A stretch of 63,995 nucleotides of DNA, the filler included, from Basidiobolus ranarum (lineage: Eukaryota), in NCBI GenBank assembly GCA_040143965.1. It is 6 parts of 6 records of this genome, joined end to end, with 100 filler letters (N's around TTAATTAATTAA, not from the genome) between each part and the next. Parts side by side here need not be neighbours in the genome. Positions count along the whole stretch, not along the records: positions 42,963 to 53,584 come from JASJQH010007561.1; 5 more parts are not named here. One strand, given 5' to 3'. Position 1 is the first letter of the stretch. Each line of letters begins with the position of its first letter. The translations under genes and the position numbers were made by a program. The notes beneath the pieces are model-generated. The model worked only from the letters and a program-made list of their open reading frames with translations. It did not search any database and was not told the origin of the DNA. Shown here one piece after another: positions 1 through 63,995 of this stretch.

Positions 1-227
1 TTGATACTGTTCGTAGAAGAATGATGATGACCTCTGTTGAAGCCGTCAAGTATACTTCATCTCTCCAATGCTTCAATGAGATTGTTAAGAAAGAAGGTAC
101 CAAGTCACTTTTCAAGGGTGCTGGTGCTAACATCCTTCGTGCCGTTGCAGGTGCTGGTGTTTTGGCTGGTTACGATAAACTTCAAGTACTCTTCCTTGGT
201 AAGGCCTATAAGGGTGGATCTGGTTAA
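1..227 (+). CDS. AAC: Mitochondrial ADP/ATP carrier, 3' end (5' part outside window)
   Basis: Frame reads [11 protein letters not shown] (RRRMMM carrier signature) then [22 protein letters not shown]; stop at 225-227. Confidence 0.96.
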
Positions 228-1761
228 GCTAACTATTACTATGACTACAAGACCAGTCTTTATCATCAGTAATTCTCGAACTTGGTGGATTTCTTTTATT
301 TGTGATTGCATCCTTTATGTAACTCTACATAAACCAATAAATATTTGTTCGATACTCCAAAGCACAATGTATGTTTATTCACCACTACAGTGGGCATGAC
401 ATTCTACCGAGATGGATTTTTTAGTTATGTTGCACAAGATGACTGTCTTGTGAGTATAAAGAAATCAACAATTGTAGGAAGCAGTCATACGCAGTCTGTC
501 TCTTGATCTCCTCTCGATTCCCCAACTATTGGGCCATAGTCGTGGTTGAAAAACTGATGATTGGTTAGAGTTGAACTTTAACGGTACTTTCCACAAATAA
601 GAGACAGCCAACAGCTAAGTGATATTCGCACCATAGCATGGGAACAGAAATTGTGTAGGTACCCTGAATCCAAGTGCAATCAGGATTTAAGCAATCTATG
701 AAGATTTCTGCGATGATTTCTACAAATGATCGTCTGGAAATGGATGAATTAAGAAAGGGCGGATTGTCAGAAAAGCCTCTATCATTGTTGATATCATCCG
801 CTAATACATAACATGTGTGCAATGCGTTAAATAACTTGATATCTTTACGTATGTAGGGTAGAGCAAGGTAATTGCAGGATATCCGGTAGAATTCTCTGTT
901 TTATCGGTTAATCGAATGCAGATTGAAGTTTTGTCAACTTTCGTATGTACCTTTAACTACATACTACCAACCTTGGAAGTTACTTGAGCTGAGATTATCC
1001 TTGATATTCCTGTTTCTATACTCCGCTTTCTCTTAAATTGTTTTCTACCCTTCCCTTACGAACCTACTATTCCCCCCTCTCTCAAATCAGTGAGAACAAG
1101 TGTCTTTTTAACTTGACACCCTCTTCTACCCTAAATATCTCCATTTCTCTCCCCCCTAAATACTTTCCAAAGAACACGCCACTCACAGTAGTTTTTTTGT
1201 AAAAGAATCCACAATAACGGTATATCTTCTCTCTTGTGTATTGCTGGTTTAAGTTATAATCCTTTTTGGGGGGAATACAACGAAGCAGAGAACTATCTAG
1301 TGGAAAAAGGGCTTGGAATGAAAAGGAACTGAAAAGGATTCCCTTACATTTCACTTACACCTTCTTTTTCAGACGCTTCTCTTCTTCACCTCATAACAAA
1401 GAAACCCAAATAATCTTTCTTACTAAAGAAACCATCCACAAATATAGCGGAGAGGCTCTAACTAGGATAAAATCGGATATATTTGGTAGGATTCAGTTCG
1501 CTCAATATTTGGTAGCTCTCATTAGGGATTTTTAAAATCCACCATCGGTTCATATCGACAAAAATGGAGAGTGACACGAAATCGGACATTCATCCTAGAA
1601 AAGTAGATATGAATTCACCACCACCCGCATATTCCGAAATAATTCATAAATATTCGGAAATAGATCTCGCCACTTTAAAATCACCAACTCTTTCCGAAAA
1701 GGAATACCCATTATTGGATAAGGTGGGGAAGGTTTTAATGATATTTCATTTGGAGCTTATT

Positions 1762-1806
1762 TAGAGTATATTCAGAGCATATTAGAGTATATTCAGAGCA
1801 TATTCA
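1762..1806. repeat. Short tandem duplication (21-nt unit x2)
   Basis: TAGAGTATATTCAGAGCATAT occurs twice in succession. Confidence 0.8.
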
Positions 1807-2146
1807 TGAACTTGGGAATTAATGTTACACTTGTTGCTTGCTCATTAGATGGTACATTTGGAGACTTTGTGCTCTTCAATGCATACTATGCTAGAGTTCC
1901 AGAATTCTACCTATTTTGACGTGAAGCATCAATTAAACGAGTATGGGTTGTTTCGTGTTTCCATGTACACTTGCTGTGGTTGACCTTCTTCTCTCTGCTC
2001 TAGAATTAACCGCTCGATACGGGACGACGAAAGTGGCCCGAGGGATTCACGTGTGAAGCAGCGCTTATCAATGGTGGTAAGAGTACATCTAGTATAGCTA
2101 GTGCACGTTCCAGATAATCTCATCTCTAACTAATACCAATTTGAAG

Positions 2147-2905
2147 TTAAGTGCGGGAACTGGTGCGGGTGCGGGTACAGGTGATGCGTATCCAGATGAT
2201 CAAGTTGGTTGCGAATCCACCCTTCTATCCGATACAGGCGAGTGCGATGACTTGGGCTACAACCGTGTGTGTAATATGTTGGAACATCTGTTGAGCGATG
2301 CAAAAATAGCCATTGAGAAAGTGGCAGATGAGGTAAATTATCGTGAAGAGTCAGATGAAGAGCTCGTATCCAGTGGCAGCCTTGTATCTCCAGTCAGAAG
2401 TCAATCCAACGCACATAGAAGAACCAACACCATCTCTGTTATCCGTCCACGTACAACCCAGCCAACGCCAGAGATGAGCGAGTTGAGAGTCTGGTGTCGA
2501 CTCCTTCGAAGTGGTTTCGAAAATCAACCTTATGAGATTCGCCGTAGATGGATTCTTCCAGATCTGAAATCAGAATCGAATCAACAACAAAACAATCCTG
2601 ACATCGACCTTGACGTTGCCCAACTGAAGAGTCAGTTGAAGAGTCCTCTCTTCGAATCCACTAACAACCAATCAGCGGTGTTCTCCATGATCTATTGGAC
2701 ACTTTGTTTCACTCTAGGTGTTTTGTTGTTGGACCGTTATCTGGTTGAATTGGCCAGTCGCCAAGTCACGCTAACAATGGAATCCTTATTGCCAGGCTCT
2801 CGGAACGACTTTAGCAATCCACCGGTTTCCGAGTTCGACGATGACGACATTAAGAAATATAATATACGAGATAAAGGAGTTCCCGTTAGGCGGAATTCCA
2901 TGTGA
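2147..2905 (+). CDS. Hypothetical protein with a C-terminal hydrophobic segment; probably a last exon
   Basis: About 250-codon open frame preceded by a CTAAC branch site and an AG acceptor at ~2146; TM-like stretch AVFSMIYWTLCFTLGVLLL. Upstream exon not resolved. Confidence 0.65.
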   Translation, partial: LSAGTGAGAGTGDAYPDDQVGCESTLLSDTGECDDLGYNRVCNMLEHLLSDAKIAIEKVADEVNYREESDEELVSSGSLVSPVRSQSNAHRRTNTISVIRPRTTQPTPEMSELRVWCRLLRSGFENQPYEIRRRWILPDLKSESNQQQNNPDIDLDVAQLKSQLKSPLFESTNNQSAVFSMIYWTLCFTLGVLLLDRYLVELASRQVTLTMESLLPGSRNDFSNPPVSEFDDDDIKKYNIRDKGVPVRRNSM

Positions 2906-3251
2906 CGTTCAGTAAAATATAGTAAATGATCCCCAGATAACTGCTAGTCTTAATTTTGTTAATTCCCATGTCGTGCTTTTTTTTTCTACCAATCACTTTA
3001 ATTCATAAAGTGCAGCAATCACAATGCCTCAATCAGTGAAATATACCCGGTCAGATTGCAGCTAACTCTAAGATTCCACGTGTAGCTTGAATGGTAAAGA
3101 TTGTTTTGTACAATGGATGAGTCACATCTAAGGGATTGACTGGGTGGGCGGGCAAGCAATAGATGGAATGAAGTTATGGAGGTTGTACATGTTCCAGTGG
3201 CAATGGTATCCGAAGGATGCATAGAGGTGGGTGTACAAAAGGATGCTGTGT

Positions 3252-3815
3252 TTAGTGTCTCCGTGAAGCTAGTAGAGAAGAAATGGAGATACGCGTGGGC
3301 CCGTTTCTGCCCTCACTAGTGTTTCTATCCCGATTCAAATTAGATGAGATTGGCTTGATCCATGTCCTAGGAACATAGTATGGATGCGTCCTAAGGATCG
3401 TACGTGCTATTCTGACATCGCAAACTTGTGGTGTAAAATCATTCGAGGTGATGATGTGATTTGGATTACGAGGAGTAACCAGAAACCAGTAGAGCGACTC
3501 TCTGCGAGCCTCATCCCAATCTGAAGTTGCGGTATAAAATAAATACTGTCGGGCAGCGTCGCTCCAATCTTTACTAATGAGAAGCATGGCGTTCCCAATT
3601 TGTTGTATAGTGTATGCTTGAGTAACTAATTGACTGAATCTAGCTCCGATGTTGATCACGTTCTGCTCGCTGGTTACCCAGTTGGTGAAGTTCACTTTGT
3701 AGCGTGCGTCCATTTCTTGTAGACTTTGTATCATCTCAGCACCCGATAAAATTCGGTCAGTCGTCGAGGAATGAGTTGTGTGGTTGAGCTTCTGTGAGTT
3801 GTATTTGGATTTCAT
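3252..3815 (-). CDS. Hypothetical 187-aa intronless protein
   Basis: ATG-initiated ORF with a TATAAA-like site upstream (~3884-3889, minus strand); Trp-spaced helical core and C-terminal RISISSLL. No family recognised. Confidence 0.65.
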   Translation of the reverse strand: MKSKYNSQKLNHTTHSSTTDRILSGAEMIQSLQEMDARYKVNFTNWVTSEQNVINIGARFSQLVTQAYTIQQIGNAMLLISKDWSDAARQYLFYTATSDWDEARRESLYWFLVTPRNPNHIITSNDFTPQVCDVRIARTILRTHPYYVPRTWIKPISSNLNRDRNTSEGRNGPTRISISSLLASRRH

Positions 3816-5072
3816 GGTTGGTTTGAAGTACTGATCGTTAAACTTACGGCGCAGATTGAACTTTTTTGGGTAGGATTAGTGCCTTTATACGAGTTCACCC
3901 TTGACATTATCTGGAAGGTGAAGGGGGCTTCGATTTGCATCTCAAATGCGATTATATAGTTCCGATTATGCTGTAATGCTTATTGGTTAAACGTGACAAC
4001 CGTAGGTCAACTGTCTCGGGCAACAGTTGGATGAGCCCAGAAAAGGCAACGTCACTTAAGAGACAGTCTATGCAAATATTTAATTCGCAAGACATTCACA
4101 AATCATAGCTAATCCATACTCCCTTGGTGCGTCTTGACTAACCTCACAAACCTAGTTATTCACTTAATCAAATAGGCTAGTGGCCGTACCAAAGTATAAA
4201 CTTTGAATCAATCGAACGGCACTGGTGCTTGGCGAAATCCCGCAGTGAGCTAGTCAATGGCATAAAGTGAAAGAGCACTGAACGGAATATTATACGTTAC
4301 TCGAATAATGTTACCATATACAATGTCACCATATATGATGCTTATTCTTACGCTTTCTATTTGTTGAGGGAAGCCTTTTTGTGAAGTATGTTATTTGGCG
4401 CTGATTGATCTCAAACCCTGCCAATTCCGGAATGATGTGTGTCTGAAAAGTATGCTTATTTTTAGCAGTACATGAATGTGTGTTGATAGTGTTTAGCAAG
4501 CTAGGGTGTGTATGCGGTATGTATGCAAGATACTGAGTGCGTATGTACTGGATACGCCGATAGAGATACACCGATACGGAAACACCGTCCCTGACCTTCT
4601 GATCTCCAAATCTATAACAACAATCAACAAAAGCCCTAATCCGTATGGTGGCACTAACAATCATGATCAACCAAGATGGCATCAATTGCGAAAATTACAA
4701 CAGCATCAGTGCTCTTATAGAAAGCAATACCTAATGAAGTATTGTTGTACCAAGTGTGGAAAGGCTAGTGTACAATTAGAAACGTTTAAGTCTATGGACA
4801 GCACAGTTCCGGATATAAACCAGACTATTGCCGACAATATCACACTCCAATGACCACCATCAAGCAAACGTTGTGATATCTGTGTACTCCAGCTGTACAA
4901 CTTTCCAGTCGAAATCTCTTCTTTCTTCCCCAATTGTTGTTTTCAACTGCCTATATAGATTAGATCGGCACTGGTATATGAATACCTTCGCGTTCACTTT
5001 CAACTTATTTATTCTTGTAAATACCTCTTGAACCAAGTTGCTGCTTATTCCCTCTCCCCTTCAGTAAATTAA

Positions 5073-6025
5073 ATGAGTGCGGCAGGTTTAACGTCAGACA
5101 TTATCTTTCAGAGCAACATGAACGTTGCGATTGCCGCTATGGCCATTCCAATCGGCATAAGTAACACCGTGGCAAGTATCAAAATGCTGAGGCAGGATGG
5201 AGCATTCATATTCAAGCTGAACCTTGCCCAATCCCTCATCATGTTGTTAAGTAAAGGGTTCCAAGCAATCTCAATCTTAATGAACAATCAGAACTGTGGC
5301 TTCATCATTCTATTGGCACCCATAACCCATTATTGGTCAACCATGTTCATCGAAGTCATCTTAATTACCAAAGCTTATTATGCAAACATGCGCTCAAAAC
5401 CCATAGCAGCATGTGGGATTTTAATCGAACTCTCCCGGTTTACTGTTCACATCCTTATATTGCGCACTATTAAGCCTGTTGGAACCTCACTTGGCTCTTG
5501 TTTTTCTATGGGCACCGACCTACTGTTCATGCTTTTGGTTGGTGCTGAAGGCTGTCTGGTTGTCTTTCTGAGTGCTGCGTTTATTCTTAGCCTAACGAGA
5601 GTGTCAAAAATTCATTCTGGAGCCGTGTATGAGTCACTGATCAAAGATGGGATTATTTATGTATTCTCCATTTGCATCACTCTTACAGTAATCATCCTTT
5701 TGATTGTGACCCAAGTCTCACCTCCTATCAACGGATACTTCTTGGATTTAGGATGTAAGTGCTGAATGGTGCCTCCATCCAAAACGATATCTCATTAATA
5801 TTTGCATTCAATAATTTAGGGGCTATAAGTTCCAAGTTGATGACTGAACAACTAGTCAATACTCACACTCGTCGTAAGGAAAGGTCACAAACATTAAGTC
5901 CAAATGGTACACATCAACTATATGACGAACCAAGTGGAAAATCTTACGCACGTTCATTCCAAACACTCACAAACGACCGAACCAACGACACTATATGTCT
6001 TGACACCATAAGTGCTGAACGGTAA
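5073..6025 (+). CDS. Multi-pass (about 7 TM) GPCR-like membrane protein
   Basis: Six to seven hydrophobic segments; intron GTAAGT(~5755)...TTAG(~5819) joins a second exon (AISSKLMTEQL...) with a polar tail. Confidence 0.7.
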
Positions 6026-6600
6026 GCAAACTTACGAGTAAACTGACAATAGAGCCCAAGTCTACATGTAAACTGAAAATAGACCCACATAGAGATTCGA
6101 ACTTATTTTTGCACTCCTCCCCGCTCCTCCCCCGTTAATTTGTGTTTATGTGCATCAGAAATCTATGATGTCAGTATTAATAACCGTACTAGTACTAAAG
6201 CCAATAAAGGACACTGTTGTTGAAGTTACACATGAGAATTTCTTGTGGTTACCACCGAAGCCACATTGTTACACCCATCTCTTGAATAGATTACAATTGG
6301 CGCCTGAGTAACAACACAACGAAGTAAGTTGCTTATCATAGACAATTCCATCTGATATTGTTGACAAAATATTCAAGCAATCTAGGTCAAACGACATGGG
6401 GCAAATAATCAATATACCTTACGTAAATTGTCCGATTACATTAAATACCTCCATGAAAACAAATAACACAATCATCTGCTGCATTGGGAATATTTACCAG
6501 CCAAATATAATAGAAGATGGTTGCATTCCCAGGCTTGCCCGGTTTACCCATCGAATAAATATTCCCCCTTCAAAAAGATCGAACTCAAAATATTCAATTG

Positions 6601-7113
6601 ATGCTTTCAAAATCCCTATTTTCTCTCTTTTCTCTGATCCTATTACAATATGGTAATGCTGAAGTGATCACACCCGGGACTGGAGTACTCTGGAAGGCTG
6701 GTGAAAATGTTACTGTGTCTTGGAAAAATCTTCAAGAGAGCTATGTAGATGTACGTTTAGTCCATGGTGATGCTACTAATCTTCAATTGGCTTTACCAAA
6801 TGCAACTTGTTCGAATCAACCTGGCCCAGAGGGAAGTTGCTACTTTATCCTTCCTTCTCGGATCCCATCTGGTCGAAACTACGCCGTTACCGTCGGGAAG
6901 TTACCAGAAAAATACGTCTATAGCTCTTATTTTACTATCCAAGGAAATGAAACTTTACCTGAGAGTGAAGGCTGTCCCAATTTCGGTGGTTACAAGTGTC
7001 CTAAAGATATGCCTTGTTGCTCCAGTGGTGGATACTGTGGTGCCACTCAGGAATATTGTGGAGTTGGTTGCGTTGCAAAGTTTTCCTTTAATAATCAGTG
7101 TTTATCATACTAA
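6601..7113 (+). CDS. Secreted protein: Kre9/KNH-like N-terminal beta-sandwich plus CBM18 (hevein) chitin-binding domain
   Basis: Signal peptide MLSKSLFSLFSLILLQYGNA; ITPGTGVLWKAGENVTVSW...YSSYFTI pattern; C-terminal CPKDMPCCSSGGYCGATQEYCGVGC. Confidence 0.85.
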   Translation: MLSKSLFSLFSLILLQYGNAEVITPGTGVLWKAGENVTVSWKNLQESYVDVRLVHGDATNLQLALPNATCSNQPGPEGSCYFILPSRIPSGRNYAVTVGKLPEKYVYSSYFTIQGNETLPESEGCPNFGGYKCPKDMPCCSSGGYCGATQEYCGVGCVAKFSFNNQCLSY

Positions 7114-7744
7114 GTAAGCAATCCATATCAATATGTAGAAGAGAGCATGACTGATAATATATATATACATGAATCCCCGAATAATCATCGTAAATAAGCA
7201 AAACTAATCATTTGAATAGCATGGTTATTGGAGAAATAGAGGAATGCCAACATCATTCGTATCGTTTTTGCAGCCCATTGTTTCGATAATAAAATGGAGC
7301 CCTATTTACCCTAACCCCAAGTGATTTAACTTAAGATATCAGTTATGTCTGCGAAAAATGTTTTCAAAAAGTATGGATGGAAATGGCTCCACTCCACAGT
7401 TATAACATTGTCCTAAATGTCATCTTCCACATAGTAAAGTTTCCCTCATCTATTAGTTGTGAATTCGAACCATAACTATCATTGCTAATTGATTTTGTAA
7501 ACATTCAACCAGTATCAGAAATTACTGTGGACTCCTAACCTTACAGCACACTAAAGTACCAGGTAGATGGATGAAAATAACTAACCCTAATATAAGCTTA
7601 GCCAAAAGTTGACTCCACCGAACTTCGCAAGTATTGTTTAAGTAATTTGATGTTGATGATGGAACTATTTGTAACGAGTTAATTTTTCCGGTGACCAAGG
7701 TCGGAAGAATTAGTCTAAAATTAGACTGACTAAATTAAACTGAT

Positions 7745-8339
7745 GAGTATGGATGACTGCCGGTCGTGGTATTGTGCACGCGGAGATGCCACTAACTAAG
7801 TGTCGAGGCCTTCAGCTACGGGTCAACTTGAGTGCTACTGATAAAATATGTGAGCCACGTTATCAAGAGCTTCTAGATAAGGAAATTCCGAGGATATCAC
7901 CACCGGGAGTCAACACAGTGATCAAAGGGATTCTTTTGGAGTCAGCAGTCCTTTAGTAACCAAGACTCCTACTATGTATCTCGATTTTAAGGTTGAGAAG
8001 AACCGTAAATTTGAGCAAGTTATTCCAGAGAGCTACCAAGGCTTCCTATACATACTGGAAGGTGAGGGTTACTTTGGTTCAAAAAAGACACTGGGGAAAG
8101 CACACTATACCCTGACACTCAGTGAAGAAGGAGACACAGTCGGCATAGAGACGAAGGAGAAGGCGGATCATTTTGTACTCATAGCTGGTGAACCAATCAA
8201 AGAGCCGATTGTTCAACATGGTACGTTTGTCATGAACCATGCAAGTGATATTCAACGTACATTTACTGATTATCATATGAGAATCAATGGCTTCGAGAGA
8301 GCCCATACAGAGCATTCAAAGATTGGTAATCGCCATTAA
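7745..8339 (+). pseudogene. Pirin pseudogene (5'-truncated, frameshifted)
   Basis: WMTAGRGIVHAEMP, GLQLRVNL and FVLIAGEPIKEPIVQHGTFVMN are pirin motifs. Frameshift near 7930, N-terminal half absent, conserved W and P residues substituted. Confidence 0.88.
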
Positions 8340-8569
8340 ATAGATTCTATGATCACAGTATTGCTTTGTACTGTCACTTATTTTAAATTAACCTCACTCA
8401 TCATCTATTCTCACTCGTATCTGTGGCTAATTCTGGAGTATGGCAATAGCACCATTCTTGTTAATAAATCTTGAAATAGCTCGTTTTAAAGAACATGATA
8501 GATTATCCTACCTAACCCTAAAGTGGCTCAGTGTCATGTTTCATGTTCCATGTAGCAGCAATAGCTGAG

Positions 8570-8827
8570 TTAGATATCACTCACTATTCTCAAGAGGAAT
8601 TTACTTAGAGGTTTGAAGATATATAGATTTTGATAACTTGTCCTAGAAACTCCAAACTTTGCACACATATTCCTGGAACCTTCCTTAACACATTCTATAA
8701 TTTTTTTTGTTTACATCTTGACAAAACTATAAATGTCAACTGAATACTCAATATATCAATAAGTGAAAACCACCAATTCTTCTCGTTCGAAAAACCACTT
8801 CCAACGAACTCTCAAAATACTTCAACA
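8570..8827 (+). mobile_element. Truncated copy of the solo-LTR family
   Basis: Matches 35478-35788 and 62632-63023 (AAACTTTGCACA, GACAAAACTATAAATG, CACCAATT); ends CTTCAACA. Confidence 0.85.
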
Positions 8828-9189
8828 TTCGCAAGCATAATTGCTGCCCATATGGCAGCTTCAGGAGCAATAGATTGGTGGGCTTCAACAAAATCTTGCA
8901 TATCTTCAATCCTTGTTTATGTAGCTACAGTGATGATGAAGCCAGTGCGTACAATACTGGTAATGTTTCTATTAACACCAAGAGATATGGCTCCAACCCG
9001 CGAAAATGAATTAGCATTTCCATACTAGCCTGGTACCAAATACTGAATTCAAAATGAGAATGATTAATTCAAGTATGGTTGTTTTCAAATACAACTACAT
9101 CAAAATATATCTCTAAATACTAATCGATCAGCTACTAAAAGTACAGAAAATATTTTAGATTTCAGTGATTTTTGTTTATCTACTTAGAT

Positions 9190-9515
9190 GCTCTCCCTAT
9201 TGATATATTCAATATACTCTTATCTTTAGCATACGCTACTTTGTCAATACTTTCAGCATCATCTAGCATGTTAGCATAATAGCATGGAGATAGATATTCA
9301 CTGTGATGGCTCCAAGGAAATCTTCGTGAGATCTCATCCGAATGACTCTCCCTATGACTTGTCTAATTTGGCCATAATCCCAAAATGGAGTTAGGATATG
9401 TACGTGTTGGACATTACGTAAAGTGATAGACTCACCAACAACACTACTTCCCATTAATAAAGCAATATGATTATCATTTCTATTTTTGATATAATTAAAA
9501 TTCTCTACGTTCGAT
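9190..9515 (-). pseudogene. Decayed SF2 helicase C-terminal fragment of the poxvirus D6/D11 (NPH-I) / yeast linear-plasmid type
   Basis: Reads ENFNYIKNRNDNHIALLMGSSVVGESITLRNVQHVHILTPFWDYGQIRQVIGRVIRMRSHEDF...IYLHA, then a frameshifted continuation ESIDKVAYAKDKSI; bounded by stops; very AT-rich context. Confidence 0.8.
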
Positions 9516-9743
9516 CAGGTTTCATATTTATTGATCTACATTAGGAATTTCAATAATTACTGTGGATCATTTGACTGTTGAAAATTGGTTTAAAATCTAG
9601 TACTAACTACATAAACTACCATATTGTATATTAAATATTTTAGTTCTTCTCGTAACCGATCCATATTCATATTTTGATAAATAGTTATAAATAGGCTCAT
9701 AAATTTTAATTCAATTGTAATTGGAGTTTAGTACATGTTGTAT

Positions 9744-10655
9744 TTAGCAAGCGCCAATATCATTCCAGACAGACTGACTGTTACTTCCTGGGGTATCATT
9801 TTGAGTCCACCATTTGGCTTGCCACAAATGTCCCTTGTAGGTAACCTTCTGGGCGCTGTTGTAAGCAGTGGCAGGAACCCATTCGGCAACTCCGTTGCAA
9901 ATACCGGGAACTGAAGTAGGAGTCACGGAAGCAGTACTGGTAGATCCAGTGGCAACGGTGGAAGAAGTCTTGCTAGTTACAGAGGAAGTAGCCTGGGCAG
10001 TGGAGGTGGTTACAGGAGGGATGGATGGTGAAGGGCATCCAGATCCGGTGCAGCGAACACCCTGTAGCACGTTGAGTAACTCATCGTTGGAGTCATGGCT
10101 CATATCCCAGTACATTACACCACGAAGTCCTGCTTGCTTGGTGTAGTCAACCTTGATCTTGAGTGATTGAGGATCATCATAGGAAATGAAACGCTTATCA
10201 CTGGCACGGAACAACCATGGGGTTTGGGTGGTGTTATCCCAGTAACGACTCCAGCCGCTGGCAGGAGTGTTGGGTCCTGATTGAAGAATATCACTACGAA
10301 TGGACTTCCACTTCCAAATACCAGAGTAGAATGTTCCTTCGTTGCAGAAGAAGTTAGGCTCATTAGCATCATTTGAGTCGCCCTTGGGGGTAACACTGTC
10401 CTTGGCGGCATACATATTACCGGGATTAGCATTCATATCCACGGTGGCAGTAAGAGAACGGCCATAGAATGGTAAGCCCATGACCAGTTTGTTGGCAGGC
10501 CACTTGGCACCGAGCCAGTCGTTGATGGATTGACGGAAGGAGTAAGCCTCTCCACCTTTGGCAGCATCATAGTCGAATGGAGCATTAGGGCCAGTGGTGG
10601 CAGACCAGGAGCCCATGATGTCATAAGCCATGACATTGATGAAGTCAAAGTACTG
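9744..10655 (-). CDS. GH18 chitinase with Ser/Thr linker and C-terminal CBM5/12 (ChtBD3); 5' end cut by contig end
   Basis: FDFINVMAYD, KLVMGLPFYGR, ISYDDPQS...GLRGVMYW; C-terminal VTYKGHLWQAKWWTQ. Confidence 0.95.
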   Translation of the reverse strand, partial: QYFDFINVMAYDIMGSWSATTGPNAPFDYDAAKGGEAYSFRQSINDWLGAKWPANKLVMGLPFYGRSLTATVDMNANPGNMYAAKDSVTPKGDSNDANEPNFFCNEGTFYSGIWKWKSIRSDILQSGPNTPASGWSRYWDNTTQTPWLFRASDKRFISYDDPQSLKIKVDYTKQAGLRGVMYWDMSHDSNDELLNVLQGVRCTGSGCPSPSIPPVTTSTAQATSSVTSKTSSTVATGSTSTASVTPTSVPGICNGVAEWVPATAYNSAQKVTYKGHLWQAKWWTQNDTPGSNSQSVWNDIGAC

Positions 10656-10755
10656 NNNNNNNNNNNNNNNNNNNNNNNNNNNNNNNNNNNNNNNNNNNNT
10701 TAATTAATTAANNNNNNNNNNNNNNNNNNNNNNNNNNNNNNNNNNNNNNNNNNNN
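10656..10755. other. Artificial contig linker
   Basis: 44 N + TTAATTAATTAA (stops in all six frames) + 44 N. Confidence 0.98.
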
Positions 10756-13700
10756 CAACACGAGTACTTTTCGCTTCGGTTTCGTCCTTATGCTCTGTGA
10801 TAAGGTCCTGCTCACGACGAGTTCGATAGAGAAACTGTGAGTCGACCACACATCATGGCAATAGTCTCTCACTGAAGTTAATGCTTTGAATACCTCAGAT
10901 ATCAAGAGAGAGATTAACACAACCGGGTAGAATCCCAGGGCACTAATGCAATTAAGCCAACTCTCATCACAAGGTGAATTGAGAAGCCCTGCCTCCATAG
11001 GGTCTAAAGTGAGTATTGATCCCCGAGAATCACGAATTTTCATATCACCTTTACTGACTCTCTATTCCTTGATGTAAATCCGGCGATATGTTTATGCACA
11101 AATGTTGCCTATATCTATATACACGGATGATCTAATTGAACAAGTGATCGAGGCAAAAAAGAAGCAAACAATAGACAAAGGTTGAATAAATGGCTATGGA
11201 CGAGGGAGGTAGTAGAGGCTATGGATCATCCAGTTAAGGGTGATGAATAGTACTCGATGGCCATCTGACGGGCGAGGAAGAAGGGAAATATTTATATGAT
11301 TGTGCATGTCGAGATGACTTTGCAGATACAAGTGGTGTCTTCGATTTTGGAATGAGGGTTTCATTCTGTAACGAGTACTATAGCTACATTTGGATCCCAA
11401 GGATCAAATGATCTATTGGTGATCATCCCACTCATACCAAACATCACGCAGACATATACACAGTCACGGCACTGCAAAACATACTAGTAACCAGACCGAA
11501 GTATCTCAATCCCTTGATCTCCAGATTCCGATTGCTGATGTTGGCTGTGTTATTGGCCTAGACAAAGGATTGGCTGACCTTTGCTGAGATAGATGCTGTT
11601 ATTCCCCATACTATGTTGTGTTTGTCTTGGTTACTGCACGTATTTCTGTTGCAATTGCTTACCGCCATTTCCATGCCCTCTTTTGGAGTATTTATACGAC
11701 TCATGGAATATACGTGCTTGATAACTAGTTGAGGAATATGCCTATATTGTTAAGCAGCCTAAGTGGGCTAGCTATACTGAGCTTGCCATACTTTCACCTA
11801 ATATTTGGACTTGGTAGCATGTATCTCATTAATCGTTGATATTGCCTAATCTGTATCAAATCATCAGCTATAATGTTTGAAAAGCCCCTTGATGCTTTCA
11901 CCAGAGCGTCCGTTGGCATTTGTTTACTTTGTCGATGTGAATACAGTACTGAATTTGCATTCTGTTGATAAGCCTAATATTGGATATGTATTTCAATTGA
12001 TGCTCCCAAAATAATAATAAGTAGAATCAATAGTGTAACTCCCATATCTGCTCATGAGAAGCACCAATGTGTTTCATCATTCTCGAAGCAACGATTGCTA
12101 GTTTGATTGGAGAGCAAATTTCATCCCATAAAATCTCCATCAAATGTGAAGAGTCTACCGAATGTTCCCAACTAGTTCCGGTAAGAACTATGAGATAAGA
12201 GAAAGGTAAACATAGTAAACCAACACTAGCCACAACAAACAAGATGATCTCAGTTGTGCATTAAGAACAACAGTATACCTGTTTCGGCCAAGATCGGTAA
12301 ATTCTTTGTTTGGATCACTGACACAGCTTAAGGCGGGGATCAGAATCTGCTGATCAAGCGAATAAGGTATGGCGATTTGGTTGCTAGCTGAAAGATGATC
12401 CGGAGTTTAGATGTACACAAAGACTGCTGTTAGGTGGCATGCTTCATGACCTTTGTGTGCAACAAACCATTCTGACTGTACACCTGCACATATTCGTTAT
12501 ATCATTTCTAAGACTCGCATCATGGGAAGGCCGAGGTTTCCATGGAAAGTCGCCCATTGCCAAATACAGAACCCTGTTTTACTTGGATTAATATAGCTCG
12601 ATTATGGAGGAATGTAAAAATAGAATTAACCCTCCAGTGGACGGTATTTTTACAACAATAATGTATTGACAAAGTCAGTGTGTTCATGACTCTTTTCGTT
12701 ATATCTTTCGATGGTGAAGTCTTGCCCACATTTGGGTTGCCGTAACCAGCAATATAATTGATATCATGGCGTGTTCACAGAATTCCAACCTCAGTGCTTT
12801 ATTTTCCTATTCAATCACGGCGAACATATCTTGGCTATAGCGGATCAAGCTCGAAATACAAGCTGTATTTGCTATTTCTAACCTATGCTCAATGTCCACT
12901 TCGATTATCTTTTCATTTTTTGGCGAAAACAATAACAACCGAGCTTCTCGCAGCTTATTCATACTATACTACCGAGAGAATCACGTTCGAAACACTGCAG
13001 AAATGAGTGCTCATCAACCACTACCTTCTCGTAGTTTCGATTTCATATGGGCGAGTTTTGTGGTCCAACGATTCATTCCATGTGGTTATAGTTTACGTAG
13101 ATTCGCCATGCTTATATCTAGCACTACATCCAACTGGGCATAATTAGCATATTTTGACAACAACAATTTGTTAGAATTTTCTTAAAATCATGGAGTGCCA
13201 TAGATTTATTTATAGAGCGCTTCACTCTTATAAGCGTCTGGGTTGCACTGACACACTGAGTAGTGCTATCAAGGCATATATGTAAGTGTTGTATTCTAAC
13301 CCATAAGCGACACTCTTTTCTCTAGTGTTGCTCAATACAGACCTCTAGGATCACAATCAACTGCCTACAAATATTTCTTGAGCCAACTGATACTTGGTGA
13401 TATTAAGCCTCATAATCATATTTTAGCCACCGGACTTGTATCTAGATCTGCTAGGGCTCAAGCTACTGGTGGCGTTGAGAGTTTCTTAGAACATAGCTAA
13501 TGCTGGTATGGCCCAATCATGCGCAGCATACCTTGTCATCATATCAATATAGTGCGATTGACATGAGTAACTCTTACACCTTTTAATGCCAATATGGGCC
13601 AATAATCGATTTGTCATACCTTATTTAGTATCTGACAATATATTTTCTATAGAATCGTAACTTTATTCCAAACAGCATTTCGACCTACAGTCATGCTCAT

Positions 13701-13906
13701 TGCCCTTTACAGTTACTATAGTAACTCTAAAGTCTGGTCCAACCAGGTTTGGAAAGGGAAATCCTCATTTTGGATTCTATCTTGTTTTGATCAACAGAGT
13801 TGAAGACTCTACTTTCCAGCATTAGGTGACCTGAATCTTTATATAAAGTCAGAAGCTGCTGAATTACTACCATATACCATTTTGAACTGAAAGTCCCACG
13901 AGCACA

Positions 13907-15163
13907 ATGGGCATTAAAAAGGTATTTCTCTTTTATCCTAGTCATCACCTGTGACATATATTCTAACAGTTACTTTGGTTGCCAAATTAGTTTTCTTTCC
14001 TTGCTCTCCTGGTCGGATTAAGTAGCCATGTGTATGCAAAATGCGAGAACTACGGAGATAAATGCCCTGAACACTCCCCTTGCTGTAGTGGCGGTTGGTG
14101 CGGCACTGGCCAACTTTGTCTTGCCACTAAGTGTGATACTGTTAATAGTTTCTCCCCCACAAGTTGCTTACCCAAACCATTGTGCATCAATTACGAAGAC
14201 ACTTTTGATACCAATAAGATAGTTCCATCCGCTTCGTTCAGCGGAGATCCCAGCATCGGATATAGCTGGACCAGTGACTTTGTCCCAAATCATGCCACGG
14301 TCGAAAATGGAAACCTCATCTTGAATATGCCTCTTGATACCGATAAGAATGCTCAAGGTAACCTTCAAGGATTTGGTGCCACTGTGTCTTCTGTTAGATG
14401 GATTCAATATGGAAAAGTGTCAGCTCGTGTCAAAGCTGCTTCTACTTCTCCGGGTGTGGTTACCGCATTCATCATTCGTAATAATGAAGGCGACGAGATC
14501 GATTTTGAATGGGTTGGAGGCCATCCTAATGAGGTGCAAACCAATTATTACTATGATGGTGTCATTGACTACACTCATGGTGGAAAGCATAACATCGGTG
14601 CCAATACTGCCACAGGCTATCATGATTATACCATAGACTGGGATGAAGAGTACATCAAATTCTATGTGGATAATAAGGTGGTCAGAACCATTTATAAGAA
14701 AGATACCTGGGACAGTGAGAAGAGTACCTATAAATTCCCCTCGAGACTAGCATTAGTTCAATTAGGTATTTGGGATGGTGGCAGTGGCGCTGAGGGTACT
14801 GTCGATTGGGCCGGAGGTAAAACCGACTGGAGTGATCCCAAGAAGGTTTACAAAGCCTATTTTGATAATGTCAAGGTTGAATGTAAATATGGTGGCAATG
14901 AAACTCAAGTTTGGCCTACTCCATCTACTACCTCTGCCACAAGCTCAACCTTAAGCATACCATCCACTACCTCAATCGCAAATTCTACGTCAGTGGCTAC
15001 CTCCAACTCGGTTAACGTACCCACTAGCTCAACAAAATCTACCACTTCTCCAACCTCAGATCTGACGTCCTCTGCTCTAGGTGGAAGTGCATCTACATAC
15101 AAAAAGATAGGGTTTGCCGTGACAGGAATAATTTCGCTTATTGTTGGTGGCTTGCTTGATTAG
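13907..15163 (+). CDS. CRH: GH16 Crh-family chitin-glucan transglycosylase with N-terminal CBM18 and probable GPI tail
   Basis: Exon 1 MGIKK (13907-13921), intron 13922-13990, then signal FSFLALLVGLSSHVYA; CCSGGWCG; catalytic DEIDFEW; S/T-rich stalk; hydrophobic C-terminus. Confidence 0.93.
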
Positions 15164-16317
15164 CCAACCAGAAAGACATGGTGTTTCTATTCATTTTAAT
15201 TATTTAATATATCCATATTTTCTGCATACCTCTTACCGATGTATATTTAGATTCCATTTCAAGCATACCCCTTGAGTTACATACAATAAATTATGTTTAA
15301 AATCTTTACTTACGTATCAAGTGGCTTTTGATGTAAGTAAGGCGTTGCTGAACTTATCTTTCAGAAATCCATCTGATAGTACTTAAAAGGCATGTTCTAT
15401 TATGTCGAGACTCAAGCAAGTGTAACGTTCTTGAACTCTCCATCTTTGATTCAATTGCACCGATCAAAAAGTAACAGCAGATAGTAAGATTTGAGACTAG
15501 TCTAGAGCTTTCCTTATTTCTATATATACTAATCGATATCTTTGCATCACTTGCAGATCCTCTTTAAGCAGAAATTTAGCATAGATTCAATGTTGCATCT
15601 TAGTGCTTATTATGGCATTCCGTAGGCTTTGAATATTCTCCAATAGCAGATATACTATTGGTTAATTTTATGGTAATGAGTTGCTCGATTATTGTTATGT
15701 TGCTAGTATTTTATGCGCAGAGTAATTTTAGAATTAGTATGCCTCTTACGGTGGCTGTCACTGTAGTTGCATGACCATATACTTAACAAGAATATACTCT
15801 CTTATAGTGTATCTGTGTTCGTACCATTTCTCCTACTACTTCAACGCTTGAGATATCGTTAAAATACGATTAGCGCACAAAAACGTCAGTAATTCATATT
15901 TTCTACACCATTATGATAATAACTTTTGATCCATCAACCAAAAGGGCCGAGAATTCTAAAGAAAACTATTAACTGTGTTTTTATCAATTACAAGACCTGT
16001 GTAAGAGTCTCATACATTTATCTCTTCATATCATGATACTTCTATTTGGAATATTGAGAAACCAATATCTGTTGAAAAGATACGTTTGCAAGAATGAAAA
16101 GGATTTCAATCAATCTTGAATATTCCGTTGGTTAATGTTCGTTAAATAGGCAACTAATTCTGTGATAACTTCACCCCTCTCGAAGTTTGCCAAACCATAT
16201 GGATAATACCGAATAGATAATCAAAATTTATTGTAGCAAATTATATAAATTAATACAGTGATATATTAAAAAAAATCCTTAGATCCAGCAAATCATAGTT
16301 ACATATGTTGATGAGTC

Positions 16318-19300
16318 TCATTCACCAAGATTTTGGTGTTGTACCATAGTAAAATATTTCTTCCTAAGTGACATGAGTTCTTGGTGACTTCCCTGTTCAA
16401 TAATAATTCCTCCTTCAAAAACAAATATACAATCCGCATTTTGAATGGTAGAGAGACGGTGGGCAACCGCGATAGTAGTGCGCCCAGATGCAGCCTAAAG
16501 AATCAACCAAGTTAGAGATGTGCATTCCAAAATCCCTCTGATCAACATTTGTACCTTATTTAAAGCACTTTGTACTAGCTTCTCACTCTGAGAATCGAGG
16601 GCTGATGTTGCCTCATCTAGCAATAGAATCTAATTTGCGTGTTAGTCAAATATTATCGATGATACCAAACAATCAAGATGAGAATACCTTAGGATCTCGA
16701 ATCAACGCTCTAGCGATCGCTATACGCTGTCTTTGCCCTCCGCTGAGTTGTGATCCCTTGGTTCCACACTCTGTATCGTATCCTTTTGGTAAAGATACAA
16801 TGTAGTCATGAATGTTCGCCTCCTTGCAGACCCTCTCTATGTCTTCTTGTGTCACGTCGTCGCGATCAGTACCGAGTAAAACATTGAATCGTATGCTACC
16901 TTGATATAGCACAGGCTCTTGACTCACTAAGGCGATACGGCTTCGATGTGTACGAATATCCAGTGTACGTATGTCACGGTCATCAATCATCACTTGTCCG
17001 TTTAGTGGGTCATAAAACCTGTCAGGTGTACGAACTTTGTTAGAGAAATTCTAGATCACAGTGATTCCATGAGAAGCTATACCTTTCGATTAAAGCGATG
17101 GCTGTGCTTTTTCCACACCCACTCTCCCCTACAAATGCACAGAATTGGCCCGGCTTAATCTAGAAATTACCGTGGGTGAGTGGACCATTGGAGAAAAATT
17201 TGATCATACTGTACAAACCATTAGATTGAGACCTTGCAAAATAGGAACCTCGGGACGAGATGGATATCTAAAATGAATATCCTTCAATTGAATACAGCCT
17301 TCAGTTTCAATGGGTCCAGTGATTAGGTCCTTTTGCTGATCTATCTTGGGTTTTTGATCGTGAAGATGAAAAATATTGCTAGCAGCAATCTTGGCTTTAG
17401 TCAAATCCGGGGCTAGAGAAAACATCTGGCCTGAGGCTTGTGCACTGAAAAGAAGGGCAGGTAGAACAATGAAGAATTGGGTAGATGTGTATTCTCCTTT
17501 ACTGATCAGTTGAGATCCCCACCTAATGTGTAAAAAATCTTCAGTAACTACCTTCGATTGATGTTTCTTCAATCGGACCTACCAATATGCCAACGCGTAA
17601 ATGAGATAGGATATACTGTATCCAAGGGCAAGCCAAAAATTCCCTGTGATGATGGACCGTAGACTATCACGATAGGGCCCCTCTAAGCTCTCATGATATA
17701 ATCGACATACATCATTCTCTCGTGAAAGGGCAACAACAGTCTGGATAGCACCTATCGCCTCACTCGCTAAAGCGGCTGATTTAACATACGCTGTTTGGTG
17801 CCGTTGCTAGAAAGTGGACACACTTCGATTAGTAAGGAAGCCCGGGATCTGGTTCTGATTTGCAACACTTACATGAAATAAAGCCAAGATTCGAACACGC
17901 AGAAAGCAAGCAACCAGCATCACTGGGACAGCTGCTAATACAACTATCGCAATTTTCCATGCTACAACGTGAGCCAAGGTGATACCAGCAATCAAATTAG
18001 TTACAATTGAAAAAATGGTGCCAATGACTACACCAGTAAGGCCACCCATATAGTTCGCATCGGCATTGATCATAGAGATCAAGGATGCGGTGGAATGAGA
18101 CTCATCATCAAACCACGACATGTCTTGACACACTATAGTTCTATATACGATGTGGTTAACAAAATCACTGCTGAAACATCCTGACATAAATAAGAAAGTA
18201 CCTAAATGATATACTACGAATTCGCCAAAGCAGCCTTTCCGAAACCCAGCCAAATACGGATCCATTAATAGAGTAAGCAAAGAATACAATTACAGCGATC
18301 ATGAAAAACCCTAATCATTGATCGGATTAATACAATTTCAAGGAAATCTACCGTAACTGAACTTACAGAAGCTGTATACATCTACGTCGGCTCGAAGTTT
18401 AGTAGGGTCATCTTTCATACTGAGTGCCTCAAGCATATGTGCAAATAAGACTGCTTCCACCGAGTAGACTCCTCCAATAATGACAGAAGCTAATTCATGT
18501 TTTGATTAGCAACAGATATTGAAATATCACAATTCTCATTATTTACTTATAATTCCGGCTAGGATATACAGAACATCTGGTCTACTAAGGGCAGCAATTC
18601 GTTTCATAAGAGCTGAGGTACCCGATTTTTTCTGCTGTGCCTCTTTCTCTGGGGCATCGACAATCAGTGGTAACGAAATAGCATTATCAAAAGCTGGAGA
18701 TTTTTCGGACATCGTCTGTTGCTGAGATTTATTCGTGCGGTCTAACTCTAATTCATCTACTAGACTTTGAGAAAGCATGAGCTCATTGTCTTTCATACTC
18801 GACTTTTCTTCATCAGCTGTTTCGTAGGAGAGGCGTTGTGTTGCCACCAATTGATAATATGCTAATTTACGTTCAATTAGTTCATCGTGCGTTCCCTGCT
18901 CGATAACTTTACCTTCAGCCCTGTATAGCAAGAATAAAACGGTTAGAATTACTTTGTACAAATCATTCGCATATCCCAACTTCAAACGCATAGATACTTA
19001 CATGACTACGATATTATCAGCATTCTTTATAGTTGCGAGGCGGTGTGCAATAATGATAGTTGTTCTATCTTTAGTTGCATGCTCAAGAGCATCTTGAATA
19101 AGACGCTCGCTGTGGGTATCAAGTGCCGAAGTAGCCTTCAGATCTTAGGTTAGCAAAGGGCACATTTGATGAAAGTACTTTGATAGGGTTTATATAGTAC
19201 TATACCTCATCTAAAAGTAGTATTTTGGGGTTCGCCACAATGGCTCGAGCTAGAGCTATCCGCTGCTTTTGACCGCCAGAGAGTAAAAGACCTCCTTCTC

Positions 19301-21218
19301 CTACAATAGTATCGTATCCCATTGGAAGTTTAGAGACGAAATTATGTGCGTTTGCCTGTCGAGCGGCTTCAACACAAAGTTCCTGAATTTTCTCTTGGGA
19401 CTCATTTAGAGAATTGTTATTTAACAACCCATGAGCAATATTATTCATTATTGAGGTGTTGAAAAGCGCAGGAGTTTGCATGACCAAGCTCATCTGGCTA
19501 CGTAGCCATTGAATATTTAAATCTTTAATGTTGGTACCGTCAAGAAATATTTCACCATCGACAGGATCGTAGAAGCGCTCAAGAAGACTCACTAAATCGA
19601 TATATTTAATCAACGTGGACCATAAAATATACACATTAGAGAATACGTAACACTTACCAATTGTCGATTTACCAGATCCAGAGACACCTACAATTGCTGT
19701 AGTTTTCCCGCTAGGTATCTTCAGGTCGATGCCTTTTAGCACCTTAGTATCTGGACGACTAGGATAAACAAAGAAAACCTTCCGGAATTCCAGAGATCCC
19801 TCACAATGGGCAAGTTTCTTTCCTTCTTTAGAAGTTACATCGATTGGTGAAGAGCGGTCAATGATTTGAAACAGCTTCTGACCAGCCCCAGACGCCAAGG
19901 AGAAGGTCTGAAGGAATGGCGAAAATTGACCGATGACAAAGGAACCTAACAAAAAAACTTAGTCCGAGATATAGAATGCAATTAAAGTATACATAATATA
20001 CGCACTATCCAAGACAAGAAAAATCACAGTATAAACTGTGCCAGCTCCTTCCAGTGAACTGGATGCAATGAGTCTAGACCCCTGCCAGAATGCCAAAGCA
20101 TTAGCGGAATAAGCTACAAAGAATATTCCTCCCAGCATCAATGCACCAGCTATAGCTTTGAATAATCCTTGACGTTGAGCAAGTAACAAGTACCGATCAT
20201 ATAACGCAGCAAGTCGATCCTGAGAATTGAATGCCTGAGCAACTCGGACGTTGGCAAATACCTCCTCAGCCAAGGTACTAGCTTTTGAATAGTGATCCGA
20301 GACGCGCACAGTATACTTCGAAATGATATATGAACCTCCAGTCATAACAATAACAAATACTGGAACGATAGAAAACAAAATCCCCGTTAAAGTAGCATTT
20401 TTGATGAAACCCACAGCGAATGCAGCTAAGAAATACGATATCGATTGAATGCAAATCCCCACTTTCTCCGATGTACCATTTTGAATGGTCTGCGTATCAC
20501 CAGTGATGCGATTAGATACCTATAACAAGGAATCAATATGGCATCGTTCTGAAAAATAACACAAATTAATACCAACCTCTCCCGCACCAAGTTTATTAAA
20601 ATATGCAATATTTTGACGCAGTACTGCCCTAAGATAATTCTCTCGGATTTGACGAGTTAACCGTTCTCCTATTAAACTCCAACATACTGTATATACATAT
20701 GTCAACAAAAAATATCCAATAGCGACATAGATGAGTTTCAAGACTTTGTCATTGATAACCTCTTTGAACATCAGAGCCTGCTCTGCTGATAGAGGTGCTG
20801 AAGACTCAGAAAACTGCTGCGAGAAGTTGTTGATGAGGTCTCCAAACAGTATTCCGATCAGTGGAAGAGGAATACCAGCACCAAGAGCGCAAACGATACC
20901 CACTACGAGGAGAAATTTGTCGAAACTCGTTGAATACCGATATAAACTGAGGTATCCCGTCTTGGGAGAAACTTCGCTATCGTCTCTCGTGCCTTCACTT
21001 TTCTCATCCAGCATGCGTCGTTGTTGCTCCTCAAGAACTGACACCGTCTCCACAGTTACCTTAAGCATCGATTCTGTGTGGTTATCAGATGATCCAGGTT
21101 GCTCATGACTTGGAGTACCTTGCTCTTTGGCGAATACCTCGCCTTCATCCCGAGTATTCGATACCTCATTCGTCGAATGGTTATCGTCGGACTGCATGTG
21201 CATAGCCGTGGTCGGCAT
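16318..21218 (-). CDS. Full-length ABCB/MDR (P-glycoprotein-like) transporter, multi-exon
   Basis: Two TMD-NBD halves: [23 protein letters not shown] and [23 protein letters not shown]; many short GT-AG introns; stop at 16318-16320. Confidence 0.96.
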
Positions 21219-21404
21219 TGTACAGTTGATATTTCGCTTTGCAAGATGTCAAAGTTTAAAATAGTTTGCGGTCAAGATTAAATCTAAAATCTCCACTTAT
21301 TTGATTTAAGCAGCGATTGGTCCTATTTTAAGACGGGGGATCTAAGGCGATTGATGGGTTTTGGGGGGATGGGGAGTCAAGCAGGTTAATCTGATTCCGG
21401 TGTT

Positions 21405-21504
21405 NNNNNNNNNNNNNNNNNNNNNNNNNNNNNNNNNNNNNNNNNNNNTTAATTAATTAANNNNNNNNNNNNNNNNNNNNNNNNNNNNNNNNNNNNNNNN
21501 NNNN
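21405..21504. other. Artificial contig linker
   Basis: N44-TTAATTAATTAA-N44. Confidence 0.98.
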
Positions 21505-21879
21505 GCGAAAACCACATTTAGAATACCAATTCCCCAATCCCATCCCTCGCAGAATTGGAGTACTATTGGAGGGAAGTCAATGCCGCCGCTACCCAAAACT
21601 TCCCAAGGCATTAAGTTGGCATTCCAATTGATGTACTTTTCATAGAAAATCGGAATTGCTATCGGGCTACTTTTGTTGGGGATTGGGGTAGAGTATGAAC
21701 TGGATTTGAATTGAATAGAGTATTTCCTGGACCTTCCCCAAATTTACTGGCATCATTAGATTCTCATCTTAGCCCCAAAAGCACACCCCGGATCAGATGG
21801 ATAATACCTTATTCATATTGAGGCAGCATTTGGTCTGTCGTCTCAGAGCTAACCTCAGTGACAAATTCTTTGAAACAAT

Positions 21880-22187
21880 ATGGGTGGATACTACGTTATT
21901 GCTGGTAAGAAGGTTATGAACGAATACGTAGGTGCTTTTACATTAATCATTGACGTAGAGCTATCGTCGTATACAGGTGTTCATTTTCACTTACGTATCT
22001 GTAATAGCTTGCTATAGGTACTCTCGTTGGTTTAGGTGCCAGTGTTTTTGCTGCCACTAAATACTCTGGCTCCAAGCAAACCGCAACCCCTATCGCCCAG
22101 AAGCCTGTTGTCGACGCTACAGTTGACGAAGAAGACTTCATTAAAGAGTTTATCAGAGCCGCTGAGGGTGACGAAACCAAGAATTAA
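21880..22187 (+). CDS. ATP19: Mitochondrial ATP synthase subunit k
   Basis: Exons 21880-21927 and 22008-22187 give MGGYYVIAGKKVMNEY-LAIGTLVGLG...DEEDFIKEFIRAAE; LAIGTL and EEDFIKEF are typical of subunit k. Not in the ORF track. Confidence 0.85.
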
Positions 22188-22719
22188 GATACCCTTTTCT
22201 ATTCACTTCATTAATCACCGCATTTTTTTCTTTCGTCTAAATTACGTGGAAACGTACTCTATATACTGGAGGTATTTAAAAGATTGAAACGAGCATGAAT
22301 CTCTTCAGTAAGAAGGACATTCATCTCCACATGTAAACCAAATAAACCATTCATAACGTGAATTCTTGTTACTACATGGCTGATGTGATCTTATCCATAC
22401 ATTCGCTAGCTACTTGTTCAAGATATTATTGCTTGTTGGAAATTGAACGTCTGGATTTCGCGATTGAAAGGACTCACGTTTGGATATTTCCGGGTCTAAC
22501 ACTAACGCAGAATTAGAAAATCATTATATAACAATTTTATAAGAGAACCCAGTCTAAGTGGCTTGAATGAAATCTACTTTATACGAAATCAATAGACCAT
22601 TTGACACGATCAAGCATAATGGTGTATATTTGATTTATCGAAATATTTCTATAAAGCAAAAAAGTGCTTTAAGGTACACATATGTTGAGATGAAAAGGGA
22701 TCGGATTTCTCTATATCTC

Positions 22720-23401
22720 TTAGTTATCATTAACAAGACCCAGAATCATTCTAAAAATCGAGGATGAAGTCTTAGTAAGAGCCGCTCAACTATTCAATAC
22801 AGTCTAGGATACTAACCTATAAAGATAATAGAAGAAGCACAGCAAATAAAATGCCATTTTGATGAAGGATTCTTTTTTGTGATTAGGGAGAGTGCGGAAA
22901 ATTTCGGTAGCATCATACATGTGCTTGCCACCAAGTAATCTGTAGTTGATAGATTCTGTTTAGCAAGCATCTGACAAATAATTGTGTCAAGAATACATAC
23001 TGTCTGGTGTTGAAGGCAACGATGGGCAAATTGATAAGCATTGCGATCCAACTACCATTCAAGAAAAGGCCTGCAAACAAGATATACTCGACGAGGTACT
23101 CGGGAAGTACAAACTAGAGAAATTTAGGTTAGGAAACTATATCATGATAAGAACATGTTGGTGTCTAAAGGTACCTGATTAAGTTTGTTGCATAGATCGA
23201 TGGGGTTAATATAATCACTTTCCAAGTCGGTCAACATGATCACCTATTATCAAACGTTAAGGAACCAAACCATAGCATGAGAGATCGAAGATCAATCACT
23301 AAAAAACATCACATCAAAAAGGATACATAAAAGACCATTCCAAATAGGAGAAGGGCTGCCAATACAAGGGCAAACAAAAACAAAAGAGCTTCTCCATTCA
23401 T
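22720..23401 (-). CDS. ERV14: Cornichon-family COPII cargo receptor
   Basis: Spliced translation: [10 protein letters not shown]...[23 protein letters not shown]...[14 protein letters not shown]...[45 protein letters not shown]. Not in the ORF track. Confidence 0.93.
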
Positions 23402-24780
23402 TGTAATTGAAGTAGTGTGTTAGTTGATACGTTAAAGGTAATCCGGGATGAACTGGCAAGAACCTCGATCGGATGAAATCACTCGAAATGCCTCAAAACC
23501 ACGTGATGATACGGCACGTAAAAAAATTGATATTTAGAGGACGCATCACAGAATATTCCAGCAATTAGGATCCAGCTGATTGATCGATCCAAATTGATTG
23601 ATGTTCATCGTTTACAAGTCATCTCGGTGGCTTGTAAGATTATAAAGTTTTTAGAGAAATATGTGGGGACACCATGTTAATACAGAAAATCTTTCCAGTT
23701 TGAAAGTATACTCATCGAATGTACCTTCTACTAGATACATAATACGTATACCCCACTGTAGCTGGAAAACAAGGGCGGTTTATATTAGGTATACATCCCA
23801 GTACTGTTTGTGCTACAGACTCTCAATACCAGCGTAGGACACACCACAGAACTTTTGGATAAGAGTTAACTAGGAATACTATCCCATAGTCCAAACAAGT
23901 ATACTTTTTACTGCTTAGGTGTAGTTAAATGATAGAACAAAACTCATCTGTTTTGCAGTATTTGGCTTAAAACTACTCTATAAATTGCCAAGTTCAAGGT
24001 GAAGGTTTACTCCTCAAAATCAGTGCCAGTTTTACCTCATCTTTAAAGAACGTGTTATAGGATTCTGCCTCCGTTTCAGTGGATTATGCTTTAGAGTTTG
24101 AGAAACACAGAAAATGTTGGGCTCCCATTAGCATACGAGAGAAACGTTTCTCAGCTCTAAATTTCGGTTTAACAAAGTAGTGACTTTGAACTTGGGCAAA
24201 TGATATTTGCTCGTTGCATAATAAATAAAAAATGAATCACATAAACTAAGGCAGGTTAAAGGTACAATGTTAGAAACAATTTGCATTGATGTATGTCCTA
24301 AGCAAAACTCTAGCGTCGGGTGTTGTCGGAGACACCGCAAGAAGCATTGATCACATATGTAGATTAAGCAATATTGTTTTTACATGATATGCATGAATAA
24401 TGGCTCGAGATTTCCAAGCACTATGATCTCGGTGTGTTTAGTTGCAGGATCTAGGGTTGGGAGATTGTTACCGTTTCAAGTGAGAAATTTCAATTATGCA
24501 TGTCGTATCTTTCTGACAATTGCTAGTGATAGGGATGTGTATGACAATGGTGAGAACTTAGGATTGCCGATAAGAGATAAAGTTGGAAAGATTCAAGCTA
24601 TCACATACATTGCTGAATGTTCAATGTACCTGTTTGATACAACAGTCTAGACAAGAATCATCTGATAGCATTCCACGTCTTTCTTCTTTGCACTCAGTAT
24701 TCTATAAATAGGACGGTCTAATTCGATAGAACAACATTTTTGGTGATTGCTTTGAACTCTTTTAGCAGTAGCAAACAAGC

Positions 24781-25074
24781 ATGTTCCTTCGTACTATTCT
24801 CCAGTCAGGATTCACCTACAACTTCCGTCGTATTGCCGGATCCCGATCAGTAGCGACTGTTCACCGCTCGTACACCAATATCAGTTCGATTAAAGATCCC
24901 GAGAGCACATTCGACGAACGCGAACATCATAGACATCTTGTCAATATTTTAAATAGCTCTTCCGACGACGATTGGAGTATCAAATCCGTCCAAAACCACC
25001 CCATATCTGCTCCTACACCAGCTCCCCTAGACCTCTCTCAGGATATTGTTTGGAATGATCTTACTCAAGACTGA
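24781..25074 (+). CDS. Small protein with predicted mitochondrial presequence; paralog of 26376-26690
   Basis: TATAAATA at 24703; Arg/Ser-rich acid-free N-terminus; shared HH...L..SSDDDW...NH...W.DL.Q motif. Confidence 0.75.
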   Translation: MFLRTILQSGFTYNFRRIAGSRSVATVHRSYTNISSIKDPESTFDEREHHRHLVNILNSSSDDDWSIKSVQNHPISAPTPAPLDLSQDIVWNDLTQD

Positions 25075-26375
25075 GATCTCATCAATCTCTTGAGCTACGT
25101 TAATAGCGACTATTTAGATTCGATATTGTCTCCGTCGACTTTTCTTAGCTCCACATGTATAAAACACTGGGCTACTGCGCCAGATGTTTACTCAACCTTG
25201 GGGTGGCTCTCACCGAAGATTCTTTGAGTTTCCTCACTTGCACCCTGTACTTTAAATTATCACTTATCTTAAATCAAATCTACTGACAATTAGTAAACTC
25301 AGAATATCAATGACAGGACTTGCTTTAAAGATTGTCCAATTACTAGATACATGTTAAAACCAAATAGTGTTTTCAGAAACGGTGCTTAAATCGTAATATA
25401 AGTTTGCAGTTCTTACCCTTAAATAAGAGAGCAAATCAGATATAGAGTTGTTGAGAAGTTGTATCTTTGGGGACTCACATCTTATGTGCAGTCTGGCTAC
25501 AATACTGGCAGTCCTGCACACGGAAGCCACACCTATGCAGCATGAGGTTGTATCATATTCAATCAGATAAACATCGATTACCTCACACTCAGCTTGAACT
25601 ACATGGAGATTCTAATGAGGGAGACCTTGTATCAACCATCTTCCAAAAGTGGTTCCACTTAATGAGATCGTGTTGAATGGTCCACACAGACTCCATGTGG
25701 TTAGGAGGATCGGATCACACATTGTCCTTGTGTGAACCAGTCAATTCGTGGCTGATAAGGGAGGATATGTGGTGGAGATAGTCAGATGACTACGAATTTG
25801 AGTCAAACAACGTGTTCATAATTTCGCATGGAATATGTATGATTTCTTAATATGCATTGGCTATGGTATGACTACTCCTATTGAGAATAGAATATCTCCT
25901 TTGTCGGATGGAGTTCATTCGGTTAAGGTTACGGTCACCTGCCTTGAAACTATTATTTCGAACATTTCATGCGTATATTTACAGACTCATCAATGCATAG
26001 TGTGATACCAAATGAGTATCTGCTGGCTCGTATCAATCATGGATCCCCCATTGCAGATGGAACTCCTAGAAAAGCCATGGTAAGGCAAATCTCTGATATT
26101 CTGCTACGTGTGTTCCAGCCTGGGAGAGGCCAAACAGGCTTAGCCATCTAATCCCTCACACTTGGTGAGATTTAGGATCATTGTGACACTTATCTGAATA
26201 ACAATTGTTAATCTTTGAAACACAAGGTGAATCCAAGCAATTCGGGATCCTATAGGAGGGCCTCGGAAGGAATAGGAAAGGATTCGCTCTGCTTTATGTA
26301 TAAATTCAATGCCACAGACGTGTAAGTCTACTCAAAGTTGAACTCTCCCAACTCAAGCCAATAAACCTTAACGCT

Positions 26376-26690
26376 ATGAACTCTCTTCGTTCCTCAATCC
26401 GCACATCTACACTTAACAGAGTTCTCCACTCTAGAATTTCACCAGTAGCTGGTTCCGTTCTCCGTTTCCGTCAATATTCGCATTCTCCTCGCTTGACTTC
26501 TGATGAGAGCGATCATCATGTAGTTGAGCTAGCGCATCATGATTTTCTGTCGAGCGTACTGAAGACTTCCTCTGATGACGACTGGGCTTCCCCAGCTATT
26601 TTGAATCATTCCGAAAGCACAACGAACCGTGTGATCAATGTAGCTACCTCCAACGAACAACTTTGGGATGATTTAATTCAAGAAAGTTAA
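26376..26690 (+). CDS. Small protein with predicted mitochondrial presequence; paralog of 24781-25074
   Basis: TATAAAT at 26299; RFRQYS cleavage-like site; shared SSDDDW and WDDLIQ motifs. Confidence 0.75.
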   Translation: MNSLRSSIRTSTLNRVLHSRISPVAGSVLRFRQYSHSPRLTSDESDHHVVELAHHDFLSSVLKTSSDDDWASPAILNHSESTTNRVINVATSNEQLWDDLIQES

Positions 26691-27647
26691 GTTTTGGTAA
26701 ACGCTTTGTGGTTCTCAGTCAATTATTCCGGTCGAACTGGCGGACTTTATTGTATTTCAAAACATAGTGCTCTTGCCCGCAGTTCCAGCCTTCTCTTTTT
26801 AACTCAATCTGCAGCAATTATGCTTTCTATATACAATATTTGTTGTTTCCTCTAGTCGGATACATTAACCTTCTTCAATGTACAAACCTGTGAATGAACT
26901 TATAAATACAGCTATTTACTGAATACGAACACACCTCATTCTGAATGAGTAATATATATTAGTGTCAACTTAAGGTCTCTGAAATGTTGCAGGTGCTTGA
27001 AAATCTTGAGGCACCAGTAGCATAAATGAAGTAGCCTATGCTCAAGCGTTATTTAGGCCAGCTCCCTAGAAATTCCGAGTCGCTGCCAAAAGTATAGAAT
27101 ATTATACCAATTGAATTTGATATTAGGAGATTTATCTCGATTCAATCCCTCACAAATATCAACACAGGGCTCTTGAGGCCAACCGCGATGCAACAACACA
27201 AGTGAACTGGATCCTAACTTTCCAAATTCATATTTGTACAGTGATTTCAGTGTTACATTTGCATGGTAACAATGAAAAGGTCTTATCTGATTTATTACTG
27301 GAGCATTTCTTGATGAGACTATATATGAACTATCGTTTCCTGAATCTAATAAGAGATCTTGGCTATACTTGTTAGCTTACTGATATGGAGGCATTCTAAT
27401 CATTATTATTGAAGCTGAAGCCCAGTCCCATTGTGGGTAACCATGTCCGACCTTTACAAACAAAATATGTACAATGTGAGAACTAACTTTGCTGGTCAGT
27501 AGAGTGAGATGTACCACAAGTGCCTGCCAAGAAAAACAACAAACTTGATATATAATCATGATAGTATCAGAGCACCATGGGACTTGGGCTGGGTACTAGT
27601 CACCATTTTAAGAGGGAACTACTTTGCATAGTATTCGAACGGCTTAA

Positions 27648-27958
27648 TGTTAAAGTATTTTGGGAGCCTGTTGGAAGCGGTTTGGAGAACTAGAGAAATT
27701 GGTGGTTTTCACTTATTGATTTATTGAGTTGAAAGTTGACATTTATAGTTTTGTCAAGATGTAAGTGTAGAGTGCATTAAGGAAGGTCCCAGGAACATGT
27801 GTGCAAAGTTTGGGGCTTCTTTGAAAAATCTATATATCTGAGAACTTCCAAGTAAATTCCGATTGAAAATAATGGGTGATATCTTAGTAGAATATAGGAT
27901 AACTAAATACTAAGCTATATATGACTATATAGGTGTTTAGGCAATGCAAATTTCAACA
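27648..27958 (-). mobile_element. Solo LTR (TGTT...AACA termini) with 5-bp TSD CTTAA
   Basis: Starts TGTTAAA and ends TTTCAACA; CTTAA at 27643-27647 and 27959-27963. Strand is given relative to the 35478 copy. Confidence 0.88.
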
Positions 27959-27989
27959 CTTAAAAGGTATTATAGTTAGGATGAATGTT

Positions 27990-28569
27990 ATGTTGGAATG
28001 TTTTGGGATTTGTTGGAAGTGGTTTGGAGAACTAGAAGAATTGGTAAAAATATTCCAAGTAAATTCCTCTTGAGAAGATCTTAGTGTTAAAGTATTTGGG
28101 AGCCTGTTGGAAGTGGTTTGGAGAATAAAAGAAATTGGTGGTTTTCACTTGTTGATTTATTGAGTATTCAGTTGACATTTATAGTTTTGTCATGCACCAC
28201 ACCATTTGGCACTGGGTATAAGTGTTAAAGTATTTGGGAGCCTGCTGGAAATGGTTTGGAGAATTAGAGAAATTGGTGCTTTTCACTTATTGATTTATTT
28301 AGTTGAAGTTAACATGTATAGTTTTGTCACGATGTAAACAAACTAACGTATAGAATGTGTTAAGGAAGGTCCCAGGAACATATGTGCAAAGTTTGGGGCT
28401 TCTAGCACAGGTTTGAAAAATCTATATATCTGAGAACATCTAAGTTAGTAAGAAATATTCAAGTAAATTCCGATTGAGAATAATGGATAATTTCTTAGTG
28501 AAATATAAGATAACTAAGTACTAAGCTATATATGACTATATAGGTGTTTAGGCAATGCTAATTTCAACA
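27990..28569 (-). mobile_element. Cluster of partial and full copies of the same LTR family
   Basis: Degenerate copy ~27990-28079, partial copy from 28085, full copy 28223-28569; CTTAG at 28080-28084 and 28570-28574. Confidence 0.85.
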
Positions 28570-29027
28570 CTTAGCTGACTTCAGACAGTTTGCTAATTCT
28601 AGTTATTTTGAGAGAATATATGATGGACTCCACCTGCCCTTTCCCAAAGTCTAGAGCATTATTACTGATGTAGGAATTGGGCTATACTTCTACTACATAA
28701 TGAAGATATGTGGTGTTGATTCACTTACTCTTACTAAGTAAAACCTGGTAAAAACTCAATAGAGTATATCTCACTTTTGTATTATGCTTGAACTCATTGG
28801 ATGCAGGCCAAACAATATAAGCCTTGTTTATTATTTATTCGCTCTCATTATGACATTCTCAGAAATTTTGATATATTTACAAATTTTAATTTTCTATTTA
28901 TCAGTAGATTAAATTTCTTTTTGTCAATAGTATTCTTGCACAGGTAGTTTACTCTCTAATCACGTGATTTACTGACCTTATTTTCACCCAAAAATGTTAT
29001 TGTGTAAACATAGTAATCTCTGCTAAC

Positions 29028-29919
29028 ATGTCCGACTTCCCTACTGTTCAAGTTATCTCTGCGCTTGCCATTGGTGCCATTGGTGGTTATCTCCTTCGGG
29101 GGAATAATGATTCCTGCTACGTTGCCCCAGTATGTGCCCCTTTATTACATGTTTTTTTTCTAGAGTTAACCATTTTGGTAGAAGACTGAAAGTAGCGAAG
29201 ATTCTGAGCCCAAGATTGACACGAAAAATTATGACGATTTTAAAATGGTAACAACTTAATATTTCATATTCTTATACTCGTGTCATAAAAATAACTTTGA
29301 AACAGGTGTTAGTAATTCGTACTGATTTGGGCATGGGCAAAGGCAAAGTAGCTGCACAGGTAATTTAGTTATTCTTCTCTGATTGTTAACGTTTTATAAA
29401 GACACGTTTATCTGATAGTATGTTTCTTTTCTTTTCACAGTGCTCTCACGCGACACTTGCAGTGTATAAGGAGGCTCTTAGAAAATCACCTGAGGTACAG
29501 TCAAGTCATGTATAGCAGCAAAACTAAGTTTGTTCGATTGAGCTAATTTCTGATAATGCAGATACTGAAAGACTGGGAATACTCAGGACAGGCGAAGATC
29601 ACCTTGAAGTGCGACAACGAACCCGAGATGTAACAGTTTAGCTATTTGATTACTAAAAGGCATTAAACTTATAATATTTTGATTTATTTAGGCTTGAGCT
29701 TCAAAAGAAAGCTAGAAGTATGGGTCTCTGTGCTCGCAGCATTCAGGATGCTGGTAGAACACAAATTGCCGCTGGATCTAGAACTGTCCTTGCTATTGGT
29801 CCAGGTAAACATACCAATCTTCATGCTTGCTTCCTGCATAATACTGATTTTTTGAATACATCGCTATAGGACCGGTGGAGATAATTAACGAAGTTACTGG
29901 TCATCTGAAGTTATACTAA
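29028..29919 (+). CDS. PTH2: Peptidyl-tRNA hydrolase 2, multi-exon
   Basis: Spliced: [26 protein letters not shown]...[12 protein letters not shown]...[23 protein letters not shown]...VTGHLKLY; N-terminal TM anchor. Not in the ORF track. Confidence 0.95.
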
Positions 29920-31171
29920 ATTCTGGTACACCCAATATACTGTTTATTCAGGCTTGGTTACAGTATACAATGAGCTTCCTGTATGCTCCTTAACATAATC
30001 CCAATAGGTTAAGTTATCGCAGTGGTTATCTAAGTCTTAATAAAGTTGAACCAAAGGTTGGCAGCATTAACACTATACAGACCATGGGTATGGCAAGACG
30101 TTGAAATTAATGTTAAACATACATTTACACCAGTTTTAGTAATGCATATTCGCAATTTCAGACCACTGTAGTGCTTTACATTGTACATATAAAATATTTC
30201 TGAAAGTTAGGTCCTGAATATACATGACATCTCTTTGTTCTTGTACCTGCTCAGGTTCTGGAATCTGTCATGGAATCAATTATCAAGTGATCCTATGCTT
30301 AAATCTAAAGTTGCACCATTACCAAGCAACACTGAATAAGCACTATAATCGCCAATTCTAACTAGTTCACCTTCAATATGCACGTTTCTATCAGCAAGTA
30401 GCTACAACAACTATTAGAGTTTAGATTAAAAATCGTCAGACTACAGCCATGTCTTTTGTACAAGACGTTCATACAATTCTAGATCTGGTGCTGAACTTCA
30501 CACACCAATACCCATGTATGAATCAGAACCCTTGATAATTCCCACGTATGCTTGAAGGGGAGATGGATTCCTTCCAAGATTGTTCCTTTTGTGTAGGAGT
30601 GCTTATACCAGACTACAAAATTTATTCACTGTACTTACCTTTTGCGAGGTTTAGTGTGTAGATTTGGTTACTCAGACATACCTGAAGTAATATCAGTATG
30701 ACTCGTGAAAATCAATGATTTTGGACCCTTGAGAGCTGTGAAGTATCATGTGATTCAGTTATGTGACAATTCCTATATGCGTAATTAAAGGAGTACTGAG
30801 TATATTCAATAGGAAAAGGAGGATTAGATGCTACTTCTGTAGTAGAGGAGTAGGTAAAGTGTATTTAGAAACTTCGGGAGACATTGGCAGCCATTCGCTA
30901 AGATCTTACTGTTACTATTATCATTACCCAACTTCATATGCCCATTAATGTTGACTACAGATTACCGAAATTTGAGTTGTAAGATACAGATAGTGATGGA
31001 GTGCATATGGCAGAAGTAATACCAATGATTCAATCCTCAGATCTGCGAATTTTATATATCCTCTAAATTACTTTTTGGGTAAAATGTGGTGGATTCCATC
31101 TGGATCCGTATTTATCCTCCTTGACCCAAGTGCTCTTCTACATTCTTACTTTTATATTTTTCCCACTTTAG

Positions 31172-32136
31172 ATGAGCTTTAAGATTGGTGGAGAAAGTAG
31201 TTCTTCTCCAACTCCAGGGCATAAATTCTCCTCAAGCTTAGGTTCATTCAGTACTTCTGATGCAAACCGCTCACACAACGACAAAAATGCATACCCTTCG
31301 AGGCAAGAAAAATTAGAGAGCTTTTCTGAAGAGTGGGTTCAACGAACAGCCAAAGGCTTTTCTGCCAATCGACACAGCACTGGTACTTTCCATTTCACTT
31401 ATTTGTATTCTTCATGGGGTTTCATCAGAAATTTGGAGATGATTTTCAAATATTTTCGTTCACTCATCGTTGTTTCAATACTGCAGAAAGTATTGGCGAC
31501 CTAATTGCGGGTGTTAAAGCTGAAGACGCACTTAAACTCGCTACTTTGACCAAAAGAAAACCTGATAAAAAGGACAAAGTAAATGCACAAGGATTATTTC
31601 ACCCTCCAGATGAGAGTAAAAGCGCTAATTCTCTGAATGATGATTCTGATTGGGAAAGCCACGAGCGCGCGGATAGTGAAGGTATAGCATATATTCACTT
31701 TCATACATATTAAACTCTGGATATACTGAAGTTTCAATATGAAAAGGAATTATGGATGATGATCGGGTTTTTGCTCCTTCTCCCTTGACACAACAATATT
31801 CAAACAGATATAAGCAATTTATGAACCAAAGATACGCCCAAATCTTCCATTTGATAGCTATTAAGGAGTGCTATAACCCTCTAGATATTGTTCGAAATAG
31901 AGAAGCTAAATATCGAGAAGAGCAAGGTGCTGAGGGAGACCATCTTAGTGAAGAAGGTTTCTTCAGCAGAAAGAGAAGTTCAGACGAATTTCTACCCAAC
32001 ATATCGTCGAAGAGAGTTTGTAGCAGATGGGGATTTGATAACTCAGAAATGTCCAGTTATTACCTTAAATGTGACGCTCTGAAGACTCATAGAAGTGGAA
32101 ATATTCTCTCTGATGGAGAGAATGTCAAAATTCGTA
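31172..32136 (+). CDS. Hypothetical multi-exon protein, 3' end cut by contig end (YNPLDIVRNR is weakly Mtc4-like)
   Basis: Three consecutive open frames separated by GT-AG introns (~31383-31487, ~31682-31747). The family hint rests on one motif only. Confidence 0.6.
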
Positions 32137-32236
32137 NNNNNNNNNNNNNNNNNNNNNNNNNNNNNNNNNNNNNNNNNNNNTTAATTAATTAANNNNNNNN
32201 NNNNNNNNNNNNNNNNNNNNNNNNNNNNNNNNNNNN
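32137..32236. other. Artificial contig linker
   Basis: N44-TTAATTAATTAA-N44. Confidence 0.98.
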
Positions 32237-32659
32237 TTTCGTCGCAGCTTTTTTTGACATATGCAGGCTCTCCGCAAACACCTCGACTAAGATTGTTAAC
32301 GTTCGGAGTTCTTACTATGGCAAATTTAGTGCATAGAAATACTTCAGATCTTCGGGTTTTTAACACCTTAGATAAGAGCTTTTCGTTCTCGCCGGTACCA
32401 TACATATCCTTGAAGAGAAAGAATGCGCGGTGAATTAGTAGAGTAAAAAGAAGTTATTCGACCAAATTGTACCCACAGCGGTGTCCCAAAACGTGCAACC
32501 GAGATCGATAGCTTTGTTCAAAACCTCCAAACTTTCTTTCTCGTCTGCAGATCCGTAGAATTCGCTCATTCCCATACATCCTAAGCCCAGGGCGGAAACC
32601 TCGGGGCCGTTCTTACCTAATTTACGTTTTGGAAAAGGAGAAGGTATGGAAGCAGACAT
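32237..32659 (-). CDS. Aldo-keto reductase (AKR13/YakC-like), 5' part
   Basis: [21 protein letters not shown]...[17 protein letters not shown]...VFLCTKF; truncated at the contig end. Confidence 0.93.
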
Positions 32660-34234
32660 TTTTTGATTTAGGTTGTATGGAAACGTGCTATGATCCAATA
32701 TTTATACCACCTTACCTTACCTGCTAAGTCGTCATCAGTACTCATTACTAATCAAAGAGCCACCCTTGATCATCACCCTAACCCTAAGCCACTTTCATGT
32801 AAACCAATCAAAATACCACAAGATATAACATAACCACTGCTAAAATGTGATAATGACTTGAAAATCCTCGCTAACCTGCTGGCTTGAAACATTACATCGT
32901 GCTTCTTTGACTCGGATGTAATATCCTATTGGTTCTTGTGGTTCTTCATACTACCAAGGATGACTCCAAGTCTGACCAGTTGCTACACTGAAAAATTAAT
33001 TGCATTGTCTTGTTAGTAAATCTGAACATTAGTTAATTGTATGATTTATGGCAGTATGTACTAGAGTCTCACTTACGTAAAGTAGGCGTTGGGCCAATGA
33101 TGAGCATAGCCTTTCCCTCTAGCAGCCACCCGAGCTTCGTTACTCAGACTTGGGAGACAAAGGGTTGTCGGTATCAACGAACATAATTTACTACACTTGG
33201 TCACCGGATATGGGTGAAATCGAGACGAGACGACTTTCTAGATCTCTAGTCTAAATATATATTCATTCTCATCACAAGCATGGACTATCTGCGCAATAAC
33301 CAGAAACAGCGTTTGATTGAGAATAAATTAACTGTCCCACACTATCACTCCAATTTACTAAAGAAGGAATATTATATATATGATAGTAAGCATGCAGCGC
33401 AGTGTGCGTGTATCTATTTGACCGCCACAATGTCTAGTACAATTAGGTATCTTGCTTTGTATTGACGAAATTATAAATACGATGACAAGTGTTTACTGGA
33501 ATCATCAGTCTGCTACTGATTTAGCAGTCTAACTCGAAGATGACAGAAGCCTGGCAGTATAAATCTTTGAAGGTGGGAATTCATTGATAATAATCAAATT
33601 GTTAATTGTAAATACTTGCATGGCATTTAAGATACGTAAGTAAGCTTGTCCTGACATTACGCTAATCGCCAAATATACCAACGCGAGAGCATACAAATAT
33701 CAAATGCGTCCAATATGATTGATTTTTCTTACTGAGCTCTGAGATGACCAATCACATCGTGGGTAAGAAGCTTGATCCTTAGGTCACGTGCGCCTGACTG
33801 CATTACGGCCAGACCCTTGAAAGCGGGCTCTTACGAATATAGGGATTGTGTAGAACATTTATTATCAGACTGGGGCGTAGATGGTAGCTTACACTGGCTT
33901 GAAGTGTACAGAAGGCTAACCTTCTCATTTGCTTATCGGTGTAGGACCATTATGAGGATGTATTCACTATTTATTTTCTTGCAACCTGCTGAATGCACCA
34001 TTACTTTCAAAATGAGTATTTTTCCATGTCTGTATCCTGGTCCTGGTAAACTGATTATGTATGTTGCAGTAACTTATAGCAGTGATTTTTATCCAAAGAA
34101 GGGATTAATTTATGCTCAGGGTGATGAAAATCCAAGTTACAAGGAGGCATAAATTGCGGATTAAATTATTACGGCATATTGGATAATATTAATTGGGTAT
34201 ATTTAAACTCCCATCTTAAAATTAAAGTCTGTGG

Positions 34235-35212
34235 TTAAGCTTTTTCACCAACAGAGCGACTTTGAACTTCATGAGTGGTCTGATATTTGCTCTTCAAAGC
34301 ACCTTCCTTAGCAGCAACGGAAGCTCGTCGAGCTGAAAAAACCCTGTCACGACCTCGGTGCAAATACAATTGGAAAACAAATAAAAGACCGAATATAACA
34401 AGGAGACCAATGTACCACGCAGCAGCCATAGGACCTTGGTTCCAATCTAAGAAACTGTATAGCCATTCACCTCGACTAATATAAGAAAAAATTCATTGTT
34501 AGAACATTTAAACGCTATCTTCCTCTGCTTGTAGAATAAACAATTTCACTTACGCCGCAAAATACACCCAGGCGAGAAACATGTACAAGATGATAAAAGC
34601 CCAGGTGCCAATAATGTGAACAAAAAATAGCTCCATTCGGTTAAACAATACTTCAATCAGCATACAGGCTAGATCAGCACCGTGATGTGAGAAATCTACA
34701 TATTTGTTTAAAACATCCATAGTGTTGTTGGGATCAAACAACATCCCCCAATAGATTGCTGGGACCACAATATGGTACACTACTACAGTACCGTAGAGAA
34801 ACCACAAAAAGACAGTCAATAGCCAATGCTGTTTTGTAAGAGAGTCAAGCGTCTTTGTCTGCAGAAACATGAAAGAATGATAGGTAGCCGTCTATAGCAA
34901 AAAAGAAGCCATCAATAATTTCGAATGAAATCAGGAGAACAAGGAACAAGGCGAGTGTGCTGACAAATATACTGGAACTCAACGTACCAAGTAATATGCA
35001 GTGAGGCCAATATTGGAAAGGTTGGTAAATGTGGTTGGGACCATGTAAAAGACATTATCGCGTGCTGAGACATACAAAGTTGCAATAAAGACAGCGACCA
35101 GATGGCACGACACAACGGCTCGGATACAAAACAATGCCTTGGCACTGACCAAGTTGGAGCTGACCGCACGGGAAAAGTCTAACTGGTCGTATTTCAAAAA
35201 TTCACCCTTCAT
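34235..35212 (-). CDS. Multi-pass membrane protein, rolling stone / FAR-17a-AIG1-like
   Basis: Three exons; FTNLSNIG, VPAIYWGML, DFSHHGAD, IEVLFN and EWLYSFLDW motifs with about six TM segments. Confidence 0.75.
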
Positions 35213-35477
35213 ATTTGCTTCGTTTTGTTGATATCTTTGTCGTATAAATGCTAGACGAGTCGGATATTCAGTAATTCAGTCGCGGATATTCAGCGAGACA
35301 AGCGGTACTAACTCCGCAGCCAAGCAAGTGAGAAGTGTCAGGAAAGCGATATACGTGAATATAAGGATAGGATGGTGAGTAGCTTGTGTGACAGTAGCTG
35401 GTACACTAAATGCATTCTACTAGTTTATTTGGGGCTAGCGCTTGAATAATTGCATATGGGATTCAGAGCATTGTTAA

Positions 35478-35788
35478 TGTTGAACATAGCAACTTAGCCT
35501 AAACATCTATAGAAGTCATATATAGCTTAGTAGTTAGTTATTCCATATTTCACGAAGAAATCACGAACTACTCTCAAGAGGAATTTACTTAGAAGTTCTC
35601 AGATATATAGATTTTTCAAAGAAGCCCCAAACTTTGCACATATGTTCCTAGGACCTTCCTTAACACATTCTACACGTTTGTTTGTTTACATCATGACAAC
35701 ACTATAAATGCCAACTTTCTACTCAATAAATCAATAAGTGACGACCACCAATTCTTCTAGTTCAACAAACTCCCAAAATACTTCAACA
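35478..35788 (+). mobile_element. Solo LTR with 5-bp TSD GTTAA
   Basis: TGTTGAA...TTCAACA termini; GTTAA at 35473-35477 and 35789-35793. Confidence 0.88.
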
Positions 35789-36726
35789 GTTAATACATTC
35801 AATAAATCCAAATTTTAATCCTTTATGCTTGGTAGTTGTCAAGGGCTACACCTTAAAGTAGAATGTTCACAGTTGTTAGTTTTGTATACAACAGAGTTGC
35901 ATTTGACATTCAGCTCAAATGCCTGGTAGTTGATGTATTCTAGAATCCAGTAAAGGTTACTCTTGGTTAGGAATAAATACTCAAAAACTAATGCTAAGTT
36001 TCATAATGAACTTTTTCAATATATACTGTATTTTAGATTTCTCTAAATTGAACCAAGTTTTTAAACTTTATATACCAGTGGTGGCCTCCCCTTACATGAG
36101 GATGGGTTCTTGTAAACAATTATTCCGTGCATTCATTCCAGCTACATCCATCTAAGAGAACACTTCAAACTGAATGCTAACCAGGGAAATAATCTTAACT
36201 TGGCCTGATGCTGAAATAATGCCATTACAGATAGCGTGAGCTTCATGCATCCTATGTTGGCAGTAACAATTGAAAAGCATCACTGGTCCCACTAGAATCA
36301 CATGATAAGATGCTTTTGATTGATTAAATGAAAAATATCGAAATCAACGGAATACGTGGATTAATAAACGTGTTGTTAGATGGACTTTGAATCGTTTCAT
36401 ATTTAGTAAGTTTGACGACCAGATTGGTCAAGAAACCTCATTAATATCTATTGTATTAATTTGTGGATCTGAGCAACGGTACGAGGTACCAAATTGATGT
36501 ACAGGTGTTCCCTACTTTGTAACTCAAACCGCCAGCCACACATACAATTTTTCATTTTAGTTACATATTATGGAAAACTGGAGTTCGAATATGGTGCCAA
36601 TGGACAATATGCTCCCTAAAATTCAACTATAAATAACGCAAAAATATCTGGAGTTCAGTATTCGATTCTGAAGGGAATTCTCTCCTCATCTATTATAAAG
36701 CTTCTCTCTCCCCTACGGTCGATAAA

Positions 36727-38301
36727 ATGAGTTTGTCAGGAACAATCACTCAATCACTCTCATCTTTACCAACACTGGAAATAGTGCTTGTTATAGTGGT
36801 CTTGGTGATAGTCCACCTCGTCGTAGACTACCAGAGATCTAAGAAGCTCTACCCACCTGGCCCAACTCCACTCCCAATCCTCGGAAACATCCTGCAAGCT
36901 GGTGGTGATTTGTCCAAGACCTTTATTAAGTTTTTAGATCAATATGGTGACATTACTCAGATTACAATGCCTGGAAACCGTATTGTTTGCGTCGCTGAGC
37001 CAGATTTAATGGCTGGTATGTTTACTCCAAGCTCCAGCAACAGATATCAAAGAAGATTCCCTGCTTCTGAGGGTATGTTGAAGATAGATGCTAACAACGG
37101 CACTTTGATGAATGCCAGTGTTGAGATGTGGAAACGTAACAGAAAGTTCTTCGTACGTGCTTTGATGTCTACTCGTCTCCTCCGTGAATGTGCCAGAACC
37201 TTCACCGATTTGGTTGAGGATTTAGCAGAATGTTGGGAAAATGCCGGTCCTAATACTCCTTTGGATGTTCCTACCTGGTGTACTGCCTACACTGGTGATG
37301 CTACAGCCCTTGCATCCATGGGTAAACGTGTCAATGCTGTTCTTCACTATGCCACCACTCTAGGCTTTGCTCCTAAGAAGGATACTACCAAACTTGATGA
37401 GACTGCTAACGTAGTTGGTTATAGCAAGTTGATGGACACCTACATCGAATCTTTGACATACTTCAGCTTTTTGCCCGATTGGGTTTGGAAGTATATCCCT
37501 AGTCAAAACCGTCTCGCTAAAGAATATTTCAGCAATGTTGCCAAGATGAACCCATGGGAAGACTCTTTTATTGAAGATGCTAGAAGCAAATTAAAATCTG
37601 GAGAAATGGGTCCCAACGATTCATTCCTTACTGAGTTACTCTCCGCAGAAGAGACCGCTGATTATGATTACGATAATATGGTGAAGCAGAATTTCCGTGA
37701 GATGTTTGCTGCCGGTATGGATACCACTGCCAGTGCTTTGGCCTTCTTATTATATGAACTTGCTAAATACCCCGAGGTTCAAGAGAAGATTGCGCAAGAA
37801 ATTGCCGATGTTCTCGGTAATGGTTTCCAAGACCCCAATGAACTCAACAAGCTCACTTACACAACCGCTGTTATCAATGAGACTATGAGACTTCATCCCG
37901 CTGTCCCAATGGTTGCCCGTATGGTCAGTGTTGCCACTGAAATTGCCGGATACGAGCTTCCCGAGAATACTCACGTGATGGGACATTTGGCTCATATGCA
38001 TCGTGATGAACGTTTCTTCAGCGAACCCAACGAGTTCAGACCTGAACGTTTCCTAGATGCTGAGGTGATGAAATCTCTTCACAAACATGCTTTCTCACCA
38101 TTCGGCCAAGGAACACGTCAATGCCCAGGAATTCACCTTGCCATGCACATGGTGAAGGTATTCATTGTGGTCATCTGCCCTCGCTTCACTCTTCATCTCT
38201 CCAATCCCGAGCAAAAACTTTCCTATCATTGGAACGTTGTCAACCAACCAGCACCTTTTGGCGTGTTTGCTAAGCGCAGAGAGGTGAAAAGCGAAGCTTA
38301 A
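36727..38301 (+). CDS. Cytochrome P450, intronless
   Basis: N-terminal TM + PPGPTPLP, AGMDTT (I helix), ETMR, PERF, heme motif FGQGTRQCPG. Confidence 0.97.
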   Translation: MSLSGTITQSLSSLPTLEIVLVIVVLVIVHLVVDYQRSKKLYPPGPTPLPILGNILQAGGDLSKTFIKFLDQYGDITQITMPGNRIVCVAEPDLMAGMFTPSSSNRYQRRFPASEGMLKIDANNGTLMNASVEMWKRNRKFFVRALMSTRLLRECARTFTDLVEDLAECWENAGPNTPLDVPTWCTAYTGDATALASMGKRVNAVLHYATTLGFAPKKDTTKLDETANVVGYSKLMDTYIESLTYFSFLPDWVWKYIPSQNRLAKEYFSNVAKMNPWEDSFIEDARSKLKSGEMGPNDSFLTELLSAEETADYDYDNMVKQNFREMFAAGMDTTASALAFLLYELAKYPEVQEKIAQEIADVLGNGFQDPNELNKLTYTTAVINETMRLHPAVPMVARMVSVATEIAGYELPENTHVMGHLAHMHRDERFFSEPNEFRPERFLDAEVMKSLHKHAFSPFGQGTRQCPGIHLAMHMVKVFIVVICPRFTLHLSNPEQKLSYHWNVVNQPAPFGVFAKRREVKSEA

Positions 38302-41300
38302 TTGAGCTTCTCCTGCATAAACCTTCACTTGGATTTAACAAGATTGCTATATAAATCACATCCTAGCGAGAGTACTCCACATTAGCTAATTTAAACCATC
38401 GCAAATCTACCACACTAAGCAAATCAAATAAATGAAAATATTACCACAACAGAACGGTTACTTGATTTTCACTTTGCGCTTCAATGCATCCTTAGTATTA
38501 GGGAAATATGAAAGCAATGAGCCCTTTAACGCCGATGGTCAAGTAGGTAGTTTTTGGAGATCTCAAGATCGACCAAACGCACTGCATCTCAAAACGAGTA
38601 TGGAATATTGCAAGGGTTGAAATTGGATGTCGATGTAGGAGAGGGTTAGGTGGATCTTCAGCGCTTGGTGCCACCATATGGATGCAAAGAAAAATCACAT
38701 CAACTCTAATTCCACGACATTGAATGAACCCAAATCGGGCTACGTACATGAGTACTTACCAAGGGTTTAAGACGAGGATGGTACGAAAGTGGTGCAATCA
38801 CCAATACAATTAGAGAAAGGGAAAGATATGTTGATTGTGCGTTGCTGTAGTCAGAGATTGTGGATTTCTCATTGAATAGAGTTTCTCAAACCCTAAGAGA
38901 TCCAATACCTTCGACATGGATCCCAACGCCGCCAAGAGATCGACTTGAGTGTAGGCAACGCGGTGTCGCATTCAATCTTTCTGATAATCCTTCCCCAAAT
39001 CTATCATTTTGTCACTGGTAGCGTTCTCAGTCCATCGGAGAAAATCCCTATTTTGCGAGAACTGTGCGATTCCGTCGGGGTAATACAGTGGGGCGCATGA
39101 GCATTCCGAAGGTTCCTTTCGACATAATGGCATGCTGTGTAAGAAGCAGACAAGTTGTAGTACTGTTTAGATTCCATTTTTATTGGGTTTCAAAATTCAT
39201 TAAAATTCTCTCGATAGGGATGGGGTTACCTGCGGAGTAGGCCAAGAACGTTGAAATCACTTCGGCCAAGCACTTGTATGTGGCTACAACTCGCACATGA
39301 TTGTTGCGGCGAATAAGCAATGTTCTCTGTTAAACAGATCCGACACCCCAAAATGTTTAACTTGGGAAGAGAAAGTGCATATTTATCCCATTTGCTGATT
39401 TCACCATTACACAAACCTATTATCATGCTCATCAAGCATTCTAAGAATCAGCAATGTGTACGAGTGATGCCACCTCAGCTCTCCCGATTTTCGTGATGTA
39501 CAAATAACGAGATCTAATCATCCACCTGCTGATTGGCCAAAAGAATCAATCGAGATTCCTTCGACCATCTTCGGCCTCGCGCAGATTGATCCTCGCTGGC
39601 GATGGATATATCACTCCACGCACGATATCACAACAAATATGCCGCTATGTCTGATTACTGCCTATTTGTTAGATTTCCGCGAGCTATCATATCACGTGAA
39701 TCTGCAGACTCAACTGACTGGTTACACGCGCTACTTGTTGAGACTTGGACTTTCATTAAATAGAGTATGCATCTGCAAGCCCATTAGGTTAGCGACCTAC
39801 CAACCACCAGGGTCGGACGTGAATGAATGGATCCTCAAGATCAAAGGTTAGGGTTAGGGTGCCTTCTATGTCTAGGTGAATTGGGGTGGGTTAGTGGGTG
39901 AGGATTTTCAGCTGCCACTTCCAAGTCATGTCTTACAGTGTGTCCATGTTTACTAAACAGAGTTCCTGGGCCAATCGGGGTTCTCTGCTTACTCCAGAGC
40001 TCCCATTTCGAAGTGTAAACACCATCATGTATGATCACTCAGACCAATCGGTGCGTTCGTGCAGAACATACCTTACCATCTTAAGGTCTCTCAGGGAGTT
40101 CATTCGTTACCTAAAGTGATCCCAATGCTCAACTGTCTGCATTTAACGATGCTGGCTTGTACGGTTCTCTCATATCCGTTGATTCAGACTAGGTGGTACA
40201 CTCTTTTAACTCTTCCCAACATTTAGTAGACTAGTACTACTTGGCGTATGATATTTTAAAGCTTGTGGCTCAAGAGGGCTCGGTGTTAAGGTGAAGTTTT
40301 GCGCAATTAGCCAGGGTCGTCGTAGTGCAATAGATTTGGTGCGAAAAGCATGGTTCTCCATGAATTAAATCGGCATACCACCATTTTAGAAGTCAATGGC
40401 CACTACAAACTCCAACAAGTGGCCTCTTTCGCACTTTTATTTTGAAAAGGACAACAATGAGCATCCATCGAGATGATCCAACTTTCTACAAAAGAATTCT
40501 TCAATAGAGTAAATGCTTTGGAATTATTGCATATGATGTCAACGTTGATCGATTCAGCAGTCATATCATAGCGGATGTGGATTGGTTGACTTAATAAACA
40601 CACCTCGCCAATATGCTAACCGTCAGCAAATCTCTTTCGTCCAATTGATCCATGACCTAATTCGGATATCATGGCAATCTGTACGTTTCTGATGACCATA
40701 CTTATATGATCACCATGGTATCCTCGCAGTATCCAGTATCTCCACTAGATTTGAGTTGAATAATGTGACCGCTTTGCCTTCCATCATTGGATATCTTCAT
40801 TATTCAGTCAACCAAGCGCGTACGTTTGGAGTTATACTGAATGCACTGGATTCATCGGGAGAGATGCAAAGAAACTCAAATGCAAAATCTATGGAATATC
40901 CAAGTGTAAATCTAGATTGCATCACTACTACGACCATCTCTATGGACCCTCTAGACTGGCTCTACCATGGGATAATCTTTTTTATCCCAGTTGGCGTTAC
41001 GCATGTGAATCCTGGATATTTGCAATGTGAATATTCGGCCCATTTGTTCTGGTTATTAATCAGGTAAACTACTGGGAAACCCTTGAAGGGACTATGTCAA
41101 TGTTCTGGAGCATTATACACTGTGAGTTAACCCGAACAAGTGACCCTGACTTATGCATCATGCTATATAACCAATGTGGGTTAGGATTAATATTGGATTT
41201 GCCACATAAATATTTATGCTGGTAAAAATATATACCCAGGTACTCCTTAGGAGGGAGTATCACTTCCAACATAAATATAAGGTTTTTCATATTTCATGGT

Positions 41301-42298
41301 ATACAAAAGTATCGGATTATTTAGTTATATCCGTGCCTTTAATAACTGGGGTCAGAGCTATTCTTTGTTTATATTCTTGTTAGATTGTAATATTTTCAAT
41401 ATGGGTTATGACCCTCAACATTCAAACTCTCATTCTCATAACATTTGAGTGATATTGGAATTTAATACTCCATTTTTTACTACTAAAGATTAAAATCATG
41501 ATTACAAGAGTAAATGGTTTTCTGCAACATGTGATCAATCAATACTAAATACATAGTTTATAGATGCAACATTTAATTTTTTACATGTTAGTCAGATAGC
41601 TTGGTAATTACCATATATTTGAAAGATTATATGTCAATACTATGTACATTAGTAAAGAATTGTAACCTGCAAGATGTAACTCCTAAATTAAATGACCAAG
41701 TCAGCAATTCTGATCTTAAACATATTCACACAGGGACATATTTTACTTTGGCCATTATTCTAAACAAAACGCTCACAAACATCATTGGACAATTTTCTTC
41801 TTTATTGGGTGAAAAGAATTCACTCTGCTCTTACTACATCTTAAAGTATTTATGTAGCTATTGGAAAAAAATACTATTAGTGTGCTCAGAAAGTTGCAAA
41901 GAAATGAATCTGCAAAAGTAAATCAGCCGTTTGAAATATCCAGGAGTTTGTGTAATAAGATATTTTAGATAAGTTGGGGTAATGATACCAAAGCTTAAGC
42001 TAATGAACTAACAAGTGAAGGTCATACTGGACTAAAATAGTCTATGTTACTTCCAGTCTCCCCAACACACTGGTGCATTTGACTAGCATCACCAGTGTAA
42101 TCATCTCCAAGTCTTCATATTTCATTTTGACTCAATATATATATAAGATAAGATGTACTTCATGTATGGATTAGTGATAGCAAAATGTCTATCAAAACTA
42201 AGAGGTAGTTATTAAGTTAGCCTCAGCTCATTATCTATATTGTTTAAGTTTATTATCTTTGTCTGAAGATTTATTGAAATATTGGCATATGCATATAT

Positions 42299-42626
42299 TT
42301 TTAAAGTATTTTGGGAGCCAGTTGGAAGTTGTTTGGAGAAATGGCGAAATTGGTGGTTTTCACTTATTGACTTATTGAGTAGAGAGTGGACATTTAAAGA
42401 TTTGTCACAATGTAAGCCAAATAATATGTAGCATGTGCTAAGGAAAATCTCAGGAACATGTATGCAAAGCTTAATGCTTCTAGCACAAGTTTGAAAAATA
42501 TATATATCTGGGAACTTCCAAGTAAATTCTGATTGAGAAAAGTGAGTGATATCTTAGTGAAATATAGGATAACTAAATACTAAGCAATATATATTGCTAT
42601 ATAGATGCTTAGGAAATGCTAATTTT
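42299..42626 (-). mobile_element. Degenerate solo-LTR copy
   Basis: Co-linear with 27648-27958 (AAAGTATTTTGGGAGCC...AATTGGTGGTTTTCACTTATTGA...GGATAACTAAATACTAAGC); termini eroded. Confidence 0.85.
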
Positions 42627-42862
42627 GCTGCAGGATCTTGACATAATGGGGGTAGACTTTGTGTATTAGAAGCAACTTATGATAGTGTGCTTTAGTTACT
42701 TTATTCTTAAGGGTATATGGTGACTTATATAGTAGAAAAGTAAATCAATTGCTTGAGATATTCAGGACTTTGTTTAATAAGATATGATAGATAAGTGGGG
42801 GTAATAAGACATACTTGTTAAATAGATATAGAGATATTTCTATTTAGAATATAGGGGCTATA

Positions 42863-42962
42863 NNNNNNNNNNNNNNNNNNNNNNNNNNNNNNNNNNNNNN
42901 NNNNNNTTAATTAATTAANNNNNNNNNNNNNNNNNNNNNNNNNNNNNNNNNNNNNNNNNNNN
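42863..42962. other. Artificial contig linker
   Basis: N44-TTAATTAATTAA-N44. Confidence 0.98.
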
Positions 42963-43940
42963 ATACCGAGATATTCCATATTATCGGAGAATAATGCCCT
43001 CTCTAGCTCTTGCAAGATTCCTACGGTCTAAACATCTTACCTGAGCTCTCTATTTTTATAAATGACGGAGCGATACATAATAAATCTTTCAATTAGAATC
43101 CTTGTTGGACAATGTATATGACGGGCTGAATGAAGGCTAGAGCAGAAAGCTGTGTCTGCTTACCAATGGTCGACATACAACCCACCTAATTTATCAAGCG
43201 ATTAACCGAATGTTCTCCGGCAGATCGTGGCATGCGTTACCACAAAAACGTGGTAACATGGAATCGAGCTATATTTCTAATCTCCGTTTAGATCACCGAG
43301 CTTACAATATTCACGCTTTTCCTGTAATAGGATAGATTAGTAAGGGTTAGAGTGGCGAGGGAGGGAGATGGTACGGCACGTCCCTCTACTCAAACATATC
43401 CATAGTGGTTATTGCGGATGGATCCAGGTTATACTAGATCATTGAAGGGCTACATGCGATCTCGTTAAATCGTGGGTAGAATCCAGTATGATCCCAGCTG
43501 TGATCATGTAGTGGAAGATTGGTTGGGTTGCAACCAATTTAAACTTGGGTCATGCTAGCGTTGATGAGTGGTGTTTCAAAGCACCTCTTTCCTGTCCGAT
43601 TGTTATTGATACTCATTTTAAACGGGGTTTGACTGTTGATGACTTATGTAGCGTCCATTGTGCACCATTCGATTTGTATACCCTTCATGAGCAATGGGCA
43701 CTGGAATTAATACGCCAATGGCGAATTCTTGAAATCATTTCCGCATTTAGCATCTGATTGGGCACGCATGTAAGCACCAAAAGCTGATATTAATCAGCAG
43801 AAAAATATCGAGAAAATTCAAATACTTTTCTGCAGTATACTGATCGTCCCAATATGACTCATCCCGAATGATTCCATATCCAGGTGGCTCACATATATAA
43901 GGAATGTGAGGAATAGGCGGTAGTTGTATTAACACCCACC

Positions 43941-44420
43941 ATGCGACATCTCTTCCTCTTGTCGTTTACACTTGCTCAATCCTTATCAATTTCGTGCCAA
44001 TCCTCCTTAGAAGCCAATGCGAAGTTGGAAGCTTCCGCTACTAAGAACGGATTCACCTATATTCTTGGTGGATTACTGTCAGTAGCAGTGGTAATCTTGG
44101 CGGCAATTTATTTCGCATATCGAGGATGGAAAAACTATTTAAACCGCAAGGAGTCTCAGCGTAGAATTCGACTTGCTCTTAATGACCATAAACTGTATCC
44201 ATCAACAAACAACACGGAGCTGCCGCCCTATTCATTTCGGGCATCTCAGGTAACTCTACCGGGTGTAATGGTACAAGCGATCTCCGAGAAAACCCGGACG
44301 AGATTCATGACCAGCTCAACATGCGCTCTCGAAGATCAGATTGAAGTGATCATTGATGGCTCATATTGCCAACAACAGCGATCCATAATATCACCACCCC
44401 CACCTGTATATAATGCCTGA
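43941..44420 (+). CDS. Single-pass type I membrane protein with C-terminal PPxY; paralog of 46207-46671
   Basis: Signal-like N-terminus, TM YILGGLLSVAVVILAAIYFAY, basic juxtamembrane, LPPY and PPPPVY. Confidence 0.78.
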   Translation: MRHLFLLSFTLAQSLSISCQSSLEANAKLEASATKNGFTYILGGLLSVAVVILAAIYFAYRGWKNYLNRKESQRRIRLALNDHKLYPSTNNTELPPYSFRASQVTLPGVMVQAISEKTRTRFMTSSTCALEDQIEVIIDGSYCQQQRSIISPPPPVYNA

Positions 44421-46206
44421 TCCGTCTCCCTGTTAGATATAGATGTGCCAATCCACTTACAAATAGCAGTGTTTACCTAAGCTTCTCACAGATCACCACC
44501 GTCCCTTGTATATTTATTTGGATGGCTATTATAAATTAAATAGTATCGGAGAATTTATTACCATTAATATTGTATACATGTGGCTAGTTTGGGATCGATT
44601 GATGCCTTTGCATTGACTATGCATTGTCATCGTTTAAGTCAAGCTCAGTAGTTTTCCAAGCATAAGAGCAAATGGAGAGGCTAGTATTTTGGCGTTGCTT
44701 ACATCGTCAAGATTCCCAACACTGAGTGCTATGAAGTATACTCGGTATACATCATTTAAAGCATTGAAACATTGCCGGTCAATCATCTTATAGGTCCGAA
44801 AGCGTGCTGCTTCCAGCGGATTCTTGCTCATTGAATTCGTTTATTGCAATCGGCCGCGTAATATCAGCGCCGACTTTCATGAAAGTGCATGTTACGGAGA
44901 ATGATTATAGCAGTTATGATGTCAACGGCTTACATATGTTTCAAAGTAGAAAAGTCATTATTTGGTTTGCTAGTGCTGTATCATATGCATATAACCTAGT
45001 TGGGAGGAGCTCAAGGACTGTCATCATAGCAGTGTATTGCTGGCATCTCTTTGGACTACACTTTCGTCATAGCCTCTCGATATTTTTCTGAATCAACCCT
45101 CCGGTGGTTTGAGGAAGTTTGACTCGATAATACTTTGTCAGCTTTATGACGAAGTTCGATACTCCATGATTTGAATCGGAAAAGAAAGCTTAACCAAGTT
45201 GACAAATCCATTGCAGATCGAAAATGCTATAACGAATCCCTCCATACCTTATACGAATGATGATCCCCGATCTCAACTAAAGATCCGATCATGGATCGTG
45301 CGCCATTAGAATACGATTTTCCGGGATAGATTATCTTCGTATAAGGGCTTAAGGTGGCCCCCTAATGACATTCACCTGGCCTTAGAGCGAACAGAAATAT
45401 CTGGAAATTCTGTCCTAAGTAAAGCACCGGTGTCCCTACTTAAAAGCATCCTTCCAGTTGGGTTTTGTTTTGCCTCAACTCAACCAAGTTTATATATGAT
45501 TAACTCAGTCTCTGGTTAATAACATGGTGAGCAAGAAACGTCTCCTACAATTAGGGAGAGTTCGAGTGGCGCCGTTCCTCTCGTCTCACCCTTTTTTCTG
45601 AATCTCACCCCTTCTTTTAATATTCATTTGATGCATTTGATCTTCATCTAAGGATATTCATTTCATATTCATTGAAACTAATCTATTCTATATGGAAATC
45701 TACCATTTCAAATCAACTCGAACGCTAATTTTCCTTTTATGCTTTCTACGAGGGGAAGGTGGAAACTAATCATCTTTGCCTTGCCTTTTGTGAGCAACCA
45801 CTGCCTGAGCGATCGTGATGTCACGTAATTTCATATCCCATTTTGCAAGCTCAATACTATGCCGTGTATCCCCCACCTGTAATGCCATATAACATCCTAC
45901 AAATGGTAAGGACCGTGGATTCAATTCAACTGGTTCATTCTTCAAAAGATTGGTAGAGGTGGTAGGTTTACTTACAAGAAATATACCAAGGAAATCCCAT
46001 TACATTGAGAGCGTATGTCACATAGATGCCGAATAATTATATATCTACATAGAACGAAGGTTCAACATTCGTTTGCATAGTAGAGAAGTCTAATGCAACT
46101 TCATGCGGAGCTATTCTTAAGGCGATACCCACACAAGGCGTCAGGAGGTAAAGGTGGTAAGAATGAGGGCACAATCCAGCTAGGATGAATGCATCGCGAA
46201 TTTCCT

Positions 46207-46671
46207 CTACGTACTTACCCTCTGTGTAGAATTAGTATAGGAGGGTGGTAATGCTACTACTTCTGAGTTGTCTAGATTTCTTGAAGTGGATGGCCGACTA
46301 CTGTCGTCTATCTCAATCGCTACTTGGTGGTTTTTAGAAGAACGTTTCCACGCTTTCTCAGTAATTTCGGTGACAGTGGTAAGTGGTAAGGTCAGTTGGG
46401 AGCTTTTCTTCAAGTATCTTGGTGGATTTTCCTCATCACGAGTGGCATAAATACTTCCATTGTAAATATGTCCATCTAATGCTATCTTAACCCTTCGCTG
46501 GATCTCTCTATGAAGGCGAAACTTTTTCCACCAGAAATATGCTGCAATGAATAGGGTCAAACAGGCCAGAGTAGCTCCAGCTATAACAAAGAATAAATAA
46601 TCATTGGTAGAGTTGGAGGTTGAGTTCTTCATTAGGTCAGAAGTACTAGTCAAGTTGGATACTCTATTCAT
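46207..46671 (-). CDS. Single-pass membrane protein with PPRY/PPSY motifs; paralog of 43941-44420
   Basis: First ATG at 46671; N-glycosylation sequons upstream of TM FFVIAGATLACLTLFIAAYFWW; shares QRR.(R/K).AL..H, SQ.TLP and I(S/T)EK. Confidence 0.78.
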   Translation of the reverse strand: MNRVSNLTSTSDLMKNSTSNSTNDYLFFVIAGATLACLTLFIAAYFWWKKFRLHREIQRRVKIALDGHIYNGSIYATRDEENPPRYLKKSSQLTLPLTTVTEITEKAWKRSSKNHQVAIEIDDSSRPSTSRNLDNSEVVALPPSYTNSTQRVST

Positions 46672-48952
46672 CGTAGCCAAAACTATTCCTCTCAACAGCA
46701 ATTGGTAAAACAATGAAGACCAGTGAAAGACTAAAGGTAAATTGGGTATTTTTTATTTCGAGTGGGTTCAAGGGCTCCTAGATATATATCTTTTCATCCA
46801 GGCTAGAGGAATGCTAATATGCGGGGAGGGGTAAAGATTCGATCCAGAGAAATGACTGATCAACTAATCATTTCTAATGGCTACATCTCCATAAATTCTT
46901 CAGTCTTTTGATGTGGTCTGCAAGCTGTTTATCAAATACATTCGGACGAGTTGGATCCGTTCATCCAGCCTAATAAATGAAGCGTTCTAAATACTCATCA
47001 TATGTAGAGGATTTGGGTAATTAAAGTATTCAACCAAAACATAATTAAATTATATTAAAATCAAAGACCTCATATACCTGGATCCCTAAAATGAGCCCGT
47101 ATGAGAGGTGTTCGAGGATCCTCATTCGATATGTCTAAACCCACAACTCACTAGCTTTCCATCCGGCTATCCAAGTAACATCACGGTATATGAGCACTTT
47201 GTGACGTCTTTGCTAGCACATCCGTCCCATATCCATATCCTAGCAGACGCATCTTGTTGGCACGAGATACACCAAATGCTTATTACGTCCTAAAAGAACA
47301 CAAGCCCTGGTTTCTTGGTTAGATACAATTTGGGCTAATTCCAGAGAGTAATATGTCCATACCTACATCCGATGCTCGGAGAATGATAGGCTCCCTTTCC
47401 CCTTTTGTACAGTAAATCCCATTAGGAGAACTGATAATGGCTACTAGAGAAACTAATACATGAACCGGTTTCAAAGATGCCTTTGCTGCTGGTGTATTTT
47501 TGGTCCCTCGTCCTCATTGTGGCTCATACTTCTTCTGTGAGGAATTCCTTGTACAGTCTGATGAGGAGATGATTGAGTGTTGACCTTAAAAACCATGCAC
47601 TAACCTCGAATTTCGTTCCTCAATGATGGGAAATTGTTTTCCAGATTGTGCCTTTATATTAAACACCCATTCATTCTCAGTTAAATCATTACCCTTAGAC
47701 CTTCCAACTTACCCAATACACTCCAACATTAGTAATACTAAAATGGGGCATTGTACAAAAGAGAATGGCTTAATAAATCCCAATTATTTAGAACCGTTCT
47801 GGCTGAGTTTTGTAGAATCAACGCTATCACCTGGCCCCTCTTTGTTTCTGACCGATAACTGGTGGAGCAGTCTGTCTTGTGATTTTTCATTCAATCATTC
47901 TCCTGGTGGATTGAAGCGCTCTTGAAGTGTTGGAAATGAAGCGGTTCACGGTTCACATGTAAGCCATAGATCCGCCGAGTTTAGCTTGAATTGTTTTCAT
48001 GCAGGAGTGAGAAAACTAACTACCCAAGATGGTTCTAAAATGAAGGTCATCATACATAAGTGCTAAGAATCATGTATCCAAAATGACTAACCGCTCAAAT
48101 AGATTCCCTTTCCGCAGTTTTAGTGCGTGACGAAAATAGAATTCCAAATATTCCGAGAGGTACCTAATTATAGACTGGACTTTAGGCATCGTACATCATC
48201 AGCTGCCAGTGCTGCCTCCAATCAGCCCTCACTTGTGCTCCGTTTTGTTTCTGACAATTGCACCCGAAAATTCACCCAGGAGGAATGCCGGGTTGAAATA
48301 TCCCTGCTATTGAATACGACGTGGCGTAATGAACAATGGGACACTCCGAGATCGCTACAAACGGCGATCTGTTGTCAACACTCCAGTGCAGCTTCATTGA
48401 TATTCAGGCCATCATTGCTGTCACGCTTGATACAATATGGTACACAATCGGCTGAATCAACCATGCACTTAAATGCTATGTTTACCAAATGGGTAGAAAG
48501 TTGCTCATGGGCAAGCTTTTTGCCGAAGAACATTCATCGGGTTGTGCAGGGAAAGAAGTATCTTTGTCCTCTCTAGCCTTAAACCAGCTAACAAATATGC
48601 ATAAAATGTGCCAATATGCATTTGGAAAGAATAATATCAAGGTCTCAGCTCAGTGCAGGTTGTAACTCCTAGTGCCGAGGTTTCTCCATTCTGTAACTAA
48701 ATTCATTGCTTAGTGCTTGGCTTGAATTACACAGATGCTAGATACAAAAAATACGGGATTTATATTGGAGTATGATGATTTCGAGTCCCTACATTCTCAA
48801 CATTGGCACGTGATACAGTTGACGAAGCACCTATCAATCTCAACCGTATTCATATTTTTACCGCAGAATATTGGAAACCTTCGACACAAACTGTATTTTG
48901 TTATGGAGGGGGCACGACATAATCAAGTAGAGGACAATCTGACACCAAGTGT

Positions 48953-49632
48953 GTGGGATATGAAGAGAATACCGAGAGTCCTTCACTTAATACTCTAGAT
49001 TTGAAGTATTACGAAATACCAGTCACCTTTGTTCGAGACAAAGGCCAGGAGACACGTCAAACATCAGAAAAAAACAATAATCCTGAAGATGTTAGTAGAT
49101 TCTACTCCGATCTGCTGGGACTTTCTTCAACTGTCGACACCTTTCCAGAGAAGAAATATACTTGGTGTGAAGTCTGTGCCACAAACATTCAATCCGAACG
49201 GTATGAAGATCATTTACGTGGCACAAGTCACTTGGTTGCTAAGCCTACGTTTGCTCCTACTCCTGATCCAATCTATTTAAATGAAAAAAATCTCGGTTAT
49301 AAAATGTTGAAAGATTCTGGTTGGGAGTATGAAGATGGTCTTGGTAAAGATAGATCCGGCCGTAGACACCCCATACCTACCAAGTTAAAGCTAGATAAAC
49401 TTGGGCTAGGACATAAATACAAAAAGAAATACGTACACGAGCAGCAGGATATTCGTGAAGCAGAACGGAGAAAGGTAATTTATTTCATGAATCTATTACT
49501 TCCCAATTAAGATCTAATTCTGATCTCTTATTTTAGAAGCACGATAGAAGAAAAACTAGGAAAGAAATCGTGGAGGAACATGAACGAGAGCGACGGAAGC
49601 GTATGGCCATGATAGCCTATATGAATCGTTAG
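48953..49632 (+). CDS. G-patch protein with U1-like zinc finger (GPANK1-like C-terminal module); 5' end uncertain
   Basis: WCEVC...HLRGTSH zinc finger; NLGYKMLKDSGWEYEDGLGKDRSGRRHPI...LGLG G-patch; intron ~49475-49537. Confidence 0.85.
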
Positions 49633-51278
49633 AACGATGCTTCGTTAATACATTTCATAATTCTGTCTATCATTGTAAACTCAAGACATGTATAATCAAT
49701 ATCATTTTTGTATACCTCTGATTTTCTCCTTCAATTCTTTCATCGAATTGGATCTATGTTGGGCTCTACAGCACTGCCAGTACCAACATCTATACCGTCT
49801 AGCAAGGTTTTTCCTTGATCCTAATCTAGGCAGTTTTGTTAAGATATACGAATGTAGAGCAGGTCACAGATCCATAATCATTTCCTATACATTTGAAAAG
49901 CCAGAAGATGCTATTAGTGAGTAGAGCTATGGATTGCGTTTCATAGTGTTCTTCTGCCTTTTCTTAATAATTTACCTCCATGTCACTTTGCTACAATCCA
50001 CTCTATGAAACCATCCTATCATGTCTTTGTCCTTCCATCCTAGTTCCCCTGCACTTGGTATTTACTTCAAAGGAGCTATTCACTGTTGGACTACTGCTTA
50101 TTTCAGTACAGGATCAAGAATTAGATAACTCAAGTAGGAGACTAGTCAGCTTGTATGGGCTGCTTTGATTAAGTCTGTTAGTGATTTAAATAAAGTATTT
50201 TCATACATTCAAGGCTTGGTGTAGTTGAGAGTGCTGGATATACTAGGCTTTTGGTAGAAACTAGGAACAAATATTGAATTCTGAAATTTGTTCAGACAAA
50301 CATTAAATAAAAAGGCTCAGCTAACTTGTTTACATTTCTGATCAAAATGAGGTAGTTAGCTCCAAGAAATCTGATTACTTTTTGAAACCACTAACACCAA
50401 TGATTGGCTAGGATTGATAATTAAACTTATTTTGTCTATCAACTAATATCTTGGGACTGAAGGATCATTTGATTGGTTTCAGATACATAGTTAGAAGTGG
50501 ACTTGGCTGATATAGTAATAAGCTTTTAACATTAGAAGGGACCAGTAGTGAATAGTAAACACACAATATTAGCTCTGTCAAATTATTGTGCAACTTTCAA
50601 GAGTTCATAAACAAGTGTTACCAGTTATTTTAGGTCTCAATACCAGAATATGATATTGGCTAAGTATCTATTTATATTATTAGAAGAATTGGATAACAAA
50701 CTACTCCTTTTTTCACTTGATTCCTAAATGTAAAAGTAACACCTATATAGCAGACTTTTTAACCAATATTTGCAAAATTAAAGATCAGTAAAGTGGAAAA
50801 AAACTTTGCTTTAGTTTGCATGAAGTATTTAGGGAGAGTGTTGCACAAAATTAGAACTAGAGGCATATTTTGCAACTTCCCTTTGTTATTTCACAAGAAA
50901 CGTAGAAATATTGAGAAATAAATCTTAAAGCTGTCCCAAAGACTATAAACATTACACCCATTTTTTTCATGACCTTCCACAATATATTCTACTACTTTGA
51001 TTTACAAAGATTGATAATTAGTGTAAGTACACTCCTTTAACTCAATAAAGTAGCAAGTAAAGAGATTTTGTAATAATAATCACTAAATCACTTTGAAGTC
51101 AAAATTCAACTTACAAAGAATACTTACAGAAGAATCATCATGCCGAAAGCATATTTTATTAGGGTATCACTTAACAAGCTGGTGGGAAAGCAGCAGCCAT
51201 GAAGCTCTGGTTTCAAGCTGAAATGTTTAGCATCCCTTTGAGCAGGTGCTTCAATGAAGTTTTCAACCCCAAGTAGAC

Positions 51279-51702
51279 CTATTTAGATGAACATACAGAA
51301 AGTGCCGGACAAACTGCCAGAGGGTCTGTGCCATTGATTAACAGTTGTACTATTGAGTCAGCATATTTATACACAAAGTTATTGCATTGCTTGGTAACAC
51401 TCTGCGGGAGATAATTGCAAACTCCATGAACAGCTTGCTGGATTTCTTCCTTGGTCGCACCATTTTTCAGCATTTCATCGATCTGTGTCATTACGAATTC
51501 ACAGATAACACAGTCTGGTGAATTGCCAGTTATCCCAGCTTTGATTGGAGACTTTCCGGAGTTAATACTGAGAGCTCCACTAACTTTCAATAAAACATAA
51601 TCAATAGGTAGATTGTGGAAAAAAGCAAAAATTACCATTTATACCGTTGCTGGAGAGAAATAATGCACTAATGGAGACAATAAGAGGTAAACTGAAACGC
51701 AT
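51279..51702 (-). CDS. Secreted single-domain saposin-like protein (SapB), 123 aa
   Basis: Exon 1 51702-51636 (MRFSLPLIVSISALFLSSNGIN), GT-AG intron 51635-51584, exon 2 with six-Cys pattern CVIC...VC.YLP....QC..FV..Y...VC....VC; TATAAATA at 51740-51747. Confidence 0.9.
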
Positions 51703-53584
51703 GATTTTGTCGTGGTGAACTCTTCTCCTTCATCTAGGGTATTTATATTTTTTCGCGATGGGATGGTGTGAAGAGTACACAACGACAGCAGAGTGTGGAA
51801 TCGGTCACAGCTTTTGCCAATTGATGATGCTCGATTGCTTATACACACGATGGAATTCAATGGTTATTAGTATGCTTGTACTACAAGTTGATTTATTAAA
51901 ATTGATTTATTAAATCAGAGGTCAGCCTTCATGTTTCTTGGTGGAACTCATTACGTAATACATGTATCCGACTAAACAGAAAGCCCCATGCATTGAGTAA
52001 GTATTTTACATATCTGAATTTGGATGGCTATATAATATGAATTCAGTGAGGATCTATGTTGATCCACCCTAGTTTAGCGTATCCAACGGTTTGTAAAACT
52101 GACATAGTATCAGAAGGTAAGGCCTAGAGACAGGTATTCTTTGGACACCCTTGATCATGCCAAATCTAGCCCAGCACGTATTATGCTCTTACTCAGTCAA
52201 CTAAGAGATTAACGGATTAGTATCTGATTAAAACATCATTCCCTACATGATGGGTGATTTTACAACTGCGACAATAAGTTACCAATACGCATGTTGTTTG
52301 AGGAGTAATATTGTATACATAGACAATCAGCTTGCTGTAGTCACAAGATGATATAACATTTACCTTTGTCTTTCCAACCATTTGCCCCATCGTTTTTTGT
52401 GCTAGTCGGGGTGTGCTACGGGGAGGGACAATTGCGTAAGAGTGATATGCTAGAGTAGTATGAAATTGGTTTTGTCGGCAATATGATGTCCAATATTGCA
52501 ACTGTCTATGATGTTGTGGAGACAAACAAGTGAGCATCAGAGTCCACAAAGAAGTCAATGGGGATTTAAATGCCCTTACTTGGCACTTCCCAGAGAAAAG
52601 TATTACTCCTGTTTATCCAGAGTAAGTACTTCTCTTAGTGCGATAAATGCTGTTCGAGTAATATCATAGCAATTGGACGGATATCGAATTCCTGGTGCCG
52701 CCCAAACTGGCCGATGATAGCTCCAATGATTAGAGCATCATTACTGAACCTAATACCGTTTGACTACATTTGTGCACCTATTCTCATTCTAAACTAAGCC
52801 AAGTATTTAGTTATTAAATGTCTGATTCTCAGGTTTGATGACATTTAGCTCGTTTACTGGTGACTATACAACTGTAAAAAAAATCAAGGTACAACCAGTC
52901 TAGCAAATACGGTTGGCACATGGTCTTGGATTCAGCTAATGGCCACCATGCCCCAACTGTCCCCCCATATGCCTATTATTACTATTTATCTCTTTGAAAT
53001 TATCAACAAGAGGCATCAGCAGCCACTACATACGTTATCATGCCTATCGTCATGCCACCAGGAGTATGAATCAATAACGTTATGTTACGCCACTATTCCA
53101 GTGAGTATGGTTAGTCAGAAAGGTTGATATAGAACCATTCTCATATGTTGTACAAATATTCTAATGTGGTGACTGGGTGCACTACATGGATACAGCTAAT
53201 TGTGAGCAAATAGCAATCTCAAGGTGTTAAAATTTTGTTTATTTAGAGTCCAGTCATTTATTTCAGAACTATTTGAAAGTTACAGATGAATATAGGAAAG
53301 TATCCTTCATGCAACCTTGAATATTATGCTTAACTTAAATGTGAGAACCTTGCTGCTGTCAAAGCATTTTGGAAACTGTAGGATAAGGGTTAGGTTTTTT
53401 GTAACATTATTGGGCATCACTTAGGGGGGATGAAAAGCACCAGATGGTGTAGACTTTATTTAGCTTCAACATGAATCTAAACAAAGTGACAATCAAGACA
53501 TCAATCTTTTAAGATATTGTGACAATACTGGATCATATCCATACTTAACCTGATGACCAATGTAATCAAGCTCAGAGGATGTAA

Positions 53585-53684
53585 NNNNNNNNNNNNNNNN
53601 NNNNNNNNNNNNNNNNNNNNNNNNNNNNTTAATTAATTAANNNNNNNNNNNNNNNNNNNNNNNNNNNNNNNNNNNNNNNNNNNN
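53585..53684. other. Artificial contig linker
   Basis: N44-TTAATTAATTAA-N44. Confidence 0.98.
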
Positions 53685-53882
53685 CCTTTCCCTCCTCTAC
53701 GAGTTTTGAGTTTACTTATCTCTTCATAGAATGTAGATGCATTCACTTTCTTTGATCAATAAATGGAAGAACCATTTCCCAAGAAGACCACAATCATGGA
53801 GGTTGATGTTCAAAAAGGAAGGAATCAATGATTATATGAAATAGTTTATTCATGAATTTTGTTACAATAGGAGAGAGGGAGT

Positions 53883-55697
53883 TTACGCAGAAGGGTCAAC
53901 ATCAACCAACTTAGTGATCTTGCCAATAGCGATGGTCTTTCCTTCATCACGAAGGGTGAAACGTCCAAGTTGAGGATAATCATCGAATACCTCCACACAA
54001 ACGGGTACTGAGGTTTCAATTCTAGCGATCAATTTTTGTCCCTTCTTAACGAATTGAGGAGGACGCTTGGATTTTCTGCCTGTCTTTTTATCAATCAAAT
54101 GAAGTAAAGCAGAGAGAGATGCCTCTTCTACTGAGGCATGTACGTGAAGTACAGCATTGTATCCAGCGCAAATGATACTCTTATGTTCCAAAATGGCCAA
54201 TTGTGCTTCGAATGCGGAGACACAGTGTACTGGCTTCTTAGGATCGCACATGACAAATCCAACACTGATTTCTTCTTCTTCAACACCTCTCAATCTAATA
54301 CGAACGTTATCTCCGCAAATAGCCAACTCAACCTCATCCTCCTCCGAGTAGATGGCGGAGATTTCGGCGGACTTCTTGTTGGGCATCAATAAGATAGATT
54401 GTCCCTTACGAATCTTACCAGACTCGATCTTGCCAACAACGATGGTACCCATATCCTTGTACTTCTCAGTGATGGGCATCATAAGTGGGGAGTTCACTTT
54501 TCTTTCAATGGTTTGCATGTTGTCCAACAACTCCAAAAGAGATGGACCGCTATACCAGGGGCATACATCAGGAGAAGCACGGTCCTTGATGTTGGCTCCG
54601 GTGTAACCAGAGACAGGCATGAAATCAAGATCAGTCTTGGGGTTGTAACCACTTTGTTTCAAGAAGGGTGTGAGTTTGGTGACGCATTCATCATATCTTT
54701 CCTTGGACCAGGCAACAGTAGGATCATCCATCTTGTTGATAACGACGATCAAACGTCTAACTCCGGAAGTCTTGGCAAGAACAGCGTGCTCACGAGTTTG
54801 ACCACCTCTTTCGAAACCAGTTTCGAATTCTCCCTTACGAGCTGAGATAACAAGAACACCAAGATCAGCTTGGGAGGCACCACCAATCATACTAGGTACG
54901 AAATTTTTATGCCCAGGTGCATCAAGAATGGTGTATCTACGTTTATCAGTTTCGATGAAAGCACGACCACATTCCACAGTTTTACCCTTATTACGCTCTT
55001 CAGCGTTAGTATCAAGGGCCCAAGACAAATACCAAGATTCTCTGTTTTGTTCTTTAGCCTCTCTTTCGTATTTCTCCATGGTTCTTTTGTCAACCATACC
55101 GGTTAAGAAGAGGATGTTACCTCCCATAGTAGACTTACCAGCATCAACGTGACCGATGAAGATGACGTTAACGTGTTCCTTGAAATGTTCGTCTAATAAA
55201 AGCTCATCTTCTTTGTCTTGTTCAGCTATTTCAGCAACCTCTGGGGCTTTAGGCTTGGGTGCTTCAACTTTAGGTTTGGGAGCTTCAGCCTTTGGTGGTT
55301 CTGGTTTAGCTTCTTCTACCTTAGGTGCCTCTACTTTAGGAGCTTCAGGAGCGACCTGTGGCTCAGATGAGCCAAGTGAAAGACTAACTGCCTTAGCAGG
55401 AGCCTCAGATTCAGGCTTGGAACCGCCGATGGACAAGCTAACAGCCTTGGCAGGAGCCTCAGACTCAGGCTTGGAACCACCAATGGACAAGCTAACAGCC
55501 TTGGCAGGGGCCTCAGACTCAGGCTTGGAGCCACCAATGGACAAACTTACAGCCTTGGCAGGAGCACTTGGCTTTGGCATCCAAGTAGGGACAAATTCCC
55601 TAGCCTTAGGATTGGGCTTAAACTCAGAAGCACCCGCATTAAGCGTGAGCTTAGAGAAGCTTGAGGGGACGTCATTTCCGTTGTTGTTTCCGCTCAT
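53883..55697 (-). CDS. SUP35: Translation termination factor eRF3, intronless
   Basis: GHVDAGKST, RESWYLSWALD, DAPGH, NKMD, GRFTLRDEGKTIAIGK; N-terminal PAM2-like LNAGASEFKPNPKAREFVP. Confidence 0.97.
   Translation of the reverse strand: MSGNNNGNDVPSSFSKLTLNAGASEFKPNPKAREFVPTWMPKPSAPAKAVSLSIGGSKPESEAPAKAVSLSIGGSKPESEAPAKAVSLSIGGSKPESEAPAKAVSLSLGSSEPQVAPEAPKVEAPKVEEAKPEPPKAEAPKPKVEAPKPKAPEVAEIAEQDKEDELLLDEHFKEHVNVIFIGHVDAGKSTMGGNILFLTGMVDKRTMEKYEREAKEQNRESWYLSWALDTNAEERNKGKTVECGRAFIETDKRRYTILDAPGHKNFVPSMIGGASQADLGVLVISARKGEFETGFERGGQTREHAVLAKTSGVRRLIVVINKMDDPTVAWSKERYDECVTKLTPFLKQSGYNPKTDLDFMPVSGYTGANIKDRASPDVCPWYSGPSLLELLDNMQTIERKVNSPLMMPITEKYKDMGTIVVGKIESGKIRKGQSILLMPNKKSAEISAIYSEEDEVELAICGDNVRIRLRGVEEEEISVGFVMCDPKKPVHCVSAFEAQLAILEHKSIICAGYNAVLHVHASVEEASLSALLHLIDKKTGRKSKRPPQFVKKGQKLIARIETSVPVCVEVFDDYPQLGRFTLRDEGKTIAIGKITKLVDVDPSA
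55375..55566 (-). repeat. 54-nt coding tandem repeat (about 3.5 units) in the eRF3 N-terminus
   Basis: Encodes APAKAVSLSIGGSKPESE x3 plus APAKAVSLSLGS; the three full units differ only at synonymous sites. Confidence 0.95.
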
Positions 55698-56070
55698 CTC
55701 AGATCAACAGCGTAAGTAAAAAAATACTCTAACTGGGAACAAGGAAAAGTGAATGTGAAAAAATGCTAACTTCATACTCATAAAATCGGATCCGAACCAA
55801 ATGAAAAAAAATCTGGTGAGTGCACATCATGGGTGAATCAATTTTTATTTTAACTAAATACTTGATAGAGAAAAAAGGGGAGAGGGAGAGGACAGGTTAA
55901 CTATTTCAAAACATTGATATCATCACTCTAAGTTTTCATTTACTCTTATCAATTCAATTGTTATTATGCTTCGCTTGATTATTATTATTCATAGTAATCG
56001 CAGCTTGCCTATTTTTGACCTAGCAAGCCAATCATCATTAAGTTACAAAGCTCAGCCTCTATAATTCAAC

Positions 56071-58798
56071 TCATATACGACTAGCCTTTCGCTTGCGGGC
56101 TGTTTTTCCGATTTGATCGTGGAGGCTAAATAGCATGGTTAGTTAACGCAAGAAAACCTCGAGATACTGTTCGATTTAGTTACCCAAACATGTCGGAATC
56201 GTCTTGTGATTCATTGGTTTTGACCGCTGTCCGTAGCCATTGTTCTGAAAGGTACTTTGTTAGTCTGGGCAATAAAGTACCAATTGAATTGTTAGTGAAA
56301 TTGTTACCATCCGCTCCAGCACCAATACTGTGATCATGTAATACGAGTTCAACAACTGTTGGTAGAGTGTTTCGATCTCTTTCTGGGTAGTAACCCTGAT
56401 TAACCACAGAGTAATTAGTCCTGTTCATGTTAAGTTATAAAGGATATGGTATTTACTTTGGTAAACCGCTTAAAGTTGGGCCCTGAATATGTTGTTTTTG
56501 AAGTTCGTTGCTTTCGTTTAACAATCAAATCATCAAATTCTACTTGCGCCATATTACGGATTTTGTTGACTTCCATCACCTCCGGTTTTACCTCAACATA
56601 CTCCTCCTCTTTTGGATGGACAAGCGGACTTTGTTGTGTATCCCCATCTAATTGAGAACTCAGAGGTTTGAAAAGTTGCCTATCTGCGGTGGGTTGTTTT
56701 CGAGTAAACTCCTGCGACTCATTTGGCTTAGACTCTTGACTATCTTGCTCTTTCTTGAAAGAAGTCTTGGGTCTAAAAAGAGAAAGGGAAAAATCTCTTG
56801 CGCTCATAGGTTTAGACGCGGTGGATTTTAATGTCGGTGAAATGCGGTGCCCAGGTGAGACTGATTGTGATGCCTTCGTTCGAGTTTGACTAGGAGAGAT
56901 GGTTCCATAAGAGAATACTTCTACAACCGGTTCTTTTTTAATGGAAGGGTTCACCTACATGAAATGGTTAGTATTGGATTGACTAGAAATAAAGCATTGA
57001 AAAGGCCATACAAAGCTTTCCATAGTATTGGGGATGTCAACGAATGTACTTTGCGAGGATTTTCCATTTTCTTGATGCGAGTTAAACTGACTCTCACTGA
57101 ATCCCATTATCGAGCTTGAAAGCTCTCGAGCAGAAACCCTTTTAGGAGGAATGACTTCTGGCCGAGCGAAAGGGCTCGGTTGTAATTGTGGAGAAATCGT
57201 GGTGGCTGTTTTGGCTGTGGTGGTTCATGTTATTTAAGGTACAGCTTGAGGGATAATTCCATGCTAAAGTGATTATACCTAGATTAGGCTTCAAGAACGA
57301 GTCTAACTTGGACTGAGTACGTGTAGTTCTGGATCCATTTCCTTTGGGTTCTACACTTTCAATGACAGGTGTTTCAGAAACGTTGGTTGAGCTTGTAGTA
57401 TCAGACTTATCAAGAAAATTCAAGGTTCCGTGTAAAATAGCAAATCCTATATCCATTTCTGATATCAAATCTTTGTCCAAACTTGGGAACTATTAGAGTT
57501 CAGTCTTTATAAACAATGACAACTGTGCCATTTACCTTGCTAGATACTCTACAACATCCTTATTGCTATTTTCCGGAGGTCGAATGAAAATGGGATCGTT
57601 GTGTTGTGCTATAAAAGCATCTAATTTTCTTACTCCACCTTCGTAACAAACTGCTTCGCCCCCGCCAATTTCTACAGGCTCTGATATTTTTGGGAGCTTA
57701 TAATGGCATAATTAGTATGAAAGTAACCTTGGATCAGAAACTAATCAAAATACCTGACTACTAGAGAAGACAATAAATGTTTTTGCCTTGAAAAGCCCGC
57801 GCCTATTCTGATTTGGAAGGAACGAAATACTATTTGGATCGATGATTTTTTCTTTAACTGGAGGGAGGAATTCTTTTTCTTCTGGTAACGAAAAATGTTC
57901 CTCAAGACCATTTTTGTTCTTGTATATTTCACCTAGCCATTGATCTTTCACAATATAACAGCAACTGAGCAAAGCAAATAAAACCTTTTGGGTAACTTGA
58001 ATATTTTGCATGATAAGGTGTGTACATTCTGAAGACCAACTGTCGACCAACTTGACATCTAATTTGAACAAAGTTAATGACTGGTATATCAGAGTATTAT
58101 TTGCAACGGTAGACCTACCTAACTCTGATGCGATTGTTGCCAGCTGTTTTTTCGTAGTGGCCCTCATACCAGAACAGCATAGCACTAACTTCTTGAATTC
58201 AAGTCTAACATGAGATAAGTTTGTAAATACGAGTAACATTACAATGCATTCCTCGGTAAAAATTACTACTTGTATGTTGAGTTCATAGCCCCGAATTTTA
58301 TCTCATCTCCATCCTGGAGTGTCTGTTCACTTATTTTATCTTGATTAACGTATAAGCCGAATTTAGAACGCTCATCGATTAAAGTTACAACCGTATTTGC
58401 TTTAGTGTCGCTCTGGGTTATGTCAGGTTCATAAAAATAAAGAAATTAAGCTTGTCGGGTCAAAGTCGAAGAGTGATAAGAATATCAAGGCATACCACCG
58501 CACTTATCGAGTTCTCAGAGACAGTTAGAGTACCATGTTTTCTGCTAACTGAACGGTCATTTGATATGTTGATGTCACAATCTATATTGTATAAAAAATA
58601 CACCTGTTCGTAAATTAATCGATTAACACATCGCATCAAGAAATGGCAAACCTTTGCGTCCGATGGAATATGACTTGCCTGGAGCTAACCAGTGTTGGGA
58701 TCCTACGGAGGGGACTCAATTTTAAGTACCTGGAATTACTCATAATTGGTAAACATATGTATACCTTCATTTTCTCCTGTCCCAACCAAAACCCACAT
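56071..58798 (-). CDS. NBS1: Nibrin/Nbs1 (FHA-BRCT, MRN complex), multi-exon
   Basis: Spliced start MWVLVGTGENEG-SQHWLAPGKSYSIGRK, DRSVSRKH, SKFGLY (FHA); WSSECTHLIM...VTQKVLFALL (BRCT); NFKRFTK Mre11-binding motif. Confidence 0.9.
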
Positions 58799-59127
58799 TT
58801 ATTGAAAGGAAGTGAGACTTGTTGCTGTGCAACCACAGTTGATGACCAGGAATTAATACTAAATGTTGGACTGGCATTTAATCACATAAACAATTTTATA
58901 TCGTGTAAGAGAACCAACACACTTGTCAGAGATAATCAAATTGTATAAATGTTCAAATGACCAATTGTTGATTATCGCGAATCAAAATCTGAGTGAAACC
59001 CGAACTAGGACATATAGGTACAAAGTTGTAAAAAATTATTATTCTTGCACTAAAAAGTCGCTTGACTGCATGGAGTATGTAGATAATTCCTTTTTTATCT
59101 GGAAAAGCTACTTGTATTTGAAATAGT

Positions 59128-62382
<3,255 letters not shown>

Positions 62383-62631
62383 ATTTACCAATCAATTGAA
62401 TTTTTTTATACATACCCGCCCTCTGTTAGAGTTCACCAGTTAATGTTCAATATAAATAGTCACCTATACCATGTATCCGTTTATTCGTCAGATTAAAGAA
62501 ATGTCAGCAGCACATCATAATAGATTAAAGCTCTGAGATATTATTCATCAATTCTCTAGTGATCAAGTTAATTATAGTCATCTACCTCGTTCAGACTACT
62601 GTACACAATTGATTACTACATACCATGTAAG

Positions 62632-63023
62632 TGTTAAAATTCGCATTGCCTGAACACCTATATAGTCATATATAGCTTAGTATTTAGTTATTCCATATTT
62701 AACTAAGACATCACCCACTATTCTCATGAGGAATTTACTTAGAAGCTCTCAGAAGTATAGATTCTTTAAACTTGTCCTAGAGGCCCTAAACTTTTCTTAC
62801 TTAGAAGTTCTCAGATATATAGATTTTGATAACTTGTGCTAGAAGCCCCAAACTTTGCACACATGCTGCTGGGACCCTTCTGAACCCATTCTACATGTTT
62901 GTTTGTCTACATCTTGACAAAACTATAGATGTTGATTTTCAACTCAATATATCAATATGTGAAAAGCACCAATTCTTCTACTTCTCCAAACCACTTCCAA
63001 CAAACTCCCAAGATACGTTAACA
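62632..63023 (+). mobile_element. Solo-LTR copy with an internal ~60-nt duplication
   Basis: TGTTAA...TTAACA termini; TACTTAGAAG...AAACTTT block repeated at ~62735 and ~62797; no intact TSD. Confidence 0.87.
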
Positions 63024-63956
63024 ATCTCATCTGCCTAAAAGTAATCAAACTTAAAAAGGATTATTACTTTAATCATGTGCATACTCTCTTCATCTATTTA
63101 ATGTTGACATGCTGATAAAAGAAGAGAAAGTTATCATTAGAAATAGGATAAGTAAGAGGTTCAAATTCACTGGAAGCTATTCCAGTATTTTACCAAGCCT
63201 TCTCAGAGTCCTAAGAGCACAATTCAGTTGATATTTTCATTATTTTTAAAGTATGCACTATACTTCCTTTTTGATCCAATAAGCTTAAGCATAATATTCC
63301 TTCTACTCCTTGCAGACACTTTAAACTCATGTGTGATATTTCAACATCAGCAGTAGCTACCATATCATAGGATATATTCCATCAGCTCCGAGGATATCAT
63401 ATTTTGATTTAATGTATTGGAGAAATATTGTTTAAAAGCAATTGTACATTTGGATAATCCCTAATTGTGGTATCTTAGTTGAGAGCACTATTTCGAATAA
63501 TTAACAGATGGCAATAACTGGTTCAATAAAAGAAATATGCCCAAAAAGATATGAAACCTTCAAGAATTCTAAGCAAAACAGTTTCATATATTCCCCTTCT
63601 TTTTTAATACTGTTTTTATACAATGATATACAGTGCTGTCATCTACTTCCCTCTACTGCCATCACTTACGTTTGTACCCTACTCGCAGCACTTAGTACTA
63701 CCTGGGATATAGATTATTCAAAGTAGATGAAGTAACCCTAACCCTAAGTACTAGAGCTTGGCAATATAGCTTCCTACTTTTCTGAAACTCAAAGCAGCCG
63801 AATGAATCATGTTCTTAGTGTAAAGTTACACTCAATGATGAAAGCAATATAATAAAGTGGTTATTATATTTATTGCTCCTTTATTCCGAGAAACTATTTG
63901 ATTTTCCATGGTCCGATATCGGGTATTAAGCCCTTGGTATTATGCGAAAGAGCCGA

Positions 63957-63995
63957 GTTTAGTATTCCAGATTATGTTTAGTATTCCAGATTATG
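63957..63995. repeat. Short tandem repeat at window end (19-nt unit x2)
   Basis: TTTAGTATTCCAGATTATG occurs twice; it may continue beyond the window. Confidence 0.75.

Follow-up and report, generated by a model that had tools for sequence, protein, structure and literature searches.

Where does a short, damaged piece of helicase gene, lying between a chitinase gene and a pirin gene of the fungus Basidiobolus ranarum (assembly GCA_040143965.1), come from? A sequence-only reading of this locus had taken it for an endogenised fragment of either a cytoplasmic virus-like element (VLE) or a large DNA virus. To our knowledge, VLEs had for many years been regarded as restricted to budding yeasts; their free helper plasmid is ca. 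16 kb long. Frank and Wolfe are said to have reported in 2009 NUPAVs, i.e., nuclear relics of cytoplasmic VLE genes.

NUPAVs are described in PMC4431711, which cites Frank and Wolfe 2009 and gives immunity genes as the largest NUPAV group. The helicase encoded by ORF4 of pGKL2 resembles vaccinia NPH-I and VETF-S, is indispensable and associates with the VLE RNA polymerase and with VLE DNA, and K2ORF4p has been proposed to act, probably, in initiation as an ATP-dependent factor like VETF (Sýkora et al. 2018, PMC6211774). Free VLEs have been described in Cunninghamella, Umbelopsis, Podila, Coemansia and possibly Kappamyces; they carry housekeeping genes that include the helicase YKP4, and the authors infer that they are non-integrated and argue that the ancestor of terrestrial fungi already had VLEs (Heneghan, Salzberg and Wolfe 2026, PMC13348850). 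The main text of that paper makes no mention of Basidiobolus or Entomophthor-, its matches in Zoopagomycota sitting in supplementary Table S2. On the viral side, NCLDV-like insertions (“fundsalphaviruses”) are listed for 14 fungi, including Basidiobolus meristosporus and B. heterosporus; the genes that these elements share include a D6/D11-like SNF2 helicase, and sequences from the moss Physcomitrium patens group with them in the polymerase tree (Gong, Zhang and Han 2020, PMC7017919). A full-text literature search found no paper tying Basidiobolus to a linear plasmid, a virus-like element or the name Nucleocytoviricota.

A broken helicase gene

The window, i.e., the whole stretch of DNA that was analyzed (63,995 nucleotides, filler included), consists of six contigs of 10,655, 10,649, 10,632, 10,626, 10,622 and 10,311 bases, the last one cut at the window end. 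They are joined by 44 N, TTAATTAATTAA and another 44 N at 10656-10755, 21405-21504, 32137-32236, 42863-42962 and 53585-53684. Since the window is a chain of separate contigs, features on different contigs have no physical linkage. The helicase relic is on the first contig, and its parts and neighbors are collected in Table 1.

Table 1. Features at and around the helicase relic of B. ranarum (positions along the window)
Feature	Position	Strand	Basis or remark
Pirin C-terminal cupin exon	7881..8339	plus	Pirin_C E 6e-24; convergent with the chitinase
Frameshifted tail of the relic, probable (ESIDKVAYAKDKS...)	9207..9265	minus	Short BLAST; collinear with residues ca. 409-431 of the nearest relatives
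Helicase relic core	9266..9514	minus	83-codon open frame, SF2 motifs V and VI, Helicase_C
In-frame stop (9515-9517) and two more codons aligning with relatives	9515..9523	minus	tblastn, frame reading
AT-rich spacer, from the relic to the chitinase stop codon	9524..9743		24% G+C over 9531-9743
GH18 chitinase with CBM5/12 module, 3' part, cut by the contig end	9744..10655	minus	Pfam, protein search

The stop-to-stop frame 9263..9514 reads exactly as the sequence-only reading had quoted it, and it matches the Pfam family Helicase_C with an E value of 3.3e-8, over the curated cut-off. The core carries motif V (GSSVVGESITL) and motif VI (QVIGRVIRMRSH) of SF2 helicases, i.e., the helicase C-terminal lobe of the D6/D11-like class, and corresponds to residues ca. 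324-407 of relatives that are 597 to 667 residues long. When the profile of this helicase family (see below) was run against 4415 six-frame pieces covering the whole window, the relic was recovered at E 2.1e-34, its core covering profile positions 327-405, and the next piece scored E 5.3; the relic is single-copy in the window. Neither tblastn with five relatives nor this profile search revealed further helicase pieces in the window. By the same two approaches, ATPase lobe 1 (Walker A, DExH) and the C-terminal domain were found nowhere in the window, and there was no intact parent gene within it. Being a fragment that lacks lobe 1, the feature is the relic of a member of the D6/D11 class and not a working member.

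Two lesions accompany the truncation. The tblastn alignments of the relatives P0001, P0003, P0004 and P0005 extend to 9523, which marks the 5' limit of detectable homology and places the in-frame stop inside the homologous stretch. At the other end, a frameshift is located at ca. 9263-9275, beyond which the out-of-frame tail is a probable part of the relic, to judge from its sequence matches. In a short BLAST against 77 reference proteins, the two best matches of the tail were collinear with the core (residues 409-431 of P0001, E 0.018; residues 410-428 of P0002, E 0.033), and it aligned to positions 421-429 of the family profile (E 0.05 at Z=1). When the profile was run across the whole window, the tail alone did not reach E 50, so that the frameshifted tail of the sequence-only reading is weakly confirmed. 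Homology runs out near 9207. With its tail, the relic spans profile positions ca. 327-430 of 596, i.e., ca. 330 bp or ca. 17% of the gene, and it combines truncation, an in-frame stop and a frameshift, the type of degeneracy found in a NUPAV-type relic.

Affinity to the D6/D11 helicases

Comparison of the relic with all solved structures, with E values up to 10, gave three matches. Two of them are vaccinia proteins, the small subunit of VETF (VETF-S, D6; 7amv_W) with E 1.6e-7 and NPH-I (D11; 6rfl_Y) with E 1.5e-5, in both cases over the same motif V-VI region. The third is a designed protein (E 0.53) and was discarded as noise. Together with the Helicase_C match, these sole real structural matches indicate that the D6/D11-type motif V-VI block had been correctly recognized. 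One of the nearest full-length relatives, P0002, behaves in the same way: compared by sequence with the solved structures, it matches VETF-S at E 4e-12, NPH-I at E 2e-8 and cellular ISWI at E 5e-6, the last over lobe 1 only. Its AlphaFold model (pLDDT 78, pTM 0.61) has VETF-S (7amv_W) as the first Foldseek match (E 3.9e-20, TM 0.48/0.50, 21% identity), followed by NPH-I and then by cellular remodellers, from 1e-15. Against BFVD, the leading matches of the model are D6/D11-like helicases of the irido-, asco-, pitho-, marseille- and mimivirus type, and the large Atlas clusters nearest to another member of the short family described below are all viral, mostly Nucleocytoviricota. In sequence, in the fold of P0002 and in Atlas neighbors, the relic and its family are therefore closer to poxvirus and NCLDV D6 and D11 than to cellular SNF2 proteins. 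The best relatives of the relic are not cellular remodellers; the outcome that would have spoken against the earlier reading, best matches to cellular SNF2/RAD5-type helicases, did not occur, and D6, D11 and a short family 47-70% identical to the relic were found instead. The relationship to vaccinia VETF-S is nevertheless a distant one (the 21% identity refers to P0002), and the short fungal family has a conserved C-terminal domain of its own.

A family of short helicases

A word-seeded search for longer proteins related to the relic returned five at E <= 0.01 among 15 candidates, 284 to 667 residues long and 66-69% identical to it over residues ca. 321-407. In an exhaustive search of representatives, 2540 proteins were found at E <= 0.001, 70 at E <= 1e-10 and none at E <= 1e-30; the top three are 602 to 610 residues long, and after them come mainly proteins of 880 to 1050 residues. 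Thirteen proteins of ca. 600 residues could be aligned end to end (alignment A1), sharing both SF2 lobes and the conserved C-terminal domain. A profile search with A1, in which 7999 candidates were scored, found 259 proteins at E <= 1e-5, 28 of them at E <= 3e-170 and the next score at 8e-58; the A1 members P0016, P0017, P0019, P0064 and P0086 fall outside what this word-limited search returned. Nearly all of the 28 members of the short family (26) are encoded on contigs of 11.7 kb or less, the other two being on contigs of 27 kb and 69 kb. Two of the 28 carry an organism name, i.e., Coemansia reversa NRRL 1564 (609 residues, 10.2-kb contig) and Cunninghamella echinulata (448 residues, 69-kb contig). 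The relic is 47-70% identical to this short family and 33-52% identical to the long helicases.

From the two organism names, the contig sizes and the protein length, we infer that these short helicases are those of VLEs. YKP4 (ORF4 of pGKL2) is likewise a D6/D11-class SF2 helicase, and the relatives of the relic are ca. 600 residues long, with AT-rich coding sequences on small contigs, the named ones coming from VLE-bearing genera. The likeness is drawn through these relatives, and YKP4 is a full gene, whereas the relic is a broken ca. 17% of one. A tblastn search with P0017 in a plasmid collection without fungal plasmids gave one cyanobacterial match, and a separate tblastn search of a phage collection gave only weak generic helicase matches (best E 3e-5).

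Two peculiarities of the family deserve mention. P0001 and P0002 have an insertion of ca. 70 residues (residues ca. 445-525) between the helicase core and the C-terminal domain that is missing in the other 11 members of A1 and is modelled at pLDDT < 50. The Cunninghamella echinulata entry (P0175), with 448 residues and on a 69-kb contig, is unlike the members whose contigs measure 12 kb or less. Either a VLE helicase inserted into the nuclear DNA of a mucoralean fungus or a gene-model artefact may account for this entry.

The phylogeny of the fragment was inferred from 50 rows, consisting of the 28 members of the short family, five further short proteins, 16 long ones and the relic (IQ-TREE quick search, LG+G4, on 786 of the 1574 columns). 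The short family, in which the relic is included, is split from the long proteins at an SH-aLRT of 100. These long helicases, of the giant-virus type, have 900 to 1100 residues, and the helicase of the moss Physcomitrium patens (P0177) falls among them. Within the short family, the relic joins P0001 and P0002 (SH-aLRT 98), inside a 20-row clade (SH-aLRT 100) that also holds the Cunninghamella entry, the Coemansia entry being in another subclade. It should be noted that the relic fills just 11% of the tree columns, which makes its exact sister uncertain but not its family. The relic thus groups with the helicases of VLE-bearing genera, represented by the two organism-named members among the 28, and apart from the giant-virus type. 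The earlier reading of an endogenised helicase fragment of a VLE or a virus is supported, and of the two donors that it had left open, the tree favors the one represented by the short, VLE-type helicases over that of the long, giant-virus-type ones.

Decay and composition

Within the core of the relic, 21 of the 23 invariant A1 columns are kept, the two changes being Gly to Asp and Asn to Asp, vs agreement with P0002 in 34 of the 53 variable columns (Fisher p 0.024). The differences avoid conserved positions, which suggests that the 30% divergence mostly accumulated in an unsampled element in which selection still acted on the gene. This pattern of substitutions also suggests that decay after the insertion was modest and that the insertion may be fairly young. 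The G+C content is 36% in the relic (31% at third positions), 50% in the chitinase (51%) and 34% in the surrounding spacer. Since the relic (34-36%) does not differ from the host spacer, composition is no independent sign of a foreign origin.

The genomic neighborhood

The chitinase and pirin genes are convergent, and the 1.4-kb spacer that separates their 3' ends contains the relic. The relic begins ca. 215 bases downstream of the chitinase, on the same strand, and the pirin side is ca. 870 bp away. Both flanks, the chitinase and the pirin exon on the same contig as the relic, are host genes, as in a NUPAV-type relic; the integration is read from one assembled contig.

The best relative of the chitinase is the Basidiobolus meristosporus protein K493DRAFT_384907 (85% identity, 258 of 304 residues, 100% coverage), followed by two B. 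ranarum proteins (64% and 61%) and then by Mortierellaceae (50-60%), in a search in which 271 of 1497 candidate proteins reached E <= 1e-20. The alignment reaches residue 526 of 526 of K493DRAFT_384907 and, as it ends on the last residue, the host chitinase stops at 9744-9746. Killer VLEs also encode chitinases, and a VLE origin of this gene was considered; it was rejected on the G+C content of 50%, the combination of GH18 and CBM5/12 and the full-length relatives in Basidiobolus, Mortierellaceae and Mucorales, many of them on long contigs. By its sequence, the chitinase next to the relic looks like an ordinary host GH18 and CBM5/12 gene. On the same contig, an open frame at 6559-7113 (plus strand) has a Kre9/KNH-like domain (E 1.4e-6) and then a chitin-recognition domain (E 8e-6, just under the curated cut-off), and is probably a cell-wall protein gene.

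The spacer itself yielded nothing else that could be connected with the helicase. The stretch 9540-9720, which the earlier reading had taken for a second, stop-interrupted protein-like frame, found no support as such: its best Pfam match was DUF2292 (E 0.099, under the cut-off), and there was no collinear match to the helicase family in the three minus-strand frames. Nor was a collinear helicase remnant found upstream of the relic (9515-9745, three minus-strand frames) or downstream of it (8834-9200). Beside the chitinase stop there was a 14-residue match with six gaps (E 0.046), which was put down to chance, and no small frame of the spacer exceeded the Pfam cut-off. The search for terminal or flanking repeats around the relic gave just short AT-rich matches at chance level, and a target-site duplication was absent.

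Other features of the spacer were recorded as well. The segment 8834-9030 has 40-43% G+C within the AT-rich spacer and open frames of 34 to 94 codons on both strands, none of which matches a Pfam family. Next to it, at 8572-8833 and ca. 370 bp from the relic, is one copy of a dispersed repeat of ca. 260 bp, the others being at 62797-63029, 35556-35788, 27646-27884, 28223-28445 and 42301-42554. These six copies in 64 kb, on four contigs, have 77-85% mutual identity and no coding match; the repeat is possibly a SINE- or MITE-like element.

Companion genes of a VLE or a virus were not found either. Among 22 AT-rich frames of 60 to 109 codons across the window (22 of the 190 frames in this size range, the remaining 168 being above 36% G+C), the helicase frame was the sole match to Pfam when other VLE genes were looked for. 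On the contig of the relic, Pfam, the family profile and the AT-rich frame scan revealed no viral neighbor genes. The larger frames of the other contigs code for ordinary eukaryotic proteins (GH16, ABC transporter, P450, G-patch, saposin, HBS1/eRF3-like GTPase, BRCT and anthranilate synthase), and scans of the window for Rfam families and tRNAs found none.

Origin of the relic

Homologous to the short helicases and placed among them, truncated, broken by two lesions and flanked by host genes, the relic is probably a non-functional, NUPAV-like nuclear remnant of a helicase gene of the VLE type, taken up from an element in the cytoplasm. The source would be the helicase gene of a VLE helper plasmid, i.e., the counterpart of YKP4 (pGKL2 ORF4) in budding yeasts, of the D6/D11 class of SF2. 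In the source element, and by analogy with vaccinia VETF, the full-length protein would have acted as an ATP-dependent transcription factor of the element's own RNA polymerase. The relic copy is unable to do that because lobe 1 and the C-terminal domain are missing and because of the in-frame stop and the frameshift. As to its arrival, the most likely route would be that DNA of the cytoplasmic element was caught in the repair of a broken chromosome, as in yeast NUPAVs. Like these, the relic is a short, degenerate piece of a cytoplasmic VLE-type gene in nuclear DNA between host genes. However, the hosts of NUPAVs are Saccharomycotina, and Basidiobolus belongs to the Zoopagomycota in the broad sense; the largest group of NUPAVs derives from immunity genes (PMC4431711), in contrast to the housekeeping helicase found here. 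Two observations count against a VLE origin: the Cunninghamella entry, whose 448 residues and 69-kb contig do not look like those of a free helper plasmid of 16 kb, and the outcome of the tblastn, profile and AT-rich frame searches, which revealed no other VLE-like piece in the window.

A viral donor has to be taken seriously, given that NCLDV-like insertions with a D6/D11-like helicase have already been reported in Basidiobolus (PMC7017919). The relic would then come from an integrated NCLDV-like virus, i.e., an endogenous viral element of the fundsalphavirus type, and not from a plasmid-like VLE. Relic and fundsalphaviruses, as listed there for B. meristosporus and B. heterosporus, share the host genus, the D6/D11-like helicase and an endogenised, degraded state, and the relic is still 33-52% identical to the long helicases. 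It is, however, more similar to the short family, and it clusters there and not with the long NCLDV-type proteins. These include the helicase of the moss (P0177), grouped with fundsalphaviruses by the polymerase tree in PMC7017919, which is separated from the family of the relic by a branch with a support of 100. No other viral gene was found on the contig either. An NCLDV-like source seems, on these grounds, rather unlikely, and we infer a VLE, and not a virus, as the donor.

An assembly artefact or contamination, in which reads of a free element or of another organism had been joined to a nuclear contig, has to be weighed as well. The assembly is fragmented, as the short contigs of ca. 10.6 kb indicate, and a mixed-species sample with VLEs has been described (PMC13348850). 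However, a chimeric join would be expected more at a contig end and with an intact coding sequence, and the relic is cut short on either side, is interrupted by a stop as well as a frameshift and sits inside a contig, with host genes at 215 bp and ca. 870 bp; we therefore consider such a join improbable. Least probable of all is that the relic serves as an exon in a domesticated, functional host gene, or that it is what decay has left of a cellular SNF2/RAD5-type paralogue, in spite of the near-complete set of invariant residues and of the fold shared with cellular remodellers, because neither lobe 1 nor the C-terminal domain is in the window, the stop interrupts the homologous stretch, the tail is in a different frame, ISWI matches just lobe 1 of P0002, and far more weakly than VETF-S does, and the Atlas neighbors are all viral.

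Implications for the host range of virus-like elements

The sequence-only reading had foreseen a wider host range of such elements. As regards Basidiobolus this still stands, the genus being absent from the main text of PMC13348850, but free VLEs were published in 2026 for Coemansia and Mucoromycota (PMC13348850) and NCLDV-like insertions in 2020 for Basidiobolus itself (PMC7017919). After these two papers, the relic extends published knowledge in an incremental way and is not a new kind of thing. Whether the Basidiobolus lineage is a present or recent host of a helper plasmid of the cytoplasmic VLE type, akin to the elements that encode P0001 and P0002, appears to us evenly balanced. If it is, the relic would be the first VLE housekeeping gene seen to have entered nuclear DNA outside the budding yeasts, a further zoopagomycete lineage would enter the VLE host range, and the antiquity proposed for VLEs in terrestrial fungi would gain independent evidence of a fossil type. 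Since nuclear relics do not depend on the persistence of the element, they would be usable to survey past VLE carriage where strains have lost their plasmids.

Follow-up and report, generated by a model that had tools for sequence, protein, structure and literature searches.

How does a fungal contig come to carry a stand-alone gene for a putatively secreted saposin whose domain resembles a repeat of animal prosaposin? The question is raised by a gene of Basidiobolus ranarum within a 63,995-nt stretch of DNA (the window), which an initial annotation had described as encoding a domain of metazoan, especially insect, type, perhaps recruited by the fungus from an animal. Our best reading is that a single prosaposin repeat was probably transferred from an insect to the fungus, where it would now serve as a secreted acidic saposin.

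The saposin gene is real. It consists of a signal-peptide-like exon, a short GT-AG intron and a second exon with a single six-Cys SapB domain. Its features are given below, the last two having been recognised by sequence only.

51279..51702, minus strand: saposin coding sequence, with the ATG at 51702 and the stop codon TAA at 51281-51279; identical to NCBI 'hypothetical protein K7432_010220 [Basidiobolus ranarum]'
51636..51702, minus strand: exon 1, a signal-peptide-like N-terminus of 19-22 codons; the end is at 51636 in the model of the initial annotation and at 51645 in the NCBI model
51584..51644, minus strand: intron, phase 1, with the AG at 51585-51584 and the donor GT at 51644 or 51635
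51279..51583, minus strand: exon 2, with a linker of about 20 residues, the SapB domain in full and the stop codon (translation P0001, 100 aa)
51285..51518, minus strand: SapB domain, residues 22-99 of P0001, with six Cys, four predicted helices and a pI of 4.5
51740..51747, minus strand: TATAAATA, a motif resembling a TATA box, with the ATG 38 nt downstream
51155..51160, minus strand: AATAAA, a possible polyadenylation signal about 120 nt past the stop codon

The motif previously read as a TATA box and the separate N-terminal exon are both present: the motif reads TATAAATA from 51747 to 51740, and the 22 codons from the ATG at 51702 onwards specify a hydrophobic N-terminus, in which Met-Arg precedes 14 hydrophobic residues and then small ones; we judged it by eye to be a signal peptide. 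The intron had been proposed to span 52 nt and the spliced protein to have 123 residues. The acceptor end at 51584 agrees with that proposal, but the donor is ambiguous. The NCBI model uses GTATAA at 51644, which gives a 61-nt intron and a protein of 120 aa (P0003), whereas GTAATT at 51635 gives the 52-nt intron and the 123-aa protein. Both donors preserve the frame, their products differ by three codons, and the exon 2 translation is 100% identical to the NCBI model. GTAATT also opens intron 2 of a G-patch gene on the same contig, and the two introns of that gene, 50 and 62 nt long by protein mapping, are indeed of the same size class as the saposin intron, as had been suggested. A scan for sigma-70 promoters and terminators gave no excess over shuffled sequence, although the model is bacterial and irrelevant to a eukaryote.

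The exon 2 protein scored above the Pfam cut-offs for both SapB_1 (6.4e-14, 52.1 bits; cut-off 25.2) and SapB_2 (8.5e-9, 35.9 bits; cut-off 21), and a PDB sequence search retrieved human saposins C, D and A, for which E ranged from 1e-12 to 1e-8 (about 1e-12 for C and D). All six Cys of the domain aligned with those of human saposins C and D, in agreement with the earlier description of a single intact six-Cys SapB domain. The Pfam search of the same protein returned no SapA match, only the one SapB; prosaposin, by contrast, has several tandem SapB repeats flanked by SapA domains. An AlphaFold2 single-sequence model has helices at residues 22-39, 44-57, 60-82 and 87-93, with pLDDT values of 86-93 across the domain. 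The closest solved fold to this model was human saposin C (2gtg; TM 0.87, rmsd 1.6 Å), with a Foldseek E value of 1.1e-3, just over the 0.001 line. In the ESM Atlas, the saposin fell among generic SapB clusters, every one of them below 0.9. The mature product would be an acidic (pI 4.5) four-helix bundle of about 80 residues, held together by three predicted disulfides.

The fungal protein is thus similar to human saposins A, C and D in sequence (E about 1e-12 at best), in fold (TM 0.87 to 2gtg) and in the acidic pI of its domain, but human saposins are excised from a four-repeat precursor in lysosomes, whereas the fungal protein has a single repeat directly behind a signal-peptide-like N-terminus. 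NK-lysin, granulysin, amoebapore A and caenopore-5 (1nkl, 1of9, 1l9l, 2js9) are of the same fold and size, and are secreted or granule proteins. However, these free single-domain SAPLIPs matched the fungal domain far more weakly (E 0.002-0.17; 0.04-0.17 for the NK-lysin type). NK-lysin and granulysin are strongly cationic, and this strong positive charge is absent from the fungal domain, which has 4 K+R against 8 D+E.

A phmmer search of 1.84 billion representative proteins gave 2202 matches, and the best 150 of these 2202 by summed score were all multi-repeat proteins; in such a ranking, relatives with a single domain, those of fungi among them, would stand lower than the best 150. We re-scored the matches domain by domain, using 1283 domains from the best 150 of the 2202 proteins and from 8 others. 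Within this set (best 150 of 2202, plus 8), the top single domain belonged to the mayfly Ephemera danica (KAF4528847, residues 428-507; 110.7 bits); by BLASTP, the fungal domain and this repeat are 62% identical over 81 aa (116 bits, E 4e-36). Second among the 1283 domains was the last detected repeat of the prosaposin of the damselfly Ischnura elegans (XP_046391934; 91.4 bits, 58%), and third was a repeat of the beetle Aromia moschata (83.3 bits, 43%). For the 147 domains with at least 58 bits, identity to the fungal domain was 64% for the mayfly, 58% for the damselfly and no more than 48% for all others among the matches listed, mollusc, flatworm and cnidarian repeats among these matches reaching 45-48%. 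The resemblance to metazoan, and especially insect, prosaposin noted at the outset is therefore borne out: 62-64% identity to the mayfly repeat and 58% to that of the damselfly extend across the whole domain, the similarity spanning about residues 17-98 of P0001, and the rest of the matches listed reach 48% at most.

The similarity is specific to one repeat. The mayfly repeat is the fourth of five SapB repeats in its protein, whose remaining four are just 26-35% identical to the fungal domain by BLASTP; the damselfly repeat is the sixth of six detected. The C-terminal-proximal insect repeat and the fungal domain share the six Cys, the arrangement of helices and motifs of insect type around Cys 3 and Cys 4. 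The proteins around them differ, in that the insect prosaposins are 650-788 aa long with five or six detected SapB repeats, whereas the fungal protein has one repeat and its own signal-peptide-like N-terminus. The N-x-T sequon conserved in the insect repeat is gone from the fungal domain, which has a new NGT at residue 83.

A transfer could be genuine and yet have come from a non-insect animal or another eukaryote, the link to the mayfly being an accident of sampling. Taxon labels were available for just 22 match proteins, 93 of the 147 high-scoring domains have no taxon label, and the mollusc, flatworm and cnidarian repeats at 45-48% show that animals outside the insects come within range. 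However, all 93 domains without a taxon label are at or below 46.2% identity, and the top two among the matches listed are both palaeopteran. The residues that distinguish insects from other animals concur. We called a column discriminating when one residue was common to half or more of the insects and another to half or more of the other animals; at the 11 such columns, the fungal domain has the insect state at six, the other state at one and neither at four. Two residues are common to the fungal domain and Ephemera only, among the 40 sequences compared. We regard a non-insect donor as quite improbable, and insect origin as the better reading of the transfer.

We built a maximum-likelihood tree from 78 columns and 40 of 148 rows, restricted to labelled taxa and to at most three repeats per protein; native fungal SapB domains are absent from this set. 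The fungal domain grouped with the Ephemera repeat (support 96/91) inside a clade of 12 insect rows and an isopod repeat (82/91). The careful 40-row tree supersedes a quick 98-row version, in which the query was likewise sister to Ephemera (SH-aLRT 87) within an insect clade (80). A phylogeny had been named as a check on the proposed animal origin, and its outcome favours that origin, albeit with a qualification. For an AU test, we constrained the 12 insect rows and Idotea r5 to group without the query; the best tree under this constraint had an lnL 5.13 lower, with p-AU = 0.363. The test does not reject a position for the fungal domain just outside the insects, with which the tree is compatible, and nesting inside the insects falls short of statistical proof on 78 columns. 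The terminal branches are very unequal, at 0.72 (long) for the fungal domain and 0.02 (very short) for Ephemera.

These last results also fit vertical inheritance of the gene, as an old fungal (opisthokont) saposin that retains an ancestral sequence, with the mayfly and damselfly repeats as the least changed animal copies. The AU test allows the query to lie outside the insect clade, and the terminal branch of 0.02 suggests that the Ephemera repeat is near the ancestral insect state. The codon use of the gene is ordinary. SapB is moreover native in early-diverging fungi, one instance being acid sphingomyelinases with an N-terminal SapB (PMC13161914). The same enzymes bear on the claim that fungal SapB is mostly seen fused to enzymes: they are an instance of such a fusion, and the claim has its backing from this one source. 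Vertical inheritance, however, fits poorly with the pattern of identities. In the pairwise matrix, the mayfly repeat is nearer to the fungal protein (64%) than to the repeats of nine other insects (42-60%) or to those of molluscs, flatworms, cnidarians and brachiopods (45-54%), and the likeness is to one mayfly repeat, the others being at 26-35%. Retention of an ancestral sequence would require an 80-residue domain that evolves fast to have stood almost still for about a billion years, and it leaves both the insect state at six of 11 discriminating columns, against one for the other state, and the 96/91 grouping with Ephemera to be accounted for. The word-index and metagenome searches described below, insensitive as they are, gave no close fungal relative. 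We consider vertical inheritance unlikely.

An alternative of a different kind is that the gene does not belong to the fungus, either because insect or other animal contamination was joined to a Basidiobolus fragment in assembly or because the whole contig is foreign. The layout of the window is relevant here.

42963..53584: contig of the saposin gene, 10,622 bp and N-free, with artificial spacers at 42863-42962 and 53585-53684
48903..49632, plus strand: G-patch gene K7432_010219, with three exons and introns at 48949-48998 and 49475-49536; Pfam G-patch 2e-12; 100% identical to the NCBI protein (P0185)
10656-10755, 21405-21504, 32137-32236, 42863-42962 and 53585-53684: artificial spacers, each of 44 N, TTAATTAATTAA and 44 N, making five joins between six pieces of about 10.6 kb

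Since the spacers join six separate contigs, arguments from linkage across them are void. We accordingly rejected the eRF3, Kre9, GH16, GH18, P450, ABC and PABA-synthase genes as evidence of fungal linkage, all of them being on other contigs beyond N spacers. A 53-nt 'palindrome' near the gene was likewise rejected as a genomic element, as it is the artificial spacer itself.

The G-patch gene, at 48903-49632, is on the same N-free piece as the saposin gene, in line with the initial annotation, which had placed a fungal-style G-patch gene on the same contig. It has an ortholog in B. meristosporus CBS 931.73 (P0186) with 75% identity, and the 1.6 kb from its end to the saposin gene contains no N. 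ESM Atlas clusters for the G-patch ORF (0.91 and 0.90; mostly Mucoromycota and Ascomycota) were a lead only and are superseded by the B. meristosporus ortholog. Because the saposin gene is only 1.6 kb from a gene with this ortholog, it is not loose insect contamination. The composition of the contig is consistent with this. Its GC content is 39.1%, and the other five contigs have 37.7-40.2%; in tetranucleotide usage it correlates with those five at 0.67-0.81, as compared with 0.66-0.83 among the five themselves; and composition along the contig is even, except for AT-richer spacers.

The case for an artefact is that one 10.6-kb contig, from one fragmented assembly, is the sole source of the gene, and that its closest relatives among the matches listed are all animals. 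Against it, the contig is free of N, contains a gene with a 75% match in B. meristosporus, and is even in composition and similar to the other contigs. Furthermore, the gene is unlike an insect prosaposin, having one repeat, its own signal-peptide exon, an intron of 52 or 61 nt and no trace of flanking repeats, and at 64% it equals no sequenced animal's gene among the matches listed. We conclude that, as far as one assembly shows, the contig is Basidiobolus, and we hold an assembly artefact to be very improbable.

For both GC3 (0.36) and a codon-usage score, the saposin gene itself falls among the values spanned by the other genes; a score as low occurred in 7.5% of size-matched reference windows. 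The absence of a foreign composition signature is neutral as to origin, being compatible with a native gene and with an old transfer alike. A search for repeats around the gene gave nothing beyond short chance matches, and no transposon-like flanks.

Searches of protein and metagenome sequences gave few further relatives. A word-index search for relatives of 55-175 aa returned one candidate, which was the protein itself; this search is insensitive, as it missed the 62%-identical mayfly protein. The corresponding search for longer proteins returned two bee prosaposins among 52 candidates and again missed the mayfly protein. In metagenome contigs, 599 pattern matches included no close locus and three relatives, at 45, 40 and 22% identity, all of which look like multi-repeat animal-type genes. 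A literature search of titles and abstracts found no published report of a saposin transferred into a fungus and no link between Basidiobolus and saposins, and the supplements of three papers on early-diverging fungi had no entries for SapB, PF05184, PF03489 or saposin.

One of the metagenome relatives, at 5163-16358 of contig L001 (GC 28%), is a prosaposin-type gene with several exons and several repeats. The repeat at 8283-8510 is 45% identical to the fungal domain and forms an uninterrupted stretch of 76 aa with the insect-type motif around the third Cys, whereas neighbouring repeats are split by introns, the next one into two. That the matching repeat is uninterrupted while the next is split makes capture of a single exon plausible.

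Transfer of one repeat from an insect to the fungus could have proceeded as follows. The donor would have been the C-terminal-proximal SapB repeat of a prosaposin from a mayfly- or damselfly-like (palaeopteran) insect. This repeat would have been captured into the Basidiobolus lineage as an exon-sized piece, and then joined, through a short intron of fungal type, to an exon that supplied a signal peptide. Just one repeat would have crossed over: no other SapB-like stretch is present in the 63,995-nt window or on the contig, and a comparison of the whole mayfly and damselfly prosaposins with the contig recovered this domain alone, all other matches having E > 0.3. An identity of 64% indicates that the sampled mayfly is not the donor, and the long query branch points to an event long past, to rapid evolution of the copy or to a donor outside the sample. 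The direction and mode of transfer are inferred; what we observed is how the gene is built, its SapB domain, its linkage to the G-patch gene and its specific similarity to one insect repeat. The proposal that the fungus recruited an animal-derived domain gains from the agreement of the insect-specific similarity, the tree, the signature columns and the G-patch linkage, with the AU result (p 0.363) as its counterweight.

Contact between the two organisms is plausible, since capilloconidia of Basidiobolus adhere to the exoskeletons of small insects (PMC7466969). A more detailed scenario, which we put forward tentatively and think rather doubtful as a whole, is that B. ranarum captured an exon-sized prosaposin repeat after its split from B. 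meristosporus, from a mayfly-like aquatic insect of the kind that carries its spores and is eaten by its frog hosts; that it added a signal-peptide exon; and that it now secretes the repeat as a free-standing saposin, which would mobilise animal sphingolipids or attack membranes, either in the gut or in the remains of insects.

Lysosomal saposins act on membranes in an open form and present the lipids that they extract to hydrolases. By analogy, the fungal saposin, opening at a membrane, would bind lipids, chiefly sphingolipids, or draw them out, and pass them to hydrolases or loosen the bilayer. It would in this way help the fungus to exploit or attack the membranes of animals or microbes in the contents of the gut, in dung or in insect remains. 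The acidic pI of 4.5 fits better with a lipid binder of the lysosomal saposin type than with a cationic peptide of the NK-lysin type. Provided that the gene is expressed, we judge the chances of a role as lipid solubiliser or hydrolase helper to be evenly balanced; a membrane-damaging antimicrobial and an internal vacuolar role each seem rather unlikely, and the lack of any function more unlikely still.

Few well-supported gene transfers from animals to fungi are known. The textbook one is Mr-NPC2a of Metarhizium robertsii, a lipid carrier reported to have been transferred from insect to fungus (PMC3983072). Mr-NPC2a and the Basidiobolus saposin are both small proteins of lipid-binding type, of insect origin (proposed, in the case of the saposin), in fungi that meet insects. 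They differ in fold, since Mr-NPC2a has the NPC2/ML domain, which is unrelated to the saposin fold. They differ also in host and evidence: Mr-NPC2a belongs to an ascomycete insect pathogen and its role was established by knock-out, whereas the saposin belongs to an early-diverging fungus of gut and dung and is known from sequence alone.

If the transfer is true, it would be a second independent case after Mr-NPC2a and would point to repeated gain of the host's lipid-handling proteins by fungi associated with animals; the recipient here is an early-diverging one, which inhabits amphibian guts and is carried by insects. Secondary-metabolite genes of Basidiobolus have been linked to horizontal gene transfer (PMC7466969); an animal source would then be added to the transfers already described for the genus. 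One module of a multi-repeat lysosomal precursor would also have been turned into a stand-alone protein secreted outside the cell. That K7432_010220 is annotated merely as 'hypothetical' or 'Saposin B-type domain-containing' calls for caution with automated annotation.

Several other features of the window were noted. On the saposin contig, the ORFs at 43917-44417 (plus strand) and 46210-46752 (minus strand) are divergent paralogs, 27% identical over 153 aa (E 2e-13); they have no Pfam match, and each has one hydrophobic segment that appears by eye to be membrane-spanning. On the other contigs, 53886-55703 (minus strand) encodes an intronless eRF3/Sup35-type GTPase, with an N-terminus of three near-perfect tandem copies and a fourth, divergent copy of an 18-residue unit rich in Ala, Ser, Pro and Lys, followed by repeats rich in Pro, Lys, Ala and Glu. 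Glutamine amidotransferase and chorismate-binding domains in adjoining ORFs at 59619-61651 (plus strand) suggest a fused gene of PABA- or anthranilate-synthase type, a pathway that animals are not known to have. An ORF at 6559-7110 (plus strand) has a Kre9/KNH-like domain and a chitin-binding domain, and a GH18 chitinase with a CBM5/12 module at 9747-10655 (minus strand) is cut by the contig end. Finally, an ABC transporter is present as a chain of ORFs at 16676-21248 (minus strand), of which those at 19203-19958, 19962-20519 and 20523-21248 are in one frame with single stop codons between them, consistent with either short in-frame introns or a damaged gene.
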